Notes under the pieces: generated by a model
What the model was told of the DNA's origin: nothing
The model's database searches: none
The model's input: the letters and a program-made list of their open reading frames with translations, nothing else
Source of the DNA: Amoeboaphelidium occidentale
Taxonomy: Eukaryota
Assembly (NCBI GenBank): GCA_023515795.1
Contig: JALGPX010000071.1
Span: 1 to 57,348 of the forward strand
Length of the DNA: 57,348 nucleotides
Direction: 5' to 3'
Part shown: one piece after another, positions 1 to 57,348 of the stretch
How positions within the stretch are numbered: the stretch's first letter is position 1
Layout of the letters: every line of letters begins with the position of its first letter
Translations under genes and position numbers: made by a program

Positions 1-489
1 AATGTTAATGGTTACGTTGTCAATGTTGCTGGTGCTGCTAGCGGTGCTGGTGCTGCAAACGAGAAGGGTGTTGCTGGTAAGGGTGCAGTTTCTGGTCAGG
101 CAACTGGTCCAAACGGTTTGAGCGTCGGTGGTGCTGCTAACGGTGCTGCTGGTTGTGCAGTTGGTGATGCAAAATGTATCGCTGAAGGTGCAATCAATGG
201 TCGCGCTTCTTACAATGGAAACAGTGTTGCTGGTGCAGCTTCTGGTAAAATTGCTTGTGCTTACGACGATCTTTCTTGCCAGGGTTCAGGTGCATGGAAC
301 GGATGCATTGTCAAGGATGGTAAGACAACTTGCCAGGCTGGTGTTAACGGTGGAAACGGTTCAGGATCAACTTCTGGTTCAACCACCACCACTGACACTA
401 CTACATCAACCCCAACTTCTGATGCATCTTCATTCGTTGCAACAGGTATCTTCGGTGTTTTGGCTGGTTTGCTTTCATTGGCTCTTTAA
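1..489 (+). CDS. 5'-truncated Gly/Ala/Cys-rich, putative GPI-anchored surface protein (copy A)
   Basis: Frame 1 is open from base 1 (NVNGYVVNVAGAASG...) to TAA at 487-489. It has a Gly/Ala-rich Cys-containing domain, a Ser/Thr stalk (STSGSTTTTDTTTSTPTS), a small-residue omega region (SDA) and a hydrophobic tail (FVATGIFGVLAGLLSLAL). Confidence 0.75.
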   Translation, partial: NVNGYVVNVAGAASGAGAANEKGVAGKGAVSGQATGPNGLSVGGAANGAAGCAVGDAKCIAEGAINGRASYNGNSVAGAASGKIACAYDDLSCQGSGAWNGCIVKDGKTTCQAGVNGGNGSGSTSGSTTTTDTTTSTPTSDASSFVATGIFGVLAGLLSLAL

Positions 490-502
490 ACGCACAAAAC
501 AC
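1..502. repeat. Left arm of a 502-bp inverted repeat with 56847-57348
   Basis: Base i pairs with base 57349-i with no indels. The mismatches I found are at 77, 114 and 497. Confidence 0.95.
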
Positions 503-863
503 ACTTAGACAATAAATTAATTTAATCTACAACTCAGATCTTTGGATAATTATCTTGCTACATGCACTTTGATACTGACTTAAACTTGTTACCATGTGAC
601 GAAGTTTCGTGACGAAACGATAACTTGATGTTTCATGTTTTCGATATTTCATGGCAAGAAGTAAGAATATAATGCGAAAAATACAAGAATCTACATGGTT
701 AACAAAATATTGCTTTAAGAAGCATATATCCTGATAAGATCACGGAAATAAAGTTCTTATCATCTCCCTGTAACGGAACAGAGTAATCGATACTGGTCTA
801 CATTCTAACTCTTTTGCACAAGTTTAAGTGAAGAATTGAAGAGAGTTTCATCTATTAATAGGG

Positions 864-1976
864 CTAATCTGAGTTTGGACTCGATACAAATCTCAAGAGA
901 GAAGATTTTGCAGGTTTGCTCTTGCGATTCTTCGGATTTGCAACAACTTCTTCACTCTCAGCAGCCGCAGCTTCTTCCTGCCTCTTCCTTTCATATTCTT
1001 CTTGATTCTTTTTCAACCTTTCTTCGGCTTGCTTCTGCATATCAGCCACGACGGAATTCCTGTAACGGTCCTTCATCACGACAACAGGTTGAGTTGTTGA
1101 AGACTTGTCGCCAGTGACATTTTCAAAAGGCTTCTGCGGCGTAACAACAGGCGCTTGTGGTCCAGCAGCTACTGTAGCAGGCTGATGCATTACCTGTTGC
1201 TGCTGAACTTGTTGTTGCTGTTGTTGTTGCATTTGTGCATACAATAGAGGATTTGATTGAACAACTTTGCCATTCGAGAAGAACACGCTTTTGTTTTTTG
1301 CTGTGTGCTTATCAACTGCAGCCATCAATGTCTTCTCGCGTTTAGGCATAACAGCTTTGACTGGAGTGGAACCTTCAGCAACAATCAGAGGCTTTTCGTC
1401 GTCATCATCTGAAACAGGTTGAGGAGGCAAAGCTGCTGCCACAACTGCAGAGGTAGGAAGAATCATGTGTTTTGTAGGCGATAGCGTTTTCTTTGGTGTT
1501 GCTACCAGGGAGTTTGAAACCGCTTTCATTGGAGGAGAATTCTTTGGAGAAACCGTTGGAGATTTAGTTTCACCATCTGTCGAAGCATCATGTTCTTCAG
1601 CATACGCATCCTGAGGCAACCCAAAAGACAAGCCATTTAAACTGATTGAAACGTCATCTAGAATGTCTTTTGTCTCCTTTAGCCTTTTCATTATCAATTC
1701 CAACGCTTCTTCTGTAGTTTCATACGTTTTGCCTCTGACAATCAGAGATTGCTGTTCAAACACGTATTCATACTTGACTTCAAGCTTTTTCAAACTTTGC
1801 TTGAACTCATTCGACCAGAAGGCTCTGTTGAAATTAACTTCATAGTACACGTCTGAACTAATAGAAATCTTGACCTTCTTTCTCTTCTTCTTCAACTTGT
1901 TCAAGCTTGTAGAGCTACTATCAGGCACTGATACATCCGCAGCCTTCATACTTTTACTTCCAAATGCTGAAAACAT
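864..1976 (-). CDS. Hypothetical protein: basic NLS-like run, possible KH-like module, low-complexity/polyQ C-terminus
   Basis: Part of a 420-aa ORF. The ATG at 1976 (MFSAFGSK) avoids overlap with DHFR. Contains KKKRKKVK, LIVRGKTYETTEEALELI and polyQ. Confidence 0.6.
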   Translation of the reverse strand: MFSAFGSKSMKAADVSVPDSSSTSLNKLKKKRKKVKISISSDVYYEVNFNRAFWSNEFKQSLKKLEVKYEYVFEQQSLIVRGKTYETTEEALELIMKRLKETKDILDDVSISLNGLSFGLPQDAYAEEHDASTDGETKSPTVSPKNSPPMKAVSNSLVATPKKTLSPTKHMILPTSAVVAAALPPQPVSDDDDEKPLIVAEGSTPVKAVMPKREKTLMAAVDKHTAKNKSVFFSNGKVVQSNPLLYAQMQQQQQQQVQQQQVMHQPATVAAGPQAPVVTPQKPFENVTGDKSSTTQPVVVMKDRYRNSVVADMQKQAEERLKKNQEEYERKRQEEAAAAESEEVVANPKNRKSKPAKSSLLRFVSSPNSD

Positions 1977-2095
1977 TGCCAAGGAAAGGTGTGGAGGAAA
2001 TAGTAACATCGTAAACGCTGGAAATTTGACCGAATCAACTTTCGCGGAGTCCAGACCATATGATTGGCCCATGAGTTCAAGACATCTGGAAACGA

Positions 2096-3433
<1,338 letters not shown>

Positions 3434-3479
3434 TAGCTTTTTTCAGTTTATTCTCGTATCAAATATATTGTTGCCAAAC

Positions 3480-4991
3480 TCAATTGCTGCTCTCTGATTT
3501 CTTCTTATCTTTCTTGCTCTTCTTCTTTTCCTTCTTCTTCTCATCTTCAGCAACATCTTCGCTCTTCTTCTTTTTCTTTTCGCTCTTTACTTCACCTTCT
3601 GCATCTTCGTGTTTACGTTTCTTGTCTTTCTTTTCCTTCTTTTCCTTCTTTTCTGGTCCAGTTGCTTGTGCCTTTGGAATAATTACTTCAGACTCATCTT
3701 CACCTAGTTCCTTGATAACTTCAGCCATAACTTCAGTGTTTGTCTTCATTTGACCTCCGTGCTCATAAAATTCAAGTCTATCTTCAACCTGTTTCCTCAA
3801 AGCCTCACCAAACTTTGATGTCGGCTTATCGGAGAAGCAATCAATTCTAGAAGCCACAGAACACTTGTTAGCCAAGTATCTAGACACGCGACCCTTGTTT
3901 TTCAATCCAGCCTTTCCGATAAACGTGGAGTGGTAAATCAAACCGTACTTTGGTGTATTACCACGAGTCTTTAAAGCTCTAAACAAAGCTTTTTCAGCAC
4001 CCAAGATTTGAACAGTGGAAGCAGGGTACTTTGACAAGTTTGTCAATGAACCAGCATGCGAGATCAAACGAGCGCCAACAACTTCGCCGATTAAAGCCGC
4101 CAAATTAGGAGCAACGTAGTTCATCTTCTCCTTCAAGTATGTGTGCAACTGTGTGCGATACTCTGCCAAGGAAACGACACGGTCCGCAAAGGTTTTGATG
4201 TTGAGAATGTCGAGCTCAGAGATTTCGGTTCCCATGGATGAACGAGATGCGTCCAAGATGTACTTTGCTTTAACTGCATCTTGAGTGATCTGCTCTAACT
4301 CAGGTAAAGCCTCATCGGTCAAGTTGCTCTTGGACTGAATGAAACGAGCCAAACGAGCGTATGTGATGTTATCAGGACAGATCTTGACCAATTCAGGAAA
4401 GTGCCAACCATACCATTCGCGCACTCTCATAGCAAACGTGTTAATATCCTTATCCAACTTATCCAACAAACAAATAGCTTGTGTTATCATAGTATCGGAA
4501 CGATTAACATTGAACTTGACCTTTGCTCTGGAATAAGCGTGACCCAAACCCAATTGTGCCTTCTCCAAAACATTACCACCCTCCAACTGCTTAATAAGTC
4601 TTGGAGTGTGTAGTCTGATGCCTCTAACCAATTCTGCAACAACATCATCAGAGACACACTCAATACCGCATTCCTGCTTGATGGCTCCTGCAAGATTCTT
4701 CTCAGCAACACCCAAAGCGCGCTTTTTGGATTTCTTTGGCAAATTTGTATCCAAGAAATTCTTTAATGCTTCAGAACAGACACCTTCACTGACATCGTTG
4801 CAGTTCTGCAAAGCTTCTGCTGCGTTCTTGAAAGGCATGAATGAAATCAGGACCATTGACTTGGAAAACTTTGACACGTCCTTAACAGCTTCCTGGACCG
4901 TGTCCAATGAAGCACCAATAACTTCTGCTTCCTTAACGTCGAATAGGGCATATCCAGCCGCGTGCTCATATAGCATATACTTCAAAGCCAT
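3480..4991 (-). CDS. NOP56: Box C/D snoRNP protein Nop56
   Basis: [52 protein letters not shown] and a KKE/KKD tail. Confidence 0.95.
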
Positions 4992-5173
4992 TGTGTGATA
5001 CTTGATCAAGAAAAAATTGCGAAAAGATTTTCGGGTGGGCTTCAGAAGAGGAGTTGCAGGAACAAGTCTGCGCGCAACGATGGGTTGTACTTTAATGTCT
5101 ATTCATAAGAACGGTAAAGGGTCTTATTTGTCAAATTGCATGCCAAGCCATTAATTTCTATATTATTTATTAT

Positions 5174-6496
5174 TTACTTTGGTGAAACGAGCTCTTGCTG
5201 ATCGACAAAGGAACGTTTAAACGCCTCCCTCGAAAGACTCTCTTCCAGCGCGACAACAGTCGCCGAAACAAACTCTTCAGTGCGCTTGTCGTAAAAAACA
5301 TTTTCTGGCTCAACGTCGGAGTCATACTCGGGATAATATCCCTCGTCTTCCTCTTCAGCACCGGCTGCCATGCGCCAAATCAGGCATGCAGCTCTGTGGA
5401 ATTCCAATGCCTTGACGTTTGGGCGCAAGTCCACAGGTTGAGCTGGTCTGTTGGATCTTGACGCTCGTTCATTTTGAGGATGTTCCAAAGGGTTCATGAA
5501 CNAAACAAACTCTTCAGTGCGCTTGTCGTAAAAAACATTTTCTGGCTCAACGTCGGAGTCATACTCGGGATAATATCCCTCGTCTTCCTCTTCAGCGCCA
5601 CCAGCCATGCGCCAAATCAGGCACGCAGCTTTGTGAAACTGCAATGCCCTGACATTCGGGCGCAAGTCCACAGGTTGAGCTGGTCTGTTGGATCTTGACG
5701 CTCGTTCATTTTGAGGATGTTCCAAAGGGTTCATGAACCATAAAGCAAGTTCTCCATTGGTTTCAACGTCTCTTGTAGGCCATGCGGGATGCTGCCCCTG
5801 ACGTATCAATTTGAGCGTATTTACAGTTATCTCCCAGGCCGCCTCATCACTCTCCCTCAGCCCCTTGACAACCTTTACTACATACTTCCGGTTTCCATTC
5901 TCCTCAACAACATCAACGTATCGCTTCAACTTGTCAAATTGGCCATGACAATTGCTGCACAAGTAGAGCCCATTCTGCACCTGATTCTTTGAATCCAATC
6001 CGACTCGGTCAAGTATTGATCTTTCGTTGTATTGAACGGGCACATCCTTCTTAGCGACAATATGGGTGGCATTACACTCAATATCGTTCCAACAGAATAA
6101 GCAGACACCGTCCCTCTCACGAACAGAGTGCCTGAATTGTGAATCTGTAATTTCTGGTGCATGTTCGCCGTTGATTTCTTGTCTAGAATTTGCACGCGAC
6201 GATGGTCTTGATGGAGGCGTACGATAGCTACTCCCAGAATGTTGATGGAACACTGCAATGTAACGCTGATAGCAGGACTCAATGAATTCTTCAACTTCTG
6301 CCATTTTCTCTTCTGAGTTGGACTCTAGAATATCACTGAGCCTGTCCTTGTCCTCACGAAATCCGTATTCAGCAATGCCAACCAAGAACCCGTGCTTATT
6401 TTCGTTGATCCACTGTGAACGTGTCCTGGGAGTCGGTATAACAATCTCATCGTCTGCAAAGCCAAAAAGGCGATTCAATGCCAGTTTGTAGTCCAT
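5174..6496 (-). CDS. Crinkler-like HNH endonuclease (3' end artefactually duplicated around N5502)
   Basis: VRERDGVCLFCW...ATHIV...NGLYLCSNCHGQFD is an HNH_2-type signature. Intronless. 5266-5501 is repeated at 5503-5738. Confidence 0.7.
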   Translation of the reverse strand: MDYKLALNRLFGFADDEIVIPTPRTRSQWINENKHGFLVGIAEYGFREDKDRLSDILESNSEEKMAEVEEFIESCYQRYIAVFHQHSGSSYRTPPSRPSSRANSRQEINGEHAPEITDSQFRHSVRERDGVCLFCWNDIECNATHIVAKKDVPVQYNERSILDRVGLDSKNQVQNGLYLCSNCHGQFDKLKRYVDVVEENGNRKYVVKVVKGLRESDEAAWEITVNTLKLIRQGQHPAWPTRDVETNGELALWFMNPLEHPQNERASRSNRPAQPVDLRPNVRALQFHKAACLIWRMAGGAEEEDEGYYPEYDSDVEPENVFYDKRTEEFVXFMNPLEHPQNERASRSNRPAQPVDLRPNVKALEFHRAACLIWRMAAGAEEEDEGYYPEYDSDVEPENVFYDKRTEEFVSATVVALEESLSREAFKRSFVDQQELVSPK

Positions 6497-6639
6497 TGAC
6501 TATGTTGAAGAAAAGAAGAGCAATAGCAACGAGCCTTAGGTTTGATCCAATCATCGACTCGATCATTTGCTTGATTGATCGAGCTCTATGTGCCTTTACA
6601 CTCACGTATGCGCTTGTAAGCTCTGTATATATTTGGTTG

Positions 6640-7040
6640 CTGTAGTATCAATGAGTTGTCATTATCTTGGTGTAGAAGGCTAGCGTCAAATCATCAAGTT
6701 GCCGGAAGTGTTGGAGGTTTCTGTGTTGAGCCAACACTATCCAGTTCTTGATTAATTCTTGCTGCTTCACGTCAGAATGTTTATTAATGATGCCTGTGTA
6801 TCTTCAAGGGTTGTATACTTAACTATTTGTGGCTGTTTGGTTATCCACACAGATTGCTAGTCGCTGATTCTCTGTGATCTTGGAATGAATACTCAAACTC
6901 AGGGCTCTACAAGTTCTTCAAATGGTTTCATTTCGTTTGGGAGGACTCTGTGTATTGTTTCAAGTGGAAGTCTTATAGAAGGTGCGATTCATCGTTCGCT
7001 TTGATTGTGAGTCGTCGTATGATTTCGAAGCTCTTGTGGT
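6640..7040 (-). pseudogene. Possible decayed Ty1/copia integrase-region remnant
   Basis: Stop- and frameshift-ridden minus-strand fragments (SKRTMNRT, RLPLETIHRVLPNEMKPFEEL, VFIPRSQR, VYNP) occur in the order of the copia ERMNRT/NRLP-PYE/VHIP/YRVYDP motifs. Weak similarity. Confidence 0.3.
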
Positions 7041-7791
7041 ACAGCCATCAAATGCTCTAAGGAACGATCTGTTAAAGATCAAGCTCCTTCTTTATTGTTG
7101 TTCAAAGGGACATGGTGATCTGTTTTGGCGTCAAGTCGGTCAATTAGCCGCGCGCTAAGATGTGTCACCACATTCATTTCGGTTCCAGCTTCTTATTTTA
7201 TCTGTTTCACTACAAGTAAAGCTTTACCAAAGAAAAAGACATATTTTTAGTCCCTTTTTCTCCGTTCACTTGAATCGCGATATTTGCCATGTAATTAGCT
7301 GCTGTAACATCATTCTTAACAACGAGATGAGCCCAGTTGAGGTCTTGTAGTCTTTGCACTTCAGAATTCTATTTCCTTCATTCTCGGACGTTATCAAGAG
7401 GATAAGAGCTTCTGGCAGTATTTTGAAAAAGCTGTCAATACTTCTTCTTCTTCTTTACCAACCTTTCTTCAACTTGATCACATCCGGTTTCGTTTTCTCT
7501 GTCGGTATCACTTTACCATGAACTTCGTACATCATGTTCGGTTTGAGTTTCGAAGCACTCAGAGCGTCCTGTGAACGCTTTGTGAGTCCAAACAACATCC
7601 GAGACACACTGAACATGGATCATGAGTTAATTTGAATCCACGAAACCTGAGTTCATAGATCTAGTTCCACTACCTGACGCGAATGTAAAATTTCACCTCT
7701 GCCATTAAAATATCTTTCTCCTTATGTCAGAAGGCGATGAAATCCGATCTGATTTATTTTAGCCTAAACTAAACCTGTTGCGAAGAGGCTG

Positions 7792-9156
7792 TTATTCTGA
7801 AACGTTGTACAAAACATTGGCCCTTGAACACACTTCACACCATAAGTACATACTATGTGCCTCACTTTGATAAGGAAAGAAGCATGTCTTACAGAGACCA
7901 AAAGGAGAATGAGCTGGAATAGGATCAGCAACTGTTTTGACTGCCTGCGTCAAATACTTTCGAGTAACACGGACATTTTCTTTATCTTCTTCCTGTTCCT
8001 CTTGAGATTCTTCTACAGAAGATGCAATTTCAGTTGAAGGAGTATCAATAGAATCTGTAGAATCCTTAGTCTTTGCCCTCTTTTTCTTCTTGTTCTTTGC
8101 ATTAGCAGCCTTCCTCTCCTCCAACATGGCCAGAGGATCCTTGACTTCTTTGATGAAATCATCACGTTCATCATGATCATCTTCAGCATCAGCCTGAGGA
8201 CCTCTCTTTGGTCTGTGTTTCTTTAAAACCACTAAACCAGCCTTCTTTCCGGCTTCACATGTTGCACACATACAATTAACATTATTCGTTCCAAAGTAGT
8301 GCTCTCCATAAAATGAACACAATTCTTCACCAACACGGATATCTCTAACAACTCTACATACCATCCCATTTGTGCCATCCTTCTCCATTACACAGTTGTT
8401 GTGACAGTCATGATTAATAAATCTTGCTGGACCCAATAGCAAACAATATTGCTTCTTCTGCATGGAATATATCACACTGAAATCACGAACTTTTGATGAA
8501 ATATTATCAGGTAGAGTAAGGTATCCTTCTTCATATTCTGGCTCCGGAGATTCAGGCTTCTTTGCAGACTTGTTCTTGAATTCTTTTGTCTCTTTGGTTG
8601 AGGCTGTGGGTGTAGCAGCATCAGCCACTGTTGTTGAAGTTGAAGTTGCGCCTCGCTTGCGTGAGGATGAAACAGAATTATCACCAAAATCCGGTAAAGC
8701 AGATAGTATCCCATTAAGAGGCCAAATCTTCTCTCCAGTCTTCCAGTCCCTAGTGGCGATAACTTTGACTTGGTTACATGAGAATCTAGTGCAGCGAGCC
8801 AAAGTGATGCCGCTGTTCTCCAAGTACAAACACAAGTAGCGCTTAACATGTTCAACTAAATACTCCATGTTAACACCTTCCATATCTTTAGCAAGTATCT
8901 CTTGGACCTGTGGATGATCATTAAGAAACTCCGTAATCAAATGCTTTAACTCAAACGCCGTGGCTTGCCTGGCTTTCATTATCAAATTGCGGGCCTTTGT
9001 AGGGTCGAACTTTTGCTGTTCATAAGGGTCTTGAATCTTCATCGTGGGGAAGGGAAAGTACAACGAGTCAATAAACAAATCTGTGCACATGTCGTCTATC
9101 TTTGCCATCTGCTGGAACGGAACATTTTGAGATGTATTAATTCTGAGTCCCTTCAT
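7792..9156 (-). CDS. SET9: SET-domain histone H4K20 methyltransferase (Set9/SUV4-20 family)
   Basis: DFSVIYSMQK, LLLGPARFINHDC and GEELCSFYGEHYFGTNNVNCMCATCE (post-SET). Confidence 0.85.
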   Translation of the reverse strand: MKGLRINTSQNVPFQQMAKIDDMCTDLFIDSLYFPFPTMKIQDPYEQQKFDPTKARNLIMKARQATAFELKHLITEFLNDHPQVQEILAKDMEGVNMEYLVEHVKRYLCLYLENSGITLARCTRFSCNQVKVIATRDWKTGEKIWPLNGILSALPDFGDNSVSSSRKRGATSTSTTVADAATPTASTKETKEFKNKSAKKPESPEPEYEEGYLTLPDNISSKVRDFSVIYSMQKKQYCLLLGPARFINHDCHNNCVMEKDGTNGMVCRVVRDIRVGEELCSFYGEHYFGTNNVNCMCATCEAGKKAGLVVLKKHRPKRGPQADAEDDHDERDDFIKEVKDPLAMLEERKAANAKNKKKKRAKTKDSTDSIDTPSTEIASSVEESQEEQEEDKENVRVTRKYLTQAVKTVADPIPAHSPFGLCKTCFFPYQSEAHSMYLWCEVCSRANVLYNVSE

Positions 9157-9210
9157 ATTCTGCTTAAAGATTTAAAACGTTTTGAGTGGAATTAGTTAAG
9201 GAAATAAGAA

Positions 9211-9285
9211 CGCCACTTGTTTCGTCTGTTGAGGCAATTTTCAAAGGGAAACTTCGCAACAGGAAAGGCTGAAACAAATCGTGCC
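9211..9285 (+). repeat. 75-bp direct repeat with 13103-13177, bracketing the accessory block
   Basis: Identical CGCCACTTGTTTCG...AAATCGTGCC. The second copy starts immediately after N13102. Confidence 0.9.
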
Positions 9286-10278
9286 TCCGGTACTTGTTAA
9301 AAATAGTTCGTACTCCAATAATTGGGTAAACTTTATGACATCGTTTCATATAAAGGGAAATGATTAAATGAATGGCGAAATCTCTGGAATTGGCACCATT
9401 CTTGATAAAAGTCTGGATTTATTCGATCACAAGCTATTCTTCGGCACATAAAGGATTTTTTTCAAGCAAAATATTAATAATTTTGCAAATAGCATAGAAG
9501 ATCAATCATCTAATTGTGGTGTTTCAACTTGGAGCAATAAAAGAAGGATATACAATTTTCGGAGCGTTTTGGAATACATTTTGCTGCGAGTGGAAATAAC
9601 TAGTTCTCACTGACCAGCTAACTACGGGTACGTGAGTTCCATTCTTCAAACTTTCACAAATCACAATAAACCTTTTTCGTGCTGAAGCAATACAGTAGGT
9701 TGCTCAGGGCGCGCAGAGCCTTGACGCGAAGCATAAATGAAACATCCAAATAGTCGTTTTCCGAGGAGTGTTCAATTGTAGTGGTATTATTAGTAGAATT
9801 ATTCATTGGTTCCGCGTTCTGAATTCTCTAAATCATAAATCAGTGTCGTGAAACAAAGCAATTTCTGTATCCATTTCTTACTAACGGTGGAAATAGCAGT
9901 TGCATTGGTAGAAGTAGCAGTGAAATTTCAGGACCTTTATGGCAAAGTACAAAATTGTGACAGTTCCCGATACTGATTGCACATCTGGAGAGAAATACTG
10001 AAGAACTGGGAGCTGTTACTACAATGAAGTCTTCCGGTAAGCCAGAAGAATTTGAGACTTCAACTGACTTTGGTGTAACCTTGCGATGACCCGGGTCATC
10101 TGTTAAGCCAACCAAAAATTCCATCCAATAGATGTCCATGATACATTAGATTTCGAGATCTAATGAGATTTGAGTATTTGTACACACATGTAACCTTGAA
10201 AGATCAAATCAGCCAATGATATCGCTGGAGCTCTGCGGGATAAAAACTAAATTTCTTTATTCCAATAAGACCGCCAAT

Positions 10279-12099
10279 CTACTCTTGCAAGTCCAGGTTT
10301 CGTAACGCAGGGAACGTATCATGCAATTCATCAAGTAATACCACATAGTCTTTGACTTCAGCAGTATTTGTGCCAACACATGATCTAGGAACGATCCAAT
10401 ACAATTCCATGCCTTCATGATTTGAATCTCCAAAACAAAGTTCCTTCCATCTCTTACCATTATCCCCTGCGCCATTCATTTTCCTATGCGAAGAAAAAGG
10501 CTTCTGTAAAGTGATCTGAAAACCCATTAATACTTTCCGTTTAGAATCCCACAAAAATAAATCAAAGCCTGGGTAATTTGAACATTCAGGAATGAATAAA
10601 GTTGTAACTCTAGGATTGAATGAAGATTCCGTAGGAACACCCATACCATTAAAGCGCACAATGTAGGTAATCTCAATAGTACGTTTGGAAGCAACCCTCT
10701 GGGACAATCCATTCTTCGTGGTTTTGCGGCATGAAAAAGTAAACATTCTTGTCAGTTCCAAGGATGTAACAATGTACTTCTCAACGATACGCCCTTTGGT
10801 GTCATTTGTGTAACCTCCATTGAATACAACTTCCGCGACCATTCCAAGAGAGTTCATGAGACCAACTCCATGATACCCCAACAACGCTTGACGAGCAATA
10901 GGATTCAACGCAGTGATCAAAGCATCGCCATTATCATCCTGGATGATGTCAAAGACTTGTCTGTCCATTCCTGTGATGGTTTCTGGAGGAGAAAGTCCAA
11001 AAGCCATGCGAGTAATGCATTCTCGTAGATTCTGTCTTCTTAGTTCAGACAAATTATCAGAAAATTTTGCATGCATGTCCGCCATCTCCTTCATCCTTTC
11101 ATGACGATACAAGGCTGTTTTTTCTTGCAATGTTTCTTTTGGTTGCTTCCATAACAGACTCAGTTCATAAGGAACACCACCAGTCCAATAAAATGCTTCA
11201 ACAGCTTCATCAGACTTGGGATTAATTTTCACATCGTTATGAAGCCAATAATAATCACACCATGCCTTAAACTCGTCATCATCAAAGTTGTGGGATGAAA
11301 TGTCATAAGTGTACCAACCCTTCATCTCAGTTGGATAACCTTCATTGTTTGCAGAAGCAGAAATCACGACTTTGACACCAGCTGTAGAATAATTCGAAAG
11401 TTTGCTAATGATATTGAATGGAAACTTATCTACTAAAACAGAACGAGCATACAAAGCATTGTGCTGATCACATATAATTATCCATTCAAGCTTAGCCAGC
11501 GTAACGTAGTTAACCAAAATATCAATCAGCTGTTCCAACATTTCTTCCCTTTCAGAGCCACGAACAGCATTGCACCACTCCACAATAGATTTTCCTTGAA
11601 TAGTATCATCATAGAATGTAGTAACAAGTTCTCGTAGAATGTAACCGTAAATATCTACACGCCAAGAACCACAGTCATTGATGTAAGTCACTCTGAAGCC
11701 TTCATTCCTTTTCATGCGAAGTTCAGTAGCCAAGAGATACAGCGAATGACTCTTCCCAACACCAACTGGTCCACGAACGTAAAGACCATTGTTTTCTTCC
11801 CCATCAAGTTCAAGCACGACTTCTTTCAAGTTTGCGTAAGACTTCCTCATGATGAAATGGACAACAGTTTTCTGGACCTTAAAACGATATTGCAGCTGGT
11901 GAGGTGAAATCAGTGGTAAAGCCAAGGCTTGTGGTGTAGTAGGAAACCCGACGATGGATTCCACAGCTTTTTGTGACTTAACTGCAAAATCTCTGGTAGA
12001 TTCAAGAGTACGGATAGGCAGTGAAGGAAACGCATCATCGTTTCTTGTTTCATCGATCTTGCGCTTTTTAGGATATACTCGAACTGCTGACGACGACAT
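10279..12099 (-). CDS. Crinkler-like P-loop NTPase fused to a PD-(D/E)xK restriction-endonuclease-fold domain
   Basis: Walker A GPVGVGKS, Walker B-like IIICDQHN, TGGVPYEL helix and C-terminal SNYPGFDLFLWD...GFQIT. NLS-like PKKRKID near the likely start at 12099. Intronless. Confidence 0.75.
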   Translation of the reverse strand: MSSSAVRVYPKKRKIDETRNDDAFPSLPIRTLESTRDFAVKSQKAVESIVGFPTTPQALALPLISPHQLQYRFKVQKTVVHFIMRKSYANLKEVVLELDGEENNGLYVRGPVGVGKSHSLYLLATELRMKRNEGFRVTYINDCGSWRVDIYGYILRELVTTFYDDTIQGKSIVEWCNAVRGSEREEMLEQLIDILVNYVTLAKLEWIIICDQHNALYARSVLVDKFPFNIISKLSNYSTAGVKVVISASANNEGYPTEMKGWYTYDISSHNFDDDEFKAWCDYYWLHNDVKINPKSDEAVEAFYWTGGVPYELSLLWKQPKETLQEKTALYRHERMKEMADMHAKFSDNLSELRRQNLRECITRMAFGLSPPETITGMDRQVFDIIQDDNGDALITALNPIARQALLGYHGVGLMNSLGMVAEVVFNGGYTNDTKGRIVEKYIVTSLELTRMFTFSCRKTTKNGLSQRVASKRTIEITYIVRFNGMGVPTESSFNPRVTTLFIPECSNYPGFDLFLWDSKRKVLMGFQITLQKPFSSHRKMNGAGDNGKRWKELCFGDSNHEGMELYWIVPRSCVGTNTAEVKDYVVLLDELHDTFPALRNLDLQE

Positions 12100-12471
12100 G
12101 GCAGACAACATTCCGAAGAAAAAGCTGGTCCAAACTGTGTGATTGGACGGTTCATCCACCAACCAGCGAGTTAATAGATCTACCCCAAGTGATTGTTGAA
12201 CACAAGTGTATGCAAATAATTGCTGACTCTCGCTCCGAAATCCTCATTCCGTTGTAAATCAGGTAGAACATCTAAACATCTGCAAAAGTTTCTTAAAGCG
12301 CTGAGATCAGGATCAAATATAAACTTTAATGCAACTACCCTACTTAATGAAGCGCAATTCTCAAGTACTTCTAATTCGAATGCGAACGTTTTAGAGCAGC
12401 TTGTGAACGTGTAAAGGGAACATTGTGTTTACCTTCATACAATGAATCGTTTTTAATAGAAGTTTGTGTAG

Positions 12472-12707
12472 CTGTTGATTTCACCACTAGCATTACTCGC
12501 CCTCATTTCGAAGAATTATGCGGTGATTTATTCCGTTCTGCTTTGGATCCTGTTGAAAAAGTACTGAGAGATTCCAAGATTGACAAGAGCAGTGTTAATG
12601 AAATTGTCTTGGTTGGTGGCTCTACTCGTATTCCAAAGGTTCAGAAATTGGTTTCTGACTTCTTCAACGGAAAGGAAGCAAACAAATTTATTAATCCTGA
12701 TGATGCC
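12472..12707 (+). pseudogene. Internal fragment of cytosolic HSP70
   Basis: [30 protein letters not shown]...[26 protein letters not shown]...INPDDA. About 80 aa only, lacking both ends. Confidence 0.9.
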
Positions 12708-12711
12708 ACAA

Positions 12712-13101
12712 GATGATACAAAAATTACAATGAAACAGGTCAAGGCATATTTGGAGCAAAATGCCATCCATCAGGTATTTCAGAAGCCAAAAAAAAACAA
12801 AGAATGAGCCAAAGATTCACGGTAAAATTGGACACTACCAAGCAGACTTGACCTTGACGCGATACAAAAAGTATAATTCAAATTATCATATATTATTGAA
12901 TGTGACCAATGTCAATACAAATTATGCGTATGTGGTAGCTTTGAAAGATAAAACCCAAGGCACTGTTAATGTTGCATTTGAATCAATCCGTCTGAAAGCA
13001 ATTAAAGATGGAAGACCGTTGAAAGTATTGCAAACCGATAACGGTAAAAAGTTTCAAAATAATCAGATTACAAAGTGGTTGCACGAGAAAGAAATTACCG
13101 C
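12712..13101 (+). mobile_element. Polinton/Maverick- or virophage-type rve integrase fragment (frameshift in a poly-A run near 12789-12797; cut by N13102)
   Basis: ITMKQVKAYLEQNAIHQVFQKP / HYQADL...KYNSNYHILL...YAYVVALKDKT...V..AF...LQTDNGKKFQN. The first two DDE aspartates are present (QADL, TDNG). Confidence 0.75.
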
Positions 13102-13337
13102 NCGCCACTTGTTTCGTCTGTTGAGGCAATTTTCAAAGGGAAACTTCGCAACAGGAAAGGCTGAAACAAATCGTGCCGCCGGTTCAAGCGACAAGGCAAA
13201 TAGAACACTCGCGCCACTTAAGAATGTAATTAAAGATGCCTCATTCTGAAGAACTTCCGGGTCTGTTGTTAGAATGCGTTGCGTGAGCAATACAAACACG
13301 GACGTCTGATGCGGTTGTGTTGGTTTTTGGAATAGCG

Positions 13338-15076
13338 ATGCCCGAGGTGATATCAGAGCCCATCATTGTAGTTTCAGATAGTGAAGAAGAACATGAGCGG
13401 CAGGAGTTAATAGAAGCTGAATTAAGAGAACCGATTGCGCAGAGTCAAGATGATTTCGTACATGATCCTGTGCTTCAGTTACAATTACAGCCACCACCAG
13501 CAAAGAAGCAAAAGGTTGAAGAAAAGGAGAATAATCAAACGGAATTAACACTGCAAGTCGACGAAGAAGTGATTTTCTAATGCGCTGAGACTCATAATGT
13601 TTGTAGGGCAGGACATGTTCCATTTGTTTCGAGGTGTGGACCACAAAGGGAAAGCACGGAATAGTGTCGCTGAAGTGTGGTCACCTGTTTGGCAAGCAAT
13701 GCATTACAAAGTGGCTCAAGAAGAATTCTAGTTGTCCTCAGTGCAAACAGTTTGCGACAAAAGCTCATATACGCGACATATATGCGCCAACCATAGTGGC
13801 GACAGATACCTCAGAGTTAGAGAATGTCAAAAGAGAGTTGGAACAGTGCCAGCTGGAGCTGCGCAAGGAAAGATCAAAGTATCTCAGTCAGGAAGAAACA
13901 ATGCGAAAAGTCATGTTCAATATGAAACTGGCAGAGGCAGATGCTGCAAAGAAGAAGAAGGAATATGAAGAAATTCGTAGAAAGTATGAGCAGCTTCTGA
14001 AACAGAAATCTCGTACTTGTATGGACACATCGGATCTTGAACGAAGCTCTTCCGTTGTTTCAGCTCGATTAGATGACGCTCAGCAGATCATTACATCTGA
14101 TAGACAAGAGGAACCTTTCAAGCAAAAGAGTCTTCGATTAACTGAAAGACTGTTTGGATGTAAAGGGTTTCTTCATAGTGGGATGGCATTGATATTGAAC
14201 TGCGAAACTCAGATTGCAAAAGTCAATTCTTCATTCTCTGCTCCAGTTCATGATTATCTTTCCATGCAGGAATGGTGCATCAAAGACATGCAGTGTCACG
14301 AAAACTTTCTAGTGGTTTGCTCGGCAAATAAGAAATTGGGTCTGATTAAACTAGATTCTTTCAATGTTGTTCAAACTTATGATTTATCATGCAATGCATT
14401 TTCATGCTGTTGGATTCTTTCGAAGCCTGATCAAGACGACCGGTGCTTGAGAACACACGTCGTTAGTGGCATGGCTAATTCGTGTATCGAGATTTTTGAT
14501 TTACGTTGTGACAGAAAATATCTTTTGAAACGGACAGAAAAGGTAAATCCAAGAAAGATACATTTTGTTCATTATCATGATGGGTTTTTGTATATTGGGG
14601 GATTGGGTGGATTCTTTAAATGTATGTTTGAGCCATGTGATGATTTATGCACAGATCCTGTAACAATTGAATCAATGTATGTATCTGCAGGAGAAGTGTT
14701 TCCACCTGATGGGTACGTATTAGAACACGCTACAGTTAAAGTTTGCAAAGAAAATGCCTTCTCTTTGTTATGTTTCAAAGAAAAGACAACCACGCACTCA
14801 GTTTATTATCTTTATGACTGTTCGAACTCTATGAATATGATCAGTGCATGGCAATCCACAATTCCGTGCCAGGCTGATATTATTGTTAAAGAAAAGGATG
14901 AGTTTATTGTTTATCTGCCAGATATTAACGGACTAAGAGCGATCAATGTGGCCAAGAATGAAGAGACAATGATTCCATTTGAGTATGCATTAAGCGAACA
15001 TATCAAATCCATCAGGGCATCAGACAAGAATCTATATGTTCTAACTAATGAGTCACTCTACAAGTTCTTAATCTAA
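13338..15076 (+). CDS. RFWD3: RING + coiled-coil + WD40-like E3 ligase (intron 13569-13606)
   Basis: Spliced RING CSICFEVWTTKGKHGIVSLKCGHLFGKQCITKWL...CPQC, then IRDIYA, a coiled coil and WD-like repeats (IEIFDLR). The 38-nt intron keeps the frame. Confidence 0.8.
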
Positions 15077-15143
15077 AACTAAATATTTTTAAGTTCGTTT
15101 TGGAGTGAAACTCTCCGTTTTTTGTTTTTTGGTGTCAATCGAC

Positions 15144-16391
15144 ATGATGATTTCAAATGGAAACGAAAAGCAGCAACTTCCCGTATTCATAAAACATTCA
15201 TTCCAGCCGCCTTCGAAAATTCATGAAGTACTTCGACTGTTCCCTTCGTTCCAGAAATACATTCCAAATCTCGATCCGAGCACTAAACAGGAAAAGCAAT
15301 TTGGCTTTGCGGAATTTAGCACGCTTGAAGGTGTCAGTCTTTGCAATAATATTCTACCATTGTTCGGTGTAATTGTGAGAGTGGATAAGAGTGTTAGGGT
15401 TCTGTCAAGGAAGGATGAACAGTTGGCGCAGAAGATTAGCGCCTTGTTGGGCACTGAGCACACGCTTAAGGGCTTCGTTCCGGAACAGCAGCACAGACAA
15501 CAGTCGCGTACAGATGGAAATGAATTGAAGTCTATGGCCGAAGAAATTGTGTTGAAGAAGAAGATGGATTTGCAAAGGACTTATGCTGATCGCCTGGAGC
15601 GTTACAGGGCATTTGAAGCCAGACTGATGCACTCTATACAGTCTGACGATTCTCATGCGAAATTAGAAGAAAGGATCTACAGGCTTCAGAATGAATACGA
15701 AAATTACGGCGAAGACGATGGGCTTTGGGTGGAAGACAGGGAAAAGTGGATCAGAGAACGCCAGCGACAATCGGAAGCAGAGCGCTATGCAGACAACAAA
15801 GATCGTAATCGGGAACTTAGAGAGATGAAAATGCACCGAAGCGATGTATCTCTTCCTGAAACTGTGGCCTCTTCTGTTTCCGCGAGTGCTCACAGCGTAG
15901 CAGGCTCACAACAGTCTGCGGCAACAACAAAAGCCGTGACTTGGACTGTGTTCCGGAAAGAATTAGAAGCGCATATAAAGCAACACGCGCCATTCTTAAT
16001 TCCTTACACCGGAAAAGCAGCTGAAATGTCGCTTGATGATCTCCTTAATTATCCTGTAAAATGGCAGCAATTAACAAAAGAAGTAATCGATGGACCCATT
16101 AAATCTGTTATAACTCAGACAATTGAGAAGCTATTGGGATCTGCTGAAGAAGATTTAGTTGAGTTCGTTATGGAGATTGTATTTACATCAGAAACTGTCG
16201 GCGCACAGAAAGTTAAAAGTGATATCTTGGAGACTTTTGAGAAGGCTGAAGACTCAGAAGAGTTGCTAGTTAGAATTTGGCATGAGTGCGTTTTCCAGAG
16301 CGAAAAGATTTACCTGCTGGACGGCAGAACGTATTTGAGTGGAACCGATGGGCCAAAACTTTCTGAAATTGAGATTCAACAAATACTCTGA
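15144..16391 (+). CDS. RBM25/Snu71-like splicing factor (RRM-like N-terminus, PWI domain)
   Basis: FGFAEF (RNP1-like), an R/E/D-rich middle, and PWI-like LLNYPVKWQQL...IEKLLGSAEEDLVEFV...LLVRIW. Confidence 0.7.
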   Translation: MMISNGNEKQQLPVFIKHSFQPPSKIHEVLRLFPSFQKYIPNLDPSTKQEKQFGFAEFSTLEGVSLCNNILPLFGVIVRVDKSVRVLSRKDEQLAQKISALLGTEHTLKGFVPEQQHRQQSRTDGNELKSMAEEIVLKKKMDLQRTYADRLERYRAFEARLMHSIQSDDSHAKLEERIYRLQNEYENYGEDDGLWVEDREKWIRERQRQSEAERYADNKDRNRELREMKMHRSDVSLPETVASSVSASAHSVAGSQQSAATTKAVTWTVFRKELEAHIKQHAPFLIPYTGKAAEMSLDDLLNYPVKWQQLTKEVIDGPIKSVITQTIEKLLGSAEEDLVEFVMEIVFTSETVGAQKVKSDILETFEKAEDSEELLVRIWHECVFQSEKIYLLDGRTYLSGTDGPKLSEIEIQQIL

Positions 16392-16400
16392 TAACAGACA

Positions 16401-17210
16401 ATGTGCTCTCATGAAGGACTCCTAAAAGAAGTTTTTACTAATAAAGGTCATTTAATCTACTGCAGCCAGTGTGATACTCAACAAGTTTACTGCACATATT
16501 GTATGAGTGCTCAGGATTATGGTACTGATTGTTACAAGTGTAAAGTTCCTTTAGATCAAAATGCCCTGGATAATAAAACACTCATAGCGATACAGTGCAG
16601 TATTAGTGAAGATGAATATTATGAGTTAAAGAAGAGTTGGTTTGAACACTTGAGGAGTGTGATACTAAGGCCAGGCAAAAGGCAACGCTTGAACAATCAA
16701 CAAGAGAACACTTGTGAAAATTACAGTGAGTATTCATACAAAGAAACAGGCATGCGCTCAATGGGATTATTCAGTGTCGATGTTTCTCTGGTCACACAGT
16801 GTGTATCTGTTACATGTGCTTTGTTGACTGAATTGTCTGAACGTTATGCAAGAATACCAAGAGATCCCTGCGTAAATCTGATAACAGAAGAAGAAAAGGC
16901 GTACTTGGAATCTTATTATAAAGGAAATACAGCGACGAACGAGGCTATACGGAATGTGTGGTCAAATCTTCAAAGTTATGAGAAGCACAAGGGTTTGCTA
17001 CATAGTCTCAAGTACACTACTGATCCACTTGTCAGAAGAGTAATGAACAGAAAACTGCGCGATGTGGAACTGAAAGAAGTGGAAATAGCGACGTTAAATC
17101 AGGCTCTAAGATCGTGCACAGGAGTACAGACCATAAAACAAGTGCAGCGAGAGTGTCTGAGGAAATGCATCTTCACAGCGTTCTTTATCAAACAAGAATT
17201 CAATAAATAA
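16401..17210 (+). CDS. Hypothetical protein with N-terminal Cys-rich zinc-finger-like region
   Basis: 269-aa ORF with CSQC, CTYC and CYKC pairs, tightly packed between its neighbours. Confidence 0.6.
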   Translation: MCSHEGLLKEVFTNKGHLIYCSQCDTQQVYCTYCMSAQDYGTDCYKCKVPLDQNALDNKTLIAIQCSISEDEYYELKKSWFEHLRSVILRPGKRQRLNNQQENTCENYSEYSYKETGMRSMGLFSVDVSLVTQCVSVTCALLTELSERYARIPRDPCVNLITEEEKAYLESYYKGNTATNEAIRNVWSNLQSYEKHKGLLHSLKYTTDPLVRRVMNRKLRDVELKEVEIATLNQALRSCTGVQTIKQVQRECLRKCIFTAFFIKQEFNK

Positions 17211-17221
17211 TCTGTATTTTA

Positions 17222-17749
17222 CTACTTCTGAATGCCCTGATAGAACATGTATTGTGAGTCTACGCCGTAAAGAGCCTTGTAGTCCCATTCGGTTTCTTCT
17301 GTGTAGTCTACAAAACCGTAGGTATACCAGAATTTCTTGGCACCAGCTAAAGAAACAAGATAAACACCATCAAACTTTCCTTTGACTATTTCTAGTAACC
17401 GTTCAAGTATGAAAGCAGCAATACCTTGGCGCCTACTATCAGGATGCACAGCAAGGTCGTGTATGAAAAAGTACTTTCCATTATTATCAATATCATCCAA
17501 CTTACTGAGCTTCACTGGGCATTTGGGGTCCGTGAAAGGGTGCGCCAAAACATAACCTAATAATACACCATCCTGAGAAGCAACCAAGGAATGTTCTGAT
17601 AAAGACAAAATTGAGGATATGGTGCGTTCGGATTCCCATAAATTCTTTGCATAACAGCTCATTTGTATTTCATGTATAAGGTTGGAATGCTTCCGCGCAT
17701 CTGCTTTCCCGATAAGAATACTTTCATCAATTCCGTTAGTTGCGATCAT
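17222..17749 (-). CDS. GNAT-family N-acetyltransferase
   Basis: Motif A FIHDLAVHPDSRRQGIA and motif B AKKFWYTYGF. Likely start MIATNG at 17749. Confidence 0.85.
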   Translation of the reverse strand: MIATNGIDESILIGKADARKHSNLIHEIQMSCYAKNLWESERTISSILSLSEHSLVASQDGVLLGYVLAHPFTDPKCPVKLSKLDDIDNNGKYFFIHDLAVHPDSRRQGIAAFILERLLEIVKGKFDGVYLVSLAGAKKFWYTYGFVDYTEETEWDYKALYGVDSQYMFYQGIQK

Positions 17750-17900
17750 AGTGCAAAAAAACTCACACGTGCTCAGTGCAAAGAAAGACTGTTTTGTCTG
17801 AGACAAGAAACCGCGTTTCAAATATCAACTTCTCCTACACATAACATTATTAAGAACGCGTAACCGACACAAAGAACTCAAAAAACGTTTTATTTATAAA

Positions 17901-18659
17901 TTATGCAATAGTTAGCGGTTGTCCACAATCCAAAAATAGGCCACAAAATTTGGTGTAAATACCTGAATCGAATCTGGTCTTTGGGTGAAAGATTGCTTTC
18001 ATACCGATAGGTTTGCCTGAGAAATCTTTGGACAATGGAATCGTACCTCCAGGCTTGTGAAACCAGATTGGTCTCGTAACGTTGTCGGTGCCAGGTTTCG
18101 TGAGGCGGAACCAGTGATAATCTCTACCCAAAAAGTCCCCACCCACCAATGCTGCCAAGAAATGGCAGTTCTTTCTTTCACCGTCGTAATTACCCAAAGT
18201 AGAATTGGCTGTAGGAATCAGACCATCCTTCTTTGCGCCTTCCACTAATTTTTTACAATCGTTTAGATCATCGTGAGTTAGATAATTCAAACCGCCGCCA
18301 ACACCAGGTTGGGCAAAAGTATTAGTAACCTTATTTGTTGCAAAGTTGTAACAATTGTTGTCCCAGATGGTTTCCATGTCTGGATACCATTTACGATCAA
18401 TTCTCTTGTCAATGTATCTCAACACATCGCGCGGAACTGGAGTACCAGCTTGGGCTATTTGAACACCACCAGAACGACGTCCTTGGATGCGCGCGGAAGA
18501 TCTGACATATTTTAAACCACCATAAGTAACAAAATCAGATTCATTCAAGTTAGGAAAGTCTGATGACATGTCAAGTTTGACCGATTCATCATCAACGGGA
18601 GCAGCATTAAATGTTGGCAACAAGACCAACATTGAAAATAAAGACAGAAAAGACTTCAT
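17901..18659 (-). CDS. Secreted protein with a papain-like Cys/His motif set (NNCYN / DYHWFR / WFHKPG)
   Basis: Signal peptide MKSFLSLFSMLVLLPTFNA, followed by NNCYNFATN, TFAQPG, DYHWFR and WFHKPG. Intronless. Confidence 0.7.
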   Translation of the reverse strand: MKSFLSLFSMLVLLPTFNAAPVDDESVKLDMSSDFPNLNESDFVTYGGLKYVRSSARIQGRRSGGVQIAQAGTPVPRDVLRYIDKRIDRKWYPDMETIWDNNCYNFATNKVTNTFAQPGVGGGLNYLTHDDLNDCKKLVEGAKKDGLIPTANSTLGNYDGERKNCHFLAALVGGDFLGRDYHWFRLTKPGTDNVTRPIWFHKPGGTIPLSKDFSGKPIGMKAIFHPKTRFDSGIYTKFCGLFLDCGQPLTIA

Positions 18660-18980
18660 GAAGTTATGAAAAAATGGTCCTGTAAAATGCCGCTATTTAA
18701 CTAAAAGCAACATTACACGACGTACATTGTGTTCCGGTCCACAAACTTGATTAGGCCAATCAGCATGAGTTCCGACGGTTACGCATGATTTTTGTGCACC
18801 ACATTAGTAACCCCAGAAAATATTGCAAAGGTTCTGCTAGCACGACTACTGGACCAAGCCCGTGCTGATTTTGCTGACAAATTGATGTTTGAGGTAGAAT
18901 CCATGGAATAACTGTGATCAGTGTGAGTTTTGGCTGTGTATGTGTGACCACGAATGGTTTATTAGCGTTCACTGGCCTAA

Positions 18981-20722
18981 TTACGGAGTGCAACGGCCTG
19001 GATATCTTGGATACAAGCAAACATCTCTTACAGTATACCTTGCTAAAACCCAAGCTAAGAATCTTTCAAAACCCAAACCGAAACCTCCATGCTCACAAGT
19101 TCCGTACTTTCTTTGATCAGTAAACCAATAGTAAGGAGCTGGGTCTATGCCCTCACGCTTGTAAGCTTCAAGTAATTCTTTCTCATCAGTCATTCTCATG
19201 GAACCACCAACAACTTCACCAACGTTTGGCATTAAAACATCAACAGACTCAGTGAATCTCTTGTCTTCTGGACACTTTTTCATGTAAAAGCTTTTAATTT
19301 CAGCAGGGAAGCGACACAATAGAATTGGCTCATTAATTGTATCAGTCATTTTCCTTTCGGGAGCTTCTGGAATATCATCTCCTACTTGGAAATTGTCACC
19401 ACTTTCCTTCTTGATACCGTTATCATTCAACCATTTAATCGCATCAACATAGTTCATGCGTCTGAATGGGCGCTTTGGAACTTGGAAATTTGGATTCAAA
19501 TCCAATAGAATCTTTTTAGCTTCAGGAATAGCATACAGCCTTTCAATAACATCACAAACAAGATGTTCCAGTCTTGAAAGCAAATCATCAAACTTAATAA
19601 AAGGACATTCTGCTTCAATGTGGGAAAATTCACTTAAATGACGACGCGTGTGACTGTTTTCAGCACGGAATGAATCTGCGATACAGTAAACATCACCAAG
19701 GGCAGGCAATGCTGTCTCCAAGTACAACTGAGAAGACTGAGTCAAGTAAGCATTCTCTCCGTAATACTTGAAACCAAACAAAGTGGATCCGCCTTCTACT
19801 TGAGTCTGAACCATCAGAGGAGGCGTAACTTCACAGTAACCATTATCATAGAAATGATCACGGAAGCACTTCAATGCAAAATGTCTCATTTTCAGAACAG
19901 CAGAATTTGTCTCACCACGAATTGCTAAATGTCGCAAATTGTACAGAAGATCAGGACTGGAATCAGCAGTTAGTTTGTTTGAAAATGCTTCATCACCGCC
20001 AGGAGCCATTCCGATAACTTCCCAATAATCAGCAGCCAACTCAACATCATTAGGAGCCTTTATAACATTAAACTGCTGCGATGCGTGAAAATGGTTACCT
20101 TGTTTCCGGCTGGGACTGGCTTGACGTAGCCTTCAATCGTTACAGTGGACTCCAAAGTCAAAGTCAGCGCAGAAAGTGTATGGCATAGCTTTCCAGTTAG
20201 AACACACTGCATGTAACCTGTACCATCGCGCAACACGATGAACCTCAAATCTTTTCCTTGTGTTCGCTCTCTGTGGACCCAACCAGAAACAGAAACACGA
20301 GACTTTTCCTTAATAGCTTCCTTTATCTTGCAAACTTTAGCAGCAGGCCATTGGGGATCTCTTGATAGAACGACTTTGGCAGCCTCTTCAAGCTTCTTCT
20401 TCTCTTCTTCCAAACGCTTTGCATCAGCCTCTGCAGCCTTCTTTGCATTTTCTATTTCCTTTTCCTGCTTCTTCTTAACGACTTCGTACTCTTTAACGGC
20501 CTTCTTGCGCGCATTCTTTGCGATTTCCAGGAAACCTGCGCCTTCTCCTTCCAAAGCTTTCCTGATTAGAATTTTACACGTTAAATCCGTTTGCAATGCC
20601 TTCAAAGTGGTCTTGAATGGCTTTAATTCACTTCCATCGCCGGTATCATCAGAGCCCTTCACTTCGCATACGTAAATCGTTGGCCCAGAGATTTGAAGTT
20701 GTTGAAGATCCTGTTCCGACAT
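18981..20722 (-). CDS. NARS1: Cytosolic asparaginyl-tRNA synthetase (intron 20058-20098)
   Basis: GSDDTGDGSELKPFKT N-terminal extension, OB fold (GWVHR, FIVLRDGTG), YLTQSSQLYLE, FRAENSHTRRHLSEF and GFGLGFER. The 41-nt intron keeps the frame. Confidence 0.95.
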
Positions 20723-20756
20723 TTCTTGTATTAAAAGAGAAAGTATTCTACCGGAA

Positions 20757-21401
20757 ATGTTCAGCGGCTTAGTGGAAGATATCGGAACAGTCGTGGCTCT
20801 ACGCGAAGTCGATGGGACAAGTACGGAATTAGAAATTAAAGTTCAGAAGGATTTACTGTCTGATGCATCTCTTGGTGACAGCATCGCTATCAATGGAACA
20901 TGTTTAACTGTGACTTGGATGAACGCTGAACGAAATGCATTTAAAGTCGGCGTATCTCCACAAACTCTGCGTGTTACATGTCTGGGCACACTCAAATGCG
21001 GTGATCGTGTCAATTTGGAACCTTCATTAACGTTACAGAAGCGCATCGGTGGTCATTACGTACAGGGGCATGTTGATACAACTGTTAAATTGGCAGAGAA
21101 GAGGCCTGAGAAGGATTCCTTATGGTTGCGCTTTGTGTTTAATTCAGAAGCCGAGTTTTTGAAGTTTGGCCGTTACGTAGTTGAGAAGGGTTACGTAGCG
21201 ATCGACGGCACAAGTTTGACTGTTGCCAATTTAACCGATGATGGTTTTGAAATTATGCTGGTGAAATACACACAGGAGAATGTGGCATTGGGTGATAAGA
21301 ATGTTGGTGATGCTTTTAATTTGGAAGTTGATATTCTTTCAAAGACTATGGAAAGATTACTGTCATTCGATGCAATGAAGGCAAAACTTCAAGCTAAATG
21401 A
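20757..21401 (+). CDS. RIB5: Riboflavin synthase
   Basis: MFSGLVE start, GDSIAINGTCLTV, GGHYVQGHVD, AIDGTSLTV and NLEVD. Confidence 0.95.
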   Translation: MFSGLVEDIGTVVALREVDGTSTELEIKVQKDLLSDASLGDSIAINGTCLTVTWMNAERNAFKVGVSPQTLRVTCLGTLKCGDRVNLEPSLTLQKRIGGHYVQGHVDTTVKLAEKRPEKDSLWLRFVFNSEAEFLKFGRYVVEKGYVAIDGTSLTVANLTDDGFEIMLVKYTQENVALGDKNVGDAFNLEVDILSKTMERLLSFDAMKAKLQAK

Positions 21402-21430
21402 ATTGTTATTATTGATGACAATTATGATGA

Positions 21431-23122
21431 TTAAACTTTTCCAGCGATAAAAGCTTTTTCTCCGTATAAATCTTTGTGAAGCCTTTCAATGTATCCAGTG
21501 AATGTTGAACCTTTTGTTCCAATGAATGCGACACCTCTAGAAGCAATGATTTGATCCAAAAATGGTAGCCAGATATCTGTTGACATTTCATAGTTCTCGA
21601 ATCCAGAACACGTGAAGTCAGTATCATCCTTTGAAAGAGGATCTGTAAAACCTTTTATCATATCAAGAACTTCAGACATTGTATCTTGTCGTGACAATAT
21701 AGAGTTCTTCAAATTCTCCAAATCAACAAAGTATGGCTCAAACATTTGTAGATAGAAGACCTCAGCCGAAAGATCATAAATAGGTTTCAGCATTGATTCC
21801 AAATGCTTTGGTGATATATCGGTCGCAACGTAAAATCTTAATGGCGACTGCAAACATTTAACAGGAGATGCTTTTCCTTTGCACATCTTATCTTTTATCA
21901 ACTGTGCCATATTCTTAATTGTTGTGTTTGTCCTTTCTGAGAACTTACCGTCTCCTCCCCTTATATGAATTCCAACGAATGGTCCTTGCTCTTCAATCTG
22001 ATCAGTTATTGATACAGCGACATTCTGGAGTATTTGGTTCTTATAGATCATTCTCTCTTTAAGTTCCCAGCGCTTCTCTTCTGTTCTATCATCAGTAAGA
22101 AGAACTCTACTGAAACCAAAAGTAGAGCCCAACACAACCACTTTGTTGAGAGGATAACTAGAGCCAAGATTTACAATGTGCGCATATTTGTCCAAAGGAA
22201 CTCGCGATATGTAAATATCATTCTTTGTCTCAAAAAGAGGCATTTTCTCATCGTAAACTTTAAAAACAGACTCAGCGTTCCATTCTCTGTCCTTCTTGCC
22301 CATGATCTCGACATAGTGTTGCTTCTTTCGGTTGTATGGTCGTTTCAGAGACACAATAGACAGATTACTGTGTGAATTATCAACAAGGTAAGACGGATTT
22401 GCACCACTTACGTTCTGGATGTATCTGAACGTGTACATGATCTGCTCCTTGAACTCAGTCAAGTCATTTGAAGGATCCAACTGTTTCTTTCGATGCTTTT
22501 TCATAATACTCACAAATTCACGGATAGATTTGACATTTGCCCATTCCGGAAGGTCTTTAAAGTCAAAAAGAGAATCCATAGAGACAACAGCACGATGTTC
22601 CATGACTTCAAACAGCTTCCGGCATTTGTAATCCGCATTTAGAGGCGCTTGCGACCGTTTGATCGCAGAGCCTTCCGTAAATAATGCTTCGATTAATCTT
22701 AAATTCTTAATCTGATCTTCGTAAGGCAGAAAAGGATTCTCCGTGAAGCCCAAATAGAATGGAGGCAGCACCAAAGTTCTGTTCAGAATGTGCGCAATCA
22801 GTAGGGCATTCTCCAGTTCGCTGATTTGATTAGAGAACCCACTGTGGGGTAAATACAAAAGGAATCCATTGTTAGGCTTGGAAGTGTGAACAATTTGCCT
22901 TGTCTTGATTAAGAGGCCCCCATTGGCCGTTTCAGAGGTCTCAAACAGCAACGTAAATAATCCAAAGATTGCCACTCCCAGAATTAACAAAAGGCTGTAC
23001 TGAATTGGTTTTGACAATTCTGAGTTGACTCGCCGCACAGTCTTGCTTGGGCTGGAGTCCCTTCGTCTAACGGAAGAGCCTTCACCAAGCAACACCCGAT
23101 CAGAATCTCCGCGTCGGAACAT
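21431..23122 (-). CDS. Type II membrane O-fucosyltransferase-like (GT-B fold) protein
   Basis: N-terminal TM helix, YLPHSGFSNQ...RTLVLPP, GIHIRGGD, YVATD and DQIIASRGVAFIGTKGSTF. Confidence 0.75.
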   Translation of the reverse strand: MFRRGDSDRVLLGEGSSVRRRDSSPSKTVRRVNSELSKPIQYSLLLILGVAIFGLFTLLFETSETANGGLLIKTRQIVHTSKPNNGFLLYLPHSGFSNQISELENALLIAHILNRTLVLPPFYLGFTENPFLPYEDQIKNLRLIEALFTEGSAIKRSQAPLNADYKCRKLFEVMEHRAVVSMDSLFDFKDLPEWANVKSIREFVSIMKKHRKKQLDPSNDLTEFKEQIMYTFRYIQNVSGANPSYLVDNSHSNLSIVSLKRPYNRKKQHYVEIMGKKDREWNAESVFKVYDEKMPLFETKNDIYISRVPLDKYAHIVNLGSSYPLNKVVVLGSTFGFSRVLLTDDRTEEKRWELKERMIYKNQILQNVAVSITDQIEEQGPFVGIHIRGGDGKFSERTNTTIKNMAQLIKDKMCKGKASPVKCLQSPLRFYVATDISPKHLESMLKPIYDLSAEVFYLQMFEPYFVDLENLKNSILSRQDTMSEVLDMIKGFTDPLSKDDTDFTCSGFENYEMSTDIWLPFLDQIIASRGVAFIGTKGSTFTGYIERLHKDLYGEKAFIAGKV

Positions 23123-23133
23123 CAGCAAGTTTA

Positions 23134-24978
23134 TTATTGTGAGTTTATCAAAACAACAGAAAAATCAGGGGAGGAATTATCTAAATCGATTTTGTTTCTT
23201 GTTTTCAAAACCAGTAATTCATAAAAGAATTGTGCAACTTGTTCACGCTTTGATCCTTGTGCCAATTCTTTGAACTGGACACGATTATTAGCACTTCCCA
23301 TCATTTCACATTTCTCTTCCAAAAATTTAAGTGTTGCATCAGAATTCTTGTCCATATCACTAGAACTAGATCCCTGGTTAAGATCTAATTGTTGGCGTTC
23401 CTCCTCCTCTTCAACGATCGTTTGATAAGCAATTCCAGATAAGAATCCAGCGTCTTGATCATTGACTGGAGTGTTGCTTGAACCATTAGATTCAGCTATT
23501 GCTCTAGGAGATAAGATGGTTGCATCAACAGCAGGATTATATCCGGTTGAAACAATAGAATCGTCATTGTGTTGAGGAAGTGACATACTGAAATCTTCCT
23601 GTGCTTCTTCTTGGATTGGAGGTAGAATATCAACCTGATCATTACCATATTGATAATCATCAAACATTGGTGGAATATATTGCTGTAGATCATTCTGAAA
23701 TTCAGGTTGTGCTTCTTCCTGGTCATCATCAAATAGTCTGAACTCTCCTTCCTCTTCGTTTCTTTCCTCTACAAAAATCTGTTTAATCTCGCTCTTCAAA
23801 ACTCTATCAACTTCGCTACCAATAACATCCTGGCGCAAAATATCTTCACGATCACTTGCCAATCTGTTAATAGTTGCTAAATCAATCTGATTTTGGGCTT
23901 CAACTTCTAAACGCCTTCTTCTGACTCTTTGATGAGCTACAACACGCCTTGTTCGCTTCTTTCTAGTTTTAGCTTGAACAACATCATTAACATTAGCAAC
24001 GACATCAACTTGTTGTTCAATTGCATGATTCTCAAATGCAGGGGCATTCTCATCATGAAGAACAGATTGATCATTAATTAAAGGCATATCGTCCTGTTGA
24101 TTATTCATATTCATCATAAAGTTAAAGTCTGCTTGATTATCCAGAATCTTGTCTTCCTGTTCCTCAAGCACTGGTTCTAGTCTGAATGATGAAGCAGGTT
24201 CTGCATGTCTAGCGACTTCAACACTAAAAGACTGTGACAATACAGGATCTTCCATAGCTTGTTGAGAAAAAGGATCATGATGATCGCTTTGCATAGAAAT
24301 ATCATTATCAAAAGCTAAAACGCTCTTCTGAGGCAACAAAACATTTCCAGTAGACAAACGAACACCAGCCAGGTCCTGTTGGTCTCTCATAGTGAATTCA
24401 TTATCAAACGAAATGTCTCCAGGTGCCATTATGGAACCGGAACCACCAGATAAACCAAACTGCTGAGAAGATATCGGAGGAACAGAAATAGAATCACCAG
24501 CACTCCAACCAAACTCAACAACCTTTTCTTCATTCCACTGTTGCATGGCTTGATCAATATCAATTGGTAATGACAAACCAAGACCAGCAAGTTCATTAGT
24601 ATCTTGCAAAGTGATCGCATTATAGTGAGCAACAGCCTGTTCAGCCCTCATTTCTGTTACAGCTGGCCTAAAAGCCATCTTGATCTTCACCAAGGCTTCA
24701 TTACAGTCCTCCAAAAGGTAGCGAGCCTTTCTGGAGTAGATTTTCACTACACCCAACAACAATTGCCCAGAGAAACGCAAAGCAAAAGGCGGTACATTAT
24801 CACCAATGATGTTTCCTGAATCGTCAAGATATCTTCAAAGTGTCTGATACTTACCAACACTTGTTTTAACGCTGGTCTGGTTTATTTGGGCCTTCGTAAG
24901 CTTACTATCCAAGTGAGAGGCCACCCATACTTTGGCCAGGGGACCTTTCTTTGTCAAAATTGTTTCACTGTAAAACAT
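23134..24978 (-). CDS. RAD21: Cohesin kleisin Rad21/Scc1 (intron 24816-24854)
   Basis: Exon 1 [22 protein letters not shown], then [26 protein letters not shown] and the C-terminal winged helix [12 protein letters not shown]. 39-nt GTAAGT...CAG intron. Confidence 0.93.
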
Positions 24979-25118
24979 GACGTTGTTTAGAGAAGTTGAA
25001 ACAAGCCAAACAGAAGTTACAAAGCTGTCACCCGATGAGGCGCGCGTCCATTCAGGGATTCTGAATGGCTGCGCTGCGAGTTGCTGCTTGAGGCTCGACA
25101 GGATGGCTTATTTTAATG

Positions 25119-25250
25119 GGCAGTTTTGATGATATCATAGGGCTAGCTCAAGGCTGTGAAGTATCATATCGTCTCTTGTGAACTGTGATCACTGCGGCAA
25201 GAGATATCACAGTATGATCATACAAATACCTTAATAAAACATCAACTGCC
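25119..25250. repeat. Nested foldback (MITE-like or structured RNA)
   Basis: Nested arms GGCAGTT(TT)GATG/CATCAACTGCC, ATCATA/TATGAT, CTGTGA/TCACAG and TCTCTTG/CAAGAGA. Confidence 0.45.
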
Positions 25251-25522
25251 TAAGTCCTTAAATGTTTCCATCTCGTAAGCTTGCCACAGTCGTTTGGATC
25301 CTGGCGAGCGTTGCGCATTTGTTTCCGTTGTNCTGTGAAGTATCTTATCGTCTCTTGTGAACTGTGATCACTGCGGCAAGAGATATCACAGTATGATCAT
25401 ACAAATACCTTAATAATACATCAAATGCTTAAGTCCTTAAATGTTTCCATCTCGTAAGCTTGCCACAGTCGTTTGGATCCTGGCGAGCGTTGCGCATTTG
25501 TTTCCGTTGTAAAACTTCAGAA

Positions 25523-26341
25523 ATGTTCAGAAATCAATACGACAGCGACACAACGACATGGTCCCCTCAGGGCAGACTTCACCAGGTCGAGTATTCTTTA
25601 GAAGCTGTGAAGCAGGGTTCAGCCTGTGTTGGAATTCAAGGCAAAGACGCTGTTGTTTTGGTGGCTCTGAAGAGAAGTGGTGGTGATTTAGCTTCTTACC
25701 AGAACAAGATTGTCAGAATTGATGGGCATTTGGGTGTTGCTTACGCTGGTTTGGCTTCAGATGCTCGTGTGCTTAGCAACTTTATGAGGACACAAAGTTT
25801 AAAGTCTCGTTTACTCTTTAACCGCCCTCTGCCTGTATTCAGAATAGTTAACCAAATCAGCGATAAAGCCCAGGCTAATACGCAACAGTACGGAAACAGG
25901 CCTTATGGTGTTGGTTTGTTGGTTGGTGGATACGATGAGACCGGAGCGCATTTGTTTGAGTTCTCTCCTTCCGGAAATTTCTTTGAGTATACGGCCATGG
26001 CTATTGGCGCCAGATCGCAGTCAGCCAAGACGTATTTGGAGAAGCATTGCGATAGTTTTGCAGAATGTATGCGTTTACCTTTTGAAAAGGATGTTGATTA
26101 ACCTTTAGGCGAAATTGATGCTCTTGTTTTGCATGGTTTGAGGGCTCTAAGGGACACATTGCAACAGGAAAAGGAATTAACTGCAAAGAATGTTTCTATT
26201 GCCATCGCAGGTAAGGATGTTGACTTCTACATTGCAACTGAGGAACAAAATCAGTCATGGTTAGACAGAGTCGAAGGAGGTGTCAAGGCCCCATCAGCTT
26301 CAGCAGGTACTGATGGTGCTGCTCCTATGGAAACTGAATAA
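25523..26341 (+). CDS. PSMA1: 20S proteasome alpha6 subunit (PSMA1/Pre5; intron 26067-26108)
   Basis: [32 protein letters not shown] and [14 protein letters not shown]. The 42-nt intron joins [10 protein letters not shown] in frame. Confidence 0.95.
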
Positions 26342-26349
26342 ACACTAAT

Positions 26350-29300
26350 TTACTTTGCTGTGGTAGATCTTGTAACTAATCTTGCTGAATACTCCACTCC
26401 TGTTGAAGGATCAGATTTCTCATAATAATAATTCAAAATCTCTGATGCAGCCTTCTCTTCAATCTGAATTTGAATGAGGCTCTTCTTTTTGATGTACTCC
26501 GTGTTTGTCTTTTGCTGTCTAGCCTGCTGTTGAATTTCTGCAAAAGATAGTTTCTGCTTCAATTGATCGCTTTGATCTTGTTGTTGCGTCTGAACTTGGG
26601 ATCGCTGTTGTTGTTGTTTTGACGCATTCAGTCGAGCTGCAAATGTTGTGCCAAGACTTGTTCTTGGAGGAGAGTTGAAACTAACCGATGGCATAACTTG
26701 CGAGGCAGATGTTGGACCAGGAGGGCTAAATGACTTCCACGGCGAATCATATGAGCTTCTTCTTGGATAGCTTGAACCAGCAGGCGAAGTGGAGAAGTCT
26801 TGAGATATTGGTCTAGGTGAAGACTGATTGATCTTTACAGGAGTTTTGATTTTTGCCATGTTTGTTGTCCAAGGATTTGATGGTCCTGCAATGGGCTCAG
26901 GCTGTGGTTTTGAAGCCTGCTTCCTTTCTTTCTGGCTCAGTTTCTTTCCCTTAGGAGTGCTCTGGCTAGGCATTAAAGATGGAACACCAGAAACATGGTA
27001 ATTATTCTGATTTTGCTGTTGCTCTTGTAAAATTAGATCTTTGAAAGAGATCGGTTTAGCCGCGTGCCTTGGAGACATCATCATTGGCGGTCTGATAAAA
27101 GGAATAGTCGCCGGTACAGATGGTAAAGGATCATCATCTAACGTAAACATCAAATCACTCATTGATTGTTTCTTGTTTGGAATCGGACCCGGCGATAGTG
27201 TTAAACCGTCATTGTTTTCAGTTCGAAAGGATTTCGATATGCTGTTCTTTCTTGATGACGCCCTCAATGTGGGTGAAAGGACAGGACTTGGAGATAACAT
27301 GGGAGACTTCATGTTTCTTGAAACATTGTATTTGTAGTGAGCTTTTCCTGGTAAACTCTCTTCGTCCAAATCGTAGCTTATTCTAGAACGAATGTCGCCA
27401 ACGATATTTTTCAGCTCTTTCTCCAAATCATGAAGAAATTCGTCCAGTTCGCTTCCATGTTCACCTAAAGCCGACTTAACGACATCTTCGATGGACATTG
27501 TATCCAGAAAGGATGCTTTTCGTTTGATCACCTTTTCGTTGTTAAGAATAGAAGGAACATTGCTAGTTAAATCGAGAACGTCTTCGAGATAAGCAAAGTT
27601 AAAGGCAATAAACCTTAAAAACACTTTTTTGTAGTCAAATCTTGTAATTCCTGAAACATAATAAACGCTGAGCAAATCCCAGAAATTTTCTCTGATATCG
27701 AGAATTCGTAACATGTTCAACTCAATTTGAGATTTCAATTTATCAAAAAGCAATTCATCCGTAATGAAGAACAGTGACAATAATAACTGAAAGTCGTACA
27801 AAGTAACATATTTAAAGTCAGCATTGAAACTCTCAAGAATGAAACTCATATGATCTTTCGAAATGTGAGTCAAAACGACGCTGTCAGACGGATTATCCAT
27901 CATCTTTCTTGTGTTGAATATGCCTTCAAAGTATTGACTCTTTTCAATGAGCAACCTCTTGTCACAGACAAGCGATCCATCTGCCAGAATAAGTTCAACA
28001 TTGTCAGAGGAGGAGATCATAACAGGGCGTTCTTGAGAGAAGTTTGGTGGCCTGGGAACCAACAAACTATGTTCCTTAACAACCANNNNNNNNNNNNNNN
28101 NNNNNTGCCAGAATAAGTTCAACATTGTCAGAAGAGGAGATCATAACAGGGCGTTCTTGAGAGAAGTTTGGTGGCCTGGGAACCAACAAACTATGTTCCT
28201 TAACAACCATTCCATATGTGCCGTTGGATAAAGATAAGCTTTTGAATTCTACTCCACTTAACAATCTCTTTGCTACAGATCCCGTACTGAGCTTTTTGAA
28301 TAGTAAATTACTTTTAAAGTCAATATATAAAATTTCACCGACTGAGTCAAAATCACTTATCGCAAACATACGAGCGTTAGAGACGACCCTTGTAATTTCC
28401 GACACGTTGTTAGAGATAATAAACAAGTCGCCTCTTGTAGTTAGAACACCAGCCTTCCTAGTTGAAACTGCAATCGCAACACATGTTTGAGTAACATTGG
28501 CTTCTGGATTGCTTCTCAATTGCCATTTGTCAAAGTCGGTAAGAGGTAGATATAGCTTTGAAAACTTGAAATTATTAATAAGATAGACTTCATAAGTAGG
28601 TGCCACTAAAATCAAACTAAAGGTTTCAGTAGTTTTGATATCAACAATACGTGAGCCAACGGGTGGAACAAAACTTATTCTTTTTGGAAGATGCTCAACA
28701 GTAGCAGGATCAACATCAGCTCCTGCATTGAAATTCCTTGGATTAAACGAAGACTGAATGTTATTTGAGGCTTGAGGTAGCCCTAACTGACCATTGTTTA
28801 CACCCCAGACAAAAATGAGGCCTTTTTGAGTCCAACAGAAGCATGCAATTTTAGATGAGGATATTCCAATAACTTTATCTGTTGTATGCGAGCCACGCTT
28901 TTCTCCGGGCTTCATTATACTCTTTTCATTCTTCTTTAATGCATTTGAGATTGCTGTTACGCGAGTAACTTCTGCGAGTCTCAGATTTAACTCAGAAGAT
29001 AGTCCCAAGCCACCGTATTTGTTCCAACCAAAAGAGTAAACTTCGCCATCCTCTGCTAAAAACACTGCATGAAAGTGTCCCAATGCAACTTTGATAATAC
29101 CATCAGCTGCCAACGTTCTTTTCCAAGTAGAACCACTTGATGCAGGATTAAAGTTCCGACTCATTGTTAGATAAGTACAATAAGATCCAGTTATTTCGTT
29201 CTTTGTTACAAGACCAACTGCATATTTTCCATATAAAATCTCAACTGGATTTACATGTTCAGGATTTGCCTTGTTGCTAGCAGATATTGTCGAAAGTGAA

Positions 29301-30082
29301 ACCAATTCTGGCATGTTCTTGAAGTTCACGTGTTCATTTTGTAGTAGCAAAGAGTTTGTGTTACTTCCCCATGTGAACAAGCGATGTTTTGTATCAATTT
29401 TAGTGAACTGCAATCCTTCCGTAAACAAATCAGATTGTGGCGGCGCAAACTGCAGCTGCTTTAATTCGTTGGCCAAGTCAGAAATAAAAATATCGTCACT
29501 ATCATCTCTGCTACGCTTGACTACGTTTCCGTAAACATCGCATATTGCTTTTTTTTCGAATACTGCTTCAGCAAGATCTGGGCTGATTTTGAGGGATGAT
29601 AGGCGTCTGTATCCCACAGTGACAATGTAATCAAATGTACTCCTCCATTCAATATCATGATCATTGCCATATAGTTTCCTAAAAAGCCAATACAAAAACC
29701 AGAATAATCGGGAATTTCCCTTATACAAAGAATGTTCTAACAAAGACATGGAACTTTCATAATCTAAAGTTCGTAGCTGAGCCCTGACATACTCCGAAAT
29801 ATTCTGTAAAGCATCTTCACTCGATAAATCGTATGATTTTGAATTGCGCTTGATCGATGATGATGATGCTGCTGCTGCTGCTGCTAAGGGGGAAGAGGCA
29901 GACGATGTTGATGATACAATAGATTTTCCATGGAATATCAGCGATTTTAAAGTATCAAAATCATTCTGTAAAATAGCTTTCAAATAAAATCCGTAATTAG
30001 GCTCAATGGAGATTTTTGTCTGTTTCTTCTTCCCGCTGGCTGGAATTGTTAAACCCGAAGCTTTTTCGATTGCGCCCGCCAT
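26350..30082 (-). CDS. RCC1-repeat + BTB protein (IBTK/Btb1-like); one gene split by gap 28086-28105
   Basis: RCC1 motifs LFTWGSN, VYSFGWNKYGGLG and IFVWGVNNGQLG; BTB-like LLIEKSQYFEGIF; C-terminal SLIQIQIEEKA..EILNYY. 27982-28085 is duplicated at 28106-28209. Confidence 0.75.
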
Positions 30083-30337
30083 GATCCGTTACAGCACGGA
30101 AAAACAAAAACTAAACTCTGAGGGTTTTAGACAGCGGAAGGCGGTAAGGCAACTTGACATTTACAAGCAATATGTTTATTAATATCCTAATAACCGCTAA
30201 AGCCCGTAATTTACTCGAAATCGCCAAAAAATGATTCCGCCCGGGATCGAACCGGGTACCTTGGCCGTGTNNNNNNNNNNNATATGTTTATTAATATCCT
30301 GATAACCGCTAAAGCCCGTAATTTACTCGAAATCGCC

Positions 30338-30343
30338 AAAAAA
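30338..30343 (-). terminator. Pol III poly-T terminator of tRNA-Val
   Basis: TTTTTT on the minus strand directly after the tRNA 3' end. Confidence 0.8.
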
Positions 30344-30417
30344 TGATTCCGCCCGGGATCGAACCGGGTACCTTGGCCGTGTTAAGGCCATGTGATAACC
30401 AAATACACCACGGAACC
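30344..30417 (-). tRNA. tRNA-Val(AAC)
   Basis: GGTTCCGTGGTGTATTTGGTTATCACATGGCCTTAACACGGCCAAGGTACCCGGTTCGATCCCGGGCGGAATCA. Anticodon arm TGGCC-TTAACAC-GGCCA, T-loop GGTTCGATCC, followed by T6. Confidence 0.95.
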
Positions 30418-30428
30418 GCTTACATAAT

Positions 30429-30611
30429 TGTTATAATTCAACACCTCTATCGGACTATCACGTGCAGTCTCCCCCCGTTTTGGGATATCTCATCGATATG
30501 GAAACAACAACATACAATGATGCTCAATTGATTTCTTTAACGTGTTAATAAAACATCTTAATTAACACACTTTCCTGCCTCCTTCGTTGAAACCTGTTCT
30601 GTATTCTAACA
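30429..30611. mobile_element. Solo-LTR-like element upstream of tRNA-Val
   Basis: TGTTATAAT...ATTCTAACA termini (8/9 inverted match, TG...CA). 30470-30611 recurs as a direct repeat at 32945-33089. No TSD found. Confidence 0.55.
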
Positions 30612-30692
30612 ACTTACTTTCGGCATTGTTTCAATGTGTTTGAATGCTCCATATGCAAAAAGTCGTATTCATTCTCGTATTTATTCCTGTAT

Positions 30693-30826
30693 TGTTATAA
30701 AATCGTCCAACTCTGAACCACCCTAATAGATCTATATCACTATTAGTTATATCTATTGTGGTATCACACAGATCTTTACTGATCAGAGCTCTATGATCTG
30801 TCATAGATCAACCCTAAGTCTCAACA
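30693..30826. mobile_element. Possible second short solo-LTR-like element
   Basis: TGTT...AACA termini and a GATC-rich interior. Flanks GTAT/TTAT match only approximately. Confidence 0.3.
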
Positions 30827-30956
30827 TTATCTGCTCTCTTGATGTTTATTCTTTGCGGAGTAGAATATCAATCCAGACTTATTTGAAGAATGTTCCACTG
30901 TAATATAAAGAAACTCCATTCGGATATCTAGTTAATGTTTTCCATTCATTCATTTA

Positions 30957-32287
30957 TTAGGGATTTTTGTTTCGCACGACAGTCTCAAACACTTTATCCA
31001 TTTTTTGTTCCAGTTCCTTCAAGGTAGCTTGAACCTGAATGTAATTTTGCGCTGTTTCCATCACGGTGTGTCGAAGCTGCATTAATTCCCCTCCGATCGA
31101 CTCTTTGTAGCAATAGATCAATCGACCACGTTCGAAGAGAATTGACAGCAAAGGGAATTTGTCCTGTTTGATCGTATCAATCAGCGGGTCCTTGATGTTC
31201 TCATAACTGTCACAGGAGGAGAATCCGGCAAAAGCAACTAGCCGAGGCACAATATCAACCAACTTGGTGCGCTTGATTTCTGCACTGGCACCAAGTATTG
31301 TAGCATCATCTCGTATTAATACTTTTAAACCAAGGTACGCCAGCTGAAGCTCCAGCTGTTCAGCTTTGTCGGAATACCATTTTAATCTCGTGGTAGCCTC
31401 AAAAACAGCCAAGAACGATGCTNACAGGAGGAGAATCCGGCAAAAGCAACTAGCCGAGGCACAATATCAACCAACTTGGTGCGCTTGATTTCTGCACTGG
31501 TACCAAGTATTGTTGCATCCTCTCGTATTAAAACTTTTAAACCAAGGTACGCCAGTTGAAGCTCCAGCTGTTCAGCTTTGTCGGAATACCATTTTAATCT
31601 CGTGGCAGCCTCAAAAACAGCCAAGAACGATGCTTCCTTCTTATATTCCAGTTTAGAGTCTTGATTCAACTCTTCCAATGACGGTGGCGGAGTAAGTTGA
31701 TCCAGTGGATCCGTACAGTTTAGACTGTTCACTGCAGTTGTGAAATCAGATTCATGACCAATTGATACAAATTCTTCAGTTTGATTTCCATGAACACACC
31801 ATCCAGCGGCTGGTTTCTCCAAGTAGAGTAAAGCATCAATCTCTTTTGAACAATTTCTTTTGAAATCGGGATATAAGGTCTTCACTATGCCAAGAGCAGC
31901 GGAGTCTGAAAGGCCAGCTCCTTTTTTGAGATAACCAATCTCTTCCTGATACCCAACATGAAAGAGACGGTACAAGTGCTTTTGAATATTGATTCGGGCC
32001 ATATTCTCGAACGTTTCGGTCAGATCACTGTGTATTCTGCTGCTACCCTCATGTTGATTAAGGCCGGAAGTAAGTTTTGCCTTCTCCTTCATCAATAGGT
32101 CCTTCTCTTTTCGAAGGCCAGAGAGTTCAGCAGTGGCAGAATCAAGCAACGCTGCAGCACGAGTGATTTCACTGTCACCAACTGCCCTTTTCAACTGCTC
32201 CTTGCATTCTTTTACTTCATTCCTCGCTTCCACCATCACTTGCTCAATGGCTTCTATACTGGCGATAACTTGCTGCATTTGATCCAT
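30957..32287 (-). CDS. Crinkler-like protein: N-terminal coiled coil + putative restriction-endonuclease-fold domain (artefactual duplication at N31423)
   Basis: Heptad-rich N-terminus, then KEIDALLY...LAVFEAAT...KAEQLELQL. 31212-31422 is repeated at 31424-31634. Intronless. Confidence 0.55.
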
Positions 32288-32807
32288 GCTTTCTTTGCAA
32301 AAGAAAAAAGTAATTGCGGAAGCCTGATTCGACAAAATGATAGGAACCAATCACAACGGGCGTCCGTCAAAGTAGGAGATTGAATGTATGGTTTCTGGAG
32401 CTGAGTACAAGAGAAAAGGCGAAGAATAGAAGTAACGCAAATTATTCTTAATAAAACGCAATGTGAGTTTATTCAATTGTTTCATCTTTGTAAAAGAATA
32501 TTTCGTCAGTCTCAATGTTGGCGTTCTCAATGCAAACTTTCAAGTACTCGATGGCCTGCTTTTTCTGCAACAAGATTGTTCCATTCATCTCGAGCCTTTT
32601 TAAACCATCAATCATTCATCAGGTTGACGTTACGAAGGATTGAGTACAAAAATAGCACCCGAGGATGCTGCAAAGACGCCAAAGTAGGGGGCCATCTCAA
32701 GGTAAAAGGCCGTAAATTTGTTGCTATTGGAGAAAACTGCAGATCTCATAACTCGACTGATAAATAGGGTTCAAATAGTTTCAGGCAAACACCGCGCTCT
32801 AGTTTAC

Positions 32808-33089
32808 TGTTATAACTCGTTAATATACAGACGCAACCTTGAAGCAGATACGAATATAAAAGTAGGAGAGAAAGATGCTCAATAAAGGAGGAATTCTAGG
32901 ATATATTCCCTCTTAGGCCCAAGAGTTTTAATATAACATAACAATCCCCCGTTTTGGGATATCTCATCGATATGGAAACAACAACAAACAAACAATGATG
33001 CTCAATTGATTTCTTTAACGTGTTAATAAAACATCTTAATTAACACACTTCCTTGAATCCTTCGTTGAAACCTGTTCTGTATTCTAACA
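32808..33089. mobile_element. Composite LTR-like remnant
   Basis: 32808-32938 has perfect TGTTATA/TATAACA ends. It abuts 32945-33089, a near-identical copy of 30470-30611 ending in ATTCTAACA. Confidence 0.5.
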
Positions 33090-33193
33090 GAAAAATTTGT
33101 TATTGCTGGGTTTATAAAGACTAAGTCTAAACATGTTTCACCATGTTTCAAAAGATTTAAACACATTTACAAACTACTTCCTCGTTTATTTTC

Positions 33194-34078
33194 TCAAGAA
33201 GTATCCATGGAATTCTGCTTCTTGTCCTTGATAGCCTTTAGCAGAGCTTTGACACGATCACTGGACAACAATGCAATATTCGGATCCAAACCCAATTCCT
33301 GTAACAACGGTGCCAATTCTCCACTCATCAATGCAGCATCCAAACTCTGAACAGCCTGTTGAAACTGTGGACTTCTTATCAAATCCTGCAATTCCTGTTC
33401 AGAATGATCATGTCCTTCCGGCAGTAGTGGAAACAACTCAGAGCGCAACCTTGTATCACTCAAGACTGGTTTCAATAGATCAGGAGTTAAAACTTGTGAT
33501 AATCTTGTCTGTTGGGAGGTAGCAGTTGAAGTAGAAGCAGCAGCAGCAGCAGCAGCAGCAGCTGTGTTACTGGAATTACCCTCTGCACCAAGAAAGCCTT
33601 GTTCCTGCAATAGTCTCATCAATTGTTCCTGCTCAGAGGAATTCATGCCACCTTCAGCTTGAGCACCTGACGCACCACCACTATTAATCAAATCATTAAA
33701 CTTCTTTACAAGATCATCATCCTTAAACTCTTCTGATTCCTGTAACCAAAAGAACAAACGCTGTGCAGATGTCTTGAACTTTAGAACGTACGCTTTCCCA
33801 GTTGCACACTGTGGAATCTTTACAAACTCAGCCTCTTCAGGAAACACAATGAAATCATCTTCAACCTGCTCAGAATTCCTCTCTTTCCAGCAGACATGCA
33901 ACAGGGAATCATCAGCTGATACTTTAACAAAGACTAAACCTTTGCGTTTATCAGCAGTCAACAAATTCCCAGAGGATCTCAACAACTTTCCAGCCTTAAA
34001 TTCCAACAGATACGGTGACTTCTTCTTTTGATTTTTAGCAGTTTCGAATAGATTCCTAGCGACTTGTGACGAAGACAT
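33194..34078 (-). CDS. RPN13: Proteasomal ubiquitin receptor Rpn13/ADRM1
   Basis: Pru domain LLEFKAGKL...DKRKGLV...LLHVCWKER...RLFFWLQE and UCH-binding region IRSPQFQQAVQSLDAAL. Confidence 0.92.
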   Translation of the reverse strand: MSSSQVARNLFETAKNQKKKSPYLLEFKAGKLLRSSGNLLTADKRKGLVFVKVSADDSLLHVCWKERNSEQVEDDFIVFPEEAEFVKIPQCATGKAYVLKFKTSAQRLFFWLQESEEFKDDDLVKKFNDLINSGGASGAQAEGGMNSSEQEQLMRLLQEQGFLGAEGNSSNTAAAAAAAAASTSTATSQQTRLSQVLTPDLLKPVLSDTRLRSELFPLLPEGHDHSEQELQDLIRSPQFQQAVQSLDAALMSGELAPLLQELGLDPNIALLSSDRVKALLKAIKDKKQNSMDTS

Positions 34079-34179
34079 TTTTTAGGGAGCGAAAGAGAAA
34101 GAAAAAAAAGCACGACTGCGCAAAAGTTGTTTCAAAACAAAGGCCGAATCACAAACGCTCTCAAATCGATCGGATTTCG

Positions 34180-34510
34180 TCTGTCTGTCTGTCTGTCTGT
34201 GTGTGTGTGTCTGTCTTCTGTGTGTGTCTGTCTTCTGTCTGTCTTCTGTGTGTGTGTGAGTCTCTTTACAAACTCCAAAAGAAAACCCTCTTTTTTTTTG
34301 TAGCGTCGACGTTGCGGAGAAAGGGAAAGAAATAATTTTTTATTTTTCTATTTCTAAAGTTGTTGCAAAGTNAGCACGACTGCGCAAAAGTTGTTTCAAA
34401 ACAAAGGCCGAATCACAAACGCTCTCAAATCGATCGGATTTCGTCTGTCTGTGTGTGTCTGTCTGTCTTCTGTGTGTGTGTGTGTGTGTGTCTGTGTGTG
34501 TGTGTGTGTG
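34180..34510. repeat. Compound (GT)n/(GTCT)n microsatellite, present as two variants either side of N34372
   Basis: Tracts at about 34180-34260 and 34444-34510, inside duplicated flanks 34109-34371 and 34373-34622. Confidence 0.9.
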
Positions 34511-34813
34511 AGTCTCTTTACAAACTCCAAAAGAAAACCCTCTTTTTTTTGTAGCGTCGACGTTGCGGAGAAAGGGAAAGAAATAATTTTTTATTTTTCT
34601 ATTTCTAAAGTTGTTGCAAAGTATTATTGGGAAACGAATGACTCGATCACTACCGAAAAGGTACTCAGCTTCAACCTCTACTTCAACTTCAACTTCAACC
34701 TCAGCCTCAACTTCTACTTCAACCTCAACTTTCTTTAATTCAATGTCAAGTTTCTCAAAATACATTCGCTTGCTTTTTGTCATTTACATAATTGTCTCAT
34801 TGNTGGGAAACGA

Positions 34814-36270
34814 ATGACTCGATCACTACCGAAAAGGTACTCAGCTTCAACCTCTACTTCAACTTCAACTTCAACCTCAACTTCTACTTCTGCTTCTACT
34901 TCAACCTCAACTTTCTTTAATTCAATGTCAAGTTTCTCAAAATACATTCGCTTGCTTTTTGTCATTTACATAATTGTCTCATTGATTTACACTCTTATGC
35001 ATTTCTATTTAATGTTCTTTATGAAACAGAATACTTCTCTTGACGGTAGTGGTGGTGGTGGTGGTGGTGGTCTGGACTCTTTAGCTTCTTCTTCTTCTTC
35101 TTCCATGACAACTACGGATACACAGCGGATCATTGAAAAGATTGTTCTGACTACTAAAACTTCTACTGCTTCTGCTACAACGGTGGCGGAAAGTATTAAT
35201 CATAATCTTCGACTATCGCATAATTTAATTTACTCAAAAATGTTTCAATACGCTCTTCAACCAACGCAAATAATTCCGCACTTTCTCAGAATGAAGGCTC
35301 AACCTGCTGCATCAGACATCACAATCACGACAATGATCACAATGGAACGACTGCCGGTGCTGGTGAAATTGGTGCGGAAGTATCAGGGCCCCGTCTCAGT
35401 TACTTTGCATATAAACTCTGAAAGTTCTGATAAGCTTCAACTATTGGAACGGCTGATTCAAGTTTACATGAGTGATGAGTATGTTTCTCAGTTTCTGGAT
35501 GTTCATTTGGTTCTGGACAAGTATGATCGTCAGTTTAATATGTGGAGGAATATCGCCCGGATGTTTGCTGCTACGGAGTATGTGATGAATATGGATGTTG
35601 ATTTCTACTTGTGCACCGATTTGCGATCAAACATTAGAAAGTTGCAGCCAAAGTACAAGAAACTTCTGGAGTCTGGTAAAGCTGTTTTCGTTGTGCCTGC
35701 GTTCGAATTCAATAGGAACGCTGTAGAATTGGAGGCTGACTCTTATCCCAAAGATAAACATTCACTGTTGAAGTATATCCGCAGTGGAGAACTCTCAATG
35801 TTTCACTCTAAATGGAAACGAGGGCATGGGCCTACTGATTACTCTAGGTGGGAATCATCAGAAGAACCTTATCGAATCACTCAGTATAACTACAATTATG
35901 AGCCTTATGTTCTGATGAGAAGGGATGGCGCTCCATGGTGTGATGAGCGATTCGTTGGTTATGGTTCAAATAAGGCTGCATGTCTCTATGAAATATACCT
36001 GGCAGGCTTTGAGTTCTGGACACTCCCTAACGACTTTCTCGTTCACCAAAGACATCCATACCCCGAGAACGATAGACGCATGGAGGTAATCAAGACAGAA
36101 TTATGTTAAACTTTTATTTTTTTTAGAGAAAATATAACAAAAGGCTTTATGATGCCTTCAGAGAAGAAATGTGTTTTAGATACAGTCGTATGAATGGGAA
36201 TATTCAGAATGCAACAGTTGTTGATGAACGACTGTGTGGAGTATCTTTTCCGTACTTTTACGGACTTTAA
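34814..36270 (+). CDS. GT49-family glycosyltransferase (LARGE/B4GAT1-like; intron 36086-36126)
   Basis: Type II TM helix, DITITT, FNMWRNIAR, DxD motif DVDF, FVVPAFE, NYEPYV and DERFVGYGSNKAAC. A 41-nt intron adds a 48-codon exon ending at TAA 36270. The 5' end is duplicated at 34628-34802. Confidence 0.85.
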
Positions 36271-36284
36271 TTGGAATAAATTGT

Positions 36285-37697
36285 TTAAATCGTATATTTC
36301 TCGAATATTTCCTTGCATTTGACTCTAGCTCTTAACTTTCCACATAATAGAAAACATCCAGATAGTTTTCTATGAAGTGAATAAGATTCTTCAGGTGGAG
36401 GTGTCAATCTGAGTCTTAGCATTGTTGGTATCTGTTTTCTGACTTCCTCGCTAATAGTCTGATCCGAGAAATCAAAGTAGCCATCATTCTGGAAGGGAGA
36501 TGCCAGAGTGAATAGCGTCGAAATATGTGCACTGGTCATATCATCTGTTTCATCACCAGTAAGGAATCCCAATTTAACAGACCATTTAATAGCACCTTCT
36601 CTGTTCCTTTTTGCAGCTGCAACTAATAATTGTTTGTAGCTGTCTGTGAACTCTGTAGAAAATTCTCTGGAAGCGCCAAAATCGACCAAATTAATTCTGC
36701 TCTTGAAAGGATCATATAGAAAGTTCGACCAGTTTGGGTCAGTTTGCATGAAACGAAACACGAATAATTCTCTTAGGCATAAATCAAGTAAATTCGAGGC
36801 GATTTCATCTCTGGTTTCCTGATCTGCTTGAGAAACTTTTCCAATTGGGAATCCTTCAACGAACTCTGAAACAAGAACCTTCTTTGTGACCAGCTCTTTG
36901 AAAACTTTAGGTACTTTGATGTTCTCATCTTTGCTTAAGAAATTAGAAAATCGTTCCATTGCTTCAGCTTCTAATTCATAATCCATTTCTCTTTGCAATT
37001 CCCTTTTGGCGACTTCAATGGTCTTCTCCAGAAATAATCCTTTCGGAAGAAACATGCTGACATTCAGTAACCATTTTAAAGTATTTAAATCACTTATAAT
37101 GCTGTCTGCTATGCCAGGATATTGAATTTTAACAGCAACCTTCTCGCCATCAAGCAGAACAGCCCTGTGGACCTGCCCAATTGACGCAGCTGCAAAAGGC
37201 TCTTCTTCGAACGATTTAAAGTTTGATCTCCATTCTTTACCATACGCTGCCGACATAACTTGTTCCATTTGATCAGGTTCCATAGAATCTGCAGCATTTT
37301 GTAACCGCGTAAGTAAATCACGAACAGCCGGCGGTACAGAGTCCATATCTTGAATACTCAACATTTGACCGAGTTTCAGTGCTGCACCGCGCATACGAGA
37401 TAGAGTTGATACGATTTGCTCCACTGCAGCATCTTTCCGATTTATCCTTGAAGCAGCGATACTCAGCCCTAGAGAGCCATAATTGTAAAGACGAGATATC
37501 CTTGATGTCGGTAATCTTGAGTGTTTTAGCTTTCGCGGTTGATCCTCTTGCTTGGCCCATGACATATCTCGCTGCTTTGATGGTCTGATATTTGGTCTCC
37601 CAGGAAGTAACTTGTGACCCCTTGAGGATAATGCAGATGCCTTCAGTACTTTACACGCGTTTATCGTCGTAGAGAGGATATCCAATAAAAGCGTCAT
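36285..37697 (-). CDS. COQ8: Atypical ABC1/UbiB kinase Coq8
   Basis: MRGAALKLGQMLSIQD, FAAASIGQVH, AVKIQYPG, MQTDPNWSNF and DFGA. Confidence 0.93.
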   Translation of the reverse strand: MTLLLDILSTTINACKVLKASALSSRGHKLLPGRPNIRPSKQRDMSWAKQEDQPRKLKHSRLPTSRISRLYNYGSLGLSIAASRINRKDAAVEQIVSTLSRMRGAALKLGQMLSIQDMDSVPPAVRDLLTRLQNAADSMEPDQMEQVMSAAYGKEWRSNFKSFEEEPFAAASIGQVHRAVLLDGEKVAVKIQYPGIADSIISDLNTLKWLLNVSMFLPKGLFLEKTIEVAKRELQREMDYELEAEAMERFSNFLSKDENIKVPKVFKELVTKKVLVSEFVEGFPIGKVSQADQETRDEIASNLLDLCLRELFVFRFMQTDPNWSNFLYDPFKSRINLVDFGASREFSTEFTDSYKQLLVAAAKRNREGAIKWSVKLGFLTGDETDDMTSAHISTLFTLASPFQNDGYFDFSDQTISEEVRKQIPTMLRLRLTPPPEESYSLHRKLSGCFLLCGKLRARVKCKEIFEKYTI

Positions 37698-37732
37698 TTA
37701 TTTCCTTTGACTGCAATTCAATTAGCGTCACT

Positions 37733-39355
37733 TTAAAGTTTTGAAGATGATGTTGCAGTAACAATTGCGTCATACATTTGCGTCGTCAAGAACTCGGCAT
37801 AGTCTTTTCCTTGTGAAGTTTTCCATAAGTAATCCTTAGCAAGGTCAAACTTTGTTGCAGAATACTTTGCACCCATGGATTTCTTCAATGAACTGATCTC
37901 ATCATCGATAGCCTTTAGCACAACTTCAGGAGTAACAATAACACCCTCTGCAGTGCGGACAGAATGCTTAACCCATTGCCATAACTGTGATCTCGAAATT
38001 TCCGCAGTTGCAGCATCCTCCATCAAATTATGGATCGGAACACAACCAGAACCACGCAACCAAGCTTCCATGTACTGCAAAGCAATTGAAACATTCAATC
38101 TAATTCCATTCAAAGTGATATTTCCTGGAAAGTTGACATTCAGCAAATCTTTTGCAGTGACAGTAACATCTTCTCTGCGAACATGCATTTGATTAGGTCC
38201 CAACATGTGACGATCAAAAATGTCTTTAGCAAGACCAACTAATGCAGGATGAGCAACCCATGTACCATCATGACCAGCAGTAACTTCTCTAATCTTGTCT
38301 TTTGTTACTTTGTCCATTGCAACAGAATTGGCAGCATCGTCGCCCTTAATTGGAATCTGAGCAGCCATACCACCCATAGCATGAACGCCTCTCTTGTGAC
38401 ATGTTTTAATCAATAATCTCACGTATGCATCCATAAACGGAACAGTCATCGTTACATCACCTCTATCAGGAAGAATGAACGAAGGATGATTACGGAACTT
38501 CTTGATCACACTGAAAATGTAATCCCAACGACCACAATTCAAACCAGCAGAATGTTGTCTCAATTCGTAAATGATTTCTTCCATCTCAAATGCAGCAAGA
38601 ATGGTTTCAATCAGAACAGTTGCACGAATGGTACCTCTTCTGATACCCAAAATATCCTGCGCCAAGTTGAAAACATCATTCCATAGACGTGCCTCCAAGT
38701 GGGATTCCATCTTTGGCAAGTAAAAGTACGGACCAAAGCCGTTTTCTAATGACTTCTTTGCATTATGAAAGAAGTACAAACCAAAGTCAAACAAACTGGC
38801 AGAGCACGGACAACCATCAACAAGGAAATGCTTCTCTTCCATATGCCAACCACGTGGTCTGACCAATAGCGTTGCGATCTTTCCGTCATCCCTCAAGCGA
38901 TACTGTTTACCATTCTCAGCAGTAAAAGAGATCGTGCCTGCAACAGCATCCCTCATATTAACCTGACCACTCAAAACATTATCCCAAGTCGGAGCATTTG
39001 AATCTTCAAAGTCTGCCATAAACTGAGTAGCTCCGGAGTTCAAAGCGTTGATGACCATTTTGCGGTCGACAGGTCCTGTGATTTCGACTCTTCTGTCCGT
39101 AAGCCCAGGGCTTGGTGGCGCACCCAACCAGGAAGGATCATTACGAATAAGTTCAGTTTCCTTCAGAAAATCCGGTAGCTTTCCAGCATCTAATTCAGCC
39201 TGTCTTGCAACACGAGCCCTTAGCAATGAAACTCTTCTACTGTTAAAAGTTCTGTGCAGAGTTGCGACAAATTCCAAAGCAGCGGGACTCAAAATTTCCT
39301 TTTGCTCAGTCGAAGTGACTTTTCCAGCGATTACGACTCCTTTCGGTAACGTCAT
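37733..39355 (-). CDS. MLS1: Peroxisomal malate synthase
   Basis: [52 protein letters not shown] and a C-terminal PTS1 (SKL). Confidence 0.96.
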
Positions 39356-39750
39356 TGTTGTTACAAGAATTTTTGGGAAATGTTTTGGCTTGTGTGTGGT
39401 GAAACAGCGCTGATTCGATACAAAATTCACACTGTTCAAAGAGTGTAGGGCGCATCCTTTATTTTGTCGATAAATAGAGCTGCGTCTTTTATGCAGCGGT
39501 CACAGATTTTTTCACTCAGACCTGCCGCCTGAAATACGGTAAGTCTATTTAATTTACATACACACTTCGCTCGCAAATGTTCTCATTAACTTCAAGTAAA
39601 ATCTTTGAAAACTTCAGAGGTACCAGTATTGTATTTAGGACCGATATAACAACAGCTTCCATGGCGGAAAGAGATGTAACATCTATCATATTTTTCTTAA
39701 GACTGAGGTGAACCAGCGGTGGAGGGATTCGAAAGGGATGAACGCGGGCT

Positions 39751-40819
39751 CTACTTGAATGATTCCTGCACAACGAAGTAAACGTGTCTATATACGTCGT
39801 TCACTTCTTCTTCGATGTAACTGTTGACGTTCAAGAACAACTCCTTAGATTCCTTTGCCACGCCGTCTTGATTAATGCACAGAAATTTCCACGAGGCGCC
39901 GCTTGTGTGAATGCCTAATGCGTGGTGGTTAACCTTATTCTTGATTTTGCGTTGATAGTACAGGCTGGCACATTCGGCAAAGTATTGATTACTGGGTGAA
40001 ACAACATCCTTTTTTGCTTCAACGACGATGAGATGTGGTTCATCCCTATGCTGGCGATGACACACGCTGTAATCGATCTGTCCATTCAGACGCCGACGCT
40101 TTTCCTTATTCTGCACCGACATTGTAAACTCGGGAATAATCATCAACTCCGGAAACATGGCAACAATTTCGCGCAAAAACAAGTCAATAACAGTCCGACG
40201 ACTCGCTTCAGAATTCATAAAGAACACTGATGCATTTTTCTTGTACAATGCAACAAACTCATCGCTGGGGACTAAATCGGCATTAATGGCGATGGAATCC
40301 CACCCCTGCTTCAACTCGTAATCAACACCAGTAGTCGCTAAAACGTGCTCCGGCGTAGCTTGCCTGAATGTTTGTTTTACTGTCATAGGCTCCTCAACGA
40401 TGCCTACCACACTGTTAGTCTTCAGGCTAACATAAGAATACTGCTTACCCTTGGGCTCTCCAGTCACCTTGATGGCCGTCTTTCCAGCGAATGAGAGGAG
40501 AGAGTCGCCGTGCTCATCAGCGCCAATGAGGAATGCCTCGCCATCCTCAATCTCCTTAAGCGTCTTGACGTCTAACTCATCCTTCAAATCGCGAACGGGC
40601 AATTTTCCTTCGGGCGTCAGNNNNNNNNNNNNNNNNNNNNNCATCAGCGCCAATGAGGAATGCCTCGCCACCCTCAATCTCCTTAAGCGTCTTGACGTCT
40701 AACTCATCCTTCAAATCGCGAACGGGCAATTTTCCTTCGGGCGTCAGTTTAGTGTCAGTTTCCTTGACCACAACAGTGGAGTCTTTTGTCTGGTAAAATT
40801 TGACGCTGATGTCTGCCAT
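39751..40819 (-). CDS. Crinkler-like protein: small N-terminal header + PD-(D/E)xK nuclease (gap 40621-40641 with duplicated flanks)
   Basis: SEASRRTVIDLFL, LNGQIDYSV...LIVVEAKK...QYFAE...GIHTSGASWKFL. 40515-40620 is repeated at 40642-40747. Confidence 0.7.
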
Positions 40820-41218
40820 TTCTGTAATCTTTTTGTGGGAAAGAAGATCGGAGAAATATGCGTCACGGCAGTCGGGGTTCTGATTGGATCAAAAATGATA
40901 TATCTCTCTAAGGATAAAAGGTTCGTTAAGGATATGGAAAGCGGATTTCATTAACCAAGAATAGATCAACTATAGCTTCTCAATAAGTGTAACGGACCTC
41001 TTGTCTTACACTCGTCAATCGACTCCCTCAAACACATCTGAGCAACGGTTGATGAAGAGCTACCGCGCAATGGTCTCACTTGATCAGTCAATAGATCAAT
41101 GTCGCGGCCAATGTCTTAATTATCAATCCTGAAGCCATCCTTCTTCTCCATGGATGAAGTCCGAAGTTTGCTATAGAAAATTCCGGATGCGAGGACTACG
41201 AAATACTCTATTTCGCTC

Positions 41219-42772
41219 TTATTTTTTAGTGAGATCGTTAATGAACTGTATCAATGTCCTTGTAGGGCGACCTGACATGCCCTTGATATCGTGTCCTTGC
41301 GTCGATGAGGATTGCATTACACCTGCCATATCAATATGAGCCCATTTATCGTTCTTGTCGACAACTGCAAACTCTTTTAAGAATGATGCTGCAGTACATG
41401 CACCAGCGCCTCTTCCGCCGACGTTTCTTAAATCTGCTACGTCGCTCTTGATTTGTTTTGAGTATTGAGGATGCAACGGCATATTCCATAAATGATCACC
41501 AGTTGTTTTACCAGCACTGGATAGTTTCGAGACAAGTTCATCTGATGTTGAAAAGAAACCAGCCATTGCATATCCTAATGCGACATCCATTGCACCAGTA
41601 AGAGTAGCAACGTCAATAGTATACTTGCTCTTGAATGTTTTTCTAGCGTACACCAAAGCGTCTGCAAGAATTAATCGACCTTCAGCGTCAGTATTATCAA
41701 TTTCAATGGATTTTCCATTAGAAGCGTATACAATATCACCAGGCTTTGTTGCTTTTCCTGACGGCATGTTCTCACAAAGAGGAACACAAACAGCAACATT
41801 CAGAGGAACGTTCAAATCTGAAACAGCTTTTAAAGTGGACAAAACAACTGCAGCTCCTCCCATATCTCCCTTCATTGCCGCCATACCAGCACTTGGCTTA
41901 ATAGATATTCCACCAGAGTCAAAAGTCACACCTTTACCAACCAGAACAACATCATATTCGTCTGAACTTGGATTCCCTTTATGAACAGCAGAGACAAATC
42001 GTGGCTCTTCCTCTGAGCCTCTAGTAACAGCCATAAATGCATTCATATTCTGCGAATTAATCCATTCTCTATCGAAAACTTCAACTTGGCATTTACTCAA
42101 AAGTTCTGCAGCTTCACTAGCAAAATTAGTTGGCGTCAAATGATTGCTAGGCATCTCCATCCAACTTCTTGCCTGATTTTGAGCTTCAGCATAGATTTTA
42201 CCACTCTCAAAGTTCCAACCATTAACGTCTATGAAACTATTCTCATTTGTCTTTTCCGAGCCAACATACAAATCAATTGATGGTGTATTGACCTTTGCTG
42301 CACTCATAAACTTATTGAATTTGTAAGAGCCCAAGTAAGCACCTTCAGCAGCAGCGTGGATATTTGACATGGGATCAAGAAATACGTTCTCAACTTGTCC
42401 CAAAGCTCTTATGCCATTCCCTGCAGCGACACGAGTATTATCCAGTAAGTCTTCCAAATTTGTATCCTCCTGACGTTCTCCTAAGCCAACCATGGAAACT
42501 TTTAATACTTCATTTTCTGTGCCTTCATTATCCTTCTGTGTTGTTGCATATGTTAATAACTGATTGCCTGATTTCCCAATTGATTCCTTAAGAGCATGAA
42601 GAACAGGCAATAAACTCTTATTCCCAAGCAAAAACGAACGCGTTGATGGTGTACACAATGACAGTAAAGCGTCGTCAGTTAAAATGTCTCCCTTCTTTAA
42701 GTACGGTGAATCATAGAAGCCAAGCACGTAGCCTTTTCGAACAGTCGACACAAAGCGCCTTGATATGATCAT
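41219..42772 (-). CDS. LAP3: M17 leucine aminopeptidase, probably with a mitochondrial presequence
   Basis: VGKGVTFDSGGISIK, MKGDMGG, NTDAEGRLILADAL and WAHIDMAG. The N-terminus is Arg-rich. Confidence 0.93.
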   Translation of the reverse strand: MIISRRFVSTVRKGYVLGFYDSPYLKKGDILTDDALLSLCTPSTRSFLLGNKSLLPVLHALKESIGKSGNQLLTYATTQKDNEGTENEVLKVSMVGLGERQEDTNLEDLLDNTRVAAGNGIRALGQVENVFLDPMSNIHAAAEGAYLGSYKFNKFMSAAKVNTPSIDLYVGSEKTNENSFIDVNGWNFESGKIYAEAQNQARSWMEMPSNHLTPTNFASEAAELLSKCQVEVFDREWINSQNMNAFMAVTRGSEEEPRFVSAVHKGNPSSDEYDVVLVGKGVTFDSGGISIKPSAGMAAMKGDMGGAAVVLSTLKAVSDLNVPLNVAVCVPLCENMPSGKATKPGDIVYASNGKSIEIDNTDAEGRLILADALVYARKTFKSKYTIDVATLTGAMDVALGYAMAGFFSTSDELVSKLSSAGKTTGDHLWNMPLHPQYSKQIKSDVADLRNVGGRGAGACTAASFLKEFAVVDKNDKWAHIDMAGVMQSSSTQGHDIKGMSGRPTRTLIQFINDLTKK

Positions 42773-43105
42773 CCTTAAGAAAACATTATAAAATCGTTAC
42801 TTTAAGTTCTGGAGTGTATCTTCTTATGATCGTAGCCATACAGCGTATAATGTTTGGTGCTTTCGTAGCTTGTAGTACGGTGTTTCAAATTCTCAGGAAG
42901 AGTGATTGGATATCCAGTTCGTAAGACGGAAAGCGCGTACAGTTTAGCAATAATTTGCCTTGTTTTACTAGTGTTAACATAACCTATTGTGTTTGAATGT
43001 AATTCTTCACGTGGGATTGTCGCTCATTGAGGCCCAACTGTTTGGGTTCCTGCGCCACAATTACCATTTTCTCTTTGAGAATAGAACTGACAGTTTCTTA
43101 GTGCC

Positions 43106-45859
43106 ATGGACGGAAATTTCAAGGGGCAATCGCAGCAGCAACAGCAGCAACAGATATCACAGCCCATAGCAAAACCACATGCACAAGGAAATGTAATTTA
43201 TACGCGGTGATCATCTAACGCTCTCGTGTAGATGGCTTCGTTTCTTCGCTCCAGACTGGAAAATAATTCTAATGACTTGTTACCGTCGCAGAAGGGTGGA
43301 ATTATCAATCGATCATCATCTGCGCCACCTGTGCAATGGATAAACAGCTCAGATCCGTTGGGCTGCGAAGATGAATCGTTGTTATTACAACAGAACCAAT
43401 TGCAGCCTCAGCAACAACAGCAACAACATCCTTATAATACTCAGAATTCTGTTGATCAACGTCAAAATGAGGCATTGAGGGCACATCCTGATTATGCGAC
43501 TTATTACTTCAATAATGCTCGCTTGGATCCGCGTCTGCCTCCGCCAATTATTGCACCTGGACAGAGCTGGAAACTGTGGGCATCTCCACAAGTTGTACAG
43601 CAGCAGCAGCAGCAACAGCAACCTCGTCAGGAACAGGTTGATAATCATTATGAAGCTGATCCTGAATGGCATTTATTGCGAGCAAATTTACAAGCTGTGA
43701 CAGAATCGCCCATTGCCGAAAAGCCTCCTGGTGAGCTGCCTTTGGTTTATGGTAGTCCATCAATGAATGGGAATCTTGGAGTAAACATGGAATCTCTTAT
43801 GAAAAGTAACAGATCAGATTCTGCTCTAGCATCAAGACTGTTGAACCCCATGTCTAGCCAAGGAAAGAAAAGTCTTGTTGATATAATTCAAGAGGATTTT
43901 CCACGTACTCCATCGCCTGTATACGCGCAACTGCAACGTCCTCAAACCTCAGTTCCTGCTCCAAGTACATTTATGACAGAACAAATGGATATGAGGCTAT
44001 CATCAAAAACACCTCCACCTGCAGTTATTGGAAATTTAATTGGTGCATCTCTTCCAAGATCTTCTTCTACTCCACCACAATCTTTGCACAGAATAAGAAT
44101 GAATGCTAATCAGGTAGTTGGCGTTTCACCTTTACATCATGACGCTTCAGCAGATTATCAGCCATTTGTGACTAATCAACTCAGAGCTTTGGATATCAAT
44201 TCGAGAGATGGCGGTTATGATAATCCATATAATGGCTATTCACAAGCAAACAGCTACGGACATCGCTCAACTCCTTCTCATTTTGATCAGTATCATGCTC
44301 AGCAGCAGCAGCAGCAACAACATCATCATCAACATCAACAACAACATCAACAGTACAATCAAAAGCAGCCTGTTATGGTTGCTTCTTTTTATCCTTCAAC
44401 TGCTCCTCCGGGTTTTAGTTCAAGCCAAGAATTCTATGATTCTCCAAATCAACAACGAAAAGGAAGAAAGAAGAACTACAGTTATANCATATAATGGCTA
44501 TTCACAAGCAAACAGCTACGGACATCGCTCAACTCCTTCTCATTTTGATCAGTATCATGCTCAGCAGCAGCAGCAGCAGCAGCAACAACATCATCATCAA
44601 CAGTACAATCAAAAGCAGCCTGTTATGGTTGCTTCTTTTTATCCTTCAACTGCTCCTCCAGGTTTTAGTTCAAGCCAAGAATTCTATGATTCTCCAAATC
44701 AACAACGAAAAGGAAGAAAGAAGAACTACAGTTATAGCGGTGGCCCTGATAATGAAAAGCAGAATGGTCGTTTTGCATCATCAGGGAACGCAGTTTTGGA
44801 TGATTTCAAATTGAACAATCGCACCAGGAAATATCAATTGAATGATGTTTATGGAAATATCGTTGCATTCAGTTGTGATCAACACGGATCGAGATTTATT
44901 CAACAAAACATCGAAACTGTATCTTCACAAGAGAAAGCAATGGTTTTCAAAGAAGTTATTCCACATGCTCTCAGTCTTATGACTGATGTTTTTGCTAATT
45001 ATGTTATCCAGAAATTCTTTGAGTTTGGATCTCCTCAGCAAAAGACCCAATTGGTAAAAGTAATGCAGGGACATGTCAAAGAAATAGCTTTCCAAATGTA
45101 TGGTTGCAGAGTTCTACAGAAGGCTCTGGAATCTATAAGTTTGGAGTTACAGCTCAATCTGATGGATGAGTTGAAGGATATAATTTTGCAATGTGTTACT
45201 GATCAGAACGGTAACCATGTCGTCCAGAAAGCCGTTGAGCGTATTCCAGCTGAGAAAATTCTTTATATTATTGATGCCACTCGTGGTCGTGTTCAATCTT
45301 TAAGTATGCACCCTTATGGCTGCCGTGTTCTACAACGCGTATTCGAACACTGTCCTGAAGATTTGATATCAGATCATTTGAAAGAATTACAATCTGCTTG
45401 CTATCAACTTGTTCAAGACCAATACGGTAAGTTCCAGAAACTTTCTAATTCACTAATACTTAAGGAAATTATGTTGTTCAACATATTCTTGACAAGGGAA
45501 GACAGAAGGACCGGGACATTGTCGTTGAGAAGATCAAGGGAAACATTTTGAAATTTAGCACTCACAAATTTGCAAGTAACGTCGTTGAGAAGTGTTTACT
45601 AGTTTCATCACCAGCGGATCGTGTGATTTTGTATGAAGAAGTATGTAATTCATCCACACCTTCTGGAGAGCCAATACTGATGGCTATGATGAAGGACCAA
45701 TATGCAAACTATGTCGTTCAAAAGATGCTGGACATTGCAGACGATAAATTAAGAGGTGATTTGGTTGCAAAGATTCTACCAATGTTCCCTCTATTGCGTA
45801 AATTTACTTACGGAAAGCATATCATTTCGAAAATCGAGAAATTGAATTTGGTTAACTGA
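43106..45859 (+). CDS. Pumilio/PUF RNA-binding protein (introns 43193-43231 and 45427-45464; artefactual duplication at N44487)
   Basis: Eight PUF repeats (DQHGSRFIQ, DVFANYVIQK, YGCRVLQK, DQNGNHVVQK, HPYGCRVLQR, DQYGNYVVQH, HKFASNVVEK, DQYANYVVQK). Both introns keep the frame. Confidence 0.92.
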
Positions 45860-45910
45860 TTATACATTCATTAATTCATTTTGCAAGAAATAAAGCATTT
45901 CGTTTCAACA

Positions 45911-47401
45911 ATGAGCGTCTCAACAGAAGCAACAAAGCTTATAGAGGTCTGCGCAGAGGAGAACCAGGAGAATTTGGATCTTACAGGAAAGCAACTTGAA
46001 ATTGTGCCAATATCAGACTTTGATCGCAACCACACCGTTTACACTGCGCTGGTCAGACTCGCTTTGGGCAACAATGTCCTGACGAAGCTCCCTGATGAAA
46101 TGACTAGGTTTGAGAACTTGAAGTATCTAAATATAAAGAATAATAACTTGAAACGATTCCCTGCTGTGCTATGTCAGTTACATTTGGAGATTTTGGATAT
46201 CAGTCGAAATAAGATTACAAAGTTGCCCAATGAGTTCGGGTCGCTGATGAATCTCAAAGTGCTCAACATAGCAAAGAACAAGTTGCTTTTTGTACCGAAT
46301 TATATCAGCAGAATGGGTCATCTACAGATTCTGAAGTTGGATGGAAATCCTTTGAAGTTTCCACCTGAAGAAGTGATCACACGAAAGCCCGGTGAAGCTG
46401 ATGAGATTTGGTTAAAGAATTTAAAGGAATATCTGACATATGCTGAATCTGGGGATCTAGAGAATATGATCGAAAAAGCTGAACAATTAAGAGGTCCTAA
46501 TGAAAGAGTTCTGGGCTTAATCTCTGACGTCGAAACAAAATATCTTCAGTTTCAAGCTGAATTTACCTCAAAACGTAACGAAGAATTCAGTCTGCATTAT
46601 GAGGTTCACAAGAGTATCATATTCTATTCTTATTCTTTGATCGTTTCGCTGAAGCATTTACTGTTGCACACTCAAGATCTTCCTTCTGAGAAGAAGCTTG
46701 TCTCAGTTATATCAAGAATATGCGTCAAACTAGTGGAGCTCATGGTTAATGCGAAGGGAAAGACAGAAGGAGAACTTGACTTATTCACGCAGACTCTATT
46801 GGAAACAGTGTCATCAGTGAAATCTTTATTTGTATTCTTGAAGCAAGAACAGTCACTAGCATCGAAAAAGCTAATGATGGACATCTATGTGGTATCGTGC
46901 GGTGTTAAGGAGTGCTATGAACTTATACAGAGCTACACATACTTTAGGACAAAATCGGTTTCATCATCAAGTGAAGTTGGTTCGTTTCAAGGACCTCTTG
47001 ACAGGGCTTCTAGTGCAGCTTCAATAAGAGGCGTTGGTTCAAACGTTGGTACATCGACTAGTTCGTTATATGAAGCTCTCTGTATACTATCTCAGAACTT
47101 TACTCAGACGATATCACTATTGGAAAGTTTGGAGATGAAATTGCCTCAGAACACTGCACCTTTAAAGAAATTCTTGGCATCTTTCACGACACAAGAGAAC
47201 GAAGAAAATGCAAGGCAGTTCTTACAGATTACTGATGATAAGCAATTAAGGAAGCAGAGCGGGTTCGCAGTTATTGAGGTTACAAAGTTCATTCGCGACC
47301 TTAAAATTATATCTGAAACAACAGACTTTTCGAGAGATCTCAAATCATCGCTCCATTCTTTAGCCACGAACGCGAAATTCGTGGCTAGGAACCTCAAATA
47401 A
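45911..47401 (+). CDS. Leucine-rich-repeat protein with helical C-terminus (possibly Sog2-like)
   Basis: LxxLxLxxNxL repeats (LKYLNIKNNNL, LEILDISRNKI, LQILKLDGNPLKFPP). The Sog2 assignment is tentative. Confidence 0.7.
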   Translation: MSVSTEATKLIEVCAEENQENLDLTGKQLEIVPISDFDRNHTVYTALVRLALGNNVLTKLPDEMTRFENLKYLNIKNNNLKRFPAVLCQLHLEILDISRNKITKLPNEFGSLMNLKVLNIAKNKLLFVPNYISRMGHLQILKLDGNPLKFPPEEVITRKPGEADEIWLKNLKEYLTYAESGDLENMIEKAEQLRGPNERVLGLISDVETKYLQFQAEFTSKRNEEFSLHYEVHKSIIFYSYSLIVSLKHLLLHTQDLPSEKKLVSVISRICVKLVELMVNAKGKTEGELDLFTQTLLETVSSVKSLFVFLKQEQSLASKKLMMDIYVVSCGVKECYELIQSYTYFRTKSVSSSSEVGSFQGPLDRASSAASIRGVGSNVGTSTSSLYEALCILSQNFTQTISLLESLEMKLPQNTAPLKKFLASFTTQENEENARQFLQITDDKQLRKQSGFAVIEVTKFIRDLKIISETTDFSRDLKSSLHSLATNAKFVARNLK

Positions 47402-47523
47402 ACTTACAGCTGCGATGGCGATTCGCCAGTATCTGAAATCCGTGCACAGTCGGGCTTCCAATCACGTTTGTTTCAAACGTTGCTCAAAGCACGACCTCGC
47501 CAAAATCCCAGAATTTTCAGAAA

Positions 47524-50500
47524 ATGTCTGGTAAAAACTCTTCAAAAGTTGCACCCGCGCCTCATAAGGTCCGTGGTTGGTGGTTCCTCGACGACTGGTT
47601 CTTCGGTTACGTCTATCGCATTGGATTTAACGCATGGCTCTACGACAGAGATGCTTTGAAGTTTGTCCTTGCGAAGGAAGATTCTGCTCCTTTCAATGCC
47701 CAATTGATACTCGACAATTGGAATAAGGAGAAGCAAGAACATCCAAAGGATCCCTCAGTCTTTAGGGCTTTGTGGAAGTCTTACGGAAAGTATTATGCAT
47801 TGGTTGGTTTGTACAAGTTGGTCTGGAGTATCTGTACATGGTTTACGGCATGGTATGGTTTGAAGATGTTGTTGGAATTCGTTCAGTATAAGCAGAGCCA
47901 ATCTGTTGGTCAAGCATGGGCTCTGGCTTTGTTCTTGGGTTCATTCTTTAGTTCTATCGCAATTCATCAGTTGTATTCTCAGTGTAATCGTGTTGCAGTT
48001 CGTGTCAGGGCTGCGGTTTCATCTTTGGTTTACCGCAAAGCTTTGAGATTGTCTCGTGTTCGTGGGGGTGCTGGTGAAGTTATTAACATTCTCACCGGTG
48101 ATTTGCAGAGACTTGTTGATGCTGTTGCTAACGGTCACTTCTTGTGGTCTGCATTTATTGAAAGTGCTGCGATCATCATTATCTCCTTCCTTGAAATTGG
48201 TATCTCTGCTATTCCTGCTCTTGGCTTTGTGATCTTGTTGTTGCCTTTACAAATGTATTTGGCTAGCAAAACATCTAATGCTAATCGTGAACAGACCGCA
48301 ACTACTACTGAGAGAGTTCACATCATGTCTGAAATCTTGACTGCTATCAAATTGATCAAGTTTTATGCTTGGGAGAAACCTTTCAGGGCAAAGATCGATA
48401 AGATCAGAGAAAAGGAAATTGACTGCATTTACACTGCTATGATGATCAAGACTCTGAACTTTGCTATTGTCTTCTCTGTTCCTGTATTGATTGCTGTTTG
48501 TTCATTGGCTATGTACGTTAGCTTGGGCAATACATTGCAAGCTTCAACTGTTTTTGCTGTTTTATCTGTGTTCAACACACTCAGATATCCTCTTCTCTTA
48601 CTTCCTATGTCTGTCAAAGGTTTCGCTTCTGGTAGAATCGCTTTGAAGAAATTGGATCGTTTCTTGGATTCTGAAGAAATCGAAGAATTGCAAATTGCTC
48701 CTGCTATTGCTGGTAATGAAGATTTGGCTTGCGAAATCAAAGATGCTGACTTCCGTTGGGATGGTGGTGACACTGATGCTCCAACCATTAAGGATATTAA
48801 TTTAACAATCAAGAAAGGTCAAAAGGTTGCCGTTATCGGCGATGTTGGTGCTGGTAAATCATCTCTCTTGTGTGCTCTTCTCGGTCAAATCAGACAGACT
48901 AAAGGTGACAAATTGAAGGTCTTCGCATCCACATCGTATGTCAGTCAAGAAGCTTGGTTATTCAACGATACTCTTCGTCAGAATATTCTCTTCGGAAAAG
49001 ACTACGACAAGGAAAAATATTTGGAAGTTGTTCGTGTTTCCGGTTTGCAAAGAGATTTGACCTTGTTGTTGGCTGGTGATCAAACTGAAATTGCTGAAAG
49101 AGGTGCTAACTTGTCTGGTGGTCAACGTCAGCGTACTTCTATCGCTCGTGCAGTTTACTATGATGCTGATATTATTCTCATGGACGACGCACTATCTGCT
49201 GTTGATCAACATGTTGGTTCTCACATCTTTAACGAATGTATCATGGGTTACTTGAAGGACAAGACCGTTATTATGGCTATTCACCAGTTGCAGTACTTGA
49301 GTCAAATGGACTGGATTGTTATGATGAAGGATGGCGTAATTGAAAGACAAGGAACCTTCGAAGAATTGATGAAGTACGACAAGTTCAGCGATCTTATTTC
49401 AAGACACGTTGATAGTGGAGAAATCGAAGAAGCTGATGATGAGCCTGAAGTTTCAAACGACAAGAATTTCGAATTGCCTGCACCTCCTCCACAAATGGTT
49501 ATCAAGGTTGATGGTGAACAGAGCAATGAAGACAAGGCTTTGGCAGCAGAGCAACAGAACATTATGACAATTTCTTCTGCCAACATGATGTACAATGAAC
49601 TCTCTATGAGAAAATTGCACACAGTTGATGAGAGATCTGTCAGAACCATGTTGGAAAGAAACTCTTTGGCATCTTTCTCTCGTGCTGGTGGTCGTCGTGT
49701 TGACATCAAGACTGCTATTGAACAGAATGAATACTCTGTTTATAGCATTAAGGATGTTCAGCCAGTTGAGAAAAACGACGATGACATGCAAAAAGCTAAG
49801 GGTAAAATTACTGTTGAAGACAAATCCGCTGATTTCACCCTTGGTCATTGTATCAGCGTTTACGCAAAAGCTTACAATGGGGCAATTATTTTTACTCTTG
49901 CATGTCTTTTCTTCTTCTTAGTCCATGGTATTCGTATTGGTTCTGATTACTGGTTACGTTTATGGGTTCCAAGAGTTGGTGGATTTTCTGATGCTGTATA
50001 CCTCGGTGTTTACGCTGGTGCAGTCTTCTTATTCGCTACTGGTGTTTTCTTGAGAGGATGGTGGATGTCTTACTTGAACGTCAAGAAGTCTAGTTTCTTA
50101 CACTCTCAGCTGTTCCACTCTGTCATGCGCGCTCCTATGTCTTTGTTCGATTCTACTCCTGTTGGAAGAATTCTAGCTGCCTTCTCCAAGCACATGCTTC
50201 ACGTTGATGATATTATGCCTGATGCTTTGTTCCAGTTCCTTCAGTACGCTCCACTTGGTTTGGGTGCTTTGATTCTTTGCGCTGTTATCGTTCCTTACAA
50301 CTACATTCCTGTCCTTGTTTTGGTTGCTATTGCTTCTGCTGTGGTTTACTTTTCCGGAAAGGCTGAAGATAAGACTAAAGCTTTGGAAGCTATTACTCGT
50401 CCACCTATTTATGCTCATCTGACTTGCACCCTTGAAGGTTTGTTGAGTATCAGATCCTATCATGCTGAAGCACGTTTCGATCAAATGAACTTGGCTGCTC

Positions 50501-51699
50501 TGGACGATAATCACAGCAACTTGATGGCTATGAACATGGTCAAGTCTTGGATCGCTTTGAACTTGGATATTCTTTCTTCTCTTTTCGTTTACGGAACTGC
50601 TCTCTTGATTGTTGTTAACCCATCTATTCCTGACAGAGGCTCTGTTGCTGGTTTGGCTTTATCTAATGCATTGCAGATGTTGGTCTTTGTCCAATGGACT
50701 GTAAGAATGTTTGGTGACGTCATTTCACAAATGAGTTCAGTTGGTCAGATTGACTACTATGGTACTAAAATCACTCCTGAAGCTCCTGCAAACATTCCAG
50801 AGACACATCCTGGCAAAGACTGGCCACAAACTGGTACCATCAACTTTGAAAATGTTGTTTTGAGATATACTCCAAACGGTGTCAACGTTTTGAAGAATGT
50901 CTCATGGAAGGTTTATCCTGGGGAAAAGATAGGTATTGTTGGCGCGACGGGATCAGGAAAATCTACTCTCCTGGTTGCCTTACTCAGAATCGTTGAAAGT
51001 TATGCTGGAAAAATTACAATCGATGGTGTGGACATCTCTAAGATCGGATTGGAGGAATTGAGATCATGCATTGCAATCATTCCTCAGGAACCAGTCCTGT
51101 TCAAGGGTACTGTGCGCTCCAATCTCGATCCGTTTAACAAGGCTACTGATGACGAAATCTGGAAAGCGTTGGAAGCAGTCTACCTAAAAGACAATATTGC
51201 TGTTCGTCCTGGCAAATTGGACTCTGAAGTCATTGAAAATGGTAAAAACTTCTCCTTAGGTCAGAGACAACTCTTCTGTATTGCTCGCGCTATCTTATCC
51301 AAGAGTAAGGTCCTTGTTTTGGACGAAGCTACTGCGAATGTTTCTCCTGAAACTGACATGCTTATCCAAAAAGCCATCAGAGACAACTTCAATGATTTGA
51401 CTGTTCTTACTATCGCTCACAGACTCAACACGGTCATTGATTCTACTCGTGTCTTAGTTATGGATGCTGGTCAACTCGTTGAGTTTGATGAACCGTTGAA
51501 TCTTTTAAAGAAAGACAAAGGTAATTTCAAGCATTTAGTCAGTTGCACTGGTCCTGCTACCGCAAAACGTTTGTATGACATGGCCGAGGAAGCTTATGAA
51601 AGCAACAGTTATTTGCGTCACTACTACGAGCAAGATCAAGCGCTAGCACCAAAGGGTAACTTGGATATTCAACAGTTCGCATCTGGAAACCAGAAGTAA
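47524..51699 (+). CDS. ABCC/MRP-family full ABC transporter
   Basis: TMD-NBD-TMD-NBD layout with IKFYAWE, GDVGAGKS, LSGGQ, GATGSGKS, FSLGQRQL, LDEATA and IAHRL. Confidence 0.95.
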   Translation: MSGKNSSKVAPAPHKVRGWWFLDDWFFGYVYRIGFNAWLYDRDALKFVLAKEDSAPFNAQLILDNWNKEKQEHPKDPSVFRALWKSYGKYYALVGLYKLVWSICTWFTAWYGLKMLLEFVQYKQSQSVGQAWALALFLGSFFSSIAIHQLYSQCNRVAVRVRAAVSSLVYRKALRLSRVRGGAGEVINILTGDLQRLVDAVANGHFLWSAFIESAAIIIISFLEIGISAIPALGFVILLLPLQMYLASKTSNANREQTATTTERVHIMSEILTAIKLIKFYAWEKPFRAKIDKIREKEIDCIYTAMMIKTLNFAIVFSVPVLIAVCSLAMYVSLGNTLQASTVFAVLSVFNTLRYPLLLLPMSVKGFASGRIALKKLDRFLDSEEIEELQIAPAIAGNEDLACEIKDADFRWDGGDTDAPTIKDINLTIKKGQKVAVIGDVGAGKSSLLCALLGQIRQTKGDKLKVFASTSYVSQEAWLFNDTLRQNILFGKDYDKEKYLEVVRVSGLQRDLTLLLAGDQTEIAERGANLSGGQRQRTSIARAVYYDADIILMDDALSAVDQHVGSHIFNECIMGYLKDKTVIMAIHQLQYLSQMDWIVMMKDGVIERQGTFEELMKYDKFSDLISRHVDSGEIEEADDEPEVSNDKNFELPAPPPQMVIKVDGEQSNEDKALAAEQQNIMTISSANMMYNELSMRKLHTVDERSVRTMLERNSLASFSRAGGRRVDIKTAIEQNEYSVYSIKDVQPVEKNDDDMQKAKGKITVEDKSADFTLGHCISVYAKAYNGAIIFTLACLFFFLVHGIRIGSDYWLRLWVPRVGGFSDAVYLGVYAGAVFLFATGVFLRGWWMSYLNVKKSSFLHSQLFHSVMRAPMSLFDSTPVGRILAAFSKHMLHVDDIMPDALFQFLQYAPLGLGALILCAVIVPYNYIPVLVLVAIASAVVYFSGKAEDKTKALEAITRPPIYAHLTCTLEGLLSIRSYHAEARFDQMNLAALDDNHSNLMAMNMVKSWIALNLDILSSLFVYGTALLIVVNPSIPDRGSVAGLALSNALQMLVFVQWTVRMFGDVISQMSSVGQIDYYGTKITPEAPANIPETHPGKDWPQTGTINFENVVLRYTPNGVNVLKNVSWKVYPGEKIGIVGATGSGKSTLLVALLRIVESYAGKITIDGVDISKIGLEELRSCIAIIPQEPVLFKGTVRSNLDPFNKATDDEIWKALEAVYLKDNIAVRPGKLDSEVIENGKNFSLGQRQLFCIARAILSKSKVLVLDEATANVSPETDMLIQKAIRDNFNDLTVLTIAHRLNTVIDSTRVLVMDAGQLVEFDEPLNLLKKDKGNFKHLVSCTGPATAKRLYDMAEEAYESNSYLRHYYEQDQALAPKGNLDIQQFASGNQK

Positions 51700-51735
51700 T
51701 CAATAATCATATGAATGATAATAAAAAATAATCGT

Positions 51736-52233
51736 TTATTTGTTCATCAAGGCGCTGTTCATCATTGGTGTGTGAGGTGAGTCGTAAGGCTTTAGAGGTC
51801 CAGACAACTTCAACAATCGGCCCTTGTTTCTAATATTGTACACGAACCAAGGCAGTACCTCTTTCTCCTTTACGTCTTCACTTAGCCATAATTTCTTTAC
51901 TTCTTCAGCTAACCGTTTCCTCTTTGGGCATCCAACAGGACACTCTTCTTCCTCCAATCGCCTCTTTTTGTTTTGATACTCTTCGTAATGCGGGTCATGC
52001 ATTGAAGTATTTGAGCTGACAGAATTCAAAGGCGCAACGTAAGACGGGCGAGCATTCTTCATCTTCATCAACGCAGACACGGTAAACGTTTCAAAATCCA
52101 CAAGCGAAATGTAATCAGGTTCGCGATTTGATTGTTGTTGCGGCGCATTAGTGACGACAGGAGCATCGTTGCTTTCCCGTTCATCTCTAACGATGGAGTT
52201 TTGTAATAAAATGAGTTGAGGTGAAGTTTCCAT
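51736..52233 (-). CDS. Hypothetical 165-aa protein with basic NLS-like motifs
   Basis: ATG-started ORF converging on the ABC gene, containing KKRRL and KRKRL. Confidence 0.5.
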   Translation of the reverse strand: METSPQLILLQNSIVRDERESNDAPVVTNAPQQQSNREPDYISLVDFETFTVSALMKMKNARPSYVAPLNSVSSNTSMHDPHYEEYQNKKRRLEEEECPVGCPKRKRLAEEVKKLWLSEDVKEKEVLPWFVYNIRNKGRLLKLSGPLKPYDSPHTPMMNSALMNK

Positions 52234-52437
52234 ATCAAAGTTGGAATTACAGGGGAATCACAAAAAAATTCTATCAAAGGGGCAAAGCTCACGAAATAAT
52301 TTCAGCAAAAGGGACAATTATGGAACAGATATTCGAAAAGTTTATTGCGCAGAGCTCCAGCTCAAGCGTCTACATGCTGCGAACTGGAGTGCGAATGAGC
52401 TTTCTTAAAGGGGGTATATCTAGCTCCCTCTGAGCCC

Positions 52438-52632
52438 TGCAAGTTATGTTCCTTATGTTTACATGAGTTGAAACAGACAAAGTTTTGGGCGGTTAAAGTC
52501 TGTAATTTAGATTGCTTAACTGTTTGGAACAGGGACATCAACGCTGCACGAAATATCAGACATGTTTTCTTGGATTTGAATGCAAATGAAGGTAAAAGAC
52601 CGCTTGCGTTCTCCAGGAAGAATCGTGCATGA
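52438..52632 (+). pseudogene. Fanzor1/TnpB-like nuclease C-terminal remnant (zinc finger + RuvC-III)
   Basis: CKLCSLCLHELKQTKFWAVKVCNLDCLTVWNRDINAARNIRHVFLDLNANEGKRPLAFSRKNRA*. No ATG, and an upstream in-frame TGA at 52396-52398. Not in the ORF track. Confidence 0.8.
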
Positions 52633-52790
52633 TGTTTCGTCAGCTAACTGCAAAATTTAATTGGTGGAGAAAGGTGATTATGCTTCCACAGTCTCCACCA
52701 GCGTAGCCGAGAAATCTTGCGATTCGTGTGACGCTCTTCTAAGTAAGATTTGGTTTTATTTGAACTAATCCTGTAGCGAAGGGCCAGTTA
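52633..52790 (+). ncRNA. Putative Fanzor omegaRNA scaffold / transposon right end
   Basis: Stems TGGTGGAGA (52662-70)/TCTCCACCA (52692-700), AAATCTTGC (52712-20)/GTAAGATTT (52743-51) and TAACTG (52645-50)/CAGTTA (52785-90), immediately 3' of the nuclease stop. Boundaries are inferred. Confidence 0.5.
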
Positions 52791-52857
52791 TTAGTAATAA
52801 TGCGAAATGGTAAAAATAAAGTAATACGGAACTTAATGTGAAGATAAGTATAAAGTA

Positions 52858-53436
52858 TCACGTACTTGCTACTAAAGCCAAGTACTTTGCGGAAGGCAAC
52901 TTGGAATTGCTCGACTCAGATCCAGTATCAGGTGTAATTTTTTCAATATCTTGGACACACGTGACCAGAGTTTGTATCTCGACTCTGTCTTCAGTGTTAG
53001 AGTAGACAAATGACAAAGATTCCAGATCCTTTGCGAACATACTCAAAGTGCTGAGTTTGAACCAGACTTTATAATTCAAAGCCTTTAGGAACTCATTTTC
53101 CATCGTATTGACATCGTGCAATGGAATTTTCGACAGTTTTGACCAGACAGCGTTTGTGTAGGATTTATCATCAAGAACTTTGTTCGCGAGTATCAGACCA
53201 ACCAGAATTAGGCGATACTCAACACCGCGTATTTCTGCGCTGTACTTCTTTGATAGAATTGATCTGATACGTACACAATATGCTAGTGCAAGCAAGATCG
53301 TGCGTCTACAAACTCGAGTAGTTGTGACAAGCTGCAATATGAACTGCGCCAAAGAATCCAGATCCTGCTGTGATGGTTTCTGTTCATGCCACTGATTAAA
53401 CAGTACACTAGCGGCGAACTGCGAGATTGATTTCAT
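52858..53436 (-). CDS. PHO80/PCL-like cyclin (tandem copy 1)
   Basis: LILANKVLDDKSYTNAVWSKLSKIPLHDVNTMENEFLKALNY. Confidence 0.85.
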   Translation of the reverse strand: MKSISQFAASVLFNQWHEQKPSQQDLDSLAQFILQLVTTTRVCRRTILLALAYCVRIRSILSKKYSAEIRGVEYRLILVGLILANKVLDDKSYTNAVWSKLSKIPLHDVNTMENEFLKALNYKVWFKLSTLSMFAKDLESLSFVYSNTEDRVEIQTLVTCVQDIEKITPDTGSESSNSKLPSAKYLALVAST

Positions 53437-53606
53437 AAGGGACTTGTTTCAATTCTGAGTCACAAAAATCTGCAAGTGACATATCATGTTCTAGAACTTT
53501 ACCTGACAGTTAGTTGGTCATTCCTCTGGTGATTGGCGTATTTAGCCGAACGGAAGCCGATTTTAGTTTTTCCCACCTCAAGGAACAACAAAACGTATTT
53601 ATTTAT

Positions 53607-54227
53607 TTATTGAGCTACAGGCAAGGTATCAGAGCTAGAAACAATTGGAAGCTGCTTTGCTGAGAATGTAGCAACTTTGATATCATCGTATTGATCTGTA
53701 AAACGACATTGTCTTTCTTCAAAAGAGTGTATCAGTGACTGAACTGTGAGTAAACTCGAAGGCTTACAATACTTCATAGCAAGCAAGTTGAGATCCTTCA
53801 AGAAATCTTCCATTAAATTAGCCTTGAACCAAACGCGGTAACTAAGAAGCTGCAACAATTCAGTTTCCATCTTGTTCAGTTCTCGTAACGGTATTTGACT
53901 TATAAGACTCCATTCCGCATTACGAAACGGATTGTCATCAAGAACCTTATTAGCGATAATCAAACTTGTGATGAAGATTCTGTAAACTACGCCATGATTA
54001 TCACGTTCATCATGCTGTTTCAACAACGTACTCAGCTTGCTACTTAAAGCAAGACACAAAATCAGTGTGAAGTAGCTAATTTGAGTCTTCTCCGTGATTT
54101 TGGCAATGAACTTGTAGAGCTTTTTGAATTGATCAAGAGTTGGATCACCACCAACTTGCCACTGTCTCAACAACACGATAGTCGCAAACTCAATAAGCAA
54201 GGTGTACTTCTTGTGTTCAGTTTCCAT
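53607..54227 (-). CDS. PHO80/PCL-like cyclin (tandem copy 2)
   Basis: LIIANKVLDDNPFRNAEWSLISQIPLRELNKMETELLQLLSY. Confidence 0.85.
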   Translation of the reverse strand: METEHKKYTLLIEFATIVLLRQWQVGGDPTLDQFKKLYKFIAKITEKTQISYFTLILCLALSSKLSTLLKQHDERDNHGVVYRIFITSLIIANKVLDDNPFRNAEWSLISQIPLRELNKMETELLQLLSYRVWFKANLMEDFLKDLNLLAMKYCKPSSLLTVQSLIHSFEERQCRFTDQYDDIKVATFSAKQLPIVSSSDTLPVAQ

Positions 54228-54634
54228 GTCGTAACCCGAATGATGAAATTCTGACGGCAATTGTAGTGCATATATTTAGACCGTGACGTAATCAAATGAC
54301 TGTCAATTACCATGGCGTCATCGGATACATCTAAACTATGAACGGTCAGGTCATAGAATCTCTCACATTGATATCTCCTAGTTTCAGTGGTCTTTCGTGA
54401 ATGATTTCAGTGCGAGCCGTTGTAACCACCGACAAACCTCGTTCCCTTTGAAACTTAAAGCTGGTAATCAAAATGATATGACCGACATCGTAGTTAATTC
54501 TCGGTAACACTCAGGATGTAGTCATTCACTTAGCAACATGATAAGCATTAACATTTATTGAAATAGGAATTGATTATTAATTGAAACAGTTAACAAAACG
54601 TGTTGGTAAAGATAAAGAACAAAGATGATAAGAA

Positions 54635-55162
54635 TTAATCAAAATGCAGTGCACTTCTTACAATGTCTTGAACAGCGGCCAGCTCATGATACTGTAAACC
54701 AAATTGATCAAGCGAATCTAGGATACTCAGCAAAAAGCGCTTCAAACAACTGAACGAGAGCCAAACTTGGAAACCCAATACACCAAGATACTCTCGTTCC
54801 ATAGCACTGATCTCCTCAAGTGATACCAAAGATATTTTACTCCAAGCCACATTGGTGTATGCTTTATCATTGACAATTTTGTCAACGAGTATCAGAGACA
54901 TCAACAGTAACCTACACCCACAACCTTTTGCTTGATTGTTTGGCGTTCTTTTAATATGAGGCACTAGTTTAGTACAAAGATACAATGCGTACAGTACATT
55001 ATACTCTGGGACTTTTGATCTTCTTAGGAGTAACATACAAAAGCGTTTCAACTGATTGCTTTCCTTTCGCCCAACCTGTGCCGGTGATAAGTACCATTCT
55101 CGTAGAATAAAAGCAGATGCGAACTTTGAGAGCGCACTTAGTTCCCGTGACATGAAACTCAT
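54635..55162 (-). CDS. PHO80/PCL-like cyclin (tandem copy 3)
   Basis: LILVDKIVNDKAYTNVAWSKISLVSLEEISAMEREYLGVLGF. Start is 55162 or 55153. Confidence 0.8.
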   Translation of the reverse strand: MSFMSRELSALSKFASAFILREWYLSPAQVGRKESNQLKRFCMLLLRRSKVPEYNVLYALYLCTKLVPHIKRTPNNQAKGCGCRLLLMSLILVDKIVNDKAYTNVAWSKISLVSLEEISAMEREYLGVLGFQVWLSFSCLKRFLLSILDSLDQFGLQYHELAAVQDIVRSALHFD

Positions 55163-55217
55163 CCGCAAAATGTTTGGGTTATTTATAGCTAAAGATGCAG
55201 TTCCTTTTTTTGTAGAG

Positions 55218-55622
55218 ATGATCATTTCGCAATCCGTTGTCAAGGTGTTGGATAATTCCGGTGCAAACCTGGTAAAAGTCTTCAATGTGCTGGGAAAGAA
55301 GAAAATCGTTGGTAGACTCGGTGATATCGTCGTAGGTTCAGTTAAGCAGACTAAACTATTGGAAGACACTAAAGCAAACTCGCGAGTTCAAAAGGTATCA
55401 AAGGGCCAAGTGGTACGCGGAGTTCTAGTAAGATGCAAAAAGGAAACGCGTAGAGAGGATGGTTCTTATATCAGGTTCGATGATAATGCGATTGTGCTGG
55501 TGGAGTTAGACAAGAAGAAGGGCGTTGTCCCAAAAGGCACACGAGTTACCGGTGTCATAGCACAGGAACTTCGCAAGAAAAACATGACGAAAATCCTGAG
55601 CTTAAGCCCTCTTATTGTTTAA
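55218..55622 (+). CDS. MRPL14: Mitochondrial ribosomal protein uL14m
   Basis: MIISQSVVKVLDNSGA, GDIVVGSVK, DGSYIRFDDNA and PKGTRVTG. Confidence 0.9.
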   Translation: MIISQSVVKVLDNSGANLVKVFNVLGKKKIVGRLGDIVVGSVKQTKLLEDTKANSRVQKVSKGQVVRGVLVRCKKETRREDGSYIRFDDNAIVLVELDKKKGVVPKGTRVTGVIAQELRKKNMTKILSLSPLIV

Positions 55623-55651
55623 TAGAAATCCCATAATCTCTTGTTCCGAAG

Positions 55652-56821
55652 ATGATCACTTTTACTTTGGTCGCTCGAATTGTTGATGGCCTTCCATTGG
55701 CTGCTTCCGTTGATGATAACTCACAAACTGGAACAGGCGATGGTACCGATTCCGGAGGAAGTGATAATGTCAAAGTATCCCGGTATTTGTCCAGGAAGTT
55801 TACTCCACTCACATCTCCAACTCTGCCAACAGCTGCATCATTCAGTTACATGACAAGCGCAGCGATTCACTACATAATTGAGAATGGAGTTGTCTTTATA
55901 ACGATATCAGACAGGTCTTTCGCCAGGCTGTTGGCTTTTGCTTATTTAACTGAGCTGAAGACTCAATTTATGAAGAGCTACTCACAAGAGGACATTCAGA
56001 CACAGAAGAGGCCTTACTCGTTCATCAGATTCGAGTCTGAGATAAACAAAATTATGAAGAGGTACATGAACACAAGGAGTTTGCGAACTCAGAATATTGA
56101 TTTGGGTTCTTTGGCTGCGTTGATACAGAATTATCCGACGTTCTCTTTTCAAGAACTCTTTCCTGATTACGTTCCGGAACTTGCGAGTACTGCTTATGGA
56201 AGGAGGAAATCTCAGAATCGTTCAATTGCTAATGTTTCATCATCGGAATCGCTATGGTTGTATCTTAAAATGATTTGGTATCACGATAAGTTGTTTTTGG
56301 TTTACATGCTTTCTTTGCTGTACATCGCTTACTGGAGTATTACTTTTGATCTCTGGTTTGGGCTGGGATATCATCCTGCAGTTTCGAGAGATGATGGGTA
56401 TGATGCTGGTGGTGTAGATGCGGACCAGGAACACCTTATAGAAACAGAACATGTCCCTTACTACTTTTACTATTCGATTCTGGCTACTGCTTTGTGCTCT
56501 ATTATAATCTTCTCTCTTTTATTAAGACAGATATTACGAAAACTTGATTATGATTCTCTGCTGTTAGCCTTTTACATCCAAACTATTTCAAGCATCCTCT
56601 TTTTATCTCAATGCCTCAGTGTAGAAGCAGGGTATGGGTTCTCTTATTCAAAGTTCAGGAATAACGATTACTTTCTGGTTGATAGAAAGGAAGTCACAAT
56701 ATTTGGCGGATTGTTTCGACTTGACATGATGTTTTATACCATCAATGTCATTTCACTGTTTGTTTGGGCCTATTTCAGAGCCAAAGGGGAACAAGGGAAG
56801 CTTGCAAAGTATGAAGATTAA
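55652..56821 (+). CDS. Sec22-type longin domain fused to a multi-pass membrane region
   Basis: TLVARIVDGLPLAASVD, LAFAYLTEL and RPYSFIRFE, followed by about four hydrophobic segments. Confidence 0.7.
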   Translation: MITFTLVARIVDGLPLAASVDDNSQTGTGDGTDSGGSDNVKVSRYLSRKFTPLTSPTLPTAASFSYMTSAAIHYIIENGVVFITISDRSFARLLAFAYLTELKTQFMKSYSQEDIQTQKRPYSFIRFESEINKIMKRYMNTRSLRTQNIDLGSLAALIQNYPTFSFQELFPDYVPELASTAYGRRKSQNRSIANVSSSESLWLYLKMIWYHDKLFLVYMLSLLYIAYWSITFDLWFGLGYHPAVSRDDGYDAGGVDADQEHLIETEHVPYYFYYSILATALCSIIIFSLLLRQILRKLDYDSLLLAFYIQTISSILFLSQCLSVEAGYGFSYSKFRNNDYFLVDRKEVTIFGGLFRLDMMFYTINVISLFVWAYFRAKGEQGKLAKYED

Positions 56822-56846
56822 ATTAACGTTTTATTATTATTTTATC

Positions 56847-57348
56847 GTGTTCTGTGCGTTTAAAGAGCCAATGAAAGCAAACCAGCCAAAACACCGAAGA
56901 TACCTGTTGCAACGAATGAAGATGCATCAGAAGTTGGGGTTGATGTAGTAGTGTCAGTGGTGGTGGTTGAACCAGAAGTTGATCCTGAACCGTTTCCACC
57001 GTTAACACCAGCCTGGCAAGTTGTCTTACCATCCTTGACAATGCATCCGTTCCATGCACCTGAACCCTGGCAAGAAAGATCGTCGTAAGCACAAGCAATT
57101 TTACCAGAAGCTGCACCAGCAACACTGTTTCCATTGTAAGAAGCGCGACCATTGATTGCACCTTCAGCGATACATTTTGCATCACCAACTGCACAACCAG
57201 CAGCACCGTTAGCAGCACCACCGACGCTCAAACCTTTTGGACCAGTTGCCTGACCAGAAACTGCACCCTTAACAGCAACACCCTTCTCGTTTGCAGCACC
57301 AGCACCGCTAGCAGCACCAGCAACATTGACAACGTAACCATTAACATT
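56847..57348. repeat. Right arm of the terminal 502-bp inverted repeat
   Basis: Reverse complement of 1-502. Confidence 0.95.
56860..57348 (-). CDS. 5'-truncated putative GPI-anchored surface protein (copy B)
   Basis: Reverse complement of 1-489 with two nonsynonymous differences: G to V at codon 26 and N to K at codon 38 of the visible part. Confidence 0.75.
   Translation of the reverse strand, partial: NVNGYVVNVAGAASGAGAANEKGVAVKGAVSGQATGPKGLSVGGAANGAAGCAVGDAKCIAEGAINGRASYNGNSVAGAASGKIACAYDDLSCQGSGAWNGCIVKDGKTTCQAGVNGGNGSGSTSGSTTTTDTTTSTPTSDASSFVATGIFGVLAGLLSLAL

Follow-up and report, generated by a model that had tools for sequence, protein, structure and literature searches.

A multi-copy 446-bp element of Amoeboaphelidium occidentale, probably a Fanzor1 ghost with a predicted guide RNA

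The window analyzed here is a stretch of 57,348 nucleotides from contig JALGPX010000071.1 of A. occidentale (assembly GCA_023515795.1), a compact, intron-poor contig of eukaryotic character. Between two minus-strand genes it contains a coding remnant of Fanzor1 origin, which lies within a short multi-copy element (Table 1). The right-hand neighbor is the first of three tandem cyclin genes (PF08613) on the minus strand (52858-55369), the last of which overlaps a plus-strand ribosomal L14 ORF (55056-55622). The left-hand neighbor (51736-52233, minus strand) has an orthologue, P0160, on an 11,889-bp Logan contig, where it was called 20 residues longer at the N-terminus. Elsewhere the window contains an HNH_2 endonuclease-domain gene (5174-6496), an archaeal-type ATPase gene (ATPase_2/AAA_22; 10279-12162) and a Pumilio-family gene (43232-45551) in which the sequence on either side of an N (44487) is partly duplicated, probably a scaffold-join artefact.

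Table 1. Positions of the element, its predicted parts and the adjoining host gene in the window.
Feature	Position	Strand	Basis or remark
446-bp non-autonomous element	52347..52792 (alternatively 52342-52787; boundary anywhere within TTATT)	+	Depth step, loose ends, empty sites
Target hexamer TTTATT, predicted TAM region	52341..52346	+	Last five bases TTATT recur at right end; one copy at empty site
Left-end hairpin, from the element's first bases	52347..52400	+	Inverted repeat 52355-52363/52381-52389
Fanzor1 3' coding remnant: C4 zinc finger (TNB), RuvC-III and stop	52438..52632	+	No start codon; RuvC-I and RuvC-II lost
RuvC-III Asp codon (WNRD), GAC	52534..52536	+	Alignment column invariant, 18/18 sequences
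Predicted 40-pair RNA hairpin, last 30 codons and stop	52543..52644	+	Likely 5' part of omegaRNA transcript
Predicted omegaRNA core, closing stem around three inner hairpins	52645..52792	+	Folding
Internal AATAAA, ~30 nt inside right end	52755..52760	-	Read from sequence
Right-hand TTATT repeat	52788..52792	+	Right flanks diverge behind 52792/52793
Predicted guide (right flank)	52793..52807	+	By published Fanzor1 layout; matches DNA after TTTATT at empty site
Cyclin-like host gene (Pfam PF08613)	52858..53436	-	Stop 66 nt from insertion

Translation of 52438-52632 on the plus strand yielded CKLCSLC-x14-CNLDC-LTVWNRDINAARNIRHVFLDLNANEGKRPLAFSRKNRA-stop with no break, within an open frame that starts at 52399, spans 77 codons and contains zero in-frame ATG codons. 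This agrees with the preliminary description, which had claimed an ATG-less clean frame with zinc-finger motifs and had placed the catalytic Asp at the codon that indeed encodes the Asp of WNRD. The arrangement of a C4 zinc finger followed by the RD of RuvC-III is as expected for Fanzor1. Against Pfam PF07282 the remnant scored E 1.7e-4 (22.1 bits, under the cut-off of 26.3), the 64-residue piece alone gave weak matches to solved structures, and a word-index search with it returned no longer relatives (5 candidates). However, phmmer retrieved 122 proteins at E≤1e-3 among 1.84 billion, many of them ~690 residues long and matched at the C-terminus, and when a profile built from 20 longer relatives was run against the six-frame translation of the window (2,249 segments), the remnant was its sole match (E 6e-28; runner-up E 1.9). 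Judged from these comparisons of translated sequence, the signal is beyond chance. The same profile scored SpuFz1 at 6e-18, GtFz1 at 1e-8 and TnpB at 0.04, and with an AlphaFold model of the relative P0013 (pLDDT 81.7) the structures of SpuFz1, PpFz1 and GtFz1 filled ranks 1-7. This test of Fanzor1 over Fanzor2 and TnpB, by profile and fold, was passed by the relatives and pertains to them rather than to the 64-residue piece itself. By homology, then, the origin of the remnant is Fanzor1. Of the complete ORF, D-E-D triad and REC/WED parts of an active Fanzor1 gene, the window copy retains RuvC-III only, and it has no ATG.

The closest relatives were two annotated A. occidentale proteins: P0002 (66 residues), another short copy that has lost two zinc-finger cysteines, and P0125 (KAI3657174.1, 325 residues). 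P0125 is identical to the window peptide at 50 of 55 positions (91%), and in a tree of 42 rows, of whose columns the window piece fills only one third, the two are sisters with a support of 100/99. All three catalytic residues are present in P0125: the DPG of RuvC-I (SLDPGR), the rearranged Glu, located six residues ahead of the zinc finger (NEHNTSKLC), and WNRD. The first two are deleted in the window copy. Around the break P0125 reads NEHNTSKLCSFC, and the window match begins at SK/KL, which places the break a few codons past the RuvC-II glutamate and bears out the proposal of an internally deleted, non-autonomous copy broken just after RuvC-II. The further expectation of an intact Fanzor elsewhere in the genome stood in part: P0125 has the D-E-D triad, but it is a partial annotation, and the full-length Fanzor1 ORFs named to A. 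occidentale fall in other families.

No full-length member of the exact family was retrieved. Protein searches of viral contigs gave only matches of 38-50% identity (17 loci; 11 loci), a scan of these contigs for the right-end pattern gave 0, 0 of the 31 candidates among metagenome contigs searched with P0125 belonged to the same family, and genome contigs, including prokaryote genomes, yielded 0 same-family loci. A profile scan of metagenomes found at least 50 loci over 7 of 64 parts; nine Fanzor-like loci (L029-L037) were inspected among the matches listed. A. occidentale, which seems unusually rich in Fanzor families, is the named source of seven among the 21 longer P0125 homologues. The long annotated Fanzor proteins (P0131, P0058 and others) held no credible Pfam transposase domain and look like repeated or merged pieces. 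Many annotated Fanzor1 proteins, among them P0131, P0132, P0139 and P0081, are built of repeated pieces, as would result if repeats had been collapsed or wrongly joined.

The ends of the element were located by aligning contigs of four runs (X1-X4) to positions 51500-53500. Depth was flat and single-copy on both flanks (~101) and reached thousands inside, a step of at least one to two orders of magnitude over ~52342-52792 in all four runs. Contigs with unrelated left flanks left the reference before 52341 (at least 14 in X1, at least 15 in X2 and at least 14 in X3, with 5 and 4 more at 52340), and right flanks diverged behind 52792/52793 (at least 7 contigs in X1, at least 5 in X3 and at least 5 in X4), as counted in the 24 loose-end rows listed out of 137. 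In X2, on a contig of 11,889 bp, and in X3, position 52341 was joined to 52788 with 446 bases skipped and five letters that fit either side. This is an empty site, which reads T-TTATT; the filled site reads T-TTATT-element-TTATT. Among the joints listed for X1, none was an empty allele. The target preference is strong, not absolute, since three listed pieces had an incomplete pentamer at one end: the alignments of X1 record 2 and X2 record 11 began at 52347, and that of X1 record 6 stopped at 52789. Terminal inverted repeats were absent, the best inverted match within the 60-nt ends being 6 bp. One contig of 103 bp, which matches the window without a difference over 100 bp, was present at 15x single-copy depth; copy number was not taken from summed contig depths (up to 72,000), and neither low-share runs nor uncovered stretches entered into the evidence. 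The element combines multiple copies, defined ends, the lack of a nuclease and an empty orthologous site, features expected of a ghost-type non-autonomous Fanzor element. Such an element would also express its right end as a Fanzor-bound omegaRNA with a guide of 14-15 nt taken from the flank, for which the folding described below is suggestive. A SINE or LINE origin was rejected in view of the two sharp ends, the missing tail and the fixed 5-bp repeat.

Depth at both ends far exceeded that of the interior at 52594-52688, which points to many copies that share these ends and have another or a diverged interior. An RNA run (X15), which gave only two aligned pieces, contained a contig with the left end of the element and other sequence after 52430; together with the depth at the ends, it indicates that other elements share these ends. 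Within the window, positions 10224-10244 on the minus strand match the target plus left end at 19 of 21 letters (0 expected in 100 shuffles, the pattern length having been set after the match was seen). This match, ~35 nt past the stop of an AAA-ATPase gene, stops short of the rest of the element and is possibly a left-end scar.

The clean frame had earlier been read as the sign of a recent deletion, and here the contigs speak otherwise. The deletion junction near 52438 was crossed by contigs of both X2 and X4, the X2 flanks differ from the window at 54 of ~1,555 bases (~3.5%), and family copies carry indels at 52442, 52569, 52667 and 52686-52688. With the junction shared by X2 and X4 and the X2 flanks this diverged, the deletion must be older than the insertion at this site, and the family has amplified since; it is the insertion, not the deletion, that looks recent.

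Parts of the element are predicted to fold. At the left end, the family-majority G at 52383 would complete a perfect 9-bp pairing; a 110-nt segment (52330-52439) folded with a z-score of -3.5, and the 56-nt end alone, treated as DNA, gave a non-significant z of -0.4. The coding tail (52540-52649) reached z -6.8, compared with a minimum of -2.2 over 79 background segments, and 52540-52792 folded at -87.5 kcal/mol, a value that 0 of 200 shuffles attained. Because this 40-pair hairpin over the coding tail is such an outlier, the retained tail is probably a guide-RNA scaffold, and a structured RNA of up to ~250 nt, comprising the last 30 codons and 160 nt past the stop, would explain why the deletion spared it. 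According to this folding model, the tail was likely kept for its RNA fold rather than for protein. The core is predicted to be closed by UAACUG (52645-52650) pairing with CAGUUA (52785-52790), a stem that takes in the TTA of the terminal repeat; 52633-52792 alone gave z -1.8 with a different terminal stem. This accords with reports that Fanzor1 scaffolds take in the 3' copy of the target-site duplication and that the GtFz1 omegaRNA overlaps 17 codons.

Variation between copies lends these folds weak support. The family-majority A at 52730 turns a G-U into an A-U pair in the after-stop fold and is unpaired in the long fold. Eight listed differences separate the remnant from its X15 counterpart, of which four fall on unpaired positions, two keep or improve pairs and two break pairs; the enrichment at unpaired sites is not significant (P ~0.07), and no two-sided compensatory change was seen. 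Among eight related loci, one (L030) had a strong coding-tail hairpin, in a different register. The scan of these loci in 30-nt steps scores the window itself at only -2.9 and can therefore miss hairpins. Rfam gave 0 matches at E≤1, and a scan for bacterial promoters and terminators found nothing above chance.

Taken together, we read the locus as one copy, which one strain carries at this site and two others lack, of a multi-copy, internally deleted Fanzor1 transposon of 446 bp that is incapable of making a nuclease and is likely a ghost that would supply a predicted guide RNA and be moved in trans; we put the probability of this reading at roughly 0.7. In the proposed mechanism, a transposase supplied in trans would recognize the hairpin ends and insert the element at TTTATT, so that the pentamer flanks it left and right. 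An omegaRNA with the right flank as guide would then arise when transcription reads through the right end. Loaded with this RNA, an intact Fanzor1 from the same family would cleave element-free alleles where TTTATT is followed by the matching flank, and repair would copy the element back into the cut empty allele. Such cut-then-copy-back has been reported for TnpB and proposed for Fanzor. The filled right junction reads GTTATT followed by the same flank, so that a TAM extending to the T at -6 would be needed to prevent self-cutting, for which the conserved CA outside the TA of SpuFz1 is a parallel; the six-base reach predicted here is longer than the 3-5 nt reported.

The guide RNA is predicted here from the folding of contig sequence, and the copies decay, through indels and, in P0002, the loss of two cysteines. 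Together with the excess of end depth over interior depth, these observations would also suit a passive MITE-like derivative that is mobile and makes no use of its RNA, the tail and hairpins being kept because the transposase would need long subterminal DNA or through the chance position of the deletion. We consider this unlikely, because the 40-pair hairpin is an extreme outlier, the predicted closing stem includes the terminal repeat, as in reported Fanzor1 scaffolds, and ghost omegaRNAs of Spizellomyces punctatus are reported to have worked in editing tests; even so, the structure could yet be plain inheritance from the parent. Translation of the remnant into a small zinc-finger protein that has a role of its own would fit the 77 open codons, the annotation of similar copies (P0002, P0124) by gene callers and the synonymous nature of six of the eight differences from X15 (P 0.002-0.004). 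The lack of an in-frame ATG and the sister copies that are frameshifted or have lost cysteines make it very improbable, however, and the synonymous excess, which indicates that the coding parents were under selection, fits descent from two coding parents equally well. An assembly artefact or a contaminating bacterial TnpB is hardly credible: although scaffold gaps and, at another place, a duplicated segment occur in the window, and none of the listed contigs spans the whole element, single-copy X1 contigs (records 1 and 8) enter it from each flank, the empty allele joins identical flanks, the relatives carry the Fanzor DPG and the rearranged Glu, and nothing was found in the prokaryote genomes searched.

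What moves the ghost is the weakest step in this reading. Narrowly first, as a tentative choice, comes a Crypton-type tyrosine recombinase for which the pentamer would be the crossover site: in CryptonS elements the two ends share a pentamer, one copy of which is taken as the target, and Fanzor-Crypton associations have been reported. An HUH transposase is a possible but doubtful mover and would be compatible with a ghost: with ends of the IS200/IS605 or Helitron2/Replitron kind, the right end would be an element-encoded mimic of the target and insertion would occur 3' of TTTATT. The missing inverted repeats, the hairpins at both ends and the oriented AT-rich target agree with this, as do the targets of IS605 (TTTAA, TTAC, TTGAT) and the related locus L030, which has GCGCAGAG upstream and CGGTTAT downstream and whose pentamers are unlike. 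The 60-nt ends hold no asymmetric inverted repeat of 8-15 bp of the Helitron2 type, however; Replitron-1 owns both of its direct repeats, whereas here one copy remains at the empty site, and the right pentamer varies in one listed copy. A DDE enzyme with a fixed 5-bp duplication is rather unlikely, and some other mover is improbable. Scans of viral, metagenome and genome contigs revealed no same-family loci, and no transposase of the family was found.

The stop codon of the cyclin-like gene is so close that the element sits in the 3' region of this gene. Read on the other strand, TTTATT is AATAAA. Of the 74 TTTATT sites in the window, 43 lie outside 37 ORFs (picked from 64 and covering 76%), and AATAAA occurs within 100 nt after the stop of 12 of the 37 in sense and 9 in antisense orientation, compared with 4 and 1 before starts. 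As read from the sequence, the internal AATAAA could take the place of the hexamer interrupted by the insertion. The cyclin-like gene is covered by a contig of X4 (run type not on record) that extends 18 nt past 52788, which is no more than a hint, since contigs do not reveal where an RNA ends. A more far-reaching proposal would be that an aphelid Fanzor1 family without terminal inverted repeats and with a non-DDE mover (a Crypton-type recombinase or an IS605-like HUH transposase) targets the polyadenylation hexamer and thus inserts at the 3' ends of genes in a compact genome, that its ghosts bring a replacement AATAAA, that their long omegaRNAs begin within the coding tail of the nuclease and, by way of a six-base TAM, direct Fanzor to the 3' ends of host genes, and that L030 is maybe a second member, with the same terminal motifs but in another host. 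We regard this as speculative and quite unlikely; AT-rich targeting combined with purifying selection against genic insertions explains the placement equally well.

In L030, positions 5859-6701 of a eukaryote-like contig hold a Fanzor1 tail that is likewise truncated; its terminal motifs come in the same order, and a strong hairpin is predicted over its coding tail. The locus is a single copy with undefined ends and flanking pogo-like ORFs (read by eye), and its protein falls outside the subclade of the window piece. A closing stem of six pairs is kept with two one-sided changes, a comparison of two sequences made after the fact. On a giant-virus-like contig (L029, 4698-7767), an IS630/mariner-like transposase ORF directly precedes a 696-residue Fanzor1 (read by eye); because L029 belongs to another clade, its transposase is not assigned to the element in the window. 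Two loci of one metagenome (L031, 4825-4900 region, and L036, 190-330 region) are alike for ~150 nt past the Fanzor1 stop and differ beyond, which makes the shared part a candidate for the omegaRNA and right end of a different family.

Since ghost Fanzors and Fanzor proteins of aphelids have both been reported before, the remnant in itself is unsurprising. The contribution of the locus is an element that is bounded at both ends, polymorphic for its insertion and accompanied by its empty site. It offers concrete predictions of the scaffold, the guide and the TAM (TTTATT) for this Fanzor1 clade, as well as a natural pair of filled and empty alleles for testing eukaryotic Fanzor homing, which does not figure among the demonstrated cases listed in a 2026 review. 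Its anatomy, without terminal inverted repeats and with hairpin ends, points to a transposase yet to be named. KAI3657174.1 is listed as a Fanzor HMM match in the supplement of PMC10711439, and sister families and close relatives are labelled FZ1 in Saito's table (PMC10432273 supplement). The A. occidentale Fanzors in these catalogues are given as proteins only, with no ends, target, ghost family or omegaRNA among 21 of the 26 and 16 of the 84 'occidentale' entries of the two tables. The literature searched, which excluded most subscription journals and Repbase, held no account of this family's ends, target or RNA and no paper on aphelid Fanzors, and only unrelated papers on Amoeboaphelidium transposons and on targeting of poly(A) signals.

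Fanzor1 families without terminal inverted repeats are known (MCi-5, MCi-2, MDe-4/5/6/12, CMe-1A and PCa-2; Bao and Jurka 2013, PMC3627910). By their descriptions in that source, these are 2-10 kb long, contain the whole Fanzor gene and have repeats of 6, 11 or 12 bp or none determined; a 5-bp TTATT repeat is found in none of the tabulated families. The nearest layout is that of MCi-5, with its fixed AT-rich repeat ATTTAT, and MCi-2A carries a partial Crypton recombinase. CryptonS and CryptonF elements (PMC3212892, PMC13565253) resemble the element in having no terminal inverted repeats and direct repeats of 4-6 bp; in the descriptions consulted, the CryptonS pentamer is TATGG rather than TTATT, hairpin ends are not described for Cryptons, and contig scans found no recombinase gene for the family. 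IS200/IS605 elements and IS1341-type TnpB (PMC13565253) share the absence of inverted repeats, the hairpin ends, the oriented AT-rich target and the right-flank guide, but they are prokaryotic and have TnpB rather than Fanzor1, and no Y1 transposase was found here. Helitron2 elements are described as having asymmetric inverted repeats of 8-15 bp and hairpins and as inserting after TTTT without a fixed repeat; membership was rejected as the 60-nt ends hold no such repeat. Membership in Spu-1/mariner or in the MITEs was rejected likewise, given a best inverted match of 6 bp and a repeat of TTATT, not TA. Spu-1, the ghost of S. punctatus (PMC10432273), is nonetheless short, abundant, nuclease-less and structured at its right end, as is the element in the window. 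Spu-1 is described there with inverted repeats of 30-33 nt, TA duplications, a 75-nt scaffold and ghosts without an ORF, and the conserved sequence just outside the left repeat is CA in Spu-1/SpuFz1 and T here. Unlike Spu-1, the element in the window is known from contigs alone, lacks terminal inverted repeats, has a 5-bp repeat and keeps a coding tail with a long predicted hairpin; by analogy, it may nevertheless work as the Spu-1 ghost does.
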